Source: a virus. From it: a DNA stretch of 5,642 bases. The notes under the pieces were generated by a model, which was not told where the DNA came from, searched no databases, and was given only the letters and a program-made list of their open reading frames with translations. The DNA lies in the IMG/VR virus record IMGVR_UViG_3300035646_000027; one strand, written 5' to 3'. The translations under genes were made by a program, and so were the position numbers. Below are positions 1 to 5,642 of this stretch, piece by piece. Numbering within the stretch: the first letter of the stretch is position 1; every line of letters starts with the position of its first letter.

Positions 1-79
1 TTTGAAGTTGTCCCATAGGATTCTATTAGGACAAAAGAAGTAGTAAAAATCGATGTATGCATCATCGAAAACAGGATAT
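1..79. repeat. Terminal direct repeat, identical to 5564..5642. It is the assembly overlap of a circular genome whose unit length is 5563 nt.
   Basis: Base-by-base, 1..79 (tttgaagttgtcccatagg...caggatat) equals 5564..5642. The VP1 reading frame runs through this junction without interruption. Confidence 0.93.
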
Positions 80-273
80 TTCGGTGTGGTCATTCGGATG
101 ATTGCCGCCGTATTTACGCTGAATGTATCGCCTGGAAGAACCTCATCGACGTAAAACGGGATGAGTTTTCCTGCGTCAAAGGTAGTGAGAATGTTCTGGT
201 CCCGTTTGAAACGTGTCCGGCTCACATGTGTCTGCGGTACGTTGTTAAAGTGTCGCTCATTATTCCGGTTCAT
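1..273 (-). CDS. VP1: N-terminal 91 codons of VP1. The ATG is at 273..271 and the segment is joined across the circular junction to 4157..5563.
   Basis: Hand translation of the minus strand in the same 3k+1 frame gives MNRNNERHFNNVPQTHVSRTRFKRDQNILTTFDAGKLIPFYVDEVLPGDTFSVNTAAIIRMTTPKYPVFDDAYIDFYYFFCPNRILWDNFKYF. An upstream in-frame stop lies at 360..358. The SD AAGGAGA sits 6 nt before the ATG (plus-strand tctcctt at 281..287). Total VP1 is 1680 nt, 559 aa. Confidence 0.85.
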   Translation of the reverse strand, partial: MNRNNERHFNNVPQTHVSRTRFKRDQNILTTFDAGKLIPFYVDEVLPGDTFSVNTAAIIRMTTPKYPVFDDAYIDFYYFFCPNRILWDNFK

Positions 274-655
274 TGCTCTTCTCCTTTTCTGCAGATACTT
301 CTGTAACTTTTTTCTGCTTTCGTTGGATTTCCATTGCCGTGGCTTGTGCTGTTGCGATCATAGCGTGATACTCGTGAATGTTTGTAGGCCACTCCGTAAT
401 ATCAATGGTTTCGTCCGTTTTTGCGCTGTCTACCAGACTTTTGGCAAACTCAGGGTCAAAGCTTGCTTTGCGGACAATGCTTTTGATGTCGCACTCGTCT
501 GCATAGCTCTCGATTTCGGCCTGAATGTCGATTGGTTCGGTTTCAATCAGCTTATTATTGCCTTTTTCGTCCTTGCCCCATACGTACTGCTTTCGCAGTT
601 TTTCGCCTGGATTTGAAAAGAAGGGCTTTCGCCCTTCCTCGTATCGTTTATTCAC
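260..655 (-). CDS. Hypothetical acidic protein of about 131 aa (MNKRYEEGRKPFFSNPGEKLRKQYVWGKDEKGNNKLIETEPIDIQAEIESYADECDIK...EKEKSNEPE). It is a possible internal scaffolding protein (VP3-like) given its acidity and its position directly upstream of VP1.
   Basis: This is the C-terminal two-thirds of track ORF 260..835. A GTG at 655..653 is preceded by the SD GGGAGG with a 9-nt spacer and overlaps the stop of the 80-aa ORF, which suggests translational coupling. The TAA stop at 262..260 lies 11 nt inside VP1. The functional assignment is inferred only. Confidence 0.45.
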   Translation of the reverse strand: MNKRYEEGRKPFFSNPGEKLRKQYVWGKDEKGNNKLIETEPIDIQAEIESYADECDIKSIVRKASFDPEFAKSLVDSAKTDETIDITEWPTNIHEYHAMIATAQATAMEIQRKQKKVTEVSAEKEKSNEPE

Positions 656-890
656 GCGGCTTGCCCTCCCATACCTTATCCGGCTCGATTTTCTCAAACT
701 CGCCGTTTTCATCGTTGAAGTTTGCGATGTGGTAGCCCTTGTAGTCCTCAGGCGACTGCCCAAGGAAGGTCTTTTCGTCCTTTGCCATGATATTGCACAT
801 CCGGGCAAAGGTTTCGTTGCTCTTGCTTTCACCAATGTAGCAATAGTTCTTTGCTACGCTGTCGTAGATGCCATAGTATTCGTGAATCAT
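648..890 (-). CDS. Hypothetical protein of 80 aa (MIHEYYGIYDSVAKNYCYIGESKSNETFARMCNIM...).
   Basis: The ATG at 890..888 has a strong SD AAGGAG 7 nt upstream. The composition is protein-like, in contrast with the overlapping alternate frame. The TAA stop at 650..648 overlaps the GTG start of the downstream ORF. Confidence 0.55.
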   Translation of the reverse strand: MIHEYYGIYDSVAKNYCYIGESKSNETFARMCNIMAKDEKTFLGQSPEDYKGYHIANFNDENGEFEKIEPDKVWEGKPRE

Positions 891-902
891 GTTTTTTCTC
901 CT

Positions 903-1022
903 TTACAGTCTGATGCCGCCCCGCATGGGTTTCTGGCTCAGGTTGATACTTTTCGTCTTGCGTGCCGTCACGTTGAACATTCGCTTGTCAGTGCGTCCAG
1001 GCATCCGCTGTCTGTGCTTCAT
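903..1022 (-). CDS. Small highly basic protein of 39 aa (MKHRQRMPGRTDKRMFNVTARKTKSINLSQKPMRGGIRL, net charge about +11). It is a probable DNA-binding / packaging protein analogous to phiX174 J and to gokushovirus ORF8.
   Basis: Hand-translated; this ORF is not in the ORF track. The ATG is at 1022..1020 with the SD AAGGGAG 7 nt upstream (plus-strand ctccctt at 1030..1036). The TAA stop is at 905..903, 12 nt before the next gene's ATG. The size, the Arg/Lys richness and the position upstream of the capsid module match microvirus J-like proteins. Confidence 0.5.
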   Translation of the reverse strand: MKHRQRMPGRTDKRMFNVTARKTKSINLSQKPMRGGIRL

Positions 1023-1233
1023 TTGTGTACTCCCTTCGCATTAGTTCCAGTTGGATATCGTTTGCCCATGCTTTCATAATCCAAATTCGGTCAACAATTT
1101 TTTTTGCGTCCTCAATGTTGGATATTTTTTTGAGCATTTTATACCCGGCTTCGATTTCTTTGTATAACCTATCTGCTTCAATTCGTAAATTTTTTTCGGT
1201 CTGGTCTCTGACTTGCCATGTCTTATGTAACAC
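988..1233 (-). CDS. Hypothetical protein of 81 aa, helical and charged.
   Basis: The track ORF starts at GTG (plus-strand cac at 1231..1233). The SD GGAGGAG lies about 13 nt upstream. The frame is open upstream to 1284 with no ATG. The next in-frame ATG is at codon 33 (MLKKISNIEDAKK...). No similarity was recognised. The 3' end overlaps the J-like ORF by 35 nt. Confidence 0.45.
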   Translation of the reverse strand: MLHKTWQVRDQTEKNLRIEADRLYKEIEAGYKMLKKISNIEDAKKIVDRIWIMKAWANDIQLELMRREYTNEAQTADAWTH

Positions 1234-1238
1234 TGTCT

Positions 1239-1343
1239 TTACTTCTCCTCCTTCAGAATGTGGTAAATCTGGTCCAGCCTCTCAAGTACAGTTTTAATTA
1301 GCTGGATTGCTTCCCGCAGGTCTTTAACCTTAATCAGTGCCAT
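1239..1343 (-). CDS. Small hypothetical protein of 34 aa (MALIKVKDLREAIQLIKTVLERLDQIYHILKEEK), predicted amphipathic helix.
   Basis: This ORF is not in the ORF track because it is too short. The ATG at 1343..1341 lies 3 nt after the peptidase TAG stop. The SD AAGGGGGT is 8 nt upstream (plus-strand accccctt at 1351..1358). The TAA stop is at 1241..1239, and the 3' end (aaggaggag) provides the SD for the next ORF. Confidence 0.35.
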   Translation of the reverse strand: MALIKVKDLREAIQLIKTVLERLDQIYHILKEEK

Positions 1344-1346
1344 TGG

Positions 1347-1730
1347 CTATACCCCCTTTCTGTATCGTTTTTCACGCACATCTACGTGCGTAAAATTTGT
1401 GTATCTGATTACTCCGCCCTGTTCCATAATGCTGTCTGCGTATTTTGCGACTTCTCCGCTGTTGTGTCCTTTCACTACGATATCTGCTGCCATACCTTTG
1501 CAGTGGTAACTGTTTGATGCTCCGTTTACTTTGCTGTTCCAGCTTGGTGTACGGTATCCGCTGTTGATGATGACTGGTGCGTTGAAGTGGTTTCTGATTG
1601 TTTCCAAGATTTCGAGTAGTTCAGGTGCCCACAAGAATTCTTTTGTTTTGTCTTTGCATCTAAACTCCTCTGCTTTGAAGTGCTGCGTTAATCGGTCGTT
1701 GTTTGTTTGGTTTAAGATTGCTGTACTCAT
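1347..1730 (-). CDS. Zinc D-Ala-D-Ala carboxypeptidase-like peptidase of the Peptidase_M15 family (YcbK/VanY-like). It is the probable cell-wall lysin.
   Basis: 127 aa. The M15 signature is FKAEEFRCKD ... INSGYRTPSWNSKVNGASNSYHCKGMAADI ... FTHVDVR, with the H-x6-D and H-x-D zinc ligands. There is no signal peptide or TM segment. The SD GAGGTGG is 7 nt upstream (plus-strand ccacctc at 1737..1744). This is the first gene after the intergenic promoter. Confidence 0.85.
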   Translation of the reverse strand: MSTAILNQTNNDRLTQHFKAEEFRCKDKTKEFLWAPELLEILETIRNHFNAPVIINSGYRTPSWNSKVNGASNSYHCKGMAADIVVKGHNSGEVAKYADSIMEQGGVIRYTNFTHVDVREKRYRKGV

Positions 1731-1751
1731 TTTTTACCACCTCTTGTTTTT

Positions 1752-1780
1752 TTTATATCATGCCCGGCTTGATAAGTCAA
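1752..1780 (-). promoter_or_regulatory. Sigma70-like promoter driving the minus-strand operon (peptidase and the genes downstream of it).
   Basis: The minus strand reads cccTTGACTtatcaagccgggcaTGaTATAAAaaaaacaagaGGTGGtaaaaaATG. The -35 is TTGACT, the spacer is 17 nt, and the extended -10 is TGnTATAAA. The predicted TSS is near 1745, about 15 nt upstream of the peptidase ATG. The upstream region is A/T-rich with phased T-tracts. Confidence 0.45.
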
Positions 1781-1831
1781 GGGTTTTTGAAAAAAACTTT
1801 TGACGTTCAAGTCGGATGCCCGCGGCAGGCG

Positions 1832-1988
1832 TTTTCAACATTTTCAACGTAGTTTTCAACATTTAAACATTGTTAAACTTTAACACAATAAAGTGTTTCA
1901 ACAATTCAACAAGTTTTAAACAAATCTTTCAACATTCTTTTTAGTGCTTTTTCTTCGTATCAATGTAAAGAAAAAGCACTTTTCAACT
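1832..1988. repeat. Iteron-like array of at least 7 copies of TTTCAAC(A) plus 3 degenerate TT(A)AAC(A) copies. It contains phased T-tracts at a period of about 10-11 bp, which predicts curved DNA.
   Basis: Plus-strand copies occur at 1832, 1841, 1853, 1896, 1905, 1926 and 1981, with degenerate copies at 1862, 1871 and 1914. Two of them form the 9-mer CAACAAGTT (1907, 2016). On the coding strand the unit reads GTTGAAA(A). Confidence 0.5.
1943..1980. repeat. Perfect 13-bp inverted repeat (AGTGCTTTTTCTT / AAGAAAAAGCACT) with a 12-nt loop. It forms an AT-rich hairpin inside the iteron region.
   Basis: The arms are 1943..1955 and 1968..1980, perfectly complementary. The loop is cgtatcaatgta. Confidence 0.6.
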
Positions 1989-2043
1989 TTTCCACATACT
2001 CTACTACTACGACTACAACAAGTTATATAATAAAGGCAAAGCG

Positions 2044-2097
2044 TTATCCCTTGAAGCGAAGCGAATAGGGATTACAGGGTAGAACGTACTCCCTATT
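2044..2097. repeat. Cluster of alternating-orientation 7-mers (TATCCCT > ATAGGGAT < TCCCTAT) able to form two mutually exclusive hairpins. The first loop contains the tandem GAAGC GAAGC.
   Basis: 2046..2051 atccct pairs with 2067..2072 agggat (loop tgaagcgaagcgaat). 2064..2071 aataggga pairs with 2090..2097 tccctatt (18-nt loop). Confidence 0.5.
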
Positions 2098-2101
2098 TTA
2101 C

Positions 2102-2140
2102 CGTGCGCGTGTACGCGCGTTTCGCGCGTGCGCGTGCGCG
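2102..2140. repeat. GC-rich alternating purine-pyrimidine tract, (GCGCGT)n-like, with Z-DNA potential. It folds as a hairpin with an ACGCGCG-TTT-CGCGCGT core stem.
   Basis: The perfect 7-bp stem is 2113..2119 / 2123..2129 with a 3-nt loop. It can extend to 2102..2140 with G:C pairs interrupted by T/G mismatches. It is a roughly 80% GC island in an otherwise AT-rich intergenic region. Confidence 0.55.
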
Positions 2141-2164
2141 GTCTAACGCCTTAAGAATACGCTT

Positions 2165-2207
2165 AAATCAATAAAAGCCCAGTACCTTACTTGATAGGTA
2201 CTGGGCT
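2165..2207 (-). terminator. Rho-independent terminator downstream of VP4, marking the end of the VP1-VP2-VP4 transcription unit.
   Basis: On the minus strand, 13 nt after the VP4 TAA, AGCCCAGTACC-tatcaagtaa-GGTACTGGGCT forms a perfect 11-bp stem with a 10-nt loop, followed by TTTATTGATTT. Confidence 0.55.
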
Positions 2208-2219
2208 AGGTAACACCAA

Positions 2220-3239
2220 TTACAAAATACCACGTTTTTTCGTTTGTTTTTTGGTGACACGTTCTTTGGTCTCTAAGACGGTTTTATAGTCTTGATTCTC
2301 TAGCTGTAGTCTCTTTTCTTTCATTGCGTTTTTTTGTCGGTTTTGCTTAATTCTCCACAATCTTTGTGGGTTTTCTGCTTCCATCTGTTTTTCATAGTAT
2401 CTTGGAATTTGTGCCCGTTTTCCGTTGACGCATTGAATGTAACCTTGTCGCCAGATTTCCGCTTTGTGCTCTTGATAGTAGTGGTCTCCAAGTCCTGGCT
2501 TTAAGCTCATGCAAGCAAATGGTTTTGTTTGCCCTAGTTCATAGTACGAATTAGCTTTTTTGCCGTCTATTTCGTACATTTTTTTTGTAACGTATCCTGC
2601 AACATATCGATACGTTTCTGGAACTGCTTGTGCTATCTGGATTTGTCCCATTCCCCACAGGTCTGCTAACCATTTACTGGTATAGTATCCGTTGTGGTGA
2701 ATTTTGTACAGATTTTCTAGGTCTGTTGGTTTCCAGCCGTATAGTATCATATGGTAGTGTGGCCTTGCTGTCTGTTCTCCGTACTCACCCGCCACAAAAT
2801 AGCGTAATTTGCCCTTGTAAGCCTTCCTGAGGCGTTTTAAGAATTTTTGAATATCTTCATACAGCAAAATTTGAACACTGCTAGGGCGCTTCTTTCCCGG
2901 CTTCCACGTGTATTGTACCTTTCGCATGATTTCCCCAGTTTTTACTATCATGCCCGGTACATGTTCATCATCATAAGTTAGTGTTATAAACCAAACTTCT
3001 TCTTTTGGATAGTCTCGCGCCTCAAGCTCTATGCGTGTTGTCCAGTCCTCTCGTTGTCTAATTCTGCATCCGATACATTGCCCGCATGGAATCAACATGA
3101 CTTTTGGATTATACATCAAATCTTCATATCTCAGCTGTTTCCCGCTTAACTGAGAAAAGCGGGCGAGTGAATATACCCGCCCGCTCTGTTCTCTATCATC
3201 CGGGTTGTACAGCCTTATTAGCGGCTTGTAACAACTCAT
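2220..3239 (-). CDS. VP4: Replication initiation protein VP4, an HUH rolling-circle endonuclease related to phiX174 gene A protein.
   Basis: 339 aa. It has a CxxC zinc-finger-like motif (PCGQCIGCR), motif [11 protein letters not shown], motif [10 protein letters not shown] and motif [14 protein letters not shown] (compare phiX174 A protein YVAKYVNK, with two catalytic Tyr). A weak SD GGGTGA lies 9 nt upstream. The ATGA overlap with VP2 indicates translational coupling. Confidence 0.9.
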
Positions 3240-4099
3240 TTCAGATAATCACCCGGCTTTCTCTTCTCTCCGTATTTTCCTGTCTTGTCCTGCGGGTTCA
3301 TTGCTCTGTTTTCTTTGTTTTTCGGTTTCGGAGTTGGCACTGTCTGTTCGGTCTTTTCCATCTGCTTATAGGTTTTGAGCAAATCTTCTGTCAGCTGCAC
3401 TGGACTACTATAGCCTGTGCTCATTTGACTGCCTACGGCTTCTGCCAGCTGATACCATTGTGATTTACTTTCACTTCGGCTGTAGTAACTGTTTGGCACG
3501 TTGCCGTTTAGCGTAGACACTCCCAGTGCGCTTGACGCTGGCATTCCCATGCTTGCGCCTGTAATTGTTGCGCCTGCGCCCCCTGGCGTGCTTGCTCCAC
3601 CCTGTGCGTATGCTAGAATTGGGTTCAGCCCGGCTTTTCGCATGTCTTCTACTGTTCTTTGGTATGCTGTATTGCTCATGCGCTCTTGGAATTGTCTGTT
3701 TGCTAGCGCTTCGGCTGAATTGTATGCCATTGCTGCGTTGTTTTCTATGTGGTTGTAAATGCCCTGTTGAATTGCTGATAACGTATTATAGCCCATTTGC
3801 ATTAACATATTTTGGCGGTTCGTTTTGCTTTGGAAGGTATTCTGCCCGCTCTGCCACTCATAGTATTTGTTGAGGTAATCCATGATTTGCTTGTCGTTTG
3901 TTCCTCCTTCGCTCATGGATGTACTCTGTCCCCCGCCTTGGCTTTGGCTCATGTTGCTACCTTGGCTCTGGTTCTGGCTTTCCTGTCCAAACATGCTTGA
4001 TAGGCCGTTTCCTATCAGTGACATTCCTGTTGTTACGATTTCTGGATGACTTGCTAGCCATGTTCCAGCGCTTGTTAACATTGCTCCTAGTCCTGCCAT
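3236..4099 (-). CDS. VP2: Minor capsid / DNA pilot protein VP2.
   Basis: The 287-aa ORF lies immediately downstream of VP1. It has a low-complexity Q/G/S/N/M-rich segment ([26 protein letters not shown]) and the segment [37 protein letters not shown], which resembles the conserved core of gokushovirus VP2. Its TGA stop overlaps the VP4 ATG (ATGA). Confidence 0.8.
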
Positions 4100-4139
4100 A
4101 ATCTAAAGTAGCCCGCAATAATGCGGGCTTCCTCCTTTC
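4100..4139 (-). promoter_or_regulatory. Structured leader between VP1 and VP2. A strong SD AAAGGAGGA lies 31 nt upstream of the VP2 ATG, and an 8-bp hairpin (AGCCCGCA-ttat-TGCGGGCT) occupies 20 nt of the spacer.
   Basis: The minus strand reads taa-aaattgtacaaaaaaacgaaaGGAGGaAGCCCGCAttatTGCGGGCTactttagattATG. The stem is 4110..4117 / 4122..4129. There is no other SD near the VP2 start. Confidence 0.4.
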
Positions 4140-4156
4140 GTTTTTTTGTACAATTT

Positions 4157-5642
4157 TTAGAGTTTCTCAAGCCCTGGTACGCTGTAGAGAGGAATGCAGC
4201 GCGTTGTATTGTTCATTACTCGAATCGCTCCAAAAAACTGCGGTTCGTCCTGAACGATTAGCGTCCTTGCAATTTCTGTTTTGCCCTCGCTCATCCACTC
4301 TTGACTTAGTGTCGGCACTTTGTCGTATTTGTCCGCATAGTGCCAGAAGTCCAGCGTTCCATCTGCGTTACTGCGCATTTTACCACTTACCCTGTCCGGC
4401 TTCATGCGATAGTCTGCCCAGGCTTCCTGATAACCGAAGGTCTCATTATCTGTGCTCGTGCCAGTCAACATGATTTCTTTTTTCTTGACAGGCTGTTCGC
4501 CAATATTTGCGAACTGCGGGAAATAGAAGTCCAGTCTGTCTGAACGGCTCCAGAAGCGTTCAAGGCCCTGCTGATAGCTTCTGTTATGACGTACACACAT
4601 GACACCGATAACAAATCCGTGTTCCTCAAAGCTCTTTGTGAAACTGCTTTCGTTGATAGGTGTTACCGACATTGCACCCGTTTCACCAATAGGCGTGTCG
4701 TTTGCGGTCTGCTGTCCGCTGGTCTGCACGATTTGGTTAATATTTACGTGATAGCGTCCGCCACCCAGATATTCAGGTACCTGAACCGTTTTATCGCTGA
4801 TGCTTACGCCAAAAATTGCACGTACCTGCTCGCGGTAGCGACTGCCGCCGCGTGCCAGCGCTTCGTAATAGTGTTGAACTGCAAAAGCTTGCCGTAGCTG
4901 GTTGATGGTGATTCCTGATACGTTGCTTAGGTCTGTTGCCAATGTTGCAATGTTTGCGTCTGTGCTTCCGCTTGCTGATGCTCCATTGATTTGCGCCGCG
5001 TTTTTCACTGGGTTATTCAAATAATTGTTGTTTTCAATAAATGGTGTTGCGCCGCCGATGCCGTTTAGCCAAATTCTGTCTGCTACGTCTTCACCAGTGA
5101 CATTTGTTACTCTCACTGGTGCTTTTCCTGCAATTCCGACTGCTACTTCCGGCCCTCTCTGCGGATACGGCAGACAGCTTGTAAAGTAGTCGTGGAATTT
5201 TGAGACCGGGAGACAGCGCCCGCCTGCAATTGCTTTCAGTAAGGTATTTTCTTCCTTTTCTTCTCCTTTTGGGTCGTCTCGATATTTTATATCTTCATCA
5301 TCTGTTTTGAATAGCGCTGCATTTCCTACGTTCTGATCTCTGAAGAATTCGTTCCAGATTTTAACGTATGCTCTTACTGGTAGTGCATTGATTTCTACTC
5401 TCCTGTTTTCCTCGTGACTGAATATTTTTGTGGGTACTCCCATGTAGTCAAGGATTGATTCTTCGAAAGGTACTGCATCTTGCGGCGATTCGATTATGAT
5501 TTTTGGCACTCTGTAGGTTTTTTCCGGTTCCCACGGTGTTTGCTCTACTTCACCCATGAAGTATTTGAAGTTGTCCCATAGGATTCTATTAGGACAAAAG
5601 AAGTAGTAAAAATCGATGTATGCATCATCGAAAACAGGATAT
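4157..5642 (-). CDS. VP1: Major capsid protein VP1 (Microviridae F-like jelly-roll capsid). This segment runs from the junction to the stop codon, and the gene continues upstream into 1..273.
   Basis: Six-frame ORF 4157..5557, 466 aa. The minus frame stays open upstream through 5558..5642, reading ...YPVFDDAYIDFYYFFCPNRILWDNFKYF-MGEVEQ.... The motifs YVKIWNEFFRDQN, RFWSRSDRLDFYFPQF and a G/S/N-rich variable insertion are typical of gokushovirus VP1. The TAA stop is at 4159..4157. Confidence 0.9.
   Translation of the reverse strand, partial: YPVFDDAYIDFYYFFCPNRILWDNFKYFMGEVEQTPWEPEKTYRVPKIIIESPQDAVPFEESILDYMGVPTKIFSHEENRRVEINALPVRAYVKIWNEFFRDQNVGNAALFKTDDEDIKYRDDPKGEEKEENTLLKAIAGGRCLPVSKFHDYFTSCLPYPQRGPEVAVGIAGKAPVRVTNVTGEDVADRIWLNGIGGATPFIENNNYLNNPVKNAAQINGASASGSTDANIATLATDLSNVSGITINQLRQAFAVQHYYEALARGGSRYREQVRAIFGVSISDKTVQVPEYLGGGRYHVNINQIVQTSGQQTANDTPIGETGAMSVTPINESSFTKSFEEHGFVIGVMCVRHNRSYQQGLERFWSRSDRLDFYFPQFANIGEQPVKKKEIMLTGTSTDNETFGYQEAWADYRMKPDRVSGKMRSNADGTLDFWHYADKYDKVPTLSQEWMSEGKTEIARTLIVQDEPQFFGAIRVMNNTTRCIPLYSVPGLEKL
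5564..5642. repeat. Second copy of the 79-nt terminal redundancy (circular permutation overlap).
   Basis: Identical to 1..79. Position 5564 corresponds to position 1. Confidence 0.93.

Follow-up and report, generated by a model that had tools for sequence, protein, structure and literature searches.

A complete gokushovirus genome carrying a non-coding module that resembles the Faecalibacterium replication origin

Introduction

The stretch of viral DNA analysed here (the window, 5,642 nt) raises the question whether it represents a fragment or a whole genome, and what the one sizeable non-coding gap in an otherwise tightly packed sequence may be doing. Taken together, the data are very probably best explained by a complete gokushovirus circle bearing a module that resembles the chromosomal origin of Faecalibacterium, from which we infer both a replication mechanism and a host. 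A prior description of such a module has not been found in the literature, and its oriC-like character points to the host of the phage as well as to the way in which copying of its DNA may start.

The Genome Is a Circle of 5,563 nt

Bases 1-79 are exactly identical to bases 5564-5642, as stated in the initial annotation, and no longer exact overlap exists, which leaves a unit of 5,563 nt. The overlap (1..79) lies inside the gene of the major capsid protein VP1, where it encodes residues 65-91. On the circularised unit the VP1 frame runs along the minus strand from ATG 273 to base 1 (1..273, codons 1-91), continues at 5563 and ends with the stop at 4157 (4157..5563, codons 92-559 plus stop), so that 273 + 1407 = 1680 nt give 559 codons and a stop; the proposed exit at 5642 and re-entry at position 1 are thereby borne out. 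Linear gene calling does split VP1 in the anticipated manner, with a 466-aa piece (4157..5557) in the list of open reading frames and a second piece of 273 nt, or 91 codons. Homologues align with residues 1-559 in a single piece across the join, and the profile search that had been proposed for the joined protein has returned a full-length Phage_F match (2.8e-138, positions 2-501 of 501) next to matches to phrog_514 (6.7e-197) and to the PDB chains 8des_A (1e-107) and 9cgm_A (6.4e-96).

The circle itself is proven by two independent public assemblies, in which the 5,563-nt unit recurs with 0 mismatches and an intact VP1 of 559 aa, at other breakpoints and with other overlaps: ENA contig ERZ27274402:k119_88882 (5,682 nt) has a 119-nt overlap and is broken at window position 781, and ERZ28599644:LOUI16-1 scaffold_2654 (5,618 nt) has a 55-nt overlap and is broken at position 3695. 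As three overlaps of 79, 119 and 55 nt occur at three positions, the 79-nt repeat is an assembler artefact and not a biological terminal repeat, in line with the earlier warning against reading it as the end of a mobile element. The alternatives of a chimeric assembly, or of a linear element whose terminal repeats are real, have nothing but the bare 79-nt repeat in their favour; they are refuted by the two ENA contigs, are further opposed by the continuous, full-length VP1 over the join and by a gene order that matches MG945334, and have a practically negligible probability. The window has thus been shown to be one complete, circularly permuted and reverse-complemented gokushovirus (Microviridae) genome and not a fragment, as had been claimed.

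Gene Content and Relatives

Nine genes, all on the minus strand, occur in the order VP4, M15 peptidase, orf34, orf81, ORF8, VP5, VP3, VP1, VP2. The assertion that every protein-coding gene lies on this strand has held up, since all homology-supported genes are found there and the five largest plus-strand reading frames are without any homology match. Coding density amounts to 89.8%; apart from the gap at 1731-2219 (489 nt), only gaps of 57, 12, 5 and 3 nt occur. Strong GGAGG-type ribosome-binding sites precede seven genes, an observation that has been counted as host support, and VP1 is preceded by the Shine-Dalgarno sequence AAGGAG. In the 57-nt gap between VP1 and VP2 lies a terminator-like hairpin (4110..4129, minus strand; 8 pairs, 6 of them G-C), identified by consensus match only. 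VP2, the DNA pilot or minor capsid protein (3236..4099, 287 aa), matches phrog_8742, "pilot protein for DNA ejection", over its full length (9.6e-106); one ENA gene call gives it as 281 aa. The VP2 stop overlaps the start of VP4 (ATGA), the rolling-circle replication initiator (2220..3239, 339 aa), whose HUH motif, HYH, spans residues 161-163, with YVAGYVTKK further on at 214-222. Of the initiator assignment, the function has been supported by matches to Pfam REP_ORF2-G2P (PF23343, 5.8e-17) and phrog_942 (8.1e-109); the suggested Phage_GPA profile was not reported at E<=0.01. The M15 peptidase, a putative endolysin (1347..1730, 127 aa; Peptidase_M15_3 4.6e-25, phrog_894 endolysin 1.1e-35), is already annotated in relatives, and such peptidases of gokushoviruses have been described (Roux 2012, PMC3394797).

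The region 891-1346 is not empty but holds three small clade-conserved reading frames on the minus strand. Two of them, orf34 (1239..1343, Shine-Dalgarno GGGGG) and orf81 (988..1233, GTG start, Shine-Dalgarno GGAGGAG), are called as genes in the ENA contigs and have tblastn matches in 81/82 and 75/82 related loci, respectively. The third, ORF8 (903..1022, 39 aa), overlaps the 3' end of orf81, recurs in 81/82 related loci and corresponds to a J-like, highly basic DNA-binding protein (phrog_10695, 4.1e-10, full length), whose C-terminus PMRGGIRL resembles those of Chp2 ORF8 (IMRGGIRF) and the phiMH2K J-like protein (AMRGGIRL). Downstream follow VP5 (648..890, 80 aa; Phage_ORF5 4.7e-12, phrog_1670 1.5e-16) and the internal scaffolding protein VP3 (260..655; Chlamy_scaf 3e-9), both on the minus strand. 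The VP3 frame stays open up to ATG 712 and TTG 835; the protein most likely begins at GTG 655 (131 aa) and not at ATG 712, as judged from the upstream GGGAGGG, the residue at which the phrog_24309 profile begins and the 131 aa given by the ENA gene calls, and no Shine-Dalgarno sequence precedes ATG 712.

The gokushovirus-like nature of the genome has been confirmed by VP2, VP3, VP4 and VP5, which match gokushovirus families, and by the nearest GenBank record, which is classed as Gokushovirinae. As a genome it is ordinary, given that complete microvirus circles are routine and the group is heavily sampled. It shares gene set and genome size with mammalian-gut gokushoviruses that encode an M15 peptidase (MT135277, MG945334, MG945642, KX513877, KT264792; PMC3394797), together with the order VP4, peptidase, VP5, VP3, VP1, VP2. 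The best GenBank match reaches 76.8% nucleotide identity over 65% of the genome, with VP1 at most 71% identical. The annotations of these records lack ORF8, orf34 and orf81 and are silent on the origin-like module, which is present, un-annotated in nearly all cases, in 47 GenBank records. The closest relatives overall are IMG/VR genomes that keep all nine reading frames, e.g., IMGVR_UViG_3300045988_005207 (L018) and IMGVR_UViG_3300045988_005321 (L003). L018 is 87.7% identical over 94%, which is below the 95% species threshold, and by such identities the genome counts at species level as new within a very large mammalian-gut gokushovirus clade. The best relative changes from gene to gene (VP4 96.5% to L016, M15 peptidase 92% to L018, VP1 just 82% to L003); this points to a mosaic history in which VP1 is the most divergent gene.

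An Origin-Like Module in the Non-Coding Region

Regarding the gap at 1731-2219, its non-coding nature (489 nt) has stood, but it is more than the convenient cut site for which it had been taken, as it contains an oriC-like module. The region is strongly structured as single-stranded DNA, and the module proper, of ∼207 nt (1830-2036), comprises some ten TGTTGAAA/TGTGGAAA boxes in one and the same sense, a co-oriented box pair, a spacer of 4 nt, TAG trios and AT-rich DNA. An array of eight boxes of the TGTTGAAA type, again in one sense, occupies 1830..1936 on the minus strand, with exact copies at 1934, 1903, 1861 and 1840; of the 18 box matches with at most one mismatch in the window, 10 fall within 1833-1996 on the minus strand, and the 4 exact ones are all among them. 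Adjacent boxes are often 8-9 nt apart, versus the 11 nt typical of oligomerisation arrays. A perfect 13-bp hairpin (AGTGCTTTTTCTT / AAGAAAAAGCACT, 12-nt loop; 1943..1980, minus strand) separates this array from a co-oriented DnaA-box pair, TTTTCAAC and TTTTCCACA (1981..1996, plus strand), of which the second box has one mismatch to TTATCCACA. Directly after the pair follow, in plus-strand coordinates, the spacer TACT (1997-2000), the DnaA-trio-like block CTA CTA CTA CGA CTA CAA CAA GTT (2001..2024), whose viral-strand reading gives TAG trios, and the adjoining AT-rich ATATAATAAAGG (2025..2036), a candidate DNA-unwinding element. No other part of the genome melts as easily as the module: 1861-1920 and 1977-2036 are the two 60-mers of lowest stability, and 2008-2034 ranks fourth among the least stable 27-mers. 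A strict scan for an unwinding system (box with at most 2 mismatches, spacer of at most 16 nt, (CTA)3), with the trio definition taken from PMC8287927, has found exactly one such site in the genome, compared with 0/2000 random genomes.

Two further hairpins flank the module towards VP4. One is CGCG-rich and imperfect (2100..2142, minus strand; 20-nt arms, 80% complementary), and its CGCGCACGCG recurs in 34/43 related intergenic regions. The other (2176..2207, minus strand) is a conserved hairpin of 12 bp with loop ATCAAGTA and a trailing TTTT; it stands directly after the VP4 stop and may serve as a transcription terminator, as a strand-specific recognition site for Rep, or as both. Its loop context CCTATCAAGTA occurs in 43/43 related intergenic regions. 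Among 119 genomes, a hairpin with CAAGT in the loop is sense-strand in 82 and antisense in 2, with compensatory changes in the stem. At the opposite end, a promoter-like TTGACT - 17 nt - TATAAA (1752..1780, minus strand) upstream of the peptidase gene has been read from the sequence as a weak lead; it is missing from the consensus scan because its second hexamer ends in A.

Across related microviruses the module is kept even where VP1 is only 37-91% identical. The strict scan is passed by 85/119 relatives and failed by 34/119, and 43 related intergenic regions together contain 250 copies of TGTTGAAA-type boxes. The module varies in orientation and in genomic position (two of each), while the genes all stay on one strand, as would be expected for an element acting on double-stranded DNA. 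Orientation independence fits as well with a box array that binds host DnaA without acting as an origin, be it as a sink or sensor, in which the high-copy replicative form with its ∼ten boxes would titrate DnaA and delay host initiation like datA or DnaA-box clusters, or with DnaA as a transcription factor on a downstream phage promoter. The boxes per length do exceed those of the host origin, and the three-box cluster lies 50-90 nt upstream of the promoter-like site and the first gene. Such roles need boxes only, however, and leave unexplained why trios, 4-nt spacer and AT-rich host-like sequence are kept over the same range of VP1 divergence; we regard them as possible but rather unlikely.

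Likeness to the Faecalibacterium Origin

The elements of the phage module follow the order found in the dnaA-dnaN origin of Faecalibacterium, i.e., box clusters, co-oriented pair, 4-nt spacer, eight trinucleotides and AT-rich stretch. The host counterpart of pair and spacer is TTTTCAACA, TCTTCCCCA and CCCC, the trinucleotides at the corresponding place read CTA CTA CGA TTA CTA CAA CAA GTT (21/24 bases the same), ATATAATAAAGG aligns with CAATATATTA, and the three-box cluster at 1830-1871 is collinear with a host cluster (blastn-short identity 30/34). The collinear local alignment scores 135, compared with 63.3 +/- 8.8 (maximum 93) for shuffles. When a 27-base pattern taken from the phage was scanned through 185,579 species genomes, 23 matches emerged, one on a microvirus contig and 22 between dnaA and dnaN, where the adjoining DnaA shares 99-100% identity with its counterpart in F. 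prausnitzii ATCC 27768. In an 8-kb host locus all copies of TGTTGAAA and TGTGGAAA fall into the two intergenic regions flanking dnaA. The box TTTTCAACA deviates from the consensus at two positions, position 6 included, and we infer solely from its enrichment in the host origin that Faecalibacterium DnaA may bind it.

The repeats might alternatively serve as iterons for a phage protein (VP4, VP5 or ORF8), with the Faecalibacterium likeness coincidental or convergent. In rolling-circle plasmids and CRESS-DNA viruses, direct repeats for Rep lie beside the nick site; the array is near a conserved hairpin, and no other protein of the clade is as conserved as VP4 (identity up to 96.5%). Yet the match spans three collinear blocks including the non-box bases CTACAACAAGTT and TTAAATGTTGAAAACTA, the exact pattern is confined to Faecalibacterium origins among the species genomes, and the box 8-mers are restricted in the host to origin regions, which makes iterons improbable. 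Still less probable, and by a wide measure, is an attP-like role, in which the shared sequence would let the phage integrate at oriC of the host chromosome or recombine with it. Enterobacterial gokushoviruses are reported to integrate by mimicking a host site, dif, with XerCD, and exact runs of 12-17 nt are common to phage and host. The genome encodes no integrase, however; in each of the 22 host loci the dnaA-dnaN spacer is intact and free of microvirus genes; no integrated copy occurs among the 185,579 species genomes, though the 27-base pattern would detect one; and insertion at a site as essential as the origin would do harm.

Proposed Mechanism and Host

With these alternatives weighed, we lean, by a modest degree, towards an origin-like function, in which host DnaA would be recruited to the double-stranded replicative form and melt the module. 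The incoming single strand would be converted to this form, whereupon ATP-bound host DnaA could bind the boxes and oligomerise from the box pair onto the TAG trios, melting the adjoining AT-rich DNA. Melting might then allow the host helicase to load, so that the replicative form would be amplified in a theta-type or plasmid-like manner, or might expose single-stranded DNA for the HUH initiator VP4; either option would couple phage replication to host initiation potential. VP4 would subsequently run ordinary rolling-circle synthesis, for which the conserved sense-strand hairpin adjoining VP4, with the loop (A)TCAAGTA, is the best candidate nick site. Against this mechanism stands the fact that microviruses already encode a sufficient rolling-circle initiator. 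Moreover, the phage copies only the dnaA-dnaN half of the bipartite origin, the dnaA-upstream half being absent, and in C. difficile the dnaA-dnaN half alone is not unwound in vitro (PMC7561715). The box spacing of often 8-9 nt, the two deviations of TTTTCAACA from the consensus, the 34/119 relatives that fail the strict scan and the difference in G+C content (44.5% in the phage, 58.2% at the host locus) also count against the overall reading; a prophage has not been found, nor has any phage with a long, nearly identical match to the host origin. The likeness to its origin suggests Faecalibacterium as the probable host; the M15 peptidases of four human-gut gokushoviruses have been found closest to F. 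prausnitzii (Roux 2012, PMC3394797).

Comparison With Known Systems

The cultured gokushoviruses Chp2, phiMH2K and SpV4 have homologues of VP1, VP2, VP3, VP4 and VP5 and the MRGGIR(L/F) ending of ORF8 in common with the genome studied here, which is ∼1 kb larger and has the M15 peptidase, orf34 and orf81 in addition. The module is absent from these three and from phiX174; in the three gokushovirus references no site unites a box, a spacer and three trios, and TGTTGAAA occurs only 0-1 times. The viral-strand origin of phiX174 reads CAACTTG followed by ATATTAATAAC (rep_origin at 4306), and the phage shows some likeness to it, with AACTTG in its trinucleotide block and TACTTGAT as the reverse complement of the hairpin loop. 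The AACTTGTTGTAG block is, however, also present in the host origin and its strand flips between phage clades; it has therefore been rejected as a fixed viral-strand nick site, and the resemblance to phiX174 is treated as chance. The DnaA-dependent "ABC" primosome works on single-stranded hairpins. P1 oriR, pSC101 and RK2 are likewise mobile replicons whose origins depend on host DnaA boxes, but unlike the phage module they combine few boxes with iterons of their own initiator; to our knowledge, no such replicon copies the host module for trios and unwinding, nor is any of them a microvirus.

A close parallel is the bacterial basal unwinding system, as in B. subtilis incC and C. difficile oriC2, where two DnaA boxes in the same orientation are followed by a short spacer and then by three or more 3'-GAT-5' trios and AT-rich DNA, with further box clusters upstream (PMC8287927, PMC6669920, PMC7561715). 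The phage module shares this layout and fits both the published definition (PMC8287927) and the clostridial oriC2 arrangement (PMC7561715). In contrast to the bacterial systems, it resides on a 5.6-kb single-stranded-DNA phage and not between dnaA and dnaN, its spacer TACT is not G+C-rich, its boxes are denser with A+T-rich stretches between them, and it occurs in either orientation relative to the genes.

Circularity and Gene Content

The terminal repeat reported in the initial annotation has been found again: bases 1–79 equal the last 79, no longer exact overlap exists, and the trimmed unit measures 5,563 nt. Its reading as the closure of a circular genome, and not as a terminal repeat, agrees with the occurrence of the same unit in two further assemblies with other breakpoints. 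The exact VP4 protein has been located on the ENA contigs ERZ27274402:k119_88882 (5,682 nt) and ERZ28599644:LOUI16-1 scaffold_2654 (5,618 nt), which after removal of their own terminal overlaps (119 and 55 nt) are 5,563 nt each, are identical to the unit of the window throughout, and have their breakpoints at window positions 781 and 3695. Three assemblies with three breakpoints and three k-mer-sized overlaps thus mark the repeat as an assembler artefact on a true circle, and the agreement of the ENA contigs is the strongest, independent proof of that circle. VP1 does cross the junction as proposed, its minus-strand frame running from the ATG at 273 to 1 and on from 5563 to the stop at 4157 (559 codons). 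The predicted split by a linear caller has likewise been seen, with a 466-aa piece in the linear ORF list and a remainder of 273 nt (91 codons). The overlap codes for VP1 residues 65–91. When the joined VP1 was compared with Phage_F, the check initially recommended, PF02305 was matched at 2.8e-138 over profile positions 2–501 of 501, and the joined protein aligns with its relatives as one piece over residues 1–559; the VP1 join is therefore biologically continuous. The genome itself is routine, and it illustrates the splitting of VP1 at assembly joins by linear gene callers.

Nine homology-supported genes have been placed on the circle, all on the minus strand as first annotated. The five largest plus-strand ORFs (102–184 aa), for which nothing has been found in Pfam or PHROG, have been treated as spurious. 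Coding density reaches 89.8%, the only gaps of any length being 1731–2219 (489 nt) and 4100–4156 (57 nt). Apart from VP1, the minus strand encodes VP2 (4099 to 3236; phrog_8742 pilot protein, 9.6e-106), VP4 (3239 to 2220; REP_ORF2-G2P, PF23343, 5.8e-17; phrog_942, 8.1e-109), an M15_3 peptidase (1730 to 1347; PF08291, 4.6e-25, with 88.3 bits against a curated cut-off of 23.2; phrog_894 endolysin, 1.1e-35), VP5 (890 to 648; Phage_ORF5, 4.7e-12), and VP3 (131 aa, likely from GTG 655; Chlamy_scaf, 3e-9). VP4 carries the HUH motif HYH at residues 161–163 and the two-tyrosine motif YVAGYVTKK at 214–222, and is a predicted HUH rolling-circle initiator. Phage_GPA, the initiator profile named at the outset, has given no report at E ≤ 0.01 and has been discarded, the family matched being PF23343. 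For VP3, GTG 655 is the most likely start rather than the first ATG at 712, since it coincides with the start of the PHROG profile, has GGGAGGG upstream and agrees with the 131 aa called at ENA, and since ATG 712 lacks a ribosome-binding site; from GTG 655 the gene overlaps the VP5 stop by 8 nt. Among the nine genes, no holin-like ORF or signal sequence that would bring the putative M15 endolysin to the wall has been recognised.

The stretch 891–1346 is seemingly empty at a 50-aa cut-off, yet it holds three small minus-strand ORFs conserved in the clade: orf34 (1343 to 1239; 81 of 82 related loci), orf81 (1233 to 988, GTG start; 75 of 82), and the very basic, J-like ORF8 of 39 aa (1022 to 903; phrog_10695, 4.1e-10; 81 of 82), which overlaps the end of orf81. 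All three are mostly un-annotated in GenBank relatives. Orf34 and orf81, directly downstream of the M15 gene, have the appearance of soluble helical peptides. Strong GGAGG-type ribosome-binding sites precede seven genes; VP2 has no evident one. The 57-nt gap between VP1 and VP2 contains a terminator-like, G+C-rich 8-bp hairpin (4110–4129), which may act as an attenuating terminator after the capsid gene.

An Origin-Like Module Between VP4 and the Peptidase Gene

Viewed along the viral strand, from 2219 to 1731, the larger gap opens directly after the VP4 stop with a 12-bp hairpin (2176–2207; loop ATCAAGTA, then TTTT), followed by a CGCG-rich imperfect hairpin with alternating CG/CA runs (2100–2142), TATATAACTTGTTGTAGTCGTAGTAGTAGAGTATGTGGAAAAGTTGAAAAGTGC as a strongly conserved block, a perfect hairpin of 13 bp, and an array of TGTTGAAA-type 8-mers in a single orientation. 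As single-stranded DNA, this region (1731–2219) folds far better than its shuffles (−76.6 kcal/mol, z = −5.0). At ≤1 mismatch, 18 matches to TGTTGAAA are present in the window, 10 of them, with every one of the four exact copies, at 1833–1996 on the minus strand, and 250 copies have been counted in 43 related intergenic regions. Tandem −35 boxes are an unlikely explanation of TGTTGAAA, because the array also occurs inverted. For a non-coding RNA that would serve as a protein sponge, an Rfam search has given no support; it returned nothing in the non-coding region, and its sole match, Termite-leu at 3102–3189 inside VP4, is attributed to chance (26 bits, with a gathering score of 51).

The basal unwinding system of bacterial origins comprises a co-oriented pair of DnaA boxes, a short spacer, at least three 3′-GAT-5′ trios, and then AT-rich DNA (PMC8287927). 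The same layout has been described for clostridial oriC2, where DnaA-dependent unwinding has been mapped (PMC7561715). We have accepted as boxes sequences with ≤2 mismatches to TTATCCACA (≤4 for a tandem partner), spacers of 0–16 bp, and at least three DnaA-trios with a middle A and the consensus 3′-GAT-5′. The phage region contains each element in order: the predicted DnaA box TTTTCCACA (1988–1996) with one mismatch to TTATCCACA, its co-oriented partner TTTTCAAC(T) at 1981 within the limit for a tandem partner, the 4-nt spacer TACT (1997–2000), the trios CTA CTA CTA followed by CGA CTA (2001–2015), and the AT-rich candidate unwinding element ATATAATAAAGG (2025–2036), in a region that ranks with the genome's least stable duplex windows. 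Box and trio region together form the phage's least stable duplex DNA. In a strict scan, which called for a box with ≤2 mismatches, a spacer of ≤16 nt and (CTA)3, exactly one site emerges in the genome, 1988–2024. Not one appears among 2,000 random genomes of equal first-order composition, and phiX174, Chp2, SpV4 and phiMH2K have no such site either. Since the module lies between VP4 and the peptidase gene, and not beside a chromosomal dnaA, we term it a mimic or captured copy rather than a chromosomal origin.

Correspondence With the Faecalibacterium Origin

From the conserved block, a search pattern with 27 specified bases has been derived (AACTTGTTGTAG, 0–12 nt, GTAGTAG, 0–30 nt, GTTGAAAA) and scanned against one genome per species of 185,579 bacterial and archaeal species. 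The pattern occurs at 23 places, and one of these belongs to a microvirus contig of 5.7 kb. The remaining 22 are all situated in the dnaA–dnaN interval; the neighbouring dnaA encodes a protein with 99–100% identity to DnaA of F. prausnitzii ATCC 27768. Among them are four cultured Faecalibacterium strains as well as contigs binned under other names. Repeats serving as iterons for a phage protein would fit these data more poorly, the pattern being found at 22 of 23 places at Faecalibacterium origins, and we regard that reading of the array as improbable. Homology of an attP-like kind, for which the module would serve as a recombination-type match to the host, has to contend with the lack of microvirus genes at all 22 host loci and appears highly improbable. 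Four of the loci (L210, L211, L215 and L220) come from bins named Lawsonibacter, Bacteroides uniformis, Eubacterium sp. CAG:38 and Acutalibacteraceae, with a DnaA that again shows 99–100% identity to the F. prausnitzii protein; Faecalibacterium DNA assigned to the wrong bins is the probable explanation. A Bacteroides bin holds the free microvirus contig L213.

On the complementary strand, the host origin reads TTTTCAACA, TCTTCCCCA, CCCC, CTA CTA CGA TTA CTA CAA CAA GTT, CAATATATTA, and the phage reads TTTTCAAC, TTTTCCACA, TACT, CTA CTA CTA CGA CTA CAA CAA GTT, ATATAATAAA, so that CCCC stands in the host where the phage has its TACT spacer. When the phage spacer in its full length is aligned locally with that of the host, the alignment runs collinearly across three anchor blocks and scores 135, compared with 63.3 ± 8.8 (maximum 93) for shuffles. 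The three-box cluster at 1830–1871 is identical to its host counterpart at 30 of 34 positions, non-box bases included. Within the 8-kb host locus, all copies of TGTTGAAA and TGTGGAAA are confined to the two intergenic regions flanking dnaA, which supports TGTTGAAA as a predicted Faecalibacterium variant of the DnaA box. The Spo0A 0A box is TGNCGAA; TGTTGAAA differs from it by one mismatch, and this assignment has been set aside because the host-origin match explains the motif better.

The G+C content is 44.5% in the phage, with 36% A on the viral strand, and 58.2% at the host locus. Between the shared boxes, the phage is A+T-rich whereas the host is G+C-rich, which suggests selection on the motifs only. 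A long near-identical phage-host stretch that would prove capture over convergence has not been found in this comparison. The 15-nt exact match between 1791–1805 and the host rpmH-rnpA spacer (L206, 696–710) has been taken as chance (E ~0.06); it recurs in eight host loci. The CGCG-rich hairpin at 2100–2142 is kept as a motif in most relatives and is missing from the host origin.

Conservation and Orientation

Scanning IMG/VR for three spaced copies of TGTTGAAA has revealed many microviruses that carry both array and conserved block, although their VP1 is only 37–55% identical, and 85 of 119 related genomes pass the strict scan. The module stands in sense orientation between VP4 and the following gene in 95 genomes, in antisense at that VP4-side position in three close relatives (L026, L043, L063), and, within a distant clade, in antisense in the VP2–VP4 gap of seven genomes (L090, L100, L131, L137, L147, L172, L181). 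GenBank records likewise bear it on either strand, while the phage genes always share one strand. It has been inverted at least twice independently and moved to the VP2–VP4 gap in one clade. Such changes of orientation could not be tolerated by a signal that is recognised on the single strand in the virion, but could be by an element acting on the double-stranded replicative form. AACTTGTTGTAG as a VP4 nick site resembling CAACTTG/AT of phiX174 has been dismissed on the grounds that the block belongs to the host origin and changes strand between clades.

The hairpin with a CAAGT loop beside VP4 has been found on the sense strand in 82 of 119 genomes and on the antisense strand in two. Its stems differ between genomes by compensatory changes and are entirely different between clades, with the loop (A)TCAAGTA / AGACAAGTA kept on the sense strand; the hairpin follows the VP4 stop in the window (2176–2207) and precedes the VP4 start in the distant clade (L181, 5156–5186). 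As it keeps largely to one strand, unlike the module, it is a stronger candidate than the module for a strand-specific function, for instance as a VP4 nick site or a terminator, and it may be the recognition or nick site of Rep.

Proposed Function and Host

In the best-supported reading, which we hold to be somewhat better than even, host DnaA would bind the boxes on the double-stranded replicative form and oligomerise onto the trios, thereby opening the AT-rich DNA, which would either load the host helicase or be readied for VP4. Several points count against it. We know of no microvirus that uses the host initiator DnaA. Adjacent phage boxes are often 8–9 nt apart, the phage and host differ in G+C content and share no long near-identical stretch, and the phage copies only half of a bipartite origin, and the equivalent half was not unwound on its own in C. 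difficile (PMC7561715). The main rival, an array acting only as a DnaA sink or as a DnaA-controlled promoter region, is less probable, at perhaps half the weight or under, for it leaves the conservation of trios and spacer unexplained. DnaA-dependent unwinding, if true, would make the phage-borne box–trio module a new way for ssDNA phages to start or regulate replication, and a natural, minimal, orientation-independent substrate for testing the unwinding model.

The gokushoviruses of the human and animal gut are abundant and, to our knowledge, without a cultured host. Faecalibacterium is a monoderm member of the Bacillota, and we consider it the likely host of this phage. The assignment draws on the exclusivity of the pattern to the origins of this genus, on the GGAGG-type sites before seven genes, and on the observation by Roux and colleagues that, for the peptidases of such phages, F. 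prausnitzii is the closest match (PMC3394797). A prophage search with VP1 peptides against 185,579 species genomes has returned no relative. The M15 homologues, considered as a clue to a bacterial donor, have given no host information: the peptidase alone has 650 related clusters at 90% identity, and the best 120 of the 650 are all on contigs of ~5.5 kb. As the element is otherwise seen only in Faecalibacterium origins, it offers a concrete host prediction that could steer isolation on Faecalibacterium strains, and host assignment in general could come to draw on comparisons of this kind between non-coding phage modules and bacterial origins.

The literature search has produced no paper joining oriC with gokushoviruses or the DnaA box with Microviridae, nothing relevant on Microviridae iterons or on DnaA-trios in bacteriophages, and TGTTGAAA only in primers. 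A clade-wide mimic of the host origin is thus apparently undescribed so far. At least 47 GenBank records contain the module, un-annotated in nearly all, so that the claim is open to immediate and wide checking. The broader proposition, that mammalian-gut gokushoviruses of a very large clade possess a functioning host-origin unwinding module and exploit or need DnaA, with Faecalibacterium as the host, is tentative and in our judgement falls just short of even.

Relation to Known Microviruses

The 5,563-nt circle, with all genes on one strand, falls within the ~4.4–6.3 kb applied here to Microviridae, and it encodes a single jelly-roll capsid protein of the Phage_F family (PF02305). The Gokushovirinae set of VP1–VP5 plus the small basic ORF8 is complete (Chlamy_scaf, Phage_ORF5, phrog_8742, phrog_10695). 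None of the nine ORFs matches the external scaffold (D) or major spike (G) of phiX174-type viruses, and as all nine are accounted for and the coding density leaves no space, neither gene is present. Judged by matches, the closest solved chains to VP1 are 8des_A and 9cgm_A, with no phiX174 F chain at E ≤ 1e-3.

The nearest GenBank record, the porcine MT135277 classified as Gokushovirinae sp., shows 76.8% nucleotide identity over 65% of the genome, and the best VP1 identity in GenBank is 71%. Relatives in IMG/VR are nearer: L018 (IMGVR_UViG_3300045988_005207) has 87.7% nucleotide identity over 94%, and L003 (IMGVR_UViG_3300045988_005321) has the closest VP1 (82%). The best relative changes from gene to gene (VP4 96.5% with L016, M15 92% with L018 and L068, VP2 93% with L018), which points to a mosaic history; VP1 is by far the most diverged gene with respect to L003–L018. 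The genome is a new species-level member of a very well-sampled group with hundreds of public relatives. In many of these (e.g., L002, L052, L067), the VP4-to-M15 spacer spans 700–940 nt, 200–450 nt longer than here; that of MG945334 holds an annotated “hypothetical protein”, and the short form of the window genome contains no ORF >34 aa. M15 peptidases of human-gut gokushoviruses had already been described in 2012 (PMC3394797). The gene order of MG945334 is the same as that of the window genome, and the ORF8 C-terminus, PMRGGIRL, matches those of Chp2 ORF8 and the J-like protein of phiMH2K.

Follow-up and report, generated by a model that had tools for sequence, protein, structure and literature searches.

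Among the many short open reading frames (ORFs) of a small phage genome, one of only 39 codons that lies between an 81-aa ORF and the next gene raises the question of whether it is translated at all and, if so, whether its product is related to protein J of phiX174, to the ORF8 (VP8) proteins of the Chlamydia phages, or to neither. The DNA analysed, which is called the window hereafter, is the whole stretch of 5,642 nt from the IMG/VR virus record IMGVR_UViG_3300035646_000027. An exact direct repeat of 79 nt stands at both of its ends (1-79 = 5564-5642), and therefore the window is a complete circular genome with a unit of 5,563 nt, the repeat being an assembly overlap. Family and profile searches found VP1, VP2, VP3, VP4 and VP5, that is, a gokushovirus-type set, with VP8 on the same strand; the recognised genes all lie on the minus strand, in the order VP4 ... 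VP8-VP5-VP3-VP1-VP2 (Table 1). Because VP1 crosses the circular junction, the ORF list holds a 466-aa VP1 fragment without its N-terminus. The nearest GenBank relatives are gokushoviruses from the pig and human gut, and the window is the genome of a gut-type gokushovirus-like microvirus. PHROG and Pfam searches of the genome detected neither external scaffold nor spike genes and no homologs of D, E or G, and a scan of bacterial genome contigs with VP4 for a host or prophage gave no match.

Two of the other genes may be described here. The start codon of VP3 is apparently the GTG at 653-655 (minus strand), which overlaps the VP5 stop (cGTGAATAA) and is preceded by GGGAGGG, and the phrog_24309 profile also has its position 1 at this codon. 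The VP3 ORF of 191 aa in the mechanical list, which starts from an upstream TTG, is probably too long. The peptidase M15 gene is also present in 26 of 29 relatives and is annotated in related GenBank records as well.

Table 1. Features of the window, with positions counted from its first letter
Feature	Position	Strand	Remarks
VP1 major capsid protein, 559 aa	273..1 then 5563..4157	minus	ATG at 273
VP1, C-terminal part, 468 of 559 aa	4157..5563	minus	8DES_A, 9CGM_A matches
VP1, N-terminal part, first 91 aa	1..273	minus	continues over the circular junction
VP2 pilot protein	3236-4099	minus	
VP4 replication initiator	2220-3239	minus	
Peptidase M15	1347-1730	minus	Pfam Peptidase_M15_3, E=5e-25; PHROG endolysin
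34-aa ORF	1239-1343	minus	conserved in relatives
81-aa ORF, GTG start	988-1233	minus	conserved in relatives
Shine-Dalgarno of the 39-aa ORF, AAGGGAG	1030..1036	minus	7-nt spacer TACACAA before ATG
39-aa ORF (putative VP8/ORF8), 39 codons + TAA	903..1022	minus	phrog_10695, conservation, 8DES_E
Codons for C-terminal MRGGIRL + stop	903..923	minus	motif common to phiMH2K and phiEC6098 homologs
VP8-VP5 junction, 12 nt, AGGAGAAAAAAC	891..902	minus	contains the VP5 Shine-Dalgarno; VP5 ATG at 890
VP5 (Pfam Phage_ORF5), directly downstream of VP8	648..890	minus	PF20577, E=5e-12; phrog_1670
VP3 scaffold	260-655	minus	

The 39-aa ORF runs from an ATG at 1022-1020 to a TAA at 905-903, and its product is MKHRQRMPGRTDKRMFNVTARKTKSINLSQKPMRGGIRL, a peptide of 4.6 kDa with 12 basic residues (7 R and 5 K), a single acidic residue (Asp), a net charge of +11 and a calculated pI of 12.0, which is the upper limit of the calculator. 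An earlier note on this DNA had described an Arg/Lys-rich ORF with 12 K/R among 39 residues, a good Shine-Dalgarno (SD) sequence AAGGGAG with a 7-nt spacer, a TAA 12 nt before the next gene and an overlap with the preceding 81-aa ORF in another frame, and this description proved accurate on the minus strand: the composition and the SD are as described, the VP5 SD lies within the 12 nt that precede the VP5 ATG, and the 81-aa ORF covers the first 35 nt of the 39-aa ORF in a different frame. In addition, the SD of the 39-aa ORF falls within the conserved RREY codons (CGA AGG GAG TAC) of the 81-aa ORF, and that of VP5, (A)AGGAG, has one A in common with the stop codon of the 39-aa ORF. The window holds 76 ORFs of at least 25 aa, and the length of 39 codons alone is not beyond chance; among the 26 ATG-ORFs with 30-60 aa, however, this one has the most basic product.

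The 39-aa ORF is a genuine gene: it codes for protein, it is held by purifying selection, and its ribosome-binding site (RBS) is conserved. Related loci were fetched through VP5 homology only, VP5 serving as an independent anchor, so the sample is unselected for the 39-aa ORF. An intact ORF of 39-40 aa stands directly upstream of VP5 in all 28 loci with enough upstream sequence; AAGGGAG precedes its start codon in 26 of the 28, one-base variants being found in L026 (AAAGGAG) and L012 (AAGGGAGAAC), and the start codon is GTG in one. In the window and in all related loci but two (26 of 28), the gap to VP5 measures 11-14 nt and begins with AGGAGAAAA; in L032 and L033, which diverge most, it begins differently and measures 19 and 17 nt, respectively. 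The pN/pS values were calculated from 28 distinct nucleotide sequences (27 loci and the window; L032, which has 40 codons, was omitted). Over the 27 codons outside the overlap, the frame of the 39-aa ORF gave pS=0.38, pN=0.023 and pN/pS=0.06, the other five frames of the same region gave pN/pS from 0.29 to 11.7, and no stop occurs in this frame in any of the 28 sequences. The conservation of ORF and RBS among relatives, which the earlier note had named as a check, is thus found, and the frame is nowhere broken. Furthermore, tblastn against 50,697 phage records located the peptide in 1,012 of them, 776 of the matches covering at least 80% of its length, and the ten organism-name groups listed for these matches (17 smaller groups stand outside that list) all bear microvirus names.

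The 81-aa ORF upstream keeps its core, KTWNVRDQTE...WANDIQLELIRREY, in 28 of 29 loci and is rich in charged residues; it has no match in Pfam or NCBIfam, and its PHROG matches are only weak. In the gut clade the gene at this place is clade-specific, with a length of 73-81 aa. Its stop codon lies 11 nt inside the 39-aa ORF in 12 loci, 35 nt inside it in 14 loci and the window, and 14 or 17 nt inside it in two further loci, and the C-terminal 8 residues are present or absent according to this position. In the overlap region pN/pS is 0.23 in the frame of the 39-aa ORF and about 0.9 in that of the upstream ORF. The synonymous-site constraint in the overlap, which the earlier note had named as a further check, did not appear, pS in the 39-aa frame being not lowered there (0.58 vs 0.38 outside). 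Because the stop is variable, pN/pS is close to 0.9 and pS is not lowered, the tail of the 81-aa ORF is regarded as an unconstrained read-on, and the 39-aa ORF takes priority; nor does the 81-aa ORF run across its neighbour, since the tail ends 11-35 nt into it. Between the peptidase gene and the 81-aa ORF there is a 34-aa ORF, with the product MALIKVKDLREAIQLIKTVLERLDQIYHILKEEK, which 26 of 29 related loci have kept, with identities of 48-97%, and for which the searches gave no family; another unannotated mini-gene is likely here.

As to the identity of the protein, the 39-aa ORF very probably encodes the gokushovirus VP8/ORF8, a judgement about family membership drawn from sequence comparison. 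The peptide matches phrog_10695 with E=4.1e-10 over residues 1-39 of 39, and the same family is matched by Chp2 ORF8 (6e-19), phiMH2K ORF8 (8e-8) and phiEC6098 VP8 (4e-10); SpV4 VP8 does not reach phrog_10695. Single-sequence similarity is weak (phiMH2K, E=2e-4 over 13 residues; Chp2, E=0.053; 8DES_E, E=0.013 by phmmer) because the protein is so short, and therefore a profile, A2, was built from 11 relatives and kept free of any reference VP8, so as not to be circular. Against all PDB sequences this profile found a single chain at E<=10, namely 8DES_E, at full length and with E=5.4e-6, which is labelled “Putative DNA binding protein” of the phiEC6098 virion; the SpV4 entry 9CGM was not recovered in this PDB search. 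When A2 was aligned by hhalign with the set of VP8s from Chp2, phiMH2K, SpV4 and phiEC6098, the probability was 97.6% (E=4e-12, 37 columns). The earlier statement that the ORF is the equivalent of the Chlamydia-phage ORF8 is supported by the common phrog_10695 and the profile results, which make it a sequence homolog of Chp2 ORF8, phiMH2K ORF8 and phiEC6098 VP8; of the three phages proposed for comparison, Chp2 and phiMH2K agree well and SpV4 is more distant, joining through the hhalign set.

The C-termini are particularly alike: the window has ...PMRGGIRL, phiMH2K ...AMRGGIRL, phiEC6098 ...SMRGGIRL, Chp2 ...IMRGGIRF and SpV4 ...PRGGRRF, and R34, G35, G36 and R38 are invariant among the window ORF, Chp2, phiMH2K, SpV4, phiEC6098 and the metagenomic members. 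An exhaustive single-sequence search of 1.84 billion representatives gave 19 matches, 17 of which, all mini-proteins of 34-76 aa, are laid out in the same way and close with RGG-x-x-L/M/F (RGGIRL in 10 of the 17). The reference VP8s have 38-44 aa with 12-19 K/R, a range into which the product of the window, with 39 aa and 12 K/R, fits.

VP8 is a putative DNA-binding protein and belongs to the six conserved gokushovirus genes (PMC7062461). The window VP8 resembles those of Chp2, phiMH2K, phiEC6098 and SpV4 in size (37-44 aa), in an Arg/Lys content of about 30-45%, in a calculated pI near 12, in a core (D/S)(K/R)(K/R)xF..TA, in the invariant C-terminal RGG(I/R)R(L/F) and in being encoded in a genome with VP1-VP5. 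There are, however, several differences. The window VP8 has 12 basic residues, whereas Chp2 VP8 has 19 and phiEC6098 VP8 has 17 (in the 37 residues read), and it contains one Asp; its charge of +11 is below those of Chp2 and phiEC6098, in a genome that is larger (5.56 kb vs about 4.5 kb). The gene is immediately followed by VP5, an order found in many gut microviruses, whereas ORF8 lies between VP3 and VP4 in Chp2 and between VP5 and VP4 in phiMH2K, and VP8 follows VP2 in phiEC6098 (PMC7062461). Moreover, unlike in the reference VP8s, its 5' end overlaps the clade-specific upstream gene.

Other readings of the locus have to be weighed against these data. A frame open by chance, that is, an untranslated spacer between the 81-aa ORF and VP5, would agree with the shortness of the ORF among the 76 of at least 25 aa, with an exact-sequence look-up that found no record of the exact product among called genes, and with the unannotated state of the site in most of the best GenBank records; yet next to nothing is left of its probability when the ORF is intact, with a conserved SD, in 28 of 28 independently chosen relatives, when pN/pS is 0.06 at a pS of 0.38, and when full-length homologs occur in 776 phage records and a homolog is resolved in a virion structure. 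It is just as close to excluded that the real gene is a 51-aa ORF on the plus strand at 889-1044 and the minus-strand ORF its mirror. The plus-strand frame is open and its pN/pS is lowered to 0.29, but this is a diluted mirror image which arises because it and VP8 have wobble positions in common, and the value is about five times that of the VP8 frame; its ATG is confined to the window and six relatives, 7 of 28 sequences, stops interrupt it in L009 and L027, and the recognised genes are all on the minus strand. For the hydrophobic plus-strand product there are no relatives in the databases, in contrast to the PHROG and the PDB chain matched by the peptide from the minus strand. ORF finders could call this antisense ORF as an artefact.

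It is also very improbable that the peptide is made but acts mainly in another way, as a uORF for translational coupling to VP5 or as a non-structural regulator. For a coupling function one may cite the stop codon 12 nt from the VP5 ATG, with an A in common with the VP5 SD, and the recurrence of this arrangement in 26 of 28 relatives, and the Chp2 annotation does label ORF8 a “nonstructural protein”; but the arrangement differs in L032 and L033, the amino acids are strongly conserved along the whole peptide, which is unexpected for a mere coupling ORF, and homologs are physically present in capsids (PMC11281519; 8DES, 9CGM). Since the Chp2, phiMH2K and phiEC6098 homologs do not sit beside VP5 at such a junction, the VP8 family is independent of it. 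A true evolutionary membership in the J family of the Bullavirinae (Microvir_J) is improbable, too, despite a size of 39 vs 38 aa, 12 basic residues in each protein, a hydrophobic C-terminal residue (Leu vs Phe) and the location of the last four residues of VP8 and J in the same capsid pocket (PMC11281519). Neither the window peptide nor the reference VP8s hit Pfam Microvir_J (PF04726) at E<=1, a model on which phiX174 J reaches 1.7e-16; hhalign of the VP8 profile with the J alignment gave a probability of 0.5%, BLASTP of the window peptide with phiX174 J gave no alignment, and the J motif ARLWYVGGxQF is absent from the peptide, whose gene has no D/E/F neighbours.

The term J-like, which the earlier note had applied to the ORF, consequently holds in one sense and not in the other: VP8 may well be a small basic analogue of J in DNA packaging, but it has no detectable sequence similarity to J, and, as far as the comparisons go, the relation is functional only. 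The J proteins of phiX174, G4 and alpha3 (phrog_2354) and VP8 are alike in being very small and very basic with a hydrophobic C-terminus, and J binds single-stranded DNA (ssDNA), goes into the capsid together with it in 60 copies and is anchored in a cleft of the coat protein. The C-terminal motifs, however, are LWYVGGxQF in J and MRGGIRL in the window VP8. The J gene lies between D/E and F in a genome with the external scaffold D and the spike G, whereas the neighbours of the window VP8 are the 81-aa ORF and VP5, in a virus without the external scaffolding protein D. In all solved microviruses VP8 and J place their last four residues at one and the same position of the capsid, but the path of the N-terminus in the capsid differs (5-fold for J, 2-fold for VP8; PMC11281519).

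What the protein may do in the particle can be considered with the help of two solved capsids. VP8 has been described as a polypeptide rich in Arg and Lys and as the analogue of phiX174 J. In the SpV4 structure at 2.5 Å, order is seen for its residues 9-38, which follow the inside of the shell; the N-terminal end points into the DNA, and the last residue, a Phe, sits deep in a hydrophobic pocket of VP1 close to the two-fold axis (PMC11281519). In phiEC6098, order is confined to the final 10 residues of VP8, and here, too, the C-terminal residues are buried in a hydrophobic VP1 pocket (PMC11281519). The SpV4 entry 9CGM contains 60 ORF8 chains. The window VP1 matches both capsids that were solved with VP8 (8DES_A, E=1e-107; 9CGM_A, E=6e-96), and its Tyr77 aligns with the pocket residue, Tyr83 in SpV4 and Gln86 in phiEC6098; the window VP1 is therefore the presumable binding partner of the VP8 C-terminus.

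By homology with the VP8s of SpV4 and phiEC6098 and by analogy with phiX174 J, we infer for the window VP8 DNA binding, presence in the virion, copy number and a role in packaging. Translated from its own SD within the end of the upstream gene, with VP5 following 12 nt later, VP8 would bind the single-stranded genome through its Arg/Lys-rich N-terminal two thirds during synthesis and packaging, and would enter the procapsid with the DNA, whose charge it would neutralise in part; 60 copies with +11 each would correspond to about 12% of the 5,563 phosphates. The C-terminal ...MRGGIRL would be inserted in the hydrophobic VP1 pocket near the two-fold axis, and the DNA would thereby be tethered to the shell. 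On its own, a basic peptide of 39 aa should be disordered. This mechanism is the most likely one as a whole, each step being somewhat less certain than the family membership, and the packaging role of gokushovirus VP8s in general is deduced largely from phiX174 J, which is presumably an analogue and is no sequence homolog.

A more speculative reading concerns the three consecutive genes. The RBS inside the RREY codons, the stop of the upstream gene drifting over 11-35 nt, and the VP8 stop abutting the VP5 SD could mean that the upstream protein, VP8 and VP5 form, in this order, a translationally coupled cassette which sets the ratio of the DNA-binding protein to VP5, the protein that switches from replication to packaging; under the same reading, a charge of only +11 on VP8 might be an adaptation to a genome as large as 5.56 kb. 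We consider such a cassette unlikely.

The 39-aa ORF is accordingly taken as the known gokushovirus VP8 DNA-binding protein, in the VP8-VP5 arrangement that is typical of gut microviruses. Among the best 60 of the 1,012 phage records, 33 have no feature at the match, 12 have a “DNA binding protein”, 9 a hypothetical protein and 6 list only the neighbouring VP5, so the earlier remark that such ORFs are routinely missed is justified by more than half of these best records. Pfam and NCBIfam have no model for the VP8 family, and PHROGs labels phrog_10695 “unknown function”. Gokushoviruses have few structural components, and VP8, which is one of them, is often left out of annotation; once the mini-ORF that ends in ...RGGIRL is spotted, the gene set is complete for this genome and for hundreds of similar ones. 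There is no new biology in this, because the literature already covers the protein family, where it sits in the capsid and what it probably does (PMC11281519, PMC7062461); since a known protein that is often missed has been recognised, the finding is correct but ordinary.

Finally, the part of the window at 1731-2219, about 490 nt, is without a convincing ORF and may be an origin or regulatory region. An Rfam search of the window matched no RNA family. Positions of about 1776-2070 have 78-86% DNA identity to otherwise divergent genomes, in which no annotation is given there. The region includes a perfect 13-bp hairpin (1943-1955/1968-1980), and another perfect one of 12 bp (2176-2207), which in the minus-strand direction comes right behind the VP4 stop, is followed by a T-run and looks like a terminator.

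What the first reader, a model, noticed from the sequence alone, without database searches (positions are those of the whole stretch)
1347..1730. Peptidase_M15-type zinc D,D-peptidase as the first gene after the promoter: an enzymatic lysin in a microvirus with no recognisable holin or amurin
Classical microviruses lyse with a small membrane amurin (phiX174 E) that blocks MraY and encode no muralytic enzyme. This genome instead encodes a cytoplasmic M15 peptidase with the signature EFxC...SGYR...SYHxxGxAxD...HVD. It has no signal peptide, and none of the small neighbouring ORFs (34, 81, 39 or 80 aa) has a hydrophobic transmembrane segment. How the enzyme reaches the peptidoglycan is therefore unexplained. 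Possibilities include a host Sec/holin-independent route, one of the amphipathic small ORFs acting as a membrane disruptor, or a non-lytic role. Peptidase M15 genes have been noted sporadically in metagenomic microviruses, but their mechanism is uncharacterised.
Basis: partly seen in the sequence, partly recalled or inferred. Interest (0 to 1): 0.65.

Follow-up and report, generated by a model that had tools for sequence, protein, structure and literature searches.

The report
Holin-less M15 lysin in gut gokushovirus
This small circular ssDNA phage genome carries an intact zinc cell-wall peptidase of the kind tailed phages use to burst their hosts, but no membrane "holin" to let it out; the gene has been known in gut microviruses since 2012, while how the enzyme reaches the wall is still unknown.

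Summary
Window 1347-1730 (minus strand) encodes a 127-aa single-domain Peptidase_M15_3 (Pfam E=4.6e-25; PHROG "endolysin" 1e-35). The metal and catalytic residues H76, D83, H115 and D117 are invariant, and a pLDDT-95.8 model has the LAS fold. The window is a complete 5,563-nt circular gokushovirus.

The protein has no signal or SAR segment. No coding-strand ORF in this genome, in-line or overprinted, reaches TM-like hydrophobicity. The same holds for 95 peptidase-bearing relatives.

The gene itself is not new. Roux et al. 2012 described M15_3 peptidases in human-gut gokushoviruses and proposed an endolysin role, and many GenBank microviruses annotate it.

New here:
- The holin-less state is lineage-wide.
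- The 34-, 81- and 39-aa neighbours also occur in peptidase-less relatives, so they are core genes, not peptidase partners.
- Peptidase-less relatives instead carry small TM proteins or a true LL-H-type holin.
- Tailed-phage homologues sit beside holins.

Best reading: this is the phage's lysis enzyme, acquired as half of a lysis cassette. Its route across the membrane is unresolved. It is a new member of a known kind, of moderate interest.

The parts
1347..1730 (-). Gene for a 127-aa single-domain zinc peptidase, Peptidase_M15_3 (LAS fold); the putative endolysin. Predicted metal/catalytic residues are H76, D83, H115 and D117. No signal peptide, SAR segment or wall-binding domain.
1752..1780 (-). 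Sigma-70-like promoter: -35 TTGACT (1780-1775), 17-nt spacer, -10 TATAAA (1757-1752). Sequence pattern only; conserved upstream of the peptidase in both peptidase subgroups.
1737..1743 (-). Shine-Dalgarno sequence GAGGTGG, 6 nt upstream of the peptidase ATG.
2176..2207 (-). Intrinsic-terminator-like hairpin (12-bp stem, then TTTATTG) just after the VP4 stop. It marks the end of the upstream transcription unit, so the peptidase is the first ORF of the next one.
1239..1343 (-). orf34: a 34-aa peptide predicted as one amphipathic helix. Its ATG lies 3 nt after the peptidase stop, in the same frame (TAG CCA ATG), so it is translationally coupled. It is a lineage core gene also found in peptidase-less relatives, so it is not a peptidase-specific partner. 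Function unknown.
988..1233 (-). orf81: a conserved helical 81-aa core protein of unknown function (invariant K-x-W-x-x-RDQ motif). Context only; also present without the peptidase.
903..1022 (-). orf39: a very basic 39-aa protein (pI 12, phrog_10695), probably a J/VP8-like DNA-binding protein. Context only.

Best explanation
The ORF encodes a catalytically intact, single-domain zinc M15_3 (LAS-fold) peptidoglycan peptidase. It was acquired horizontally from the lysis modules of tailed phages or Firmicutes, and it is the lysis effector (endolysin) of a large lineage of gut gokushoviruses.

It is probably transcribed from a conserved sigma-70-type promoter as the first gene after the VP4 terminator. 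It has a strong Shine-Dalgarno site and is translationally coupled to orf34.

It is made as a soluble cytoplasmic protein. The phage encodes no holin, pinholin, SAR or signal sequence, spanin or E-like amurin, so lysis works with only the endolysin half of the classical cassette.

Shown here: family membership, conserved active-site residues, the fold (as a prediction), absence of any TM ORF, lineage-wide conservation at a fixed locus, and holin-adjacent homologues in tailed phages.

Inferred: that it cleaves mature murein, that it causes lysis, and how it gets across the membrane. My guess for that last step is a non-dedicated route: leakage or host-dependent export, followed by runaway wall damage once the membrane is compromised late in infection. 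No phage-encoded pore would be needed.
For: - Family, residues and fold.
- Homologues of 45-47% identity in Proteus phage BigMira and Vibrio phage D478 are annotated endolysins sitting next to holins.
- About 100 of 108 genomes of the lineage carry the gene at the same locus, between the VP4 terminator and orf34, in two sequence subgroups (60-92% and about 45% identity). This implies sustained selection.
- None of 95 complete peptidase-bearing genomes has an in-line TM ORF at KD19 >= 1.5, apart from a terminator-spanning artefact. Controls score 1.61-2.79.
- Membrane lysis-type proteins appear where the peptidase is absent. KT264788 and KT264789 have a 38-aa TM protein plus a 27-aa hydrophobic ORF; MG945780 and MG945381 have the 27-aa ORF; Clostridia-MAG prophages have a Phage_holin_6_1 holin. 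This fits the two being alternative lysis solutions.
- The literature proposes the same role (PMC3394797; PMC9239249; PMC11499846; 10.1101/2022.02.15.480533).
- An M23 peptidase from a picobirnavirus lyses E. coli when expressed alone (PMC10500164).
Against: - No experiment exists on this protein or any microvirus M15 peptidase.
- A soluble cytoplasmic endolysin normally cannot reach the wall without a holin (established for lambda R and T4 E; my background knowledge). The central step is therefore unexplained.
- The peptidase/TM-protein exclusivity rests on few peptidase-less genomes, roughly 2-3 independent lineages.
- The host is unidentified, so whether it has one membrane or two is unknown.
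- Bond specificity is unknown.
Confidence: 0.6

Rival explanations
1. Endolysin plus a cryptic phage-encoded membrane disruptor that has no classical TM helix. The candidates are the translationally coupled amphipathic orf34 helix, acting as an oligomer, or the glycine-rich hydrophobic N-terminus of the VP2 pilot protein inserting from inside the cell. Either would serve as the holin equivalent.
For: - orf34's ATG lies -1 to +4 nt from the peptidase stop in nearly all of about 100 genomes.
- A natural in-frame peptidase-orf34 fusion exists (P0033).
- orf34 is predicted as one long helix with a high hydrophobic moment (muH 0.68, above the melittin and magainin controls).
- The VP2 N-terminus is the most hydrophobic in-frame segment of real genes in the lineage (KD19 0.95-1.5). 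Its phiX174 analogue H forms a membrane-spanning tube (background knowledge).
Against: - orf34, orf81 and orf39 are also conserved in relatives without the peptidase, so orf34 is not peptidase-specific.
- orf34 has net charge +1 and mean hydrophobicity about 0, which looks like a coiled coil, not a lytic peptide.
- In the fusion model the helix hangs on a disordered linker and pTM falls from 0.89 to 0.71, so no docking is predicted.
- Tight gene packing and coupling is normal in microviruses.
- No VP2 segment reaches TM threshold.
Confidence: 0.15
2. An 'enzymatic amurin'. The peptidase never leaves the cytoplasm. It cleaves the peptide stem of soluble or lipid-linked wall precursors (UDP-MurNAc-pentapeptide, lipid I/II, or D-Ala-D-Ala). 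Wall synthesis is starved and growing cells lyse, as with phiX174 E, Q-beta A2 or the levivirus M Sgl protein, but by catalysis instead of inhibition.
For: - It explains directly why no signal, holin or spanin is needed.
- It fits the single-gene-lysis logic of very small phages.
- The LAS/M15 clan includes cytoplasmic enzymes that act on precursors; VanX and VanXY are among the structural neighbours.
- The gene is promoter-proximal with a strong SD, which suits an enzyme that must outrun precursor synthesis.
Against: - The closest characterised-context relatives are tailed-phage endolysins encoded beside holins.
- Such endolysins usually accumulate harmlessly in the cytoplasm until the holin fires (background knowledge).
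- The nearest cellular homologues are secreted, multidomain wall hydrolases with PG_binding_1, SH3_3 or GH25 modules.
- There is no direct evidence.
Confidence: 0.1
3. A virion-associated entry enzyme. A few copies are packaged or capsid-bound and locally open the peptidoglycan during DNA delivery, as with cystovirus P5 or PRD1 P7. Lysis would be achieved in some other way.
For: A virion-delivered enzyme arrives from outside the cell, so it needs no export signal. Virion-associated lysins are common in other phage families (background knowledge).
Against: - Peptidase-less sister genomes have the same structural gene set, so the enzyme is dispensable for the virion plan.
- The gene sits in the non-structural small-gene block, and the T=1 capsid has little spare volume (background knowledge).
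- The apparent complementarity with TM and holin proteins points to egress.
Confidence: 0.07
4. A non-lytic or passenger role, for example wall remodelling, superinfection effects, or a decaying horizontally acquired gene.
For: The closest GenBank genome, MT135277 (an UNVERIFIED record), has the peptidase split across frames, so loss or decay does occur.
Against: Active-site residues are invariant and the gene is retained at a fixed locus in about 100 genomes of only 5.5-6 kb. That argues strongly for a selected, important function.
Confidence: 0.05

Closest known systems
M15_3 peptidases of human-gut Gokushovirinae and Alpavirinae (Roux et al. 2012, PMC3394797; GenBank KX513877, KT264792, MG945781 and others)
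   Same: Same Pfam family, same virus group, same habitat and same proposed endolysin role. KT264792 and MG945781 are 61-68% identical and syntenic.
   Different: Nothing categorical; this is a new species-level genome (best whole-genome hit 77% identity over 65%). Roux et al. did not examine the missing holin or the conserved neighbours.
Single-domain M15_3 endolysins of tailed phages (Proteus phage BigMira gp47, Vibrio phage D478 gp37)
   Same: About 45-47% identity, the same bare catalytic domain of about 120-140 aa, and annotation as endolysin.
   Different: Those genes lie beside annotated holins. The microvirus has none.
Streptomyces albus G zinc D-Ala-D-Ala carboxypeptidase (PDB 1LBU), the LAS prototype
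   Same: Best sequence and fold match among solved structures (phmmer 8.4e-5; profile 9e-12; Foldseek 2.6e-5, probability 1.0). The SxH-x6-D segment aligns residue for residue.
   Different: Only 28% identity over 92 columns. 1LBU is a secreted 213-aa enzyme with an extra N-terminal domain. Bond specificity cannot be transferred.
phiX174 protein E and other single-gene-lysis amurins
   Same: Same biological problem: lysis by a very small phage genome with one gene and no holin-endolysin pair.
   Different: E is a 91-aa membrane protein (KD19 2.79) overprinted in gene D that inhibits MraY. Here there is an enzyme, no membrane protein, and no conserved overprinted ORF.
Holin-independent endolysins (SAR or signal-peptide endolysins; M4Lys of phage BSPM4, PMC7143992; Enc34 endolysin with a C-terminal TM domain, PMC8943055)
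   Same: Endolysins that work without a separate holin.
   Different: Each carries its own hydrophobic export or membrane segment. This protein has none.
Picobirnavirus M23 peptidase lysin (Gan & Wang 2023, PMC10500164)
   Same: A wall peptidase in a minimal viral genome that lyses E. coli when expressed alone.
   Different: Different peptidase family (M23), a dsRNA virus, and its export route is likewise uncharacterised.

Membership tests
Peptidase_M15_3 (PF08291) / MEROPS M15, LAS zinc peptidases | Profile match above the curated threshold across the whole domain | tested here: met
   88.3 bits against 23.2, profile positions 2-108 of 108; phrog_894 at 1e-35
Peptidase_M15_3 (PF08291) / MEROPS M15, LAS zinc peptidases | Zinc-binding and catalytic motif H-x6-D ... 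H-x-D, plus the SGYR arginine | tested here: met
   H76, D83, H115, D117, R60 and S57 are invariant in 35 diverse homologues. H76 and D83 align to 1LBU residues 154 and 161; that these are its zinc ligands is from memory.
Peptidase_M15_3 (PF08291) / MEROPS M15, LAS zinc peptidases | LAS fold | tested here: met
   AlphaFold2 model with pLDDT 95.8 and pTM 0.89. Foldseek top hits are 1LBU, then hedgehog-N, VanXY, VanY, Ply500, ChiX and LysB4. The structure is predicted, not solved.
Peptidase_M15_3 (PF08291) / MEROPS M15, LAS zinc peptidases | Zinc-dependent hydrolysis of a peptidoglycan peptide bond, and which bond | not testable with these tools
Needs enzyme assays and muropeptide LC-MS.
Canonical holin-endolysin(-spanin) lysis cassette | Muralytic enzyme | tested here: met
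Canonical holin-endolysin(-spanin) lysis cassette | Small membrane protein (holin or pinholin) with at least one TM helix encoded in the same genome | tested here: not met
   The highest KD19 of any coding-strand ORF of at least 20 aa is 1.22, and that ORF is not conserved. None in 95 relatives. No Pfam or PHROG holin hit. Positive controls are detected.
Canonical holin-endolysin(-spanin) lysis cassette | Spanin (a lipoprotein or type II membrane protein), for hosts with two membranes | tested here: not met
   No ORF has a signal- or TM-like N-terminus. A dedicated lipobox search was not run.
SAR / signal-peptide endolysins | N-terminal hydrophobic signal or signal-anchor-release segment on the enzyme | tested here: not met
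   The highest 10-residue KD in the first 30 residues is -0.07. Longer gene calls in relatives only add hydrophilic extensions. SignalP and DeepTMHMM were not available.
Single-gene-lysis amurins (phiX174 E type) | Small membrane protein, often overprinted in another gene, that blocks a wall-synthesis step | tested here: not met
   The alternate-frame ORF in VP1 (4465-4629) is broken by stops in about half of relatives and has no conserved start. Antisense ORFs are not conserved.
Gokushovirinae (genome context) | VP1 (Phage_F), VP2 pilot, VP3 scaffold (Chlamy_scaf), VP4 Rep and VP5 on one strand of a circular genome of about 4.5-6 kb | tested here: met

The most novel reading that the evidence does not exclude
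The peptidase is a catalytic 'amurin'. It stays in the cytoplasm and destroys peptidoglycan precursors (UDP-MurNAc-peptide, lipid II or D-Ala-D-Ala), so a whole lineage of ssDNA phages lyses its hosts with one soluble enzyme and no membrane protein. More broadly, endolysin-only phages (this clade, and RNA phages with M15, M23 or M35 genes) may share an undescribed holin-independent way of reaching or starving the wall.
Probability: 0.12. Interest if true: 0.75.

Novelty: new member of a known kind. Interest (0 to 1): 0.36.

Why it matters
Gokushoviruses are among the most abundant gut phages, yet nobody knows how they lyse their hosts. This genome belongs to a lineage of at least about 100 sampled genomes that keeps an intact endolysin-type peptidase and no membrane protein of any kind. 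Sister genomes carry a small TM protein or a true holin and no peptidase. That contrast turns a vague annotation ('peptidase, maybe lysis') into a testable question: can a soluble 14-kDa M15 enzyme cause lysis from within on its own, and by what route? An answer would extend the single-gene-lysis paradigm and could yield a compact lysin that needs no holin. As a gene discovery it is ordinary, because the gene class was published in 2012.

Tried and rejected
1. Overprinted E-like gene in VP1 (window 4465-4629, minus strand, +1 frame). It is hydrophobic in some relatives (KD up to 2.3), but about half of 49 relatives have stops inside or beside the hydrophobic stretch, and the starts are not conserved. 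Rejected.

2. ORF spanning the VP4 3' end and the terminator (2168-2260, minus strand; 30 aa here, 50-59 aa with GTG start in 11 relatives, KD 1.5-2.95). Its conservation is explained by the terminator hairpin. The hydrophobic run is only about 9 residues, and the ORF is truncated in the window. Rejected.

3. Long hydrophobic antisense ORFs (161-616 and 525-1079, plus strand). They are stop-free in only 13 of 101 and 57 of 98 relatives. Rejected.

4. Programmed read-through from the peptidase into orf34. The in-frame arrangement occurs only in the window's subclade, most stops are TAA, and the other subclades use the +1 or +2 frame. Rejected as a conserved mechanism.

5. orf34 docking on the enzyme. 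The fusion model gives a free helix on a disordered linker. No support.

6. A hidden signal peptide in longer gene calls of relatives. The extensions are hydrophilic. Rejected.

7. Host identification via VP1 in 185,579 species-representative genomes. The single-sequence scan found nothing. The alignment scan found only distant relatives (32-50% identity) and one 5.8-kb same-lineage contig binned with a Prevotella MAG, which is unreliable. Host unresolved.

8. Rfam and tRNA scans found nothing.

9. Literature searches for an experimental study of microvirus peptidase export or a holin found none in the held library.

Full report
WHAT THE WINDOW IS. Bases 1-79 repeat exactly at the 3' end, so the window is a circular genome of 5,563 nt. 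All real genes lie on the minus strand:
- VP1 major capsid protein, 559 aa, from 273 wrapping round to 4157 (Phage_F, E=3.7e-106)
- VP2 pilot protein, 3236-4099 (phrog_8742)
- VP4 replication initiator, 2220-3239
- a 489-nt intergenic region
- the 127-aa ORF in question, 1347-1730
- orf34 (1239-1343), orf81 (988-1233) and the very basic orf39 (903-1022)
- VP5 (648-890, Phage_ORF5)
- the VP3 scaffold (about 260-655, Chlamy_scaf)
This is a gokushovirus. The best whole-genome match in GenBank phages is only 77% identical over 65% of the genome (porcine MT135277), with further hits from pig, human and monkey faeces.

The ORF matches Pfam Peptidase_M15_3 end to end (88.3 bits; cut-off 23.2) and PHROG 894 'endolysin' (1e-35). 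I aligned it with 35 single-domain homologues of 40-63% identity, drawn from a family of 10,905 50%-identity clusters. In that alignment F18, E22, S57, R60, N65, S74, H76, G79, A81, D83, G106, H115 and D117 are invariant. H76 and D83 align to positions 154 and 161 of the S. albus zinc DD-peptidase 1LBU; that those are its zinc ligands is my recollection of the LAS literature, not a tool result. An AlphaFold2 model is confident (pLDDT 95.8, pTM 0.89). Its best solved-structure match is 1LBU, followed by hedgehog-N, VanXY, VanY, Ply500, ChiX and LysB4, which together make up the LAS superfamily. No close M15_3 lysin has been solved.

NO EXPORT SIGNAL AND NO MEMBRANE PROTEIN. The enzyme's N-terminus is hydrophilic (highest 10-residue Kyte-Doolittle mean -0.07). 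Its highest 19-residue window is 0.56, and the four small neighbours score 0.70, 0.40, -0.55 and -0.07. By the same measure phiX174 E, lambda S105, MS2 L and an LL-H-type holin score 1.61-2.79. Across every minus-strand ORF of at least 20 aa in the circularised genome, the maximum is 1.22. That ORF is in the +1 frame inside VP1, and it looked promising because it reaches 1.9-2.3 in some relatives. In a 49-genome VP1 codon alignment, however, it is interrupted by stops in about half of the genomes and has no conserved start. It is a by-product of VP1 conservation. The long hydrophobic antisense ORFs are not conserved either. SignalP and TMHMM-class predictors were not available, so these conclusions rest on hydropathy with positive controls.

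THE HOLIN-LESS STATE IS LINEAGE-WIDE. Close homologues (73-94% identity) occur on hundreds of contigs of about 5.5 kb. I collected about 108 genomes of the lineage from IMG/VR and GenBank. The gene order peptidase-orf34-orf81-orf39-VP5-VP3-VP1-VP2-VP4 is constant. About 100 of these genomes carry the peptidase, in two sequence subgroups (60-92% and about 45% identity to the query). I screened 95 peptidase-bearing genomes at KD19 >= 1.5. The only recurrent in-line hit is a GTG ORF that runs out of VP4 through the terminator hairpin. It has only about 9 consecutive hydrophobic residues, is present in 11 genomes, and is truncated to 30 aa in the window, so I regard it as an artefact.

WHAT THE NEIGHBOURS ARE NOT. 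orf34 is indeed a single long amphipathic helix (muH 0.68; helix pLDDT 90-96). Its ATG sits -1 to +4 nt from the peptidase stop in almost every genome, and one relative (P0033) has the two fused in frame. Against that, orf34-, orf81- and orf39-like genes are all present in relatives with no peptidase (KT264788, KT264789, MG945780, MG945381, MT135259). orf34 is nearly neutral. In the fusion model it hangs on a disordered linker without docking. These three ORFs are core genes of the lineage with unknown function, not peptidase-specific partners. The in-frame TAG-CCA-ATG junction is confined to the window's subclade, and most stops are TAA, so read-through is not a conserved mechanism.

WHAT REPLACES THE PEPTIDASE ELSEWHERE. 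The peptidase-less genomes are where hydrophobic small proteins appear:
- KT264788 and KT264789 have an in-line 38-aa protein with one strong TM helix and a basic tail between orf39 and VP5 (KD 2.3). They also have a conserved 27-aa hydrophobic ORF in the VP4-orf34 slot.
- MG945780 and MG945381 have the 27-aa ORF.
- More distant gokushovirus prophages (VP1 35-38% identity), integrated in 82-157-kb Clostridia MAG contigs, carry a true Phage_holin_6_1 protein (28.7 bits against a cut-off of 24.9; phrog_6918 at 2.7e-11) and no peptidase.
- In tailed phages, the 45-47%-identical homologue sits next to annotated holins.
Microviruses thus seem to take one half or the other of the classical cassette. 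This supports a lysis role for the peptidase. The number of independent peptidase-less lineages is small (about 2-3), so the exclusivity is suggestive and not yet statistical.

EXPRESSION AND HOST. After the VP4 stop comes a strong terminator-like hairpin (2207-2176). About 400 nt further on there is TTGACT-17 nt-TATAAA (1780-1752), then GAGGTGG 6 nt before the ATG. The -35/-10 pair is conserved upstream of the peptidase in both subgroups. Most genes have strong Shine-Dalgarno sequences. Sigma-70-type promoters and strong SD use argue against a Bacteroidota host; this is an inference from general knowledge. The nearest cellular homologues (48-55% identity) are multidomain hydrolases with GH25, SH3_3, PG_binding_1, or dockerin plus Listeria-Bacteroides-repeat modules, one of them from an Eubacteriaceae MAG. 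This echoes the Firmicutes affiliation reported by Roux et al. 2012. The host remains unidentified.

COMPARISON WITH WHAT IS KNOWN. Roux et al. 2012 (PMC3394797) found M15_3 peptidases in 5 gut gokushoviruses and 6 alpaviruses, showed horizontal acquisition, noted holin-adjacent homologues in prophages, and proposed an endolysin role. Kirchberger et al. 2022 list peptidases as recurrent lysis-associated accessory genes. Marine Occultatumvirinae isolates carry M15 genes. [quoted passage not shown] None of the papers I could read addresses how the enzyme crosses the membrane. A picobirnavirus M23 peptidase lyses E. coli when expressed alone.

VERDICT. The feature is real and the enzyme annotation is secure. 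The interpretation as the phage's lysis enzyme is the best supported (about 0.6). The membrane-crossing step is open. The rivals are a cryptic non-TM partner (0.15), cytoplasmic precursor cleavage (0.10), an entry enzyme (0.07) and a non-lytic role (0.05). It is a new member of a known kind. Its interest lies in the now well-documented, lineage-wide lack of any membrane partner, and in the contrast with holin-only and TM-only sister genomes.

Noticed in passing
window 1833-1988 (minus strand): Six to seven direct copies of GTTGAAA(A) are confined to the VP4-peptidase intergenic region, with none elsewhere on that strand. The stretch 1776-2070 is 79-86% conserved in otherwise diverged microviruses (MG945781, KT264793, MT135268). 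These may be regulator- or Rep-binding sites, or stacked -35-like elements.
   Followed up: partly
window 2040-2215 (minus strand): There is a cluster of stable hairpins on the packaged (coding-sense) strand: the terminator hairpin 2176-2207, a GC-rich alternating purine/pyrimidine palindrome 2100-2142, and a hairpin at 2064-2097. Folded as ssDNA it gives -41.1 kcal/mol, z = -5.1 against shuffles. It is a candidate complementary-strand origin or primosome-assembly-type site.
   Followed up: partly
L117 6664-6993; L116 1036-1383; also L119: Gokushovirus prophages integrated in long Clostridia MAG contigs (Ca. Caccovivens faecavium and uncultured Clostridia) encode a Phage_holin_6_1 (LL-H-type) holin, with no M15 peptidase and no endolysin noticed among their ORFs. 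These are 'holin-only' microviruses, and they are evidence that gokushoviruses lysogenise Firmicutes.
   Followed up: partly
L060 (KT264789) 4545-4661 and 3636-3719; L065 (KT264788) 4756-4872 and 3690-3773; L061 1174-1257; L062 1188-1271: Peptidase-less relatives carry an unannotated 38-aa single-TM protein with a basic tail (MNIMIAVGTGATIIAMCSAAFALIAMGIDIIKNWRKSK). They also carry a conserved 27-aa hydrophobic ORF (MLNTINFYPWNDILWIILMLILLWITC). Both are candidate E-like lysis proteins.
   Followed up: partly
P0033 (167 aa, from a 1.4-kb contig); L034 near 678: P0033 is a natural in-frame fusion of the peptidase to orf34, in which the stop has become Q and the orf34 ATG is lost. In L034, orf34 has ATA instead of ATG, in frame after a TAA stop.
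   Followed up: partly
L003 (MT135277, closest GenBank genome) about 5420-5566 and 31-305: The peptidase homologue is split across at least two reading frames and is unannotated. This is either a pseudogene or a sequencing error in an UNVERIFIED record.
   Followed up: no
window 1-79 and 5564-5642; VP1 at 4157..5563 then 1..273: A 79-nt terminal redundancy shows the window is a circular assembly. The VP1 gene wraps round the ends, so the listed 466-aa ORF is truncated; the true VP1 is 559 aa and starts at 273.
   Followed up: yes
window 653-655 (minus strand): VP3 most likely starts at a GTG at 655 (SD GGGAGGG upstream; 131 aa), overlapping the end of VP5. This fits better than the 191-aa TTG ORF or the ATG at 712, and it matches the VP5/VP3 overlap annotated in KT264792.
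   Followed up: partly
window 4110-4129 (minus strand): A second terminator-like hairpin (AGCCCGCATTATTGCGGGCT) lies between VP1 and VP2, immediately upstream of the VP2 ATG. VP2 has no obvious Shine-Dalgarno sequence.
   Followed up: no
L114 (CALBJK010000280, 5,840 nt): A complete same-lineage microvirus genome (peptidase 64% identical, with orf34, orf81 and orf39 present) is binned inside a 'Prevotella sp.' MAG. This is probably a binning artefact, given the sigma-70 promoter and SD usage of the lineage.
   Followed up: no

Follow-up and report, generated by a model that had tools for sequence, protein, structure and literature searches.

Gokushoviruses are the dominant ssDNA phages of mammalian guts, and we found no description of their replication origins in the searchable literature. 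At origins of the phiX174 ori(+) type, recognition and nicking take place at CAACTTG^ATA on the packaged strand, and phiX174 itself relies on PriA-type priming and the Rep helicase. To our knowledge, the packaged strand is the coding strand in all characterised Microviridae, and we know of no microvirus that needs DnaA. Direct repeats of 7 to 9 nt beside hairpins are typical of Rep-binding origins (those of geminiviruses, circoviruses, and many plasmids), such iterons normally co-vary with their Rep, and the orientation of the origin element defines the nicked strand in CRESS-DNA viruses. P1 oriR, pSC101, F, and RK2 are theta replicons in which one to a few DnaA boxes assist Rep on its own iterons; DnaA is, in addition, a known transcription factor, and clusters of DnaA boxes can titrate it. 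Some gokushoviruses carry a dif/XerCD integration module. The A-site of the ABC primosome is said to be the work of Masai and Arai, and the bacterial basal unwinding system (BUS) was reportedly described by Richardson in 2016 and 2019 and by Pelliciari in 2021. The BUS is defined in part by DnaA-ATP-dependent strand separation for which boxes and trios are both needed, its spacer is most commonly 12 to 13 bp from the upstream box (PMC8287927), and 4-nt spacers are found in Firmicute origins too (PMC8287927 supplement). Microviruses are viewed as exchanging almost nothing with their hosts (PMC9239249).

We describe here the control region of a gokushovirus whose conserved core, 1832 to 2036, may be a phage-borne mimic of a bacterial chromosomal origin, a reading to which we give a probability of roughly 0.6. 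That host DnaA binds this cassette, in whatever role, we consider highly probable from the comparisons that follow.

Layout of the control region

The stretch of DNA analyzed (the window; 5,642 nt, IMG/VR record IMGVR_UViG_3300035646_000027) holds a circular gokushovirus genome of 5,563 nt with a 79-nt terminal overlap and is the complement of the coding strand, the genes lying on its minus strand. The control region, 1731 to 2219, lies between the VP4 stop (2220) and the start of the M15 peptidase gene (1730). A sequence-only reading had listed seven elements here, all of which are present, and had taken the region as one of replication and expression control. This view is supported, and the region does contain a positionally conserved promoter, a hairpin with a T-run, and an origin-like repeat array. 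The list stands, but the strand roles had to be amended: with the genes on the minus strand, it is the VP4 transcript that the "terminator" would end, and the "promoter" belongs to the gene that comes next, that of the M15 peptidase. The outcome named in that reading as its refutation, namely that relatives have none of the motifs in common, is contradicted: the core and the hairpin recur in 46 gokushovirus records of GenBank and in over 150 genomes of IMG/VR. A comparison set of about 180 related genomes was used to sort the elements into conserved and variable ones; on this comparison, the TTTCAAC repeats, the (CTA)n tract, and the adjacent AT run group as one conserved cassette (1832 to 2036), and the CG hairpin and the ATAGGGA cluster as variable, optional inserts. 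The features are as follows.

1752-1780, minus strand: sigma-A/sigma-70-type promoter of the peptidase operon (sequence and positional conservation)
1832-1861, plus strand: distal array of three DnaA-box-like repeats (sequence, BLAST to relatives)
1895-1934, plus strand: middle group of box-like repeats (sequence, conservation in relatives)
1943-1980, no strand assigned: AT-rich 13-bp hairpin, in a slot of constant length (45 nt) that separates the tandem boxes from the next repeat (folding z-scores)
1980-1996, plus strand: tandem DnaA boxes with one base in common (layout as in Firmicute origins)
1997-2000, no strand assigned: 4-nt spacer from the proximal box to the first trio (TACT on the plus strand)
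2001-2021, minus strand: DnaA-trio tract (sequence, invariance, oriC match)
2013-2024, minus strand: phage-specific invariant block AACTTGTTGTAG, linking the trios to the AT run
2022-2036, no strand assigned: short AT-rich run, GTTATATAATAAAGG as read on the plus strand, candidate unwinding element
2043-2097, no strand assigned: cluster of ATAGGGA/TCCCTAT inverted repeats, inserted lineage-specifically where the AT run gives way to the CG tract (BLAST, folding)
2100-2142, plus strand: alternating CG/CA tract, able to fold, on the non-coding strand alone, into a hairpin of 20 bp that includes G·T pairs
2164-2217, minus strand: conserved hairpin directly after the VP4 stop (conservation, covariation)

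No Rfam family matched the region, and the single hit, a sub-threshold Termite-leu match inside VP4, was taken as chance. A hidden gene in the core was not found, its ORFs being at most 34 aa long and none of them conserved. The cassette and the post-VP4 hairpin are both absent from SpV4 and phiMH2K, which rules out the cassette as a general gokushovirus feature.

The promoter comprises a -35 element TTGACT (1780-1775), a 17-nt spacer, and a -10 element TATAAA (1757-1752) with TG in front of it; an SD sequence, AAGAGGTGG (1745-1737), comes ahead of the peptidase ATG at 1730. It was missed by the scan tool because the -10 hexamer ends in A. The promoter sequence is not conserved (BLAST coverage of 5 to 13% in relatives); its position is, in that a promoter with at least 10/12 consensus matches in the last 130 nt of the intergenic region was present in 41/61 relatives versus 2/61 shuffled controls, with a median of 30 nt from the end of the -10 element to the start codon. 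Position thus bears out the operon promoter of the sequence-only reading.

The repeat cassette and bacterial origins

TTTCAAC occurs in six exact copies, all on the plus strand and all within 1833-1987, versus 1.2 expected, and none of 200 shuffles reached six. The distal repeats read TTTTCAACA, TTTTCAACG, and TTTTCAACA on the plus strand, with starts 9 and 12 nt apart; by BLAST this array is shared with about 45% of the closest relatives, an equivalent form is present in nearly all cores, and the origin in a Ruminococcus metagenome-assembled genome (MAG; L212) has an array of the same kind. The middle boxes, GTTTCAACA (1895-1903), AATTCAACA (1903-1911), TTTTAAACA (1914-1922), and CTTTCAACA (1926-1934), have 92% coverage and 74 to 88% identity across 60 relatives and are conserved in clade 2, and one middle-group position in L138 is a perfect DnaA box, TGTGGATAA. 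The tandem boxes are TTTTCAACT (1980-1988; three mismatches to TTATCCACA) and TTTTCCACA (1988-1996; one mismatch), a 9+8 layout that is also that of B. subtilis (TTATCCACA/AATCCACA) and Clostridium origins (PMC8287927 supplement); the bacterial matches read TTATCCAC/TTTTCCACA. Among distinct cores GTGGAAAAGTTGAA is at least 98% invariant, the distal box of the pair reads TTATCAAC in 8 relatives, the proximal box reads TGTGGAAAA or AGTGGAAAA in 43/55, and TGTTGAAAA, TGTGGAAAA, GTTGATAA, and the perfect TGTGGATAA interchange at homologous positions. The array is almost entirely unidirectional. Boxes defined by the strict E. coli consensus (at most two mismatches) are not enriched, with three in the region and 161/1,000 shuffles reaching three, and the box claim is therefore based on comparative evidence and on the dialect of two MAG origins.

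On the plus strand, the trio tract reads CTA CTA CTA CGA CTA CAA CAA (2001-2021), presenting TnnT repeats as in the DnaD recognition element (DRE); on the coding strand it reads 5'-TTG TTG TAG TCG TAG TAG TAG-3', that is, 3'-GAT GAT GAT GCT GAT GTT GTT-5'. The three box-proximal trios are invariant (at least 98%), relatives often have five perfect TAG trios and up to five or six, and 16 nt of the tract are identical to the oriC trio tract of Lachnospira multipara. The spacer is always 4 nt long in the 55 relatives with (TAG)3 or more; its sequence, G-rich on the coding strand, changes from genome to genome (AGTA, GCAA, AGGC, and others). A GC-rich cluster between box and trios is described for the BUS (Richardson 2016, quoted in PMC7561715); the spacer of the window, TACT/AGTA, is not GC-rich, and relatives have GCAA, AGGC, GGGC, and GGTA. 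The block AACTTGTTGTAG, which links the trios to the AT run, is at least 98% invariant in 116 distinct cores and absent from the bacterial oriC matches. Beyond the trios lies an AT-only run of 13 to 20 nt that is found at the same position in all cores and likewise after the trios in bacterial origins; the stretch in the window, GTTATATAATAAA (2022-2034), is shorter than in most bacterial matches.

Set against the published definition of the BUS (PMC8287927), the proximal box lies within the permitted two mismatches to TTATCCACA, and TTTTCAACT, with its one shared base, serves as the optional tandem box (at most four mismatches and at most 3 bp away). The box-trio spacer, 4 nt from the proximal box and 12 nt from the upstream box, falls within the range of 0 to 16 bp; at least three trios with a central A and the consensus 3'-GAT-5' lie on the right strand (3'-GAT GAT GAT GCT GAT-5'), and an AT-rich region follows them. 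The orientation of the trios relative to the TGTGGAAAA-reading box strand matches the supplement table of PMC8287927. The (CTA)n tract, listed as a separate element in the sequence-only reading, thus corresponds to DnaA-trios and, with the repeats and the AT run, reproduces the BUS. The location differs: rather than on a chromosome near dnaA/dnaN, the module lies between VP4 and the peptidase gene of a 5.6-kb microvirus and therefore resembles a chromosomal origin without being one, as it belongs to another kind of replicon.

The genome has this BUS-like configuration a single time, and it was seen in 1/2,000 shuffled genomes and 2/5,000 shuffled intergenic regions. Between clades with only about 45% identity in VP1 and VP4, no other DNA matches as well as the cassette. 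When viral contigs were searched with the pattern, 88/93 matches were genomes of microvirus size, always with the pattern downstream of VP4; a pattern built on the canonical box TTATCCACA gave no microvirus match. The exact pattern TTTTCCACA-N4-CTACTACTA also has matches in bacteria, on at least 120 contigs, all of which lack VP1 and VP4, and is located between DnaA and DnaN (Pfam) in L203, L232, and L238. TTTCAAC boxes are rare in those bacterial origins (median, 0 copies); 19 copies are found in L212 (Ruminococcus sp.), however, and 17 in L238 (gut Eubacteriales), grouped in the gaps on either side of dnaA, and neither MAG carries a phage at these TTTCAAC-filled origins.

The cassette lies forward in 114 distinct genomes and is inverted in 5, with the hairpin and genes staying in place, so that 96% of genomes share one cassette orientation, which indicates some preference of polarity. 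We propose that the cassette is a self-contained module, either orientation working, and inversion in five genomes suggests that it most likely acts on duplex DNA via host DnaA, not VP4. The block AACTTGTTGTAG has AACTTG in common with phiX174 ori(+) and flips along with the cassette in the five genomes, and AACTTGTTG as a viral-strand nick site was for this reason set aside. A dif-like XerCD site was also ruled out: the B. subtilis-type dif core TATATATTATGTAAACT had no match in the region with up to three mismatches, and 0/120 module-bearing bacterial loci encode VP1 or VP4.

The sequence-only reading had made the TTTCAAC repeats iterons bound by VP4, forming a rolling-circle origin with the neighboring hairpins. 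The replicon does encode an HUH-type initiator, VP4 (Pfam PF23343, E = 5.8e-17), with the motifs FITLTY, HYH, and YVAGYVTKK (two-tyrosine), and the repeats are highly non-random; a PDB sequence search with VP4 returned nothing useful. Iterons, however, would co-vary with the cognate Rep, and identical repeats stand beside VP4 proteins of about 45% identity, interchange with TGTGGAAAA and the canonical TGTGGATAA, and fill the phage-free dnaA-dnaN origins of two Clostridia. They are, moreover, tied to trios at BUS geometry, and rather than keeping a fixed arrangement by a nick-site hairpin, the array varies in its distance to the conserved hairpin from 84 to 350 nt, the repeats lie 170 to 350 nt from this hairpin, the only deeply conserved one, and the array is inverted independently of it in five genomes. 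We regard iterons of VP4 as a highly unlikely identity for these repeats.

The other hairpins are less constant. The AT-rich hairpin (-11.5/-11.9 kcal/mol; z, -5.4/-6.1) occupies a slot whose length is constant in relatives, but a strong hairpin is confined to the window, L005, and L011; in most relatives the slot contains a weak palindrome, TTTAACG..CGTAAA (mean z, -2.5), with no strand preference. The CG hairpin folds at -22.8 kcal/mol (z, -4.4) on the plus strand versus -14.9 (z, -0.5) on the coding strand. Of 81 distinct genomes, 62 have CG/CA tracts, and the coding strand is in every case the CA-type one (A, 0.19; T, 0.08), with a hairpin more stable on the non-coding strand in 49/62 and equal in 12/62. 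Where the cassette is inverted, the tract neither moves nor turns with it, by which a clamp tied to the unwinding element was ruled out. The ATAGGGA cluster folds marginally (z, -0.75 on the plus strand and -2.07 on the minus strand) and is common to only about 5% of relatives.

These hairpins and repeats could instead form a complementary-strand origin, of the G4/M13 or ABC-primosome type, that starts second-strand synthesis on injected ssDNA. Significant hairpins are present at 1943-1980, 2100-2142, and 2176-2207, ten clade-2 cores have inverted boxes (TGTGGAAAA...TTTTCCACA), and a DnaA-dependent primosome on an ssDNA hairpin with a DnaA box is an established system (PMC6127211). A box in an ssDNA hairpin stem, as in the A-site of the ABC primosome, is nevertheless possible in only 10/118 distinct cores and not in the window, which has no inverted box, and the five inverted cassettes would put a strand-specific signal on the wrong strand. 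The G4/M13-type priming signal that the sequence-only reading saw in the AT-rich hairpin fits poorly with this inversion and with its strength being limited to the window and its closest kin, and good folding of the CG hairpin is restricted to the non-coding strand. Such an origin is very unlikely in our view; as the post-VP4 hairpin is strand-fixed, the complementary-strand reading survives for that element only.

The array might also be a DnaA-binding regulatory or titration element, not an origin, which times the adjacent promoter by the DnaA-ATP level of the host or soaks up DnaA and disturbs host initiation in the manner of datA, with neither unwinding nor replication beginning there. It sits 50 to 250 nt upstream of the positionally conserved promoter, and titration would work in either orientation, in keeping with the inversions. 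For regulation or titration, however, there is no need of an AT run or of trios set at a constant 4 nt from tandem boxes, yet these are the most invariant parts, and in the inverted genomes the promoter-proximal end of the array changes, with promoters at least 100 nt away. We think a purely regulatory or titrating role unlikely and favor origin mimicry.

A look-alike of a bacterial origin-opening module in the main non-coding stretch suggests that the phage probably recruits host DnaA, of which we found no description for this phage family. With the architecture, non-random occurrence, conservation, match to real origins, and invertibility of the cassette observed, we infer DnaA binding, unwinding, helicase loading, and a replication stage dependent on them. 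On the double-stranded replicative form, host DnaA would bind about 8 to 10 same-orientation DnaA boxes, written in the dialect of the likely, presumed host lineage (TTTTCAACA/TTTTCCACA). From the tandem boxes a DnaA-ATP oligomer would extend over the fixed 4-nt spacer onto the TAG trios (3'-GAT-5') and melt the adjacent AT-rich run, the opposite strand presenting TnnT repeats for DnaD; loading of host helicase and primase could follow, and with it replication, or some other opening, of the replicative form. The cassette would be flanked by two strand-fixed elements, the post-VP4 hairpin (2176-2217) and the sigma-A promoter (1752-1780). Against a mimic, a fast-amplifying phage might avoid an initiator that is tightly regulated in its host, no microvirus is known to need DnaA, and SpV4 and phiMH2K lack the module. 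The unenriched strict-consensus boxes, the spacer of the window, the short AT run, the better match of the proximal box, and the preferred orientation of the cassette also count against it.

The hairpin after VP4 and strand polarity

The hairpin at 2176-2207 (z, about -6) has a 12-bp stem with 7 GC pairs, after which the coding strand continues with TTTTATTGATT. On that strand the element consists of the flank GGTGTTACCTAG, the stem arm AGCCCAGTACCT (2207-2196), the loop ATCAAGTA, the stem arm AGGTACTGGGCT (2187-2176), and TTTTATTGATTT (2175-2164); on the plus strand the loop reads TTACTTGATA, which contains ACTTG·ATA. Coverage is 100% and identity 95 to 100% in 60 relatives, and in clade 2 the stem is swapped and the loop kept. 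Double changes affect 8/11 stem pairs, a covariation score reached by 0/500 shuffles. Even among microviruses whose VP1 identity is 30 to 40%, neither the loop TTACTTGATA nor the flank varies. The T-run is absent in some relatives, and the element recurs in 20 very distant microviruses, where it is turned the other way; the one inspected (L309) has no T-run on either strand.

The sequence-only reading had called this element a terminator, and directly after the VP4 stop there is indeed a GC-rich stem-loop with a T-run (TTTTATTGATT) behind it on the transcribed strand, with the best terminator score in the genome; the hairpin can also terminate the VP1-VP2-VP4 transcript in this genome. That 2176-2217 is simply the intrinsic terminator of that transcript appears somewhat unlikely. 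Terminators do not constrain the loop, and here the loop CCTATCAAG and the flank GGTGTCACCTAG are invariant and the stem covaries. Many relatives have no T-run, the distant microviruses carry the element in the opposite orientation, and wobble pairs lean to the non-coding strand and not to that of the mRNA (28 versus 1 by a permissive count; 6 versus 1 by a strict count, which is not significant at p = 0.125).

We consider 2176-2217 the best candidate recognition site for VP4 as a phiX-type two-tyrosine initiator. The phiX174-type motif ACTTGATA is invariant and lies on the non-coding strand in this lineage and on the coding strand in the 20 distant microviruses. The control region might then be bipartite, an invertible host-DnaA oriC mimic joined to a strand-fixed hairpin whose loop, TTACTTG^ATA, would be the VP4 nick site, with the antisense strand packaged; in this full form the proposal is tentative and the odds are clearly against it. 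Hints of antisense packaging come from the motif orientation and from the CG hairpin, which forms only on the non-coding strand and is TG-type there. The non-coding strand is also the T-rich strand, which is not decisive as a polarity test; the coding strand of phiMH2K is A-rich as well, which speaks against antisense packaging. The wobble pairs lean to the non-coding strand too, a further hint by the permissive count, but the strict count is not significant. Antisense packaging would, furthermore, set transcription head-on against rolling-circle synthesis. If the loop is the nick site, these gut gokushoviruses would displace and package the antisense strand and be negative-sense in a family thought to be uniformly positive-sense, and the hairpin result raises the question of strand polarity for these phages.

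Implications and comparison with known systems

The analysis names two concrete elements, with coordinates, as candidates for gokushovirus replication. Should host DnaA open the replicative form, a rolling-circle ssDNA phage would depend on the chromosomal initiator, its replication would be coupled to the host DnaA-ATP cycle, and it would be an exception to the view that microviruses and hosts exchange almost nothing (PMC9239249). The TTTCAAC-type dialect is rare among bacterial origins and matches two Clostridia MAGs, so that origin mimicry could predict hosts without culture, and the cassette offers, within 200 bp, a compact candidate replication module for hard-to-manipulate gut Clostridia.

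P1 oriR, pSC101, F, and RK2 resemble the phage as mobile replicons with their own initiator gene and DnaA boxes in the control region; they are not known to have a trio module, whereas the phage is a rolling-circle ssDNA replicon in which boxes and trios make up a complete BUS-like unit. The ABC primosome A-site (PMC6127211) makes DnaA-dependent DNA synthesis on a small ssDNA replicon an established possibility, but it needs a box in an ssDNA hairpin stem, which is absent from the window and from 108/118 cores. The origins of CRESS-DNA viruses (circo-, gemini-, and nanoviruses) share with the post-VP4 hairpin a covarying stem and an invariant loop motif beside the Rep gene and differ in Rep superfamily (two-tyrosine phiX type in the phage), in loop motif, and in the nearby repeats, which in the phage are host DnaA boxes. 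The origins of phiX174 (CAACTTG^ATATTAATAAC..., protein A) and pC194 (CTTG^ATA) have the ACTTG·ATA core of the phage loop TTACTTGATA, and protein A and VP4 are alike in their HUH and Y-x-x-x-Y catalytic layout; unlike in phiX174, the motif lies in an intergenic hairpin loop and not in the initiator gene, on the strand complementary to the genes, and the nick site is putative.

The BUS (B. subtilis incC; PMC8287927; PMC6669920) and the phage cassette have in common tandem boxes that overlap by one base, three or more trios at a spacing of 4 nt, AT-rich DNA beyond them, TnnT (DRE) repeats on the opposite strand, and more same-orientation boxes upstream, and the relative orientation of the phage module is that of B. 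subtilis, C. acetobutylicum, C. botulinum, and S. pneumoniae (BUS tables, PMC8287927). The cassette differs in belonging to a 5.6-kb rolling-circle ssDNA phage and not adjoining dnaA/dnaN, in a window spacer that is not GC-rich, in a short AT run (13 to 20 nt), in the phage-specific invariant AACTTGTTG block after the trios, and in the fixed 45-nt hairpin-bearing slot that splits the box array; the better-matching box is the proximal one in the phage and usually the upstream one in bacteria. Closest in dialect are the origins of Ruminococcus sp. RGIG7051 (L212) and the Eubacteriales MAG (L238), which use TTTTCAACA, CTTTCAACA, and TTTTCCACA as the phage does, in dense arrays with 9- to 14-nt spacing, although their boxes run in both orientations and those of the phage almost all one way. 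The L238 origin ends in CTTTCAAC/TTTTCCACA-GACA-(CTA)5, an AT run, and then GGCGCGCGCG, an order like that of the phage, and the oriC of Lachnospira multipara ATCC 19207 (L203) has 16 nt of the trio tract in common with it. Homology between the phage and these three origins does not extend beyond about 35 nt, and the likeness to bacterial origins points to mimicry or ancient capture, not to recent transfer.

Genome layout and conservation of the intergenic region

The genome is circular and 5,563 nt long, the 5,642-base window carrying a 79-nt terminal overlap. In GenBank it most closely resembles gut gokushoviruses of pig, human, and monkey origin, to which parts of it are ~77-80% identical. 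Every gene is encoded on the minus strand, which makes the window the complement of the coding strand; along the latter, the order is VP1 (major capsid protein, PF02305), VP2, VP4 (replication initiator, PF23343), a 489-nt intergenic region (2219-1731), an M15 peptidase, small ORFs, VP5, and the VP3 scaffold, after which VP1 closes the circle. The motifs FITLTY, HYH, and YVAGYVTKK in VP4 are laid out as in two-tyrosine initiators of the phiX type. The short VP1-VP2 intergenic region (4100-4156) contains an 8-bp GC-rich hairpin on the coding strand, AGCCCGCATTATTGCGGGCT, which is terminator-like with a weak T-run; a sub-threshold Rfam match to Termite-leu RNA inside the VP4 gene (3102-3189, minus strand; 26 bits, where the gathering score is 51; E = 0.017) was taken as chance.

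All of the elements that a sequence-only reading had listed for 1731-2219 were found in the window. Comparison of 60 complete regions between VP4 and the peptidase gene, 407-994 nt in length and drawn from phages whose VP4 identity is 83-96%, showed that the hairpin after VP4 and the core, or cassette (1832-2036), are conserved and that the other elements are variable.

Elements of the intergenic region (window coordinates) and their coverage among relatives
2209-2176, coding strand: hairpin after VP4; 100% of relatives, 95-100% identity including the loop
2032-1896: core; 92%
1860-1833: triple repeat; about 45%
2100-2142: CG hairpin; 5-10%
2043-2097: ATAGGGA cluster; about 5%
1830-1731: promoter-proximal stretch; 5-13%

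In several GenBank records, the match to the window is confined to the core. The TTTCAAC array comprises six copies, all on the plus strand and inside 1833-1987, where 1.2 were expected and none of 200 shuffles reached six. The AT-rich hairpin (1943-1980) and the hairpin at 2176-2207 fold far above shuffled sequence on both strands (z about -5.4 to -6.3). The former occupies a slot of constant length (45 nt) that forms a strong hairpin only in the window and two relatives (L005 and L011) and a weak palindrome elsewhere; it could serve as a bend or bind a protein. The proposed CG hairpin held up on the plus strand (-22.8 kcal/mol, z -4.4) and failed on the coding strand (z -0.5), and the ATAGGGA inverted repeats are present with a marginal fold, in an insert restricted to the closest kin of the window. 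The promoter was recovered as TTGACT-17-TATAAA with an upstream TG, 21 nt ahead of the peptidase start codon; its position is conserved and its sequence is not.

Of 81 distinct genomes, 62 have an alternating-GC tract, which is invariably CA-type on the coding strand and hence TG-type on the other. For this reason, strong hairpins with G·T pairs form only on the non-coding strand, which gives the more stable fold in 49 of the 62. The tract stays put, with its asymmetry tied to gene orientation, even where the cassette is inverted; selection on one single strand, Z-DNA potential, and CpG deamination are possible explanations. A GC palindrome on the coding strand after the last repeat (GCCTGCCGCGGGC, 1818-1830) recurs in three other genomes (L001, L163, and L159) and folds no better than shuffled sequence (z 0.17). 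Longer intergenic regions (L095, L115, L126, L037, L063, L072, and others) hold additional recurring cassettes, for example GGGG(N)CCCC hairpins with TTGCGTGTACGCCCC...GGGGCTACCG after them and, downstream of the repeats, a module reading GGAATGGATT...CCGC...ACGGCAAGGCGCT. The region as a whole behaves like a patchwork of interchangeable modules.

An origin-like cassette in the dialect of particular Clostridia

The cassette has a non-random architecture resembling that of the bacterial oriC basal unwinding system (BUS). The plus strand at 1980-2034 reads TTTTCAACT abutting TTTCCACA, then TACT, CTA CTA CTA CGA CTA CAA CAA, and GTTATATAATAAA. A BUS is defined by a DnaA box (two mismatches at most), in most cases joined by a second box in tandem, then a short spacer and three or more DnaA-trios of consensus 3'-GAT-5', with an unwinding region after them (PMC8287927, PMC6669920). 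Written in the notation of the supplement of PMC8287927, the phage sequence has a 9+8+4+trios layout and orientation identical to those of three bacterial origins.

BUS modules on the trio strand, 3' to 5' (bacterial sequences from PMC8287927)
Bacillus subtilis: box 1 AATAGGTGT, box 2 TTAGGTGT, spacer CCGG, trios GATGATAATGAAGATGAT
Clostridium acetobutylicum: box 1 AATAGTTGT, box 2 TTAGGTGT, spacer GAGG, trios GATGATGATAATGATGAA
Clostridium botulinum: box 1 AATAATTGT, box 2 ATAGTTGT, spacer TCGG, trios GATGATGATGATGATGAT
Phage window: box 1 AAAAGTTGA, box 2 AAAGGTGT, spacer ATGA, trios GATGATGATGCTGATGTTGTT

The C. difficile trio tract (top strand, CTA CTA CTA TTA CTA CTA) is written likewise to that of the phage, and the phage strand opposite the trios bears 5'-TnnT-3' repeats such as DnaD recognises in Firmicutes (PMC10201434). 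A box (at most two mismatches), a spacer of up to 16 nt, and (CTA)3 co-occur once in the whole genome; by chance the combination arose in 1 of 2,000 shuffled genomes and 2 of 5,000 shuffled intergenic regions. Scored against the strict E. coli consensus, the intergenic region of the window has only three DnaA boxes, which is no enrichment, and the case for TTTCAAC as a DnaA box is therefore comparative.

Three or more TAG trios, exactly 4 nt of variable sequence, and a proximal box follow one another in 55 of 61 intergenic regions. Among these 55, the proximal box is TGTGGAAAA in 35, AGTGGAAAA in 8, and TGTTGAAAA in 5, and the distal box is GTTGAAAA in 44 and GTTGATAA, the complement of TTATCAAC, in 8. 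The repeats are strongly polarised (mean of 8.1 per region in one orientation versus 0.5 in the other), and at homologous positions the sequence alternates among TGTTGAAAA, TGTGGAAAA, and, in one genome (L138), the perfect box TGTGGATAA. Conservation is deep: the blocks AACTTGTTGTAG, GTAGTAGTAG, and GTGGAAAAGTTGAA are invariant over 116 distinct cores, and carriers include a second clade without the peptidase gene whose VP4 and VP1 are only ~45% identical to those of the window; between the window and a second-clade genome, the core is the best DNA match.

Among viral sequences, the cassette is specific to microviruses. A search of 2.9 million viral contigs for the exact pattern TTTTCCACA-N4-CTACTACTA gave 93 stretches. 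Of these, 88 are microvirus-size genomes, and in all 88 the coding strand carries the trios, 84-350 nt downstream from VP4; the canonical-box version (TTATCCACA) was found in 17 large viral contigs and in no microvirus, and a BUS-like module is absent from SpV4 and phiMH2K. The 17 contigs (L292-L308; 8.7-160 kb), with TTATCCACA-N4-CTACTACTA, may represent host origins misassigned to viruses, or else large phages or plasmid-like elements that bear oriC-type modules. Two clade 2 genomes (L155 and L167) show, downstream of VP4, tandem duplications of the AT run, AACTTGTTG, trios, tandem boxes, and slot; these partial duplications may reflect genuine variation in copy number or errors of assembly.

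In bacteria, the same pattern occurs in at least 120 contigs, none with VP1 or VP4 genes. Almost all have an abutting upstream box (TTATCCAC directly before TTTTCCACA), a GC-rich 4-nt spacer, three to six CTA trios, and AT-rich DNA. Pfam domains place the site between DnaA and DnaN in Lachnospira multipara, a Lachnospiraceae MAG, and a gut Eubacteriales MAG. The L. multipara module, TTTTTAAAC TTTTCCACA CTGC CTACTACTACGACTACGAAAATATATA, has 16 nt of trio tract in common with the window. TTTCAAC-type repeats are rare in the matched origins (median of 0 copies), the exceptions being a Ruminococcus sp. (L212, 19 copies) and the gut Eubacteriales MAG (L238, 17 copies), in which they cluster in both gaps flanking dnaA. 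Their arrays, e.g., GTTTTCAACATCTTTCAACAATCCACTTTCAACACTTTCAAC, resemble the phage array, and that of L238 ends in CTTTCAAC TTTTCCACA GACA (CTA)5, an AT run, and then GGCGCGCGCG. The cassette matches the origin dialect of these particular Clostridia. Because such arrays fill the L212 and L238 origins, we read the repeats, previously taken for iterons, as a lineage-specific DnaA-box dialect. The hosts are probably Ruminococcus-like Clostridia, with which a GGAGG-type ribosome-binding site and the M15 lysin are consistent.

The cassette is also invertible. It is forward in 114 distinct genomes, and in five others (L027, L037, L055, L063, and L072) the whole unit, comprising repeat array, slot, tandem boxes, spacer, trios, AACTTGTTG, and AT run, has flipped with respect to VP4 and its hairpin and to the genes downstream. 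An element acting on duplex DNA fits this tolerance, whereas a viral-strand nick site or a single-strand priming signal does not. In keeping with this, the ABC primosome needs a box within a hairpin stem, an arrangement that only 10 of 118 cores, that of the window not among them, could form. These clade 2 cores (L088, L091, L095-L097, L109, and others) have a terminal inverted box, TGTGGAAAA-N16-TTTTCCACA, which could form a single-stranded DNA hairpin with a duplex DnaA box, by analogy with the A-site of the ABC primosome.

The hairpin after VP4

The hairpin at 2176-2217 was earlier described as a terminator, and the window does have a coding-strand hairpin with a T-run right after VP4; the T-run, however, is absent in many relatives, and the invariance of loop and flank does not fit that description. 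The stem shows compensatory changes and is wholly replaced in clade 2 (GTGGGCCTAATCCT/AGGATTAGGCCCAC), while the start of the loop (CCTATCAAG) and the flank GTGTCA are unchanged. An alignment of 34 sequences has 87% of its cells paired and double changes at 8 of 11 pairs; no shuffle reached the covariation score. At least 120 viral contigs contain the element GGTGTCACCTAG-stem-TATCAAGTAA, and 159 gut genomes have it with TATCAAG on the coding strand. In 20 very distant microviruses (4.1-5.5 kb; VP1 29-40% identical; L309 and genomes in the range L314-L375), none of which has the DnaA cassette, it is inverted relative to the genes; stems vary freely there, and the loop TTACTTGATA and flank CTAGGTGACACC are invariant. 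L309, the sole distant genome inspected closely (element at 1362-1405), has no T-run on either strand. The hairpin is probably more than a terminator.

Its loop includes ACTTG·ATA. Protein A of phiX174 cuts between G4305 and A4306, within codons Q107-D115. We take the sequence cut to be CAACTTG^ATA, which agrees with those codons. Initiators of the pC194 type cut at CTTG^ATA (PMC5037232). Given the invariant loop and flank, the covarying stem, the wide spread, and this motif, the hairpin is the best candidate for the VP4 recognition site, an assignment that we make tentatively. In the lineage of the window, the motif lies on the non-coding strand, and if the hairpin were the nick site, the gut lineage and the 20 distant microviruses would package opposite strands. 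A virion strand antisense to the genes is nevertheless unlikely. Weak hints toward it are the CG-tract asymmetry, the T-richness of the non-coding strand (undercut by the A-rich coding strand of phiMH2K), and a wobble bias toward the non-coding strand of 28 to 1 under permissive counting and 6 to 1 (P = 0.125) under strict register.

TATCAAG has four copies on the coding strand (0.34 expected; ~4002, 2477, 2196, and 1774), and CTTGATA has none; the sites are in the hairpin loop, the peptidase promoter spacer, VP4 (encoding a conserved Tyr-Tyr-Gln-Glu also present in phiMH2K), and VP2. In SpV4 (L290), AACTTGATAAG lies at 1642 on the coding strand, ~90 nt upstream of the capsid gene, and matches 9 nt of the phiX174 ori(+) core, a possible lead to the SpV4 nick site.

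Proposed mechanism and comparison with known origins

From these comparisons, it is likely that the cassette binds host DnaA in some role, and we put at roughly 0.6 the probability that it is an origin-type unwinding element. We suggest that host DnaA would fill the box array on the duplex replicative form and oligomerise from the tandem boxes onto the TAG trios, whereupon the AT run would melt and DnaD, helicase, and primase could enter. The outcome would be theta-type amplification of the replicative form or exploitation of the opened region by other steps, while VP4 would act at the strand-fixed hairpin for rolling-circle synthesis and the promoter would drive the downstream operon.

The literature that we searched yielded no paper linking DnaA with Microviridae or gokushoviruses and no description of the post-VP4 hairpin motif in Microviridae. 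Theta origins of plasmids and phages are well known to include DnaA boxes, and bacterial BUS modules have been described in detail; what is new here is a chromosomal-origin module, in what appears to be the dialect of the host, in a rolling-circle single-stranded DNA phage.

Follow-up and report, generated by a model that had tools for sequence, protein, structure and literature searches.

Which protein would recognise a dense array of short head-to-tail repeats in the main non-coding region of a small single-stranded DNA phage, and what would its binding achieve? The question arises in the viral record IMGVR_UViG_3300035646_000027. The window, that is, the whole stretch of 5,642 nucleotides that was analysed, represents a complete gokushovirus genome of 5,563 nt in which every gene lies on the minus strand. 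The array is found between the VP4 gene and a peptidase gene. VP4 is an intact HUH initiator with a two-tyrosine motif (HYH ... YVAGY). Replication of the Microviridae is taught as a rolling-circle process carried out by the phage nickase, host enzymes playing a supporting role only. A first-pass annotation of the locus described an iteron array and named VP4 or a host factor as its binder. The analysis presented here favours the host factor: the array is probably composed of ten head-to-tail binding sites for host DnaA ending in a complete oriC-type basal unwinding system (BUS), and would copy or mimic the origin of the host. A literature search for a microvirus or gokushovirus with DnaA, a DnaA box or an oriC-like module returned nothing relevant, and the literal sequences CAACTTGATA and TTTTCAACA were found only in unrelated primers.

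Composition of the repeat array

The heptamer TTTCAAC occurs six times in exact form (starts at 1833, 1842, 1854, 1896, 1927 and 1981), always on the plus strand and nowhere else in the window. Four further copies on the same strand carry one mismatch (TTTAAAC at 1862 and 1915, ATTCAAC at 1904, TTTCCAC at 1989), and no minus-strand copy was detected inside the array. The expectation for TTTCAAC is 1.22 copies per window; at least six copies were reached in none of 200 shuffles and in none of 20,000 composition-matched simulations using either the intergenic region or the array itself as model. The total of ten copies was reached in none of 5,000 simulations. The description of a directional array of short binding-site repeats, all in one orientation, enriched above chance and distinct from a CRISPR array, is therefore retained, with six exact and four degenerate copies in place of the seven and three first counted. 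The end of the array had been placed at 1988. This limit leaves TTTCCAC just outside, and the functional extent runs on to 2034 through trinucleotide repeats (2001-2021) and an AT-rich stretch (2023-2034). The start-to-start distances of the boxes are 9, 12, 8 / 34 / 8, 11, 12 / 54 / 8, so that the boxes are grouped 4 + 4 + 2 (1832-1869, 1895-1934 and 1980-1996). The phasing of about 10 bp that had been attributed to the array is observed inside the three clusters; it fails for the array as a whole because the start distances include 34 and 54 bp.

Each unit measures 8-9 bp and belongs to the family TT(T/A)TC(A/C)ACA. Nine of the ten boxes show two to four mismatches to TTATCCACA, the perfect DnaA consensus. 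The features of the region and of its flanks are as follows.

1752..1780, minus strand: sigma-A-type promoter in the flank outside the module, read from the sequence (TTGACT-17 nt-TATAAA, TG extended -10)
1832..1869, plus strand: box cluster 1, head-to-tail DnaA-box-like 9-mers (TTTTCAACA at 1832, TTTTCAACG at 1841, TTTTCAACA at 1853, ATTTAAACA at 1861)
1870..1894, plus strand: spacer 1, weakly conserved except for a GCACAA/ACACAA core, with differing short palindromes in relatives
1895..1934, plus strand: box cluster 2, head-to-tail (GTTTCAACA at 1895, AATTCAACA at 1903, TTTTAAACA at 1914, CTTTCAACA at 1926)
1943..1980, unstranded: spacer 2, perfect 13-bp inverted repeat AGTGCTTTTTCTT / AAGAAAAAGCACT with a 12-nt loop
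1980..1996, plus strand: trio-proximal tandem box pair, TTTTCAACT at 1980-1988, then TTTCCACA / TTTTCCACA at 1988/1989-1996
1997..2000, plus strand: 4-bp gap TACT, counterpart of the 'GC-rich gap' of the oriC BUS
2001..2021, plus strand: DnaA-trio-like repeats CTA CTA CTA CGA CTA CAA CAA, 3'-GAT-5' on the minus strand
2023..2034, unstranded: AT-rich stretch TTATATAATAAA, candidate duplex unwinding element (12-27 nt of pure A/T in relatives)
2100..2142, unstranded: flank outside the core, GC-rich tract in which purines and pyrimidines alternate, containing an inverted repeat (CGTGCGCG...)
2176..2207, unstranded: conserved hairpin, a separate element of the flank just 3' of VP4, with plus-strand loop TACTTGAT

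In relatives, the third position of box cluster 2 is often occupied by TTATCCACA itself, and the gap reads TGCT, TTGC, GCCC, GGCC or CTCC; in host oriCs it reads CCCC. The inverted repeat of spacer 2 shows compensatory changes in close relatives (GTACTTTTTCTT / AAGAAAAAGTAC in L002). More distant relatives have a differing sequence at this position and do not conserve the hairpin. In many relatives, as in the window, the AT-rich stretch has the GC-rich tract on its right, and the 2176-2207 hairpin is terminator-like on the coding strand. An Rfam scan of the whole window on both strands at a permissive threshold gave no match in the array; a Termite-leu match inside VP4 was rejected as sub-threshold (26 bits, where the gathering score is 51).

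Resemblance to bacterial unwinding modules

The right end of the array was compared with the BUS, defined at B. subtilis incC by a DnaA-box pair and DnaA-trios (Richardson 2016/2019, Pelliciari 2021; PMC6669920, PMC8287927). In the rules applied, one box deviates at no more than two positions from TTATCCACA or from the box used by the species, and a second box adjoins it in tandem and in the same orientation with at most four mismatches. The spacer between box and trios does not exceed 16 bp, with a mode of 12-13 bp from the upstream box and about 4 bp after the proximal one. At least three consecutive 3'-NAN-5' trios (consensus 3'-GAT-5') lie downstream of the boxes, on the strand complementary to 5'-TTATCCACA-3'. 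AT-rich DNA follows the trios, and the whole element belongs to a chromosome origin, typically flanking dnaA/dnaN. In the window, TTTTCCACA at 1988-1996 has one mismatch; it is the only match of the window to the relaxed DnaA-box consensus TTWTNCACA and stands directly before the trios. It is adjoined by TTTTCAACT at 1980-1988, with three mismatches. The TACT gap gives spacings of 4 bp from the proximal box and 12 bp from the upstream box. CTA CTA CTA at 2001-2009 corresponds to three perfect GAT trios on the expected strand and in the expected direction. The middle-A rule of 3'-NAN-5' is violated by CGA in trio 4 and by CAA in trios 6 and 7; the host oriCs L159 and L161 likewise have CGA as their fourth trio. 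The AT-rich stretch at 2023-2034 is present though short (12 nt). A box located at most 16 bp upstream of CTACTACTA is found once in the window and in none of 3,000 simulated sequences.

The resulting layout, TTTTCAACT / TTTCCACA / TACT / CTA CTA CTA CGA CTA.. / AT-rich, agrees in order, strand and 9+8+4 spacing with the B. subtilis BUS (TTATCCACA / AATCCACA / GGCC / CTA CTA TTA..) and with those of C. botulinum and S. aureus, the S. aureus box pair being TTATCCACC / AATCCACA. As in bacterial BUS elements, more distal boxes of like orientation are found upstream. In published predictions of unwinding modules at oriC, TTATCAACA appears 174 times and TTTTCAACA 47 times, with Ruminococcus albus 7 among the entries. 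On another hand, the bacterial counterparts are located between dnaA and dnaN, whereas the present module belongs to a 5.6-kb rolling-circle ssDNA phage, away from these genes; because of this location it is classed not as an oriC but as an element of BUS type placed in a new setting. It also differs in being compact (about 200 bp with 10 boxes), portable and invertible between genomes, in its short AT-rich stretch, and in the addition of a phage-specific, highly conserved CTACAACAAGTT after the fifth trio. A second binder besides DnaA is possible at CTACAACAAGTT, since DnaA does not account for the very strong conservation of this sequence and the host origins show nothing equivalent.

A scan of a genome collection retrieved clusters of TTTCAACA in 120 loci, mostly from metagenome bins, of which 53 were assigned to Oscillospirales/Clostridia as counted by titles. 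A dnaA-like ORF, identified by motif, lies upstream in eight of these loci; in four (L135, L159, L161, L215) a Pfam-confirmed dnaA lies upstream and dnaN downstream of the cluster. The right-hand ends of host clusters read ...TTTTCAACAGTTTCAACAccccCTACTACTACTACTA-AT-rich or ...CTACTACTACGACTA..., and those between dnaA and dnaN (Oscillospiraceae/Ruminococcus) end in box-box-CCCC-CTACTACTAC-AT-rich. Five dnaA-dnaN spacers together contain 37 TTTCAACA, 8 TTTCCACA and no TTATCCACA. Their position between dnaA and dnaN and the published prediction rules suggest that such bacterial loci are origins. The dnaA-dnaN spacers of Oscillospiraceae/Ruminococcus are the nearest sequence relatives of the phage module. 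BLAST matches between the module and host origins reach 83% over 96 bp; they are driven by the repeated boxes and are therefore unusable as proof of recent capture. No microvirus genes, as prophages or mis-binned phage contigs, were present in the 120 bacterial loci, and a search for a prophage or CRISPR link between phage and bacteria gave none. As the module would copy or mimic the dnaA-dnaN spacer origin of these bacteria, Clostridia of the Oscillospiraceae/Ruminococcus type are, by this indirect assignment, the likely hosts.

Conservation and portability of the module in gut microviruses

The first-pass annotation had made its case depend on the presence of the motif in related genomes. 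The motif is kept in more than 100 of them, all gut microviruses carrying the module of about 200 bp, and the block 1832-2035 is the sole DNA-level match of the window to several otherwise diverged genomes. In an alignment of 107 modules, box cores and trios are conserved at 90-99% and spacers at 30-60%; CTACTACTAC reaches about 99%, and the trios and the AT-rich stretch are conserved at least as strongly as the boxes. When modules were anchored by their boxes only, trios were kept in 80 of 87; two related genomes (L253 and L314) have lost them. KT264799 carries a reduced module that has lost the distal boxes; what remains is a minimal BUS of two boxes with trios and AT-rich stretch. At orthologous positions of 73 to 107 related modules, TTTTCAACA is found 193 times, CTTTCAACA 142 times, TTTTCCACA 44 times and TTATCCACA 12 times. 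The units are thus 8-9 bp variants of the DnaA box, replaced in relatives by TTTTCCACA or TTATCCACA, and the name of iteron is not supported. The interchange with canonical DnaA boxes fits the earlier proposal of a host factor, and the array most plausibly binds a replication-linked protein cooperatively.

Relative to the genes, the module is inverted in 54 of 68 genomes and co-oriented in the other 14. It is placed after VP4 or between VP2 and VP4, in three configurations in all, and adjoins VP4 in each. A strand asymmetry flipping with the module was sought and rejected, as codon-neutral skew tracks the genes and not the module (four-fold-site AT skew of +0.51 versus +0.49). Because the module occurs in either orientation and at varied positions relative to the genes, its behaviour suggests a portable cassette acting on double-stranded DNA.

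From this architecture, its conservation and portability and its match to host origins, we infer that DnaA would bind and unwind the module and that the life cycle of the phage would make use of it. DnaA-ATP would occupy the boxes of the double-stranded replicative form, oligomerise toward the trios and engage the trio strand (the minus strand of the window, 3'-GAT-5'), and this engagement would melt the neighbouring AT-rich DNA. The open complex might then load host helicase and primase, allowing DnaA-dependent, theta-type copying of the replicative form. Otherwise, it would at least provide single-stranded DNA and helicase for the rolling-circle replication of the phage. As a by-product, the host chromosome would lose DnaA by titration. 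Since the phage keeps an intact rolling-circle initiator, there is no obvious need for a second mode of replication that depends on DnaA.

Competing explanations and consequences for gokushovirus biology

Several other roles of the array may be envisaged. In the first, DnaA would still be the binder but replication would not start there: the multicopy replicative form would act as a sponge, titrating DnaA, blocking host initiation and de-repressing dnaA. Titration by cloned DnaA-box clusters is established for B. subtilis and E. coli, and off-origin clusters able to sequester DnaA occur naturally (datA in E. coli, DnaA-box clusters or 'inc' in B. subtilis). Ten boxes per genome in one cassette, placed anywhere and in either orientation, would be suited to this role. 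However, titration needs boxes alone, yet the trios and the AT-rich stretch equal or exceed the boxes in conservation and are kept in 80 of 87 box-anchored modules. The datA and 'inc' loci are devoid of a conserved trio and AT-rich unwinding element, which is here the most conserved part. Moreover, KT264799 has dropped the distal boxes and kept the proximal ones with the trios, the opposite of what a sponge predicts. Titration as the only function is considered unlikely.

A role in transcription is less credible still. Phased T-tracts, as bent or UP-like DNA, or DnaA acting as a transcription factor, would tune the promoter at 1752-1780 and with it the peptidase and downstream genes. This promoter is strong, lies 51 bp from the first box and reads outward from the array, entering the peptidase M15 gene (1730..1347); it was missed by the promoter scan, which accepts only T as the final base of the -10 element. 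Runs of TTTT at 1832, 1841 and 1852, spaced 9-11 bp, are located 51-80 bp upstream of this near-consensus promoter, and curved upstream DNA is a known stimulator of Gram-positive phage promoters. An element of bent A/T-tract or UP type would be expected to have tracts of 4 nt or more, phased at 10-11 bp over several turns and fixed in position with respect to a promoter. However, A/T-tract phasing (8-12 bp) is limited to the clusters, being broken by the intercluster gaps of 34 and 54 bp, and the relation to the promoter is not conserved across layouts: in the 14 co-oriented genomes, the neighbour of the box end is the terminus of VP2 or VP4 and not a divergent promoter. Conservation peaks in the CAACA cores and the trios rather than in T-tract phasing. 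Phased T-tracts may contribute by bending the DNA intrinsically, yet such bending leaves the conserved CAACA cores and the trios unexplained.

Recognition of the repeats by VP4 as iterons of the rolling-circle origin, the first candidate of the earlier annotation, now appears very improbable. In its favour, the array is beside VP4 in all three layouts, and a phage-specific, highly conserved CAACAAGTT is present twice (1907 and 2016), with 7 of 10 positions identical to the phiX174 cleavage decamer CAACTTGATA. phiX174 belongs to the same virus family, and VP4, like its gene A protein, is an HUH initiator with two tyrosines. However, the array is unlike the 30-bp origin of the gene A protein (CAACTTG^ATATTAATAACACTATAGACCAC). 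A phiX174-like origin inside the array, sought with the phiX sequence from NC_001422, was not found: the boxes do not match, and CAACAAGTTA at 2016-2025 agrees with the cleavage decamer CAACTTG^ATA at only 7 of 10 positions. A better candidate nick site exists elsewhere. ACTTGATA at 2190-2197, in the hairpin loop, agrees at 8 of 8 positions with the sequence on both sides of the nick (ACTTG^ATA) in the viral-strand origin of phiX174; it is the only phiX-like piece of the window, lies outside the array on the strand opposite to the genes, and has a fixed polarity relative to them. The module, by contrast, flips with respect to the genes without a matching change of strand skew. Arrays of the same motif ending in DnaA-trios and AT-rich DNA are present at dnaA-dnaN of chromosomes without microvirus genes, and the boxes are interchangeable with canonical DnaA boxes, which argues against VP4 as primary binder. 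Finally, Rep iterons are direct repeats of about 17-22 bp specific to their own initiator, and the units of the array measure 8-9 bp.

The sequences TACTTGATAGG and CTACAACAAGTTATA are alternative candidates for the rolling-circle origin of VP4. The CTTGAT hairpin is 41-228 nt from the AT-rich end of the module in class I and does not adjoin it in co-oriented genomes; a strict geometry in which DnaA opens the nick hairpin fails in the latter and was dropped.

At theta origins such as those of pSC101, P1 oriR, F, RK2 and R6K, one to five DnaA boxes assist a plasmid Rep bound to 17-22-bp iterons. The phage module resembles them as part of a mobile replicon that would recruit host DnaA via boxes beside an AT-rich opening region. 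It differs in having no separate iterons, in boxes that form an array, in the presence of a DnaA-trio, and in that the phage initiator is an HUH nickase and not an iteron-binding Rep.

Equally improbable is a complementary-strand origin, folded or recognised as single-stranded DNA in the packaged strand and priming its conversion to the replicative form. The phiX174 PAS, G4 ori(-), plasmid sso and the 'A site' of the ABC primosome, a hairpin with a DnaA box, are examples of single-strand origins. Such origins share the main intergenic location, and a perfect 13-bp hairpin lies within the module. Folding of both strands, however, yielded this hairpin (1943-1980) as the only stable structure and left boxes and trios open, the overall fold being only marginally better than that of shuffles (z = -2.0 and -2.7), so that an elaborate ssDNA origin was rejected. 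The hairpin is conserved among close relatives only and contains no DnaA box, and the orientation of the module relative to the coding strand varies (54 versus 14 genomes) without a flip of the skew.

Least probable of all is an array of Spo0A sites (0A boxes) sensing host sporulation as the TGTCGAA-like sites of phi29 do: TTCGACA, the reverse of TGTCGAA, is one mismatch from TTCAACA, many Oscillospirales sporulate, 0A boxes and DnaA boxes overlap at the B. subtilis oriC and the host origin L169 has TTTCGACA beside its trios, but the window contains no exact 0A box (TGTCGAA), the family varies A/C (TCAACA / TCCACA) in the manner of DnaA boxes and not with the CG of 0A boxes, and adjacency to trios is specific to DnaA. 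phi29, which uses host Spo0A and ParB/parS sites and couples its replication to the state of the host, nevertheless provides a parallel as a small phage genome with sites for a regulator of the host chromosome cycle, although protein, motif and phage type are different.

If the array is indeed a set of DnaA sites ending in a BUS, a further step may be imagined, which we regard as a tentative possibility, clearly less probable than the DnaA reading itself. A large clade of gut gokushoviruses would have captured a working host origin, and their replicative form would behave as a DnaA-dependent theta minichromosome, in step or in competition with the host chromosome. In this way 'strictly lytic' ssDNA phages would gain, without integrating, a carrier state like that of plasmids. 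Phages would swap the cassette and re-tune it to the DnaA-box dialect of each host; its sequence could therefore be read as a host barcode.

A single purified protein and a handful of oligonucleotides would suffice for a direct test of the DnaA reading. If it is correct, the module would supply a naturally minimised, portable unwinding element of about 55-200 bp for the study of DNA opening by DnaA in Clostridia. It could also be built, as an origin or as an incompatibility part, into genetic tools for gut anaerobes that are hard to transform. It would also give a sequence-based host prediction (Oscillospiraceae/Ruminococcus) for a clade without a cultured host. Finally, replication in more than 100 gut gokushoviruses would include a second, host-initiator-dependent step, which might explain the persistence of these abundant, uncultured gut phages.

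The repeat array and its genomic setting

The first-pass annotation had described seven exact and three degenerate copies of TTTCAAC, in a single orientation and with a phasing of about 10 bp. The array is real, but its counts had to be corrected. Six exact copies were found, all on the + strand within 1833-1987 and none elsewhere in the window, together with four rather than three one-mismatch copies on the same strand (1862, 1904, 1915 and 1989); as claimed, no copy lies on the opposite strand. The enrichment was upheld, six exact copies being reached in 0 of 200 shuffles and in 0 of 20,000 composition-matched simulations of either the intergenic region or the array alone. Grouped 4 + 4 + 2, the ten copies fall into three clusters. 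The phasing holds inside the clusters, where copies are spaced by 8-12 bp, but not across the array, since the spacings between clusters are 34 and 54 bp.

The window ends with a repeat of its first 79 bases and therefore represents a single, complete circular genome (5,563 nt). Its nearest relatives in the database are gut gokushoviruses of human, pig and monkey faeces. Every gene is on the − strand, and VP5 and VP3 (scaffold protein) homologues are also encoded. The array sits in the genome's single large non-coding region (1731-2219).

Features of the genome
273, wrapping round to 4157, − strand: major capsid protein VP1 (Pfam Phage_F)
4099..3236, − strand: VP2
3239..2220, − strand: rolling-circle initiator VP4 (Pfam REP_ORF2-G2P), HUH (HYH) and two-tyrosine (YVAGY) motifs both intact
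2176-2207: terminator-like hairpin after VP4, right border of the non-coding region
1780..1752, − strand: near-consensus promoter, left border, into the peptidase M15 gene (TTGACT-17 nt-TATAAA, TG extended -10; read from sequence)
1730..1347, − strand: peptidase M15

The promoter was missed by a consensus promoter scanner because its -10 ends in A. A strong Shine-Dalgarno sequence, AGAGGTGG, lies between it and the peptidase gene, and the Gram-positive style of these signals agrees with a Clostridia host. Inside VP4 (3102-3189, − strand), Rfam gives a match to Termite-leu RNA below threshold (26.2 bits, E = 0.017; gathering score 51), due to a GC-rich hairpin, GCGGGCGGG...CTCGCCCGC, within the coding sequence; it is probably a chance match. 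An array of Spo0A boxes was dismissed, such boxes being absent from the window.

Likeness to bacterial replication origins

Across related modules, the repeats belong to the family TT(T/A)TC(A/C)ACA. At orthologous positions in the modules listed, TTTTCAACA occurs 193 times, CTTTCAACA 142 times, TTTTCCACA 44 times and the perfect DnaA-box consensus TTATCCACA 12 times. The sole match of the window to the relaxed consensus TTWTNCACA is TTTTCCACA at 1988-1996, directly followed by TACT, CTA CTA CTA CGA CTA CAA CAA and GTTATATAATAAA. The basal unwinding system (BUS) of bacterial oriC requires at least three DnaA-trios, 3'-GAT-5', separated by no more than 16 bp (mostly 12-13 bp) from a DnaA box that has two mismatches at most and is usually paired with a weaker box in tandem (PMC6669920, PMC8287927). 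Once the published table, which runs 3'->5', is converted to the box strand, the window displays the same order, strand relationship and 9+8+4 spacing as the three bacterial systems.

Box-strand order of BUS elements and of dnaA-dnaN spacer ends
B. subtilis: TTATCCACA, AATCCACA, GGCC, CTA CTA TTA CTT CTA CTA, T-rich
C. botulinum: TTATTAACA, TATCAACA, AGCC, (CTA)x6
S. aureus: TTATCCACC, AATCCACA, GCAC, CTACTACTATTACTA
Window: TTTTCAACT, TTTCCACA, TACT, CTA CTA CTA CGA CTA...
Bacterial locus L135: TTTTCAACAGTTTCAACA, cccc, CTACTACTACTACTA, aacatatatac
Bacterial locus L215: TTTTCCACA, gccc, CTACTACTACTACTA, aaataaatatac

A box followed by CTACTACTA within 16 bp occurs once in the window and in 0 of 3,000 simulated sequences. 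The TCAACA variant is common among published predicted origin boxes (TTATCAACA 174 times, TTTTCAACA 47 times), and Ruminococcus albus 7 is among the origins with such boxes in the published table.

When 185,579 species genomes were scanned for clusters of three TTTCAACA-type boxes, at least 120 loci were returned. According to record titles, 53 among the 120 matches listed are from Oscillospiraceae, Ruminococcus or other Clostridia; no microvirus genes were found in these 120. In eight loci (L135, L140, L153, L159, L161, L179, L203 and L215), the cluster is immediately preceded by an ORF classed as dnaA-like for its combination of a Walker A motif and RDH(S/T)T; in L151, a dnaA-like C-terminal translation is seen shortly upstream of the cluster. 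In L135, L159, L161 and L215, Pfam identifies the upstream ORF as DnaA (Bac_DnaA + Bac_DnaA_C) and the downstream ORF as DnaN. The ends of these dnaA-dnaN spacers have the same layout as the end of the phage module, and the CTACTACTACGACT of the phage is common to L159 and L161. Five such spacers contain TTTCAACA 37 times, TTTCCACA 8 times and TTATCCACA never; thus TTTCAACA is taken as the local origin-box "dialect" of these bacteria. It is mainly on this basis that the phage repeats are read as DnaA sites, which they very probably are, and that Oscillospirales are proposed as hosts from sequence comparison. Iterons for VP4, one of the two candidate binders in the first-pass annotation, are improbable, given that bacterial origins contain the same arrays, that each unit measures 8-9 bp and that the module is not fixed in orientation with respect to the genes.

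Clusters of TTTTCAACA with the terminal order box-box-gap-CTACTACTA/CTATTACTA-AT-rich are also present, beside other genes, in Thermotogota and Chloroflexi bins (L166 and L233, Mesoaciditoga MAGs; L224, Athalassotoga MAG; L131, Anaerolineae MAG). In L166 and L224, the ORF downstream of the cluster begins M/LIYAIGD(V/I)HGC. The TCAACA dialect and the BUS layout thus reach beyond Oscillospirales, which limits host inference from motifs only. In L221 (Nitrosopumilus MAG, ~930-1160), some 21 copies of the 11-bp unit CTTTCAACAAT follow one another in perfect tandem; this microsatellite, a chance match to the search pattern, has no relation to the phage module and was set aside.

Conservation and orientation of the module

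The motif is retained in related genomes: a BLAST search with the intergenic region matched 46 phage records, where the block equivalent to 1832-2035 is 70-86% identical. This block nearly always lacks annotation; two weaker matches coincide in part with features labelled "similar to hypothetical protein". Several records match the present genome at the DNA level only through this block. Two IMG/VR pattern scans, anchored in the trinucleotide repeats or in the central boxes only, together yielded at least 107 distinct modules on ~5.5-kb contigs. In the alignment of the listed modules, part of which were ascertained with a pattern containing CTACAACAAGT, box cores are 90-99% conserved versus only 30-60% for the two spacers, and CTACTACTAC and CTACAACAAGTT are ~99% conserved. 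CTAC[TG]AC[TG]AC is kept downstream in 80 of the 87 modules listed with the box-only anchor.

CTACAACAAGTT, right after the fifth trio, is conserved as strongly as the boxes; it departs from the trio rule, and the bacterial origin spacers compared contain nothing equivalent. CAACAAGTT occurs twice in direct orientation, 109 bp apart (1904-1915, in the central cluster, and 2013-2024), both copies being ~97-99% conserved across the listed modules; the second prolongs the trio run in breach of its rule and is missing from host origins. CTACAACAAGTT/CAACAAGTT may represent another weak box (TACAACA, compared with TTCAACA) or the site of a phage protein.

In KT264799, the module is reduced to two boxes, gap, trios and AT-rich stretch, apparently a minimal unwinding unit. 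This retention and the conservation of the trios disfavour a module acting purely as a DnaA sponge. Two IMG/VR microvirus contigs are natural variants that have lost the trio element: in L253, unrelated sequence fills the stretch from the last box to CTACAACAAGTT, and in L314 the module stops after spacer 2, directly followed by the VP4-side hairpin. Both would be useful as natural "mutants" for tests of module function.

Three layouts, all confirmed in annotated GenBank records, were distinguished among 68 complete genomes by writing the module boxes-to-trios on the + strand. In 54, the window included, all genes are on the opposite strand and the module follows VP4; with same-strand genes, it lies between VP2 and VP4 (12 genomes) or between VP4 and the peptidase gene (2 genomes). 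Locally, promoter bending or a role as an UP element is possible; across these layouts it is not maintained.

At four-fold-degenerate sites of VP1 (68 related genomes; window 4157-5563 and 1-273), the coding strand is strongly A-rich and T-poor, and the non-coding strand accordingly T-rich. This bias is the reverse of that in phiX174, whose viral (coding) strand is T-rich. It is equal in both orientation classes (AT skew +0.51 versus +0.49); hence strand asymmetry follows the genes, not the module. The skew could reflect codon usage or time spent single-stranded by the non-coding strand. Boxes and trios do not fold as single-stranded DNA; only a non-conserved 13-bp hairpin (1943-1980) does. 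Together with the orientation data, this disfavours a single-strand origin. That the cassette is self-contained, is used in either orientation and lacks single-strand structure suggests that it acts on the double-stranded replicative form.

Neighbouring elements and a possible mechanism

The hairpin 3' of VP4 (2176-2207; also in the related contigs L001-L005, L010, L011, L022, L107 and L320) has stems that differ entirely between genomes (for example GCCCAGTACCT, GGGCCTATTCCT, GGGGGCCGCAA) and a conserved loop, (A/T)ACTTGAT(A/T). Whatever the module orientation, the loop motif is on the strand opposite to the genes. In the window, it matches the phiX174 viral-strand origin, CAACTTG^ATA, over 8 nt around the nick. 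Alone, this match is not significant (estimated P ~0.17 for one 8-mer in 11 kb, both strands), but it sits in a covarying hairpin, which makes the loop the better candidate for the VP4 nick site. The nicked (packaged?) strand would then be antisense to the genes.

At 2100-2142, a GC-rich alternating purine-pyrimidine tract, CGTGCGCGTGTACGCGCG / CGCGCGTGCGCGTGCGCG, forms a 20-nt imperfect inverted repeat, and many relatives have a similar tract beyond the AT-rich end of the module. It has the potential for Z-DNA or cruciform formation and might be a boundary or supercoil sink beside the unwinding region. Between the module and this tract (2043-2097), two short inverted repeats, GTTATCCCT/AGGGATTAC and AATAGGGATTAC/GTACTCCCTATT, are common to the closest relatives (L117, L293, L315) but not to the wider clade.

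The BUS is already known as an element type. In the paper library searched, no relevant literature was found linking microviruses, gokushoviruses or Microviridae to DnaA, DnaA boxes or oriC-like elements, and the occurrence of a BUS on rolling-circle ssDNA phages, in the form of a portable cassette, seems not to have been described before. That the module opens DNA for replication is somewhat favoured; taken as a whole, the reading as DnaA sites in a module opening DNA for replication is fairly likely. In such a mechanism, DnaA-ATP would fill the ten boxes on the replicative form, oligomerise towards the trios, bind the 3'-GAT-5' strand (here the − strand) and open the TTATATAATAAA stretch. 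In Firmicutes, the helicase is loaded at such an open complex. The outcome would be either DnaA-dependent copying of the replicative form or the provision of ssDNA and helicase for VP4-driven rolling-circle synthesis, with titration of DnaA as a side effect.

Follow-up and report, generated by a model that had tools for sequence, protein, structure and literature searches.

Hairpins that serve as replication signals on one DNA strand only are a known kind of element. Among them are the single-strand origins (sso) of pT181- and pMV158-type rolling-circle plasmids, hairpins B and C of f1/M13 and the ssi of phiX174 and G4, all of which are non-coding, strongly folded and bound to one strand or orientation. 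Plasmids can lose or swap their sso cassettes, and the packaging hairpin of f1 is part of the intergenic hairpin array of that phage. The biology of sso and ssi elements is described in PMC5714925. Rolling-circle replicons also carry nick hairpins, as in IR-II of pT181, in pMV158 and in the stem-loops of CRESS-DNA viruses, together with the phiX174 origin. In the phiX174 record the origin is annotated at position 4306, with the nick CAACTTG|ATATTAATAAC. To our knowledge, every experimentally characterised member of the Microviridae packages the mRNA-sense strand. In the human gut gokushoviruses rank with the commonest phages, and we know of none in which a viral-strand or a complementary-strand origin has been mapped.

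Bacterial chromosomes open their DNA in another way. The basal unwinding system of oriC consists of tandem DnaA boxes, a spacer of about 4 nt, at least three DnaA-trios (3'-GAT-5' along the opposite strand) plus an AT-rich element (PMC8287927). The trio sequence of Clostridioides difficile is printed as 5'-CACCTACTACTATTACTACTATGA-3' (PMC7561715). In Bacillus subtilis the top strand, 5'-CTACTATTACTTCTACTA-3', is bound by DnaD and the bottom strand by DnaA (PMC10201434).

Genome setting and fold of the CG hairpin

The window, i.e. the whole stretch of 5,642 nt analysed here, represents a circular genome of 5,563 nt, the first 79 nt of which recur at the end. Pfam matches mark the genes for the major capsid protein F/VP1, the Rep protein VP4, an M15 peptidase, ORF5 and a scaffold protein. 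Its closest relatives in GenBank, at 77-82% identity, are gut gokushoviruses sampled from the faeces of pigs, humans and monkeys. The genome is that of a gut gokushovirus whose genes all lie on the minus strand. The hosts of gokushoviruses with an M15 peptidase were inferred as Clostridiales (Roux et al. 2012). The sole large non-coding region, 1731-2219, contains the CG island, over which no conserved ORF is found; only a 23-codon GTG frame spans it. The features of this region and its two neighbouring genes are as follows.

3239-2220, minus strand: Rep VP4 gene (Pfam)
1730-1347, minus strand: M15 peptidase gene (Pfam)
1832-1935, plus strand: DnaA-box-like repeats TTTTCAACA / TTTTAAACA, with TTTCAAC at 1833, 1842, 1854, 1896 and 1927
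1943-1980, strand not assigned: perfect 13-bp hairpin AGTGCTTTTTCTT / AAGAAAAAGCACT among the DnaA-box repeats
1980-1996, plus strand: tandem DnaA boxes, TTTTCAAC (1980-1987) followed by TTTTCCACA (1988-1996)
2001-2021, minus strand: DnaA-trio array; the plus strand reads CTA CTA CTA CGA CTA CAA CAA
2023-2034, unstranded: AT-rich tract TTATATAATAAA, candidate DNA-unwinding element
2064-2097, plus strand: hairpin module AATAGGGATTAC / GTACTCCCTATT, an insertion that, with 2035-2063, separates the CG hairpin from the AT-rich tract
2100-2142, plus strand: alternating CG/TG hairpin with a 20-bp stem (arms 2100-2119 and 2123-2142) and the loop TTT (2120-2122)
2176-2207, plus strand: conserved 12-bp hairpin, candidate Rep nick hairpin, with the plus-strand loop TACTTGAT (2188-2195) and ACTTGATA at 2189-2196

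The initial annotation placed an alternating-CG island with a perfect ACGCGCG-TTT-CGCGCGT hairpin in this region. Both are correctly located, and the perfect hairpin (2113-2129) is the core of the longer 20-bp stem. On the plus strand this stem has 16 Watson-Crick and four G.T pairs; on the minus strand it has four A.C mismatches. The G+C content, put at about 80% in an AT-rich surrounding, is 77% at positions 2102-2140, compared with about 35% in the rest of the intergenic region and 44.5% in the genome. The purine-pyrimidine alternation described as strict is real, but the TTT loop splits it into two runs of 19 nt (2102-2120) and 18 nt (2123-2140). These are the two longest in the genome, the third longest being 13 nt. 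The whole of 2100-2142 is made up solely of CG, TG and TA steps plus the TTT loop, and the stem is flanked by GGTCTAACG on the plus strand and GGTAAAATAG on the minus strand. The island holds 7 of the 14 genomic CGCG and 5 of the 22 genomic GCGC. The restriction-site argument built on BssHII was wrong in detail, since the genome, island included, has no GCGCGC.

Folding is strongly dependent on the strand. With DNA parameters the plus strand folds at -22.8 kcal/mol (z = -4.6), and none of 200 dinucleotide shuffles is as stable. The minus strand folds at -14.9 kcal/mol (z = -0.45), not better than shuffled sequence. RNA parameters agree with this asymmetry, giving -39.7 kcal/mol (z = -6.2) for the plus strand and -25.1 kcal/mol (z = -2.5) for the minus strand.

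Conservation and strand specificity of the stem

A comparison with related genomes shows that the CG hairpin is kept in shape and not in sequence. The exact island 24-mer has no match in IMG/VR. All six GenBank relatives examined carry an alternating-CG hairpin of their own, differing in sequence, at the equivalent site. An IMG/VR set of 80 relatives (VP4 83-96% identical) contains 70 genomes with both flanking anchors, 68 of which have a CG hairpin between them. Overall, about 95% of close relatives carry it. A later set was defined by the DnaA motif and scored with a strict criterion for the hairpin. In the main clade of this set it is found in 53 of 60 genomes, with four more partial and three without; of these three, two are complete genomes, as their terminal repeats show. 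A second clade, which has a near-identical origin block at a VP1/VP4 identity of about 45%, carries it in 9 of 27 genomes. Since some complete genomes do without it, the CG hairpin is an optional or accessory element.

The stem length is fixed. The modal stem among the 48-62 distinct sequences is 20 bp, and 44 of the 46 distinct variants with at least 16 pairs have exactly this length. The loops measure 3-8 nt and are pyrimidine-rich on the plus strand (TTT, CTT, CTAT, TAGTTTT and others); a non-alternating pyrimidine loop is retained in nearly all variants. Shortened hairpins are found in a few contigs (L067, L338, L420 and L353), and KT264793 has a continuous alternating tract of 46 nt without a loop, resembling a pure (GCGCGCGT)n array. 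In an ungapped alignment of 25 variants, 99.4% of the cells are paired and both sides have changed in 7 of the 20 pairs. Not one of 500 shuffles matches the observed pairing, the double-change cells or the covariation score, and two match the count of doubly changed pairs. When partners are shifted by +/-2, the repetitive sequence still pairs at 88-92% and the double changes are lost. It had been argued that retention of the tract implies function, and conservation and copy number had been proposed as the check. The outcome favours function: the hairpin is present in most relatives, its 20-bp length is constant and its changes are compensatory.

The pairing is confined to one strand. The stem search weighted G.T and A.C alike, and on the plus strand the 62 distinct 20-bp stems contain 982 Watson-Crick pairs, 253 G.T pairs and 5 A.C pairs (1,240 pairs). 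Earlier subsets gave G.T:A.C counts of 181:11 and 199:11. In 59-60 of the 62 variants the plus strand gives the stabler fold, TG steps outnumber CA steps on this strand by 318 to 70, and 2342 of 2356 steps keep the alternation. In the coding-strand arms T faces A 100 times and G 11 times, from which it follows that selection removes mismatches in the plus-strand fold. The CG stem is thus selected to pair only in the plus strand, antisense to all genes. The other hairpins of the region also favour G.T on the plus strand (71:28), and the rare unpaired variants of the candidate nick hairpin do the same (12 versus 3).

Two other sources of this strand asymmetry were considered and rejected. Transitions on the gene-sense strand favour G>A over C>T by 1.4-fold at VP4 third positions and by 1.3-fold in the conserved non-coding block, so that mutation bias would have to turn a 1.3-1.4-fold preference into the 50:1 of the stem. 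Avoidance of a hairpin on the gene-sense strand does not suffice as sole cause, given the 100:11 count above and the shunning of plus-strand mismatches.

Candidate nick hairpin and DnaA module

The CG hairpin lies 33 nt 5' of the conserved hairpin 2176-2207 on the plus strand. The octamer ACTTGATA in the loop of the latter recurs nowhere else on either strand, with 0.17 copies expected per genome. The nick-core loop CTTGATAGG is invariant, and the stems are fully compensated across two clades. In the main clade CCCAG/CTGGG is replaced by CCAAG/CTTGG or CCTAG/CTAGG, and GTACC/GGTAC by GTGCC/GGCAC or GTTCC/GGAAC; the stems of the second clade and of MT135268 are entirely different. These compensations were read directly from the sequences, as the two clades came out of the MAFFT alignment in different registers. 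Such a constant loop on a co-varying stem is typical of a Rep nick hairpin, which makes 2176-2207 a candidate for this role. Like the nick hairpins of rolling-circle replicons, it presents a candidate cleavage motif, here the phiX-like ACTTG|ATA, in the loop. Rep (VP4) would nick the plus strand at 2193|2194, within 5'-CCTTACTTGATAGG-3'. This candidate assignment is based on an 8-nt identity with a distant phage that was noticed post hoc; its position in the loop makes a chance match much less likely. The CG hairpin differs from nick hairpins in its 3-nt variable loop without conserved sequence, and therefore it is not itself the nick site. To be noted, the candidate nick hairpin read in the other direction (2207-2176) and followed by a T-run (2175-2166) matches an intrinsic terminator on the minus strand and resembles a terminator of VP4. 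The island had been described as lying directly downstream of a terminator; such a terminator exists, but only on the minus strand.

Upstream of the CG hairpin, the region 1980-2034 has the architecture of an oriC-type unwinding module, to which DnaA is predicted to bind. TTTCAAC has six matches, all on the plus strand and all within 1833-1987, where 1.2 are expected and none of 200 shuffles reaches this number. TTTTCCACA at 1988-1996 is the sole exact TTWTNCACA in the whole sequence. It follows a second tandem box and is separated by a 4-nt spacer, TACT (1997-2000), from the trios, which on the minus strand read 3'-GAT GAT GAT GCT GAT GTT GTT-5'. The plus strand forms the side of the DnaD-recognition element (DRE). 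At least three trios (3'-GAT-5', middle A) thus lie within 16 bp of the box in the right orientation, and the AT-rich tract next to them is placed as the AT-rich unwinding element is in the bacterial oriC matches described below. The module is unchanged except for the fourth trio in 66 distinct relatives and is common to the clade of about 45% identity. In many relatives the CG hairpin begins 2-6 nt past the AT-rich tract; the insertion 2035-2097 is limited to window-type relatives (types WIN, L004, L010, L001 and L003). On the plus strand the order from 5' to 3' is DnaA boxes, trios/DRE, AT-rich tract, CG hairpin and phiX-like nick-core hairpin.

The same arrangement is found in bacteria. A scan of one genome per species with the pattern TTWTNCACA-N4-CTACTACTAC gave at least 120 matches, and among those listed almost all show tandem boxes, trios, an AT tract and then the start of a dnaN-like ORF. 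Pfam identifies this downstream ORF as dnaN in Lachnospira multipara and in one Clostridia MAG. The closest among the matches listed is the Lachnospira origin, TTTTTAAAC TTTTCCACA CTGC CTACTACTACGACTACGAAAATATATAT, with box and trio string as in the phage. The phage module shares with oriC the boxes in TTATCCACA orientation, the 4-nt spacer, the CTA-repeat trios and the AT-rich tract, in an order and spacing that match B. subtilis, C. difficile and the at least 120 bacterial matches, and its box and trio string are near-identical to those of the dnaN-proximal origin of L. multipara. Unlike oriC, it sits in a 5.6-kb rolling-circle phage with its own HUH Rep, its distal trios are CAA CAA, its AT tract is only about 12 nt long, and hairpins take the place of dnaN downstream of it; the CG hairpin is not generally carried by bacterial origins. 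Among viruses, the box-spacer-trio pattern occurs in 116 stretches of IMG/VR, and 87 of 108 newly fetched ones are microviruses according to tblastn. In the literature collection searched, no paper described DnaA boxes or trios in Microviridae, or this hairpin. The classical gokushoviruses phiMH2K, Chp2 and SpV4 have no comparable DnaA module and no CAACAAGTTATATA block, and are therefore of no use for calibrating polarity.

If this map is right, a rolling-circle phage has copied the origin-opening motif of its host's chromosome and would depend on its host in a new way. The motif would also provide a handle for host prediction, pointing to Lachnospiraceae or Clostridia in agreement with Roux et al. 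(2012).

Function of the CG hairpin and polarity of the genome

The reading that we favour takes the CG hairpin as a modular, strand-specific DNA hairpin of the replication-origin region, a single-strand signal of the sso/ssi type just 5' of the nick. We put it forward tentatively, at a confidence that falls a little short of calling it probable. Rep (VP4) would nick the plus strand in the loop of the candidate nick hairpin, and the plus strand would be released in single-stranded form. Because it lies immediately 5' of the nick, the CG hairpin would be in the last part to be displaced. There it could remain folded and free of SSB and act as a single-strand origin, at which the host RNA polymerase or primase would start the opposite strand. 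Alternating CG would provide a very stable self-complementary stem that could drift only by C-to-T transitions through G.T intermediates, and in this way the purine-pyrimidine alternation would be preserved.

The comparison with sso and ssi systems goes in both directions. As in those systems, extensive intrastrand pairing is found on one strand, the element is modular and dispensable, and its structure is conserved above its sequence. It lies 5' of the candidate nick in a hairpin array after the last gene, a position comparable to that of hairpins B and C of f1 and of the sso of rolling-circle plasmids. It differs from them in being a single 20-bp alternating CG/TG stem with a 3-8 nt loop. 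The ssoA signature (RSB and CS-6, TAGCGT), a G4-type three-hairpin set and a PriA site such as that of phiX174 are absent from 2100-2142, as are the promoter-like mismatches of f1. The folding strand is antisense to the genes, so that membership of the class needs the polarity proposed below, and the priming role is a prediction. Since a few complete main-clade genomes and two thirds of the second clade are without the hairpin, it cannot be the sole complementary-strand origin. The resemblance of the candidate nick hairpin to a VP4 terminator on the minus strand also counts against the single-strand origin. The initial annotation had listed a structural origin element or a signal on the single-stranded DNA among the possible roles, and this pointed in the right direction, to a real, selected one-strand hairpin in an origin region, unlike its Z-DNA explanation. 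New here are the fixed-length alternating-CG stem, its combination, within a microvirus, with a host-like DnaA module, and the question of polarity that it raises.

A single-strand origin at this site requires that the plus strand is displaced and probably packaged, which contradicts the polarity of every characterised microvirus. Indirect support for an exposed plus strand comes from the nick-like motif on that strand and from the G.T preference of the other hairpins. We also compared substitution patterns, running the parsimony pipeline used for the window's clade on eight alpha3-like coliphages. The virion strand of these phages is the coding strand. Their coding strand shows C>T at 2.0 times G>A, rising to 3.3 times at third positions, and G>T at 2.6 times C>A (4.9 times); T makes up 51% and A 10% of the third positions. 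The reverse holds for the coding strand in the window's clade, where G>A is 1.4 times C>T, C>A is 5-6.8 times G>T, and A and T account for 37-42% and 15-16% of third positions. In candidate hosts T occupies 38-47% of third positions, so the skew of the clade does not follow host codon usage. As the mirror image of the alpha3-like pattern, it looks like a damage-type skew on the plus strand. The substitution and composition skews are thus suggestive of the plus strand as the exposed one; selection could produce them as well. The coding strand of phiMH2K, which is assumed to be positive-sense, is likewise A-rich, and composition skew alone is therefore weak evidence.

Taken further, the clade, and perhaps other gokushoviruses with A-rich coding strands, would package the antisense strand and be the first negative-sense Microviridae. 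Its origin would then be composite: a captured Lachnospiraceae-type oriC module recruits the host DnaA, a hairpin offers a phiX-like nick to Rep on the non-coding strand, and the CG hairpin is the complementary-strand origin. We regard this extended picture as possible and would not call it probable. Should the map hold, it would call for an experimental test of the assumption that all Microviridae are positive-sense, and G.T versus A.C counts in conserved hairpins would be a simple tell of the functional single strand in uncultured ssDNA viruses. In any case the odd CG tract has led to a concrete, testable map of an origin region along the plus strand.

With canonical mRNA-sense packaging the plus strand is never free in rolling-circle replication, and the single-strand origin fails. 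In that case the best alternative would be an aid to origin opening, which we consider unlikely overall while giving it real weight. Here a DnaA filament on the trio (gene-sense) strand would melt the AT tract, and the freed plus strand would fold into the CG hairpin, locking the bubble and leaving the gene-sense arm single-stranded for Rep or a helicase. The need for pairing in a single strand only is accounted for in this way, and the DnaA module is correctly oriented, as DnaA would bind the strand opposite to the folding one. The start of the hairpin 2-6 nt past the AT tract in many relatives suits such a role. In the window and several other types, though, 22-70 nt and other hairpin modules intervene, some genomes with an identical DnaA module lack the CG hairpin, and the bacterial oriC matches listed are generally without such a hairpin. 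On energetic grounds, extrusion would need help to be plausible (rough threshold sigma -0.03 to -0.05). The plus-strand preference of the other hairpins and the plus-strand nick motif are left unexplained.

Z-DNA, or a cruciform, in the double-stranded replicative form was the explanation first offered; the tract would flip or extrude under negative supercoiling and act as a supercoil sink, a sensor or a protein site. We regard this as improbable. The two CG-rich alternating runs of 19 and 18 nt exceed the 12-14 bp expected of Z-forming sequence and resemble known d(CG)n and d(TG)n tracts, the 46-nt tract of KT264793 is uninterrupted, and alternation is conserved in relatives even though transversions are common elsewhere (28% in VP4 and more than half of the changes in the non-coding block). 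Alternation is, however, also expected if the stem changes only by transitions through G.T intermediates, and is thus not independent evidence for Z-DNA. A constraint on the duplex treats the strands as equivalent and, like a symmetric cruciform, predicts equal TG and CA steps and no strand asymmetry, whereas TG:CA is 318:70 and wobbles outnumber mismatches by 253 to 5. The retained central pyrimidine loop, the strand-specific wobbles and the compensatory A-T pairs set the hairpin apart from Z-DNA tracts and point to selection on the intrastrand fold; no bacterial Z-DNA reader is implied. The tract is Z-prone, with an estimated B-Z threshold of sigma -0.043 to -0.049, and the cruciform threshold is about -0.03 to -0.05; both are rough values calculated with literature parameters. 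In cells, unconstrained supercoiling typically stays below these thresholds. A B-Z flip and cruciform extrusion are possible in vitro and doubtful in vivo.

A packaging signal or a Rep-termination signal on the plus strand, in the last DNA displaced in each round, would draw on the same evidence of strand specificity and position as the favoured single-strand origin, and the f1 packaging hairpin lies within the same kind of hairpin array. Yet sequence and loop vary freely within one VP4/VP1 type, which argues against sequence-specific recognition by a protein, and the CG hairpin is optional. Such a role therefore appears distinctly unlikely.

At the RNA level the hairpin could stabilise the 5' end of an antisense transcript starting from the TATAAT of the AT-rich tract, or it could halt transcription that reads through from VP4, as a back-up terminator or a roadblock. 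A transcribed strand classically shows asymmetry of the G.U type, the plus-sense RNA fold is very stable, and a TATAAT hexamer at 2026-2031 has counterparts in many relatives that precede the stem by a few nt. The distance from TATAAT to the stem, however, varies from 2 to 70 nt, a -35 element is lacking, and a promoter and terminator scan found neither a plus-strand promoter nor a terminator at the CG island. No terminator would end such an RNA, and a U/T-tract, expected of an intrinsic terminator, is absent after the stem on both strands. An Rfam scan of the region gave no match at E <= 1, and the mRNA-sense fold is the weaker of the two. An RNA element is accordingly very unlikely, and the transcription pause or roadblock proposed earlier finds no footing in either strand.

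A neutral CG/TGCGCG microsatellite, or an artefact of assembly or amplification, is hardly credible: TRF does find short tandem units (GCGCGT x2.8 at 2124-2140), and the shortened contigs and the array-like tract of KT264793 mentioned above would fit it, but the 20-bp stem is constant in independent assemblies from many samples and hosts, with compensatory A-T pairs and only 5 A.C mismatches in 1,240 pairs, and the hairpin is kept across lineages with 45% protein identity.

CG hairpins also occur outside these clades. A generic CG/TG 17-mer scan of IMG/VR was dominated by G+C-rich tailed phages, and among the matches listed there are three distant microviruses (VP4 about 30% identical) with CG hairpins. 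In two of these three, the orientation of the wobbles relative to VP4 appeared by eye to be reversed.

A probable unwinding module of the oriC type

The microvirus window appears, from its sequence, to carry between 1832 and 2034 a full basal unwinding system of the bacterial oriC type. Its elements and the neighbouring features are as follows.

Within 1832-2034: DnaA-box repeats, all in one orientation; TTTTCAAC and TTTTCCACA
Within 1832-2034: spacer TACT, then the DnaA-trios (CTA)3 CGA CTA CAA CAA, then an AT-rich tract
1943-1980: perfect 13-bp hairpin among the DnaA-box repeats
1776-1804: second hairpin, overlapping the promoter of the next line
About 1790-1755, - strand: sigma-70-like promoter (TTGACT, 17 nt, TATAAA) for the peptidase operon, recognised by eye

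The promoter scan leaves this promoter out, since its -10 hexamer ends in A. The unwinding module has an almost identical counterpart in Lachnospira multipara ATCC 19207, at the origin next to dnaN (L254, 4835-4905). It is also unchanged across two phage clades that have only 45% protein identity between them. No earlier report of an oriC-type unwinding system in a microvirus was found in the literature searched. The distal two DnaA-trios (2016-2021) read CAACAA on the + strand. An engineered TnnT to AnnA change in B. subtilis weakens DnaD binding and leaves DnaA unwinding unaffected (PMC10201434), and the CAACAA trios of the window represent the same change.

Hairpin modules and a candidate nick site

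In the relatives, the stretch between the AT tract and the homologue of the 2176-2207 hairpin is put together as a mosaic of hairpin modules that can stand in for one another, such as AAAGGGGTTGACTTAAAAGTCAACCCCTT, GCGCCCCAATCATGGGGC and GGGGGTAGGCCTATCGGCCTACCCCC. Depending on the lineage, modules have been inserted to one side or the other of the CG hairpin (window 2100-2142, with a TTT loop). The + strand loop (2188-2195) of the hairpin at 2176-2207 holds the nick core of phiX174, ACTTGATA, and this is the sole copy in the genome. Across clades the loop is invariant while the stems co-vary. On this pattern the loop is a candidate for the Rep nick site, and the nick would fall in the strand that is antisense to the genes. 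The same hairpin is also the 'VP4 terminator' hairpin.

In phiMH2K (L084), CTTGATAG is found at about 4365 on the minus strand, which is antisense to VP4. About 0.14 copies are expected, and this may be a chance occurrence.

A distant microvirus, the G+C-richer IMG/VR contig L195 (4,617 nt), has a VP4 about 30% identical. Its region at about 4,080-4,220 features two direct and two inverted repeats of TTGTCCAC, the actinobacterial-type DnaA box, and, about 70 nt downstream, a CG hairpin whose loop is TTT. The T-containing strand of this hairpin is the DnaA-box strand.

Strand composition and substitution skew

Third positions on the coding strand of the window and its IMG/VR relatives (L004-L083) hold 37-42% A and 15-16% T, and C>A substitutions are much more frequent than G>T. 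In the alpha3-like coliphages used for calibration (L440-L448), third positions hold 51% T and 10% A, and G>T exceeds C>A. Spectrum and composition of the window clade are the mirror image of those of the coliphages. The candidate hosts are also unlike the window clade in coding-strand skew. Together, the mirror-image skew and the unlikeness to the hosts hint that exposure as ssDNA falls to the non-coding strand. The coding strand of phiMH2K is likewise A-rich and T-poor.

Genome form and an Rfam match

The window carries a 79-nt terminal direct repeat (1-79 and 5564-5642) and therefore represents an entire circular genome whose assembled ends overlap; VP1 spans the circular junction. A weak Rfam match to the Termite-leu RNA at 3102-3189 on the minus strand, with 26 bits where the gathering score is 51 (E = 0.017), falls within the VP4 coding sequence and is most likely due to chance.
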